This document shows positions 1 through 8,910 of a stretch of DNA of 8,910 nucleotides, piece by piece. Source of the stretch: a virus (lineage: Duplodnaviria; Heunggongvirae; Uroviricota; Caudoviricetes); the IMG/VR virus record IMGVR_UViG_2526164621_000016; one strand, written 5' to 3'. The notes beneath the pieces were generated by a model. That model saw nothing but the letters and a program-made list of their open reading frames with translations. It was not told the origin of the DNA and made no database searches. Numbering within the stretch: the first letter of the stretch is position 1; each line of letters starts with the position of its first letter. The translations under genes and the position numbers were made by a program.

Positions 1-63
1 CTCATCGTTGCGATCGACCTGCGCCTGCACCATTGCTGCCGCCAGTTCTTCCAGTTCCGGCAT
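1..63 (-). CDS. hypothetical protein, first ~21 codons only (gene runs off the left edge)
   Basis: Minus-strand ATG at 63..61 preceded by AGGTGA about 9 nt upstream; frame stays open to position 1 (MPELEELAAAMVQAQVDRNDE...). Starts 28 nt after the stop of the 92..292 ORF. Too short to assign a function. Confidence 0.25.
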   Translation of the reverse strand, partial: MPELEELAAAMVQAQVDRNDE

Positions 64-91
64 CGACAGTTTCACCTGCTGATTATCGGCA

Positions 92-292
92 TCACCCCAC
101 GCCATACGTCCCGTACAATGACAGATTTCGCAGCATGACCACCGGAGAAAGGCGGCCCAGTGAGTCGGGACCAGCATTCCAGATACGACCGTTCCATTCA
201 AACGTGAACGGCTTCGCCTCCTGTTCTGTGCGCCACGCTTCAATTTCCTGACGTCTGGCCTCTCTGGCCGCTTCCAGCATTTCTGGTGTCAC
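92..292 (-). CDS. hypothetical small protein; the same frame stays protein-like upstream to about 418 with no canonical start codon
   Basis: Six-frame ORF of 66 aa (GTG start at 292). The frame is open and compositionally protein-like from 418 (…QQIWQELQSGKWGEIAPFTVTPEMLEAAREARRQEIEAWRTEQEAKPFTFEWNGRIWNAG…). A stop sits immediately upstream at 419..421, next to a 7-nt homopolymer (410..416). No family recognised. Confidence 0.35.
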   Translation of the reverse strand: MTPEMLEAAREARRQEIEAWRTEQEAKPFTFEWNGRIWNAGPDSLGRLSPVVMLRNLSLYGTYGVG

Positions 293-486
293 AGTGAATG
301 GGGCTATCTCACCCCATTTGCCACTTTGCAGTTCCTGCCAGATTTGCTGACCCGTCGGTGCGACATCATCAGCGGTGGCTGTGTAGGGGACTGCCTGGTC
401 CCTGTCGTCAAAAAAACGTCACAGTCTACTGCGCCACTTTCGGTATAACGGAGATTAATGATTTTTTAATTTCCACGGTGCATTCC

Positions 487-840
487 TCACGATGTGCGAA
501 TAAAAAGCCCGGGCATTGCGCCAGAGACATGAGCATCCGGCACCCCGGACAGGGCGCAATATGACCCCGGTAATGAATGCTCTGAACATCCCGTAATGAA
601 AAATTGTGGGGATGCTATATACGTTCCGGTGGGAGTACCGGGCACTGAAATCCCCACCGGTCCCAGTCGTGAGCCTCTGTATGACTGCCCCCTGACAAGT
701 CTGATGACTTTATCACCGTCAGCTTCTCCCTGGTACGCAGCAATAATCAGCCCGCCAATGTCAGGGTCTCCCCATCTGTTGCGGACAGAGCTCGCCACGA
801 TTCTGTAAATAATATCTTCTGTGGTTATATTTATTTTCAC
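487..840 (-). CDS. hypothetical protein (117 aa)
   Basis: ORF whose GTG start (840..838) overlaps the TGA stop of the upstream tail-fibre-like gene (GTGA). The N-terminal half looks protein-like and the C-terminal half is compositionally odd. No family recognised; it could be a decayed fragment. Confidence 0.3.
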   Translation of the reverse strand: MKINITTEDIIYRIVASSVRNRWGDPDIGGLIIAAYQGEADGDKVIRLVRGQSYRGSRLGPVGISVPGTPTGTYIASPQFFITGCSEHSLPGSYCALSGVPDAHVSGAMPGLFIRTS

Positions 841-1754
841 CCAGTCAGTCTGGATATGGGCCAGTAGCAGTAGCGGGTGTGATAAATGGGGCCGTTAATG
901 CCGTAAAAAGTAAGGGATTTGGCTCTGTACCGCGGTTCTGTTGTCTCAGGGCGTGCATCAGTCCACCGGATGCTGAGCACCCCTTCAAAACCCGTGTGTC
1001 GGGGTATGATGATGCCGTAGGGGCCAGCAACGGAATATTCACCTGGCAGCGCATTCCTTACCCAGGCCAGGAAATCACTCTTAGTGTCAAAACGGATAAC
1101 ATCTTCAGGCAGAAAAGCACACCCAAAGCCGAATGCGCCGGGTATCGCCAGACGGCCTTTTGTCCGGTCGTAAATGTCGCTCTGTGCTTCCATCGTGGCC
1201 GCACTTTTCAGCCCCAGATTATCCCGGGACTTCTGTTGTGCCTTTTCGCCTGCTGCTGCGGTTTCAGACAGATGGTTAGCCGTTTTCAGAGTGCCGGTCA
1301 GCGCAGCATCAATGTCATTTTTGGCCTGCTCTGCTGCGCGGGCATAACCTGCGGCAGCCGCCACATCCTGCGCCGTCTGCTGTGCGTTTCCGGCTGCGGC
1401 CCCGGCGCTCTGCTGCGCCTGCGCCACCATTTCCTCAAGGCGTTTGACGACATCCGGTTTCAGGTCGCCCTCATCAGGAGCAATCAGAAAGTCATTCAGC
1501 GTGCCGGGCTTTGAGTCCTCATATACAGCAATGTCGCCAACGTTGTACTCGTTGCGCCAGTCCTGTTTCAGATACACACCATATTTTCCAGTCCGCGCAT
1601 GGAAACAGTATTCACCATCGTTTCCTGTCATCACATCAGCAACAGTGTTCATCACCACTTCCGGGGTGTTTACCCGGGATTTCAGAATAATATGGTATCC
1701 GGACATGGGGATACCTGCGCCATCAGTCAGCGCACCTGATATCACTACAGACAT
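837..1754 (-). CDS. tail-fibre-like protein with lambda Stf / Mu S-type N-terminal domain (305 aa)
   Basis: N-terminus MSVVISGALTDGAGIPMSGYHIILKS…VYEDSKPGTLNDFL matches, from memory, the conserved N-terminal domain of lambda side tail fibre Stf (MAVKISGVLKDGTGKP…VYEDSQPGTLNDFL). It is followed by an Ala/Gln-rich segment. The start overlaps the end of the upstream assembly gene. Confidence 0.6.
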   Translation of the reverse strand: MSVVISGALTDGAGIPMSGYHIILKSRVNTPEVVMNTVADVMTGNDGEYCFHARTGKYGVYLKQDWRNEYNVGDIAVYEDSKPGTLNDFLIAPDEGDLKPDVVKRLEEMVAQAQQSAGAAAGNAQQTAQDVAAAAGYARAAEQAKNDIDAALTGTLKTANHLSETAAAGEKAQQKSRDNLGLKSAATMEAQSDIYDRTKGRLAIPGAFGFGCAFLPEDVIRFDTKSDFLAWVRNALPGEYSVAGPYGIIIPRHTGFEGVLSIRWTDARPETTEPRYRAKSLTFYGINGPIYHTRYCYWPISRLTG

Positions 1755-2322
1755 TGTTTTTTCTCGCGATAAATTAAATCAGGAAGAACCTTCCGGAGAG
1801 CGGGCCATTCAATGGCGTTGTATGAGGATTTATCAGTGATGGTGCTGAAATCCATCGCCTGCAGCGATTTCGCGTAAATACGACAGGCTTTCAGCTTTTC
1901 TTTATCTTCGTCGCTGATTAACCCCAGCAGCAGGTCTTCTTCCCATTCCCCTGTCCGGGCACTGACCTGAGCCAGAAGGGCATCACGCTCATCTTCCGCT
2001 TTGAGTCTGTAGTCAAAGACAAATTCATCATTGCGGTAAAACCAGTAACCCGGCGCGGTAATCCGTCGGTTAGCGGTAATATCCGGAACTTCGATAACGC
2101 TGGCATTGCGTGGCTCGATGCCTGTCACATCCTTACCGACCCACACCACGCGACCATCTCCGGTGTAAGCTATTTTTATTGTGTCGCTGGCGAAATTCTT
2201 CAGCTCTTCATACCAGTTTTTCCGTCTTCTGAAAAAAGCCAGGTGACCGAATATCGTTTTGTCATCTGATATTGTTCTGCTGTTTTCGGATTACCCGCAG
2301 TAATATTTTTTAAATGCAACAT
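1745..2322 (-). pseudogene. tfa: tail fibre assembly protein (P2 gpG / Mu U family), disrupted by a 1-bp frameshift
   Basis: N-terminal frame from ATG 2322..2320 ([35 protein letters not shown]) matches recalled gpG/U N-termini ([22 protein letters not shown]…WSEDGKNWYEE). It switches frame at the homopolymer 2217..2221 into the 1745..2149 ORF (…NWYEELKNF…VIEVPDITANRR…AIEWPA). The start lies 2 nt after the tail-fibre stop. Confidence 0.75.
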
Positions 2323-2810
2323 TGTTAAATACTCGCTACGTTATACCAGGTGCCATTAATCAGTTTTTGCAGTGGTCGGTAATACACACCGTCAACGTTA
2401 TCCGCTGAGTTACGGCCGGTATCCGATATCGCCATCCCTGACAGCCCGTGTCCCGAAGGTGCGCAAAATCTCCACGAAACGGTGTTACTGCCGGGGCTGT
2501 AATACATTTCATGGCCATACCGTACATCCTGTACCCCCTCTGTTCGATATTTATAGCGGGCATCGAAGTTTCCGTAATTTAACGGAATTACCTGTCCGTT
2601 AACAGTGAACACTATGCTGTTATCCGGGTTTCTCTGGCTGAAAAATGCCAGCCTGGATCATCACCAAGCTCTGCAACAACAGGCCTGGATGGATTACCCC
2701 ACAAATAAAACGCTGCATTTTTTCGTGGAGTTGTTGGCGCTGGATAACGTGAATTTTCTGGCAGTTCCGGCCTGAATATTCTTAAAAGCAATAGCCACTC
2801 CATTCTGAAA

Positions 2811-2815
2811 GCGGA
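2811..2815. repeat. 5-bp target-site duplication (GCGGA), left copy, flanking IS2
   Basis: GCGGA lies immediately before the IS2 left end; an identical GCGGA lies at 3886..3890 immediately after the right end. Confidence 0.8.
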
Positions 2816-2906
2816 TAGACTGGCCCCCTGAATCTCCAGACAACCAGTATCACTTATTTAAGTGATAGTCTTAATACTAGTTTTTAGACTAGTCATTGGA
2901 GAACAG

Positions 2907-3335
2907 ATGATTGATGTCTTAGGGCCGGAGAAACGCAGACGGCGTACCACACAGGAAAAGATCGCAATTGTTCAGCAGAGCTTTGAACCGGGGATGACGG
3001 TCTCCCTCGTTGCCCGGCAACATGGTGTAGCAGCCAGCCAGCTATTTCTCTGGCGTAAGCAATACCAGGAAGGAAGTCTTACTGCTGTGGCCGCCGCAGT
3101 CGTCACACTGATGATACGGATGTGCTTCTCCGTATACACCATGTTATCGGAGAGCTGCCCACGTATGGTTATCGTCGGGTATGGGCGCTGCTTCGCAGAC
3201 AGGCAGAACTTGATGGTATGCCTGCGATCAATGCCAAACGTGTTTACCGGCTCATGCGCCAGAATGCGCTGTTGCTTGAGCGAAAACCTGCTGTACCGCC
3301 ATCGAAACGGGCACATACAGGCAGAGTGGCCGTGA
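2907..3335 (+). CDS. insC: IS2 InsC (OrfA) with aberrant C-terminus caused by the internal deletion
   Basis: ATG at 2907. The first ~62 residues match recalled IS2 InsC; after the deletion junction (about 3089..3097) the frame reads out-of-frame insD sequence until a stop. Confidence 0.6.
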
Positions 3336-3874
3336 AAGAAAGCAATCAGCGATGGTGCTCTGACGGGTTCGAGTTCTGCTGTGATAACGGAGAGAGACTG
3401 CGTGTCACGTTCGCGCTGGACTGCTGTGATCGTGAGGTACTGCACTGGGCGGTGACTACCGGCGGCTTCAACAGTGAAACAGTACAGGACGTCATGCTGG
3501 GAGCGGTGGAACGCCGCTTCGGCAACGATCTTCCGTCGTCTCCAGTGGAGTGGCTGACGGATAATGGTTCATGCTACCGGGCTAATGAAACACGCCAGTT
3601 CGCCCGGATGTTGGGACTTGAACCGAAGAACACGGCGGTGCGGAGTCCGGAGAGTAACGGAATAGCAGAGAGCTTCGTGAAAACGATAAAGCGTGACTAC
3701 ATCAGTATCATGCCCAAACCAGACGGGTTAACGGCAGCAAAGAACCTTGCAGAGGCGTTCGAGCATTATAACGAATGGCATCCGCATAGTGCGCTGGGTT
3801 ATCGCTCGCCACGGGAATATCTGCGGCAGCGGGCTTGTAATGGGTTAAGTGATAACAGATGTCTGGAAATATAG
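3122..3874 (+). CDS. insD: IS2 InsD (OrfB) transposase catalytic part, missing its N-terminus and the orfA-orfB frameshift window
   Basis: 250-aa [45 protein letters not shown]…[29 protein letters not shown] matches recalled InsD from about residue 50 onward. The frame is open back to the deletion junction (…SRHTDDTDV…). Confidence 0.75.
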
Positions 3875-3885
3875 GGGCAAATCCA

Positions 3886-3890
3886 GCGGA
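3886..3890. repeat. 5-bp target-site duplication (GCGGA), right copy, flanking IS2
   Basis: Identical to 2811..2815. Confidence 0.8.
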
Positions 3891-4771
3891 ATACACGCTG
3901 ACTATTAGCATAAACATCCAGAATACCGTCTCCATTCTGTTTAAATCCGGTGTCATTATCACCAAGAACAATTGAATTCCCCCCCAGGGCGTTCTGAACG
4001 CCGATACCCAGCGCACCATTGACCTGCGAACCACCGCCAACAGACACTTTATGCGACATGGATATTTCACCCGTCCGCAAATTAATGGTGAACGGGCGCA
4101 GGGGACCAATATCGCCATTTTCCCCCTGACCTTCACTGGTGGGAATAAGGTGCAGGCACTCTTCCGAACGACGAAAAATCAGGCCAAAAGCTTCGTTGAA
4201 AATCCTCAGCGCATTAACACCACGGATTTTCAGCTCTCCGGTTATTTTATCGCCTTCCCGATGAACATAGCGTTGATCTGACTGCTCTTTACTGTAAACC
4301 TGAAGATTATCCCGTGCCGTCCCTTTATTCTGAAGGTCTGACAGATTGTTCTTCTGCCGCAGGAATATCCTTTTCGGATCCTCAAGAAGATTTACCCAGC
4401 CCGCACTGTCGGAGCCTTCAGGATCGGTCAGGTTATCGTCCGTGGTATTCAGCCAGACCGCTGTTGTTGCGACTCCGGCGAGAATGGCTCCTTTTGCATA
4501 TCCACCAATGGCCCCCGCAAAACCGGCATTATACGTGTACAAACCGCCAGCCTGGGCGAACCGTATTGCTGCGGTAATATCGTACATCAGACCGTTAAAA
4601 TCCTTGCCGTGTGGCGGTATACCTCCCGCTGAGACCGCTGTCATGGTCACCGGAGGAAAACCTGAATCATACGCAGCATTACCGCTCTCTCTGGTCTGCT
4701 GTGTCGCCTTGTCCGGGATACGGTTTTTATCTCCGGTACTCGCAAAGGGGACCGCCAGCTGGCGGGGTTTA

Positions 4772-5377
4772 TCACTGGCCTTCATTACGGGACTCCTTTA
4801 AAACTACTGAAACATAAACACCCGGCGGGGATGGCAGTGCACCCGACGACTGGATAATCGCCAGTTCTGCCAACGAGAGCGCGGACTCAAAGACGTAACT
4901 CATCCTCAGCCCGCCATTATTCAGAACATAAGCCCGGCGTTTTTTTCCGAACATAAATCTCAGCATCAGGTTAATATCCGGAACGGAACAGTCAGTAATG
5001 TTCGACATGGCTTTCATCAGTATCAGCCGCCGGTATACAGCATCAGACAGGTCAACAGTCCGGGTATCCGATTTTCCGTTGTAAAACGGTGCCTGATTAA
5101 ACGGACAGGGATCATCCATTACCGGGGTGTCCATCCTGGACTCGCTGAAGCCCAGGTAATTAAAATCGTCCTTTACCGTCAGCCAGCGACTGACACCCAC
5201 AATCTTTCCCCAGACATCAAGACCATACTTTTCTGCGGTATCGATGTTCCAGATAAGACCATAAAAATCACTGATAAAACTGTCGGGGGAAAGCGCTGCG
5301 TTAAAGCTGTTAATGAGGGCATTGAGTCGGGGGCTGGCAGCATACTGCGCAAGCACAGTGGCAGCCACATTCTGCAC
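4772..5377 (-). CDS. phage tail/baseplate protein in the gpI-like position (201 aa)
   Basis: Intact ORF with GTG start at 5377 and AGGAGG 6-8 nt upstream. It lies between the J-like gene and the tail fibre, and its stop overlaps the tail-fibre start by 14 nt, so it is operon-coupled. Assignment is by synteny; no motif was recognised with certainty. Confidence 0.5.
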
Positions 5378-5378
5378 G

Positions 5379-6075
5379 TTATGCCTCCTGGAGTTTCACA
5401 CTGATATCCGACACATCCAGAACCGGAATCTCATCTATCCCGAAAGTGACAGCCGTTGTCCATGACGAACCATCACGGCTCACAGTAAGGCCCAGAATAT
5501 CAATATGTTCCGGATCGGTTTTGTAAATGCCGGCATAGTAGCGCCCGGCAGAGACAACAGAGGCAACTCTTGCCCGCAGACCACCATCTGTACCATTAAA
5601 TGCGTCCAGCACGGATTGCTGTACCTGTCGGGTAATATCTGAAGGCAGGTAGTCACTTTTTTTCAGCGTCACACTGACATGCAGACTGACGGGTTTGAGT
5701 GTCTGCCAGCTGATCACGTATTCAGGATACGGCGGATCGTACTCCTTATCTGCAACAGTGAACGTTGTGTTGCCATTCATATCAATACCCGGCGGAGCCT
5801 TACGCCAGATGGCCGCCGCGATATCTGCCGGGCTGCCGCCGTACACGCCAACATAAAGCGAACCGGGTGTTAATGGATACTGACTCCGGCTTTTTGTTCT
5901 GTTTTTTCGGATTATGGGTGACGTAAACATCCACCACGTTTTCTACCGTGGAGAGTATTTCACCCCGGATGGCTTCCAGAATATTCCGGGCATTACGGGC
6001 AACTGAATTACGTCGGCGGTTTTCAAAGTCCGCACGGGTTTCCTCATCGCTGCCCGGCACACCGGCACGGGCGTT
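5379..6075 (-). pseudogene. baseplate J/gp47-like protein, 5'-truncated by IS600 and carrying a +1 frameshift
   Basis: Two overlapping minus-strand ORFs (5800..6060 and 5379..5930) in different frames. The upstream frame runs open straight into the IS600 left end, so the N-terminus is missing. The frame switch maps to the homopolymer runs at 5891..5907. Family assignment is by position upstream of the I-like and tail-fibre genes. Confidence 0.5.
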
Positions 6076-6139
6076 TGAGGTAGCCTGAGTTTAACGGACA
6101 CTCCTTCCTGAAATAGAATGGCATCAGAAGGAGCTAATA

Positions 6140-6442
6140 ATGAGCAGAAAAACCCAACGTTACTCTAAAGAGTTCAAAGCCGAAGCTGTCAGAACGGTTC
6201 TTGAAAATCAACTTTCGATCAGTGAAGGCGCTTCCCGATTATCTCTTCCTGAAGGCACTTTAGGACAATGGGTTACCGCCGCCAGAAAAGGGCTCGGTAC
6301 TCCTGGTTCCCGCACGGTGGCTGAACTGGAATCTGAAATTCTGCAACTGCGTAAGGCGTTAAATGAAGCTCGCCTTGAGCGAGATATATTAAAAAAAGCA
6401 ACAGCGTATTTTGCACAGGAGTCGCTGAAAAATACGCGTTAA
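6140..6442 (+). CDS. IS600 OrfA (transposase N-terminal DNA-binding protein, 100 aa)
   Basis: ATG 6140 with AAGGAG 7-12 nt upstream; helix-turn-helix-like N-terminus and leucine-zipper-like C-terminus typical of IS3-family OrfA. Confidence 0.85.
   Translation: MSRKTQRYSKEFKAEAVRTVLENQLSISEGASRLSLPEGTLGQWVTAARKGLGTPGSRTVAELESEILQLRKALNEARLERDILKKATAYFAQESLKNTR
6391..6397 (+). other. candidate programmed -1 ribosomal frameshift slippery heptamer (A AAA AAA followed by G) between IS600 orfA and orfB
   Basis: A7 run positioned so that orfA-frame codons are AAA AAA. A -1 shift enters the orfB frame (codon starts congruent to 1 mod 3, same as the ORF at 6478). This is the standard IS3-family OrfAB mechanism. 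Confidence 0.6.
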
Positions 6443-6477
6443 TCGAACAATGGCGACAACAATTTCCCATTGAAGCG

Positions 6478-7295
6478 ATGTGTCAGGTATTTGGTGTATC
6501 CAGGAGCGGTTATTACAACTGGGTACAGCATGAACCCTCAGACAGAAAACAAAGTGATGAGCGGCTAAAACTGGAGATTAAGGTGGCACATATCCGCACT
6601 CGCGAAACATATGGAACCCGGCGGCTCCAGACGGAGCTGGCAGAGAATGGCATCATCGTTGGTCGTGACCGACTGGCACGTCTTCGTAAGAGCTAAGGCT
6701 ACGCTGTAAGCAGAAACGCAAGTTCAGAGCGACTACGAACCCGAACCACAATCTGCCAGTTGCGCCAAATCTGCTGAACCAGACGTTCGCTCCTACAGCA
6801 CCAAATCAGGTCTGGGTGGCGGACCTGACGTATGTTGCCACACAGGAAGGATGGTTGTACCTCGCTGGCATCAAAGATGTTTATACGTGCGAAATTGTCG
6901 GCTACGCCATGGGAGAGCGCATGACAAAAGAGCTGACAGGTAAAGCCCTGTTTATGGCGCTCAGGAGCCAGCGCCCACCTGCCGGGCTAATCCACCACTC
7001 TGATCGAGGTTCACAGTACTGCGCATACGATTACCGGGTCATACAGGAGCAGTTTGGTCTGAAAACATCAATGTCGCGTAAAGGTAACTGTTACGACAAC
7101 GCTCCGATGGAAAGCTTCTGGGGAACGCTGAAAAATGAGAGCCTGAGCCACTATCGTTTTAATAACCGGGATGAAGCCATCTCAGTAATACGGGAATACA
7201 TTGAGATTTTCTACAATCGTCAGCGTCGTCACTCTCGTCTGGGGAATATCTCCCCGGCAGCCTTCAGGGAAAAACATCATCAGATGGCTGCTTAA
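6478..7295 (+). pseudogene. IS600 OrfB (DDE transposase catalytic domain), split by a 1-bp frameshift near 6690
   Basis: ORFs 6478..6696 and 6816..7295 lie in different frames. Inserting one G after 6690 (CGTAAG-AGCTAAGG) would give the continuous sequence …RLRKELRLRCKQKRKF…VWVADLTYVATQEGWLY…HSDRGSQY…, with DDE-type motifs in the second part. Confidence 0.8.
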
Positions 7296-7338
7296 AAAAA
7301 GAACAAATGGTAGTGTCCGCTATTGCCAGTACACCTCA

Positions 7339-8435
7339 TTTTACAGCCCCGTCCGGGCTGTATGTTTTCACCAGCTTATCCAGTGATCGTTTTGAAAATG
7401 GCTGCATTGGATCACGTGGCTGCAAAAATACATAATCCCTGTTGCACTCAGGAACTGAATCACGCCAGGCTTTCTGCTCGTCGATAATCCGCCGGATCTC
7501 AGGCGTTATCGGCAGGCGGAAAGCCTTTTGTGTTTTCATAGCCCCTCGCATGCCGATAACCCCTTCCGGATAAACAATTTCACCAGCCTCCTCGTAAACG
7601 TAGTCCCAGCGCAGGTTATGGACATTAATCGGACGAACACCAGTGATGATCATGAAGCGAACAGCATTCTTCTGGTGTACAGAGGTGCAGGCAGCAACAT
7701 TGAGCCAGAGTCGGGCGATTGATTCAATATCGGTAAAAAGCCGTGTGGGGGTAGGTTTCTGTACGCGGGAGGAAACATAATCATCTGGCAGACTGGCGGC
7801 AACATTGCGGCCGTTGCAAAGAGTAGGTGCGCAGAACTTCCAGAACCGACGGAGCTCGGCAAACAACTCCAGGGCGTTATTGTTCGAGCGAGTGGCGATC
7901 CACTCGTCCAGCACTTCCACCAGCCGATTGTATGTTACGTCGCTGAACACCTCACGCTCGCCGAACGTTACTTTAATCCGGTCGATACGCACCCCGTAGG
8001 TTGTGAAACTGTCCGGGCTCAGCTTCTGCCGGGCTACTTTGGCTTTGGGTCATCCCGGTACATTTCCAGCGCTGCATGTACGGACTCTGCCCGCAGTCCA
8101 CCGTCAGCCATACCTAGTGCTTTTTCGCGCGCCAGCTGGATAACGAGCTCCGGCCACTCGCCGAGCTTTTTACCTTTGAGGCCCATCTTTTTTGGAAACT
8201 CGGCGTAAAATGTAACCTTACCGGCTTTGCTGAAATCGATACGGAGATAGTTCTCTTTTTCGTATTTGGAACAGCGAGCCACGCCGGAAGCAGCGAGGAT
8301 GATTTTGGCGGCAGCAACACAGATTTTCATGTGTGCGCTGGTATAGGGGGGTTTACAGGCGTCCCATTTTTCAGATGCGGCTAAAACATCGTCATTATTG
8401 GGGCTATCCGGATTATGTGTTACAGTGCGCGGCAT
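7339..8435 (-). pseudogene. int: tyrosine recombinase / phage integrase, frameshifted near 8037..8045 and 3'-truncated by IS600
   Basis: N-terminal ORF (8034..8441) has an arm-binding-type region (…KVTFYAEFPKKMGLKGKKLGEWPELVIQLAREKA…). The second ORF (7336..7992), in another frame, continues upstream as …VARQKLSPDSFTTYGVRIDRIK… and carries the start of the catalytic domain (…FMIITGVRPINVHNLRWDYV…KTQKAFRLPIT…). Its stop codon lies inside the IS600 terminus, so the catalytic H-x-x-R…Y region is missing. The start codon is uncertain (ATG 8435 or 8330). Confidence 0.75.
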
Positions 8436-8570
8436 TCTCAATCCTTATCTGCGTAGGCGCAGAAAACAAGCTCACACATACAAGTCTTTTCTACGGGACA
8501 AAATGCAATGTGTTGCGGTTTTGTGTTGCTGGACTGAGTTTATCAAGGTTAAATACACTGGATCAACATA

Positions 8571-8617
8571 CAGTAAGTTAATGACAGTAAAGCATACAAA
8601 CTCGATACAACTTACTG
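8571..8617. repeat. perfect 9-bp inverted repeat (CAGTAAGTT … AACTTACTG) with 29-bp spacer in the int-yfhL intergenic region
   Basis: Read directly from the sequence: 8571..8579 and 8609..8617 are exact reverse complements. Confidence 0.5.
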
Positions 8618-8640
8618 ATTTTAAAATGATTTAACGGTAA

Positions 8641-8910
<270 letters not shown>

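Follow-up and report, generated by a model that had tools for sequence, protein, structure and literature searches.

A side-tail-fibre gene of a phiP27-type host-recognition module, very probably inactivated by a four-nucleotide deletion in a Shigella flexneri prophage

Results

Organization of the locus

The window, i.e., the whole 8,910-nt stretch of tailed-phage DNA that we analysed, carries a series of tail genes on its minus strand that is interrupted by two insertion sequences. A preliminary description had drawn attention to a 305-aa open reading frame (ORF) as a second tail fibre gene with an N-terminal anchor like that of lambda Stf, encoded on the same strand immediately after a fibre gene and its assembly gene, and all of this holds: the ORF listing of the window places the 305-aa ORF at exactly 837-1754 on the minus strand, and the first fibre gene and the Caudo_TAP assembly gene lie upstream on that strand. 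Also borne out by the ORF coordinates is the GTGA overlap between its stop codon and a 117-aa ORF at 487-840. We read the features of the locus as follows:

1-476, minus strand: DUF4376-domain gene, putative cognate fibre chaperone; runs off the start of the window and carries four 1-nt deletions (~468, 417, 132, and 110-113)
487-849, minus strand: side-tail-fibre gene, 3' portion after the split (intact-protein residues 303-422), placed by PHROG 2636, protein alignment, and tblastn
837-1754, minus strand: 5' portion of the same gene (305-aa ORF) with the anchor (aa 1-132), the stalk, and the first subdomain of the distal module
843-851, minus strand: frameshift site, with GACTGACTGG in the window versus GACTGACTGACTGG or GACTGACTGGCTGG in intact relatives; one 4-nt unit is missing
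1745-2322, minus strand: tail fibre assembly gene (Caudo_TAP) of the first fibre, 181 aa in relatives; 1-nt deletions at 2222 and 1801
2325-2813, minus strand: 3' part of the first tail fibre gene, downstream of IS2, placed by PHROG and comparison with relatives
2814-3886, plus strand: IS2 copy with an internal deletion of ~250 bp, inserted in the first fibre gene
3887-4785, minus strand: 5' part of the first tail fibre gene, placed by ORF and PHROG
~6076-7330: IS600, with orfA at 6140-6442 and orfB in two pieces (6478-6696 and 6816-7295)

The N-terminus of the 305-aa ORF is a member of Pfam family PF08400 ("Prophage tail fibre N-terminal"), which it matches over residues 1-132 with E=3.2e-70 and 234.8 bits against a gathering score of 26.6 bits, profile positions 1-132 of 134 being aligned. 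Residues 1-110 are 47% identical to lambda Stf (tblastn against phage genomes, E=6e-22), and residues 1-92 match the collar domain of Ur-lambda Stf (gpStfN, PDB 9E7M; phmmer, E=7e-16). The Stf-type anchor is therefore real on all three counts, though the ~90 residues originally assigned to it were too few and its extent is rather 1-132. Mu S, which the preliminary description had named beside lambda Stf, was absent from the hits listed. An Ala/Gln-rich segment at approximately aa 100-190 is predicted to form a helical stalk.

Both ORFs match the same tail fibre family, PHROG 2636 (568 profile positions). The 305-aa ORF aligns from position 1 (E=7e-149) and covers the start of the profile (1-136), while the 117-aa ORF matches its end (positions 456-567 of 568, E=7.5e-45), so that the two ORFs represent the two ends of one family. 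No enzymatic, toxin, or effector domain was found in either of them by searches against Pfam, NCBIfam, and PHROG profiles, and NCBIfam gave no match for any of the eight ORFs of the window.

The two ORFs are colinear with one intact fibre gene

A comparison with intact relatives had been proposed beforehand as the way to distinguish simple decay from a genuinely short fibre, and it came out on the side of decay. In a megablast search, ten complete E. coli genomes proved to contain the entire 2.2-kb stretch with 96-98% DNA identity, and at all four loci that we opened the counterpart is a single intact coding sequence annotated as "prophage tail fiber N-terminal domain-containing protein". The encoded proteins are 422 aa long in VL40 and CFSAN029787, 421 aa in O121 201805972, and 470 aa in RMDEC465; the first three of these strains have intact genes of 1266-1269 bp and share 97-98% DNA identity with the window over 2.2 kb. 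When the intact protein is searched against the window with tblastn, residues 1-303 fall on 1754-843 in one frame (97.4% identity) and residues 303-422 on 849-490 in the adjacent frame (99.2% identity). The 305-aa ORF thus corresponds to the stretch 1-303 of the intact 422-aa protein, with one codon inserted and a two-codon tail that is out of frame, and in a protein alignment with nine homologues the two ORFs lie end to end with zero residues lost between them.

According to the multiple DNA alignment, the sole window-specific lesion that changes the frame within the fibre gene is a 4-nt deletion at ~843-851. In the wider context, intact relatives read CCAGACTGACTGACTGGGTG or CCAGACTGACTGGCTGGGTG and the window reads CCAGACTGACTGGGTG, i.e., a short tandem repeat minus one GACT unit, and the exact position of the deletion is ambiguous inside this repeat. 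The ORF finder let the 117-aa ORF begin with the GTG at 840-838, which is an internal codon of the intact gene, Val306 (…SRLTDWVKINI…), and direct reading of the sequence revealed no Shine-Dalgarno motif before it. Had this internal GTG not been at the junction, the last 117 codons would not stand out as an ORF of their own.

One could instead regard the 305-aa protein as a genuine short alternative receptor-binding protein or fibre-anchored effector, with the 117-aa protein as its translationally coupled partner, e.g., a chaperone. GTGA overlaps are indeed a common arrangement for coupled genes, and the split form is widespread in S. flexneri (see below). However, this reading is largely refuted by the colinearity of both ORFs with one intact gene in relatives of 97-98% DNA identity, from which they differ by the 4-nt deletion, and by the nature of the GTG as an internal Val codon lacking a Shine-Dalgarno motif. 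The absence of any enzymatic or effector domain from both ORFs and the destruction of neighbouring prophage genes speak against it as well, and nothing supports the suggestion of a fibre-anchored effector in particular. We therefore consider a coupled pair very unlikely. The locus no longer encodes the one unbroken protein, from anchor to tip, that characterizes PHROG 2636, since this continuity has been lost through the 4-nt deletion, and on the evidence of its sequence we classify it as a pseudogene of this family and not as an intact member.

Programmed frameshifting was considered separately and rejected upon direct reading of the sequence: restoring the frame would take a -1 shift at ACT-GGG-TGA, and this site does not have the X-XXY-YYZ form of a slippery heptamer.

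The deletion is a genuine allele of S. flexneri prophages

The exact 305-aa product is on record once, from one contig of Shigella flexneri K-304 (EGK36133.1), which identifies this strain as the source of the window, and the exact 117-aa product on 311 contigs, almost all of them S. flexneri. We inspected six S. flexneri-type contigs (L009-L014), of which four come from Logan run assemblies and two from metagenomes, one of these a gut metagenome assembly. All six carry the two-unit GACT allele, and in every one of them an ORF precedes the 117-aa ORF with a 4-nt overlap. The same deletion in six independent contigs shows that this is a genuine allele that is widespread in S. flexneri.

The window itself contains eight further small indels that none of the examined S. 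flexneri or E. coli relatives shares. Single nucleotides are missing at 2222, 1801, 468, 417, 132, and 110-113, one is added at 1762, and the insertions at ~1004 (+1) and 990-991 (+2) amount to the one extra codon of the 305-aa ORF; several of these unique indels lie inside T5-T6 or A7 homopolymer runs. As the sequence stands, the tfa gene is spread over three frames and the DUF4376 gene over at least four. These assembly-specific indels could reflect either errors in the K-304 draft sequence or decay particular to the strain, and in the former case, which their location in homopolymers makes conceivable, tfa and the DUF4376 gene would be intact in the real strain.

It would be tempting to extend this explanation to the split of the fibre gene, with an intact gene in the organism and an error in the draft genome, given these eight unique indels, several in T5-T6 or A7 runs, and an exact 305-aa product known from a single contig. 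Yet the 4-nt deletion lies outside any homopolymer and recurs in the six independent contigs from other assemblies and metagenomes, and the 117-aa ORF that results from it is present on 311 contigs, so that a sequencing or assembly error is scarcely credible for this lesion.

The window differs by ~1.5% from other S. flexneri contigs with the same deletion. Because of this divergence between copies that share the lesion, the deletion, instead of being one inherited event, may have been passed between paralogous prophage remnants by gene conversion or may have arisen more than once. Recurrence would also fit a different role of the repeat, i.e., that of a contingency (phase-variation) site at which the second fibre is turned on or off as a 4-nt unit is gained or lost, and alleles with three and with two GACT units do both occur among near-identical sequences. 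Against such a switch, three units are, as a matter of general knowledge, far below the repeat numbers that give appreciable slippage in known contingency loci, two intact relatives have the imperfect repeat GACTGACTGGCTGG, and only two repeat states were observed, with no four-unit allele. With the prophage defective here, switching would also have no phenotype. We thus regard phase variation at this site as extremely improbable, and loss of the gene through a frameshift remains our preferred reading.

A DUF4376 gene follows the second fibre gene

The preliminary description had stated that no recognisable assembly chaperone follows the second fibre. In the narrow sense of a Caudo_TAP (PF02413) gene this is correct, as the sole one in the window lies upstream at 1745-2322, but the statement does not hold once the next gene is considered. 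The stop codon of the fibre gene at 489-487 is followed by GAGGA and, 8 nt after it, by a GTG at 476-474 that is the probable start of a DUF4376-domain gene; RefSeq places the start at an upstream ATG equivalent to approximately position 536 of the window. The window fragment 92-292 reaches 25.1 bits in the Pfam search for DUF4376 (cut-off 25), compared to 60.7 bits for an intact relative. The corresponding proteins of relatives have 188-207 aa, phiP27 L57 is 74% identical to the DUF4376 protein, and in every relative examined the DUF4376 gene adjoins the fibre gene.

Experiments with Alteromonas phage V22 have shown that maturation of the receptor-binding protein depends on the DUF4376 protein gp27 (PMC7289586), and for phages V22 and A5 the listed annotation is "tail fiber chaperone DUF4376" (PMC10579305). 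Since this family thus includes demonstrated fibre chaperones, a recognisable candidate chaperone gene does follow the second fibre. A requirement for DUF4376 proteins in fibre folding or trimerisation has been shown only for Alteromonas phages (PMC7289586, PMC10579305), and by analogy we presume that the gene studied here encodes a chaperone that folds the fibre tip.

The distal module recurs behind other anchors

The C-terminal part of the 305-aa ORF had initially been described as short and unrelated. It is instead the proximal half of a conserved distal module of ~240 aa, which extends from …NHLSEIAA.GE.AQQ.SRDNLGLK… to …GLFIR.. and of which the 117-aa ORF encodes the distal half. In E. 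coli the module also occurs with a P2-type PF12571 anchor in front of it (P0075-P0078; 47-48% identity), and a Salmonella prophage with com and mom genes combines it with yet another shaft (P0082; 42% identity). A DUF4376 gene directly follows it in both contexts that we opened (P0078 and P0082). In these sequences, tip and DUF4376 gene move together whatever the anchor, which is the pattern expected for a fibre tip and its cognate chaperone, and the distal module is presumed to be receptor-binding.

In a Salmonella enterica contig (L015, 1065-2584), the distal module and its DUF4376 gene lie directly upstream of com and mom. The adjacent com and mom genes identify this as the right end of a Mu-like prophage, where Mu itself has its invertible G segment.

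We modelled the fibre with AlphaFold2 from an 11-row alignment, using as query a 414-aa homologue that is 100% identical over the distal module. The model has a mean pLDDT of only 54, with residues ~208-300 and ~320-414 of the 414-aa query at 60-91; these two stretches form beta-rich subdomains of moderate confidence, with a low-confidence linker between them. The frameshift falls within this linker between the distal subdomains, as far as a model of mean pLDDT 54 can place it. A Foldseek search against the PDB gave no match at E<=0.001, and sequence searches of the PDB with the distal module and the DUF4376 protein returned chance-level matches only. The domain search and structure prediction that had been recommended for the C-terminal part thus provided a family, PHROG 2636, and two predicted subdomains, but no structural relative in the PDB at this threshold.

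The surrounding prophage is decayed

The first fibre gene is interrupted by an IS2 copy whose own internal deletion joins the equivalents of 2895 and 3145 in the IS2 of E. coli prophage L001, and its InsC frame diverges after ~63 aa. The baseplate J/gp47 gene is cut at ~6075 by IS600. On the far side of IS600, two minus-strand pieces of a tyrosine integrase (7336-7992 and 8034-8441) lie beside a 4Fe-4S ferredoxin gene that begins at 8650. As IS600 directly joins the tail module to these integrase fragments, the remnant must have been rearranged. With IS2 in the first fibre gene, IS600 in the baseplate J gene, a fragmented integrase, and tfa and the DUF4376 gene frameshifted in this assembly, the prophage is by all appearances of its sequence dead, and in a destroyed tail module nothing selects for the second fibre.

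The first fibre gene has a mosaic composition. Positions 4248-6075 of the window are 98.6% identical to E. coli prophage L004 and positions 1-2813 are ~96.7% identical to L001 and L003, while 3887-4247 matches L004 and L001 weakly (78-80% over ~100 nt). This pattern of identities points to recombination within the fibre shaft.

Tandem fibre genes bring to mind the invertible fibre modules of other phages, and we rejected a switch of the Mu G-segment, P1 C-segment, or e14 P-segment type, in agreement with the preliminary description, which had argued against Mu-type inversion from the common strand of the genes. All fibre genes are on the minus strand, no invertase gene is present in the window (the only recombinase domain, at 7336-8441, is that of the fragmented tyrosine integrase), and none of the just three inverted repeats found, which are 16-19 nt long and at chance level, flanks the fibre genes.

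Discussion

A conserved tandem-fibre module

The protein family, the gene order, and even the truncated product described here are already found in public annotation. The order of first fibre, Tfa, fibre with Stf-type N-terminus, and DUF4376 protein is that of phiP27, where genes L54 (fibre), L55 (Tfa), L56 (Stf-N fibre), and L57 (a DUF4376 protein of 188 aa) occupy the right end of the genome, and it is shared by E. coli prophages L001 and L003-L006. Among these, L001, L003, L004, and L006 are baseplate-type prophages, whereas in L005, as in L007, the module comes after lom and a long Stf in a tail region of lambda-like type, and an ipaH effector gene often comes next. To judge by gene order, carrying a second fibre in tandem is a regular, conserved arrangement that is not peculiar to this locus.

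Many relatives carry an ipaH gene for a type III effector (LRR and NEL E3 ligase) on the opposite strand just past the DUF4376 gene (L001, 9469-11232; L003, 5466-7229; L005, 5613-7364; L007, 5106-6856; and L010-L014). The second fibre and its DUF4376 gene thus mark the cargo end of ipaH-carrying prophages, and the window stops short of the ipaH position.

The closest known counterpart of the gene studied here is phiP27 L56 (490 aa), which has a near-identical anchor and 40% overall identity to the intact relative of the window gene. L56 is intact, with a longer stalk and a diverged distal module, whereas the copy in the window is frameshifted and part of an IS-riddled remnant. The N-terminal collar domain is also homologous to that of lambda Stf, and the dodecameric collar on the Ur-lambda tail is built from Stf residues 1-94 (PMC12617516). 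Lambda likewise offers the closest mechanistic parallel to the lesion itself, because laboratory lambda has lost its side fibres through the same type of event, a frameshift in stf, which is intact in Ur-lambda (PMC12617516). The similarity ends there: the distal module of the window is unrelated to the lambda/T4 gp37-type tip, its chaperone gene is of the DUF4376 type and not Tfa (Caudo_TAP), and the window prophage and several of the relatives examined are of the baseplate (contractile-tail) type.

In Alteromonas phage V22, fibre gene gp26 is directly followed by the DUF4376 gene gp27, and a baseplate protein with DUF2612 belongs to the same module (PMC10579305); Pfam places this domain at 4772-5377 in the window. 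Common to both systems is the DUF4376 domain alone, unlike the fibre proteins, which have no detected similarity. The pairing of a DUF2612 gene with a baseplate gene of J/gp47 type, seen in the window at 4772-5377 and 5379-5930, is likewise found in the V22 host-recognition module (PMC10579305).

A further likeness concerns the collar spike gp40 of Vibrio phage XM1 (PDB 7KJK), which combines an N-terminal Ig-like attachment domain with a long helical stalk. Its N-terminal 193 residues align with residues 1-199 of the 305-aa ORF in a weak match (phmmer against the PDB, E=1e-5), and its C-terminus differs in being a tailspike-like domain. The Ig-like domain of gp40 binds the neck of this contractile-tail phage (PMC10457771), which leads us to speculate that on phiP27-type contractile-tail phages the second fibre may be attached to the neck as well.

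A probable relic of a second fibre gene

Taken together, positions 487-1754 on the minus strand very probably represent one side-tail-fibre gene of a phiP27-type host-recognition module that was inactivated by a frameshift. The intact gene has 421-422 codons in close relatives and 470-490 in more distant ones, and its product would be fixed to the virion as a trimer by the N-terminal Stf-type collar/anchor. This anchor would be followed by a predicted helical stalk, probably a coiled coil, and by a two-subdomain distal module of ~240 aa that is presumed to bind the receptor, with the downstream DUF4376 protein as the presumed chaperone for folding of the tip. In this S. flexneri lineage, loss of one GACT unit from the short tandem repeat would have led to a stop after 305 codons, i.e., between the two distal subdomains, and thereby to the loss of fibre function. 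The second fibre is most likely a non-functional relic here because the prophage appears to be dead. The truncated 305-aa product would keep the anchor, the stalk, and one subdomain, which formally leaves room for a residual or altered role. Highly doubtful, in our opinion, is a more far-reaching version in which either the GACT repeat is a slippage-prone switch that toggles a DUF4376-chaperoned second fibre in phiP27-type or ipaH prophages, or S. flexneri has kept the truncated product for a role outside the virion.

The biological weight of the lesion as such is small, as it adds one more frameshifted gene to a decayed Shigella prophage. It does call for caution in the interpretation of similar loci, where a short fibre gene and a small ORF joined by a GTGA overlap can turn out to be one gene whose break falls at an internal GTG, and DUF4376 genes should be counted as likely fibre chaperones when judging whether a fibre has a partner. 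The module is better studied in its intact relatives, i.e., phiP27 or prophages of enteroinvasive E. coli. In its intact form, with Stf-type anchor, two-subdomain tip, and DUF4376 protein, it recurs behind three different anchors and may therefore be of interest for the engineering of receptor-binding proteins.

Follow-up and report, generated by a model that had tools for sequence, protein, structure and literature searches.

The DNA analysed here (the window, 8,910 nt on one strand) is part of the Shigella flexneri chromosome and holds the left end of a degraded prophage at yfhL. Read inwards from yfhL, it contains the attachment site, an integrase pseudogene (int'), an IS600, a baseplate J/gp47 pseudogene (J'), an intact baseplate gene and a tail-fibre gene interrupted by IS2 (table 1). 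The central observation of the preliminary description, that IS600 directly joins a truncated integrase to a truncated J, is borne out: the left inverted repeat (IRL) lies on J' and the right one (IRR) on int'.

Table 1. Features of the window around the IS600 junction.
Feature	Position	Strand	Remarks
IS2 within tail-fibre gene	2816..3885	+	Clean 5-bp duplication; simple-insertion control
Tail-fibre gene, 5' part	3886-4785	-	Interrupted by IS2
DUF2612 / Phage_Wedge1 baseplate gene, intact	4772..5377	-	PF11041, E = 2.8e-64
Baseplate J/gp47 pseudogene (J')	5379..6075	-	From codon 181 of 413; 98.7% DNA identity to VL40 J
Left 3-bp flank GTT	6073..6075	.	J side
IS600 (IS3 family)	6076..7338	+	1,263 bp; IRL from 6076, IRR to 7338
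Right 3-bp flank TTT	7339..7341	.	int side
Integrase pseudogene (int')	7339..8435	-	Codons 1-366 of 465 kept; last 300 nt gone
yfhL (4Fe-4S ferredoxin)	8650..8910	+	Annotated in IAI1, VL40 and K-12; aligned to K-12 yfhL
attL core AATTGTGATATGTGTGAA	8680..8697	.	yfhL nt 31-48; K-12 empty site versus window

No tRNA target site was found, the attachment site lying within yfhL itself. Alignment to the K-12 gene indicates that the first 30 nt of yfhL in the window are supplied by the phage (their K-12 counterpart reads MALLITKKCI). When S. flexneri, VL40 and IAI1 are compared with the empty site of K-12, attR is seen to lie next to yfhH, beyond the window, together with the original 5' end of yfhL. 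The attL core is separated from the start of the integrase by about 245 bp, so that the integrase adjoins the attachment site of its own element. In complete S. flexneri genomes, the remnant is bordered by acpS-shoB-yfhL on one side and by yfhH-yfhB on the other; its attL and int' stand beside yfhL, and its tail fibres, ipaH and pin beside yfhH, which are their native places. The ipaH gene is just outside the window, and the ipaH paper PMC9046306 makes no mention of this locus.

On the right of the element, IRR borders on what is left of a 1,398-nt integrase gene, its first 1,098 nt, and int' shares 99% DNA identity with the integrase gene of Escherichia coli IAI1. The frame terminates in ...SPDGAVK followed by a TGA stop, which is the complement of the terminal TCA of IS600. 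The C-terminal 99 of 465 residues are thereby missing and, judging from the architecture of the family, probably include the catalytic tyrosine. The 218-aa fragment still matches PF00589 (30.6 bits, cut-off 27.1) over its residues 98-211 and profile positions 14-117 of 172, the only profile positions that Pfam aligns in the full-length integrase as well. A 1-bp frameshift near 8047 is absent from S. flexneri 8401. On the left, IRL abuts the 3' 700 nt of the J/gp47 gene: the minus-strand frame starting at 6075 reads NARAGVPGSDEETRADF..., which corresponds to the 413-aa J/gp47 of the EIEC strain VL40 from codon 181 on. J' has a 4-bp deletion at 5878, not found in strain 8401, and lacks a further 1 bp at 5901. 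The intact VL40 J matches PF04865 (Baseplate_J; E = 7e-13) over residues 90-241, and the fragment present in the window, from residue 181 on, has no Pfam match of its own. In this phage family, J and the DUF2612 gene are neighbours; many S. flexneri genomes encode a protein identical to the DUF2612 product of the window.

Over 1,264 bp, the IS600 copy shares 99.6% identity with one annotated in VL40 ('IS3-like element IS600 family transposase'). Its ends read TGAGGT...ACCTCA and belong to imperfect terminal inverted repeats (20 of 30 positions matching). Its orfA (6140-6442) is intact, with an A7G slippery site at about 6389-6396, and orfB, which ends at 7295, is interrupted at 6689 by the loss of 1 bp, a change peculiar to the window that may be a sequencing error. 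In other strains, the 385-aa fusion protein of the element is intact and contains HTH_Tnp_1 and rve domains.

The 3-bp target-site duplication of IS600 is absent, GTT facing TTT across the element, as expected of a copy at a deletion joint. The earlier conclusion that such unlike flanks do not fit a simple insertion holds against two controls: the IS600 copy of VL40 has a normal GGG/GGG duplication, and the IS2 of the window, whose interior carries a window-specific 261-bp deletion, is bounded by a clean 5-bp duplication (GCGGA/GCGGA, 2811-2815 and 3886-3890). At the breakpoints, GGCGTT|AGTGAC is the intact sequence of J and TATTCC|TTTTAC that of int, so there is neither target duplication nor microhomology. 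These intact sequences also bear on the idea that IS600 simply inserted into a pre-existing int-J deletion joint and that its duplication mutated afterwards. Because GTT and TTT exactly match intact J and intact int, each on its own side, neither flank is a mutated copy of the other, and we give this explanation practically no weight.

Near-intact relatives of the prophage are found in E. coli IAI1 and EIEC VL40, which share the attachment site within the 5' end of yfhL, the same integrase beside this gene and the same gene order. The intact phage, of 42-52 kb, inserts within the 5' end of yfhL and restores this gene; the phage genes are arranged as attL, int, early and replication genes, Q, lysis, terminase, head and contractile tail, followed by baseplate, J, DUF2612, tail fibres, ipaH cargo, pin and attR. 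A natural adjacency of int and J was looked for and is not what these relatives show: the two genes, on the same strand of one prophage, are about 34.9 kb apart in IAI1 and 41,330 bp apart in VL40, the intervals being NC_011741.1:2729198-2764127 and NZ_CM177011.1:1211559-1252888, respectively. Between them lie the genes for regulation, replication, lysis and head and most tail genes, in agreement with the gene content first expected of the missing segment. The P2-like layout on which that expectation was based did not stand. The phage combines a lambdoid Q/holin region and a family-A DNA polymerase with an E217/Pam3-type contractile tail, and neither the P2 order V W J I H G nor a P2-type early region was found. 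It does share with P2-like prophages a J/gp47-family contractile-tail baseplate gene followed by tail-fibre and tail-fibre-assembly genes. However, J is here next to DUF2612/Phage_Wedge1 instead of gpI, the tail genes match E217/Pam3 Pfam families, and the element has a Q antiterminator, a lambda-type holin, a PolA-type (family-A) DNA polymerase and an integrase reading away from attL. In a DNA search of phage records, the match to P2-like phages was confined to about 300 bp within the tail-fibre gene, and no sequenced phage matched the J/DUF2612 region.

At the S. flexneri locus, the remnant measures 12 kb, compared with the 42-52 kb of the intact prophage. Since both of its ends are native, it follows the intact prophage colinearly except for one missing internal block, which indicates a deletion and not an inversion; this colinearity, the breakpoints, and the size and gene content of the lost block are directly observed. 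Aligning both flanks to IAI1 and VL40 thus supports the loss, already proposed, of everything between the integrase 3' end and the middle of J. We consider an IS600-associated internal deletion of the prophage, by whichever route, to be the correct reading with a probability of roughly 0.88. It would have occurred in a S. flexneri ancestor and removed the DNA from nt 1,099 of int to nt 540 of J, amounting to some 35 kb of phage sequence (41 kb in the IS-laden relative), with one IS600 left behind, whose two flanks derive from different target sites, hence no 3-bp duplication; frameshifts in int' and J' would have been added by later decay. Such a deletion explains why a 12-kb remnant stands in place of a 42-52 kb prophage, and why int and J are pseudogenes.

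A different origin of the junction would be recombination between IS600 copies at unrelated loci (inversion or translocation), in which case int and J never formed one element, or the block survives elsewhere. Joining by inversion was entertained because the best E. coli match of the left half of the window lies beside sitABCD, and was dropped in view of the VL40 and IAI1 prophages at yfhL. Indeed, a 97-98% identical tail module resides beside sitABCD, another chromosomal site, in EIEC CFSAN029787. In addition, int'-IS600 is found joined to other regions (tig/clpX, csg, proC/aroL and gltBD) in the draft S. flexneri assemblies UDVJ01000021, UDPI01000017, UDWW01000005 and UDQA01000004. However, these four joins occur only in short-read scaffolds, one of which has a 25-bp anomaly within the IS; int and J belong to one prophage at the same site in VL40 and IAI1; and in every complete S. 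flexneri genome examined, both ends of the prophage are still next to their original neighbours and in the original orientation. Moreover, had copies in int and J recombined by inversion, J' would be linked to the 3' end of int and not to its 5' part. The absence of the lost block from the rest of S. flexneri is judged from colinearity and from non-exhaustive searches with protein fragments: among the matches listed, no S. flexneri-labelled protein covered the lost integrase C-terminus, and all S. flexneri-labelled fragments derived from the retained part. A likewise non-exhaustive search with the J N-terminus returned independent remnants in S. dysenteriae and S. boydii, as well as four draft 'S. 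flexneri' contigs that cross the breakpoint and end about 110 nt later; we take the latter for another, related prophage, the contig breaking off at the repeat boundary, and not for the reciprocal product. Taken together, an origin from unrelated loci appears very improbable.

Both junctions are base-for-base identical in 15 of the 15 complete-genome S. flexneri loci aligned, which represent 12 distinct chromosome records (loci L020 and L013 come from the same record, and L019 was excluded from the alignment). These records include 301, 2457T, 8401 and Sanger-era genomes, obtained with various technologies in various laboratories. An assembly artefact, namely a collapse across a multi-copy IS, had been named as a possible objection; the window does contain several single-base indels in homopolymer runs, which suggest an error-prone assembly. 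Nevertheless, the recurrence of the same junctions in so many independent finished records shows that they are not of this kind, and an artefact has next to no likelihood. The junction is fixed in S. flexneri and predates the split of its lineages, strain 8401 having it without the later frameshifts.

Two routes could have led to the same deletion. In the first, to which we would give an even chance, a second IS600 in direct orientation was acquired by the same prophage, and homologous recombination between the copies followed. Five or six IS elements are present in the VL40 prophage, and one of them, an IS600, lies inside the interval lost in S. flexneri, which makes a two-copy intermediate plausible. 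Excluding strain 8401, the IS600 copies at this locus display nine SNP sites with four-gamete violations, and the flanks have 0 SNPs in 2,843 bp; this mosaic suggests exchange between IS600 copies, and a polishing artefact of multi-copy repeats could be part of its cause. In the second route, which we regard as a serious possibility somewhat short of even odds, a single resident IS600, its first insertion having duplicated either TTT in int or GTT in J, would have deleted adjacent DNA by intramolecular transposition, with no need for homologous recombination. This requires fewer events, both junctions fall exactly at the IS ends, like transposase-made joints, and the IS3-family element IS150 produced 14 duplication-less deletions beside pre-existing copies (PMC11708052). 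On the other hand, Shigella genomes contain many IS600 copies, the present one shows signs of exchange, and a single-insertion intermediate was not recovered. For this search, synthetic simple-insertion junctions, int...TTT|IRL (the int 3' side and IRL) and IRR|GTT...J (IRR and the J 5' side), were compared by BLAST with 5,426 complete E. coli genomes, and each gave 0 full-length matches, a negative result that concerns the first route equally. As the end product of a single-copy deletion is indistinguishable from that of two-copy recombination, 'adjacent deletion or recombination', the wording originally used, stays an honest statement of mechanism.

Deletions mediated by IS are well established in Shigella genomes, and IS600 is one of the five IS expanded in all Shigella, according to Hawkey et al. 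(2020; PMC7373316). The outcome is the one seen here, genes being lost at a copy of an IS and the loss fixed before the S. flexneri lineages split. That work is genome-wide, and the passages drawn on do not describe this prophage deletion. A closer mechanistic parallel is provided by IS150 in the E. coli long-term evolution experiment, where 14 deletions ranged from 14 bp to 48.9 kb (Ngan et al. 2024; PMC11708052). Like IS600, IS150 belongs to the IS3 family, usually makes a 3-bp duplication, leaves none at the joint and is associated with deletions reaching tens of kb; in that system, however, the pre-existing copy was seen at earlier time points, whereas no intermediate is seen for IS600.

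The type of event is thus already known: IS-mediated deletion is textbook in Shigella, and the present case is ordinary IS-driven prophage decay. It matters little beyond annotation, the sequence having been in reference genomes for two decades, and offers a clean, datable case of IS-associated prophage grounding beside an ipaH effector gene. Cryptic (grounded) E. coli prophages and the S. flexneri ipaH loci share with it att sites, a dead integrase, tail fibres and virulence cargo, and there is no essential difference. The genome paper of strain 301 reportedly used the term 'ipaH islands' for the prophage-borne chromosomal ipaH loci of S. flexneri, and the yfhL remnant appears to be one of these loci. 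Because the excision, lysis and virion genes are all lost, the remnant and the neighbouring ipaH are locked in the chromosome. It is conceivable, although we think it unlikely, that the deletion was selected and does not reflect neutral decay, grounding of the prophage having made the adjacent T3SS effector gene ipaH permanent in the S. flexneri ancestor; if so, the integrase active site and the excision, lysis and virion genes would have been removed in one step. Related lineages show other IS events, which in a selective reading would have reached the same end: an IS1 lies in int in EIEC VL40, and IS66-type elements bound the S. dysenteriae remnant.

On the int side of IS600 the window holds a truncated integrase gene (int') and on the other a truncated baseplate J/gp47 gene (J'), both frames running to the ends of the element, and the 3-bp flanks are unequal (GTT at 6073-6075, TTT at 7339-7341), as the preliminary description had stated. 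Gene order was read from the ORF list and the sequence (table below); Pfam matches back the integrase, DUF2612, Caudo_TAP and phage_tail_N assignments, and a tRNA search of the window found no tRNA gene.

Features of the window, listed from right to left
Feature	Coordinates	Strand	Remark
yfhL	8650-8910	+	ORF list, sequence
Integrase gene, two frames	8441-8034 and 7992-7336	-	ORF list; Pfam
IS600	6076-7338		between the int' and J' fragments
Baseplate J/gp47 gene fragments	6075-5379	-	
DUF2612 gene	5377-4772		intact; Pfam
IS2	2816-3885		interrupts tail-fibre gene
Tail-fibre assembly gene			follows the IS2-cut tail-fibre gene
Second tail-fibre gene (phage_tail_N)			follows the tail-fibre assembly gene
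DUF4376 gene			start only; last in order

Over 1,264 bp the element shares 99.6% identity with an IS600-annotated copy in the EIEC strain VL40, and it has the expected TG...CA termini and imperfect inverted repeats. The int' frame terminates in ...SPDGAVK, its TGA stop being the complement of the IS600 terminal TCA, and the J' frame starts precisely at codon 181. Uninterrupted relatives read GGCGTT/AGTGAC in J and TATTCC/TTTTAC in int; GTT and TTT match the intact genes; each flank is thus native to the gene it borders and did not arise by mutation of the opposite one. Simple insertions served as controls: the IS2 of the window has GCGGA at both sides, and the VL40 IS600 copy has GGG at both sides.

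VL40 carries a 52-kb prophage that separates yfhL from yfhH; the genes run in the order yfhL, int, early genes, family-A DNA polymerase, DUF5906 primase-helicase, Q antiterminator, holin/lysozyme, terminase, portal, head, sheath (DUF3383), tube, tape measure, baseplate, J, DUF2612, tail fibres, ipaH, pin, yfhH. Strain IAI1 carries at the same site a related 42-kb prophage devoid of IS elements, with a complete integrase of 465 aa (99% DNA identity). The two genes lie on one strand in both prophages and far apart, rather than naturally adjacent, the breakpoints being spaced by 41,330 bp in VL40 (L004, the VL40 locus, 6560-47889; ~4 kb being IS elements) and by ~34.9 kb in IAI1. This integrase adjoins yfhL in 160 of 5,426 complete E. 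coli genomes (~3%). An origin of int and J from separate elements was suggested by EIEC CFSAN029787, in which a tail module with 97-98% identity to the window abuts sitABCD, far from yfhL; the VL40 and IAI1 prophages overturned it. VL40 also shows insertions of its own: IS1 (L004 6614-7311) has separately broken its integrase gene, ~50 bp downstream of where IS600 sits in Shigella flexneri; an independent IS2 lies in the tail-fibre gene (duplication TTTTG versus GCGGA in the window), and an IS600 in the sheath gene.

By sequence comparison, the remnant matches the intact phage colinearly except for one missing internal block, which is the signature of a deletion and bears out the deletion proposed in the preliminary description. 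An inversion between IS600 copies in int and J was rejected, because it would put J' against the int 3' end. The integrase lost its final 300 nt (99 residues), among which we infer the catalytic tyrosine, and J its first 540 nt, the breakpoint falling in the middle of the Baseplate_J domain (residues 90-241). Also deleted were all early, replication, regulatory, lysis, head, sheath, tube, tape-measure and hub genes; the genes between the breakpoints in the relatives match the lost functions listed previously. The earlier finding is correct, apart from the phage type, which is not P2-like: the tail proteins match E217/Pam3-type Pfam families, the neighbor of J is Phage_Wedge1/DUF2612, and P2-like phages match only ~300 bp of the tail-fibre gene.

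The empty site of K-12 served as the reference for defining the attachment site. The phage integrates within the 5' end of yfhL, the core AATTGTGATATGTGTGAA corresponding to yfhL nt 31-48 and window 8680-8697. It supplies a new 5' end (start and core together spanning window 8650-8697), in which another 10 residues replace MALLITKKCI, so that lysogens keep an intact yfhL. In S. flexneri, VL40 and IAI1 (loci L006, L003 and L025), the native 5' end that was displaced is kept next to yfhH, at attR; with attL and attR both retained, both prophage ends are in place in S. flexneri.

Exact-protein look-ups with the DUF2612 protein and the 218-aa integrase fragment found both in complete S. flexneri chromosomes, including AE005674.2 (301), AE014073.1 (2457T), CP000266.1 (8401) and CP001383.1 (2002017). 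Window 3088-8910 aligned as a single piece spanning both IS600 junctions in 15 of 15 complete-genome loci (12 distinct records), the nearest being CP001383.1 (0 mismatches), and the neighborhood was in every case lepA-lepB-rnc-era-recO-pdxJ-acpS-shoB-yfhL, remnant, yfhH-yfhB. This excludes an assembly artefact and makes the junction a fixed feature of the species. In strain 8401, int' is unbroken (366 aa) and J' has 225 aa; the remaining strains have in common the loss of 1 bp in int (near 8047) and of 4 bp in J (5878). Since 8401 has the junction without these frameshifts, they postdate it. In four draft S. flexneri assemblies (UDVJ01000021, UDPI01000017, UDWW01000005, UDQA01000004; L015-L018), yfhL-int'-IS600 is joined to four different regions, namely tig/clpPX, csgDEFG, proC/aroL with another integrase fragment, and gltBD. 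Either this IS600 copy has truly mediated rearrangements or the scaffolding is wrong; one of the four assemblies has a 25-bp anomaly within the IS.

Two routes yield exactly the same product. A second IS600 in direct orientation would have inserted in the same prophage and the two copies recombined, to which we give a probability of about 50%. Relatives gather many IS elements (five or six in the VL40 prophage), and the IS600 of VL40, although oppositely oriented, falls within the segment deleted in S. flexneri. Moreover, comparison of the element with 15 S. flexneri loci (L005-L014, L020-L024) revealed 9 variable SNP sites, with four-gamete violations at some site pairs; 2,843 bp of compared flanks had 0 SNPs among non-8401 strains. 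The mosaic looks like gene conversion between copies, with repeat-polishing artefacts possible. Alternatively, and with a probability somewhat short of even, one resident IS600 would have deleted adjacent DNA by intramolecular transposition. This requires one event fewer and has a precedent in the IS3-family IS150, for which a long-term evolution experiment report describes 14 duplication-less deletions, up to 48.9 kb, beside pre-existing copies (PMC11708052). Multi-step histories are improbable. Neither hypothetical junction of a simple-insertion intermediate occurred in the 5,426 complete E. coli genomes.

The search with the J N-terminus returned four draft "S. flexneri" contigs (L027-L030) with sheath-to-J tail genes, which continue past the breakpoint at J nt 540 and stop without exception at J nt 650, ~110 nt beyond. 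This pattern fits a second related prophage in those isolates, with a contig break where the sequence turns two-copy, and not a reciprocal deletion product. The J search also matched J genes carrying frameshifts; they belong to independent remnants of this phage family, located at other sites in S. dysenteriae and S. boydii, where IS66-type elements near fieF/pnuC form the boundaries. The S. dysenteriae remnant (L031-L034) comprises a tail module with such elements at both sides, IS1 and IS2 within, and a frameshifted J. The integrase C-terminus search gave fragments from E. coli, Citrobacter and Klebsiella; among the members listed, those labelled S. flexneri all came from the retained part. 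These non-exhaustive fragment searches support, short of proof, the absence of the lost block elsewhere in S. flexneri.

Prophage remnants bearing ipaH are a recognized class of S. flexneri islands. IS expansion and IS-mediated deletion are described as defining Shigella genomes, IS600 belonging to the five IS elements that have expanded in all of its species (PMC7373316), and the int-IS600-J deletion, in an intensively studied genome, is an ordinary case of this established process.

The window's IS2 has a ~261-bp internal deletion between two GGCCGCCG repeats (joint near 3088-3099), either genuine or a fault of the assembly; IS2 is full-length at the same site in all other S. flexneri loci examined. 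In the DUF4376 gene, positions 88-188 are densely substituted when set against other strains of S. flexneri, which also differ mutually, and look like a mosaic or recombined segment close to the tail-fibre end. Single-base indels absent from other S. flexneri genomes (409, 461, 1757, 2216, 2640, 2718, 5901 and 6689) lie mostly within A or T runs and look like homopolymer sequencing errors, a pattern that makes the apparent frameshift in orfB of IS600, at 6689, doubtful.
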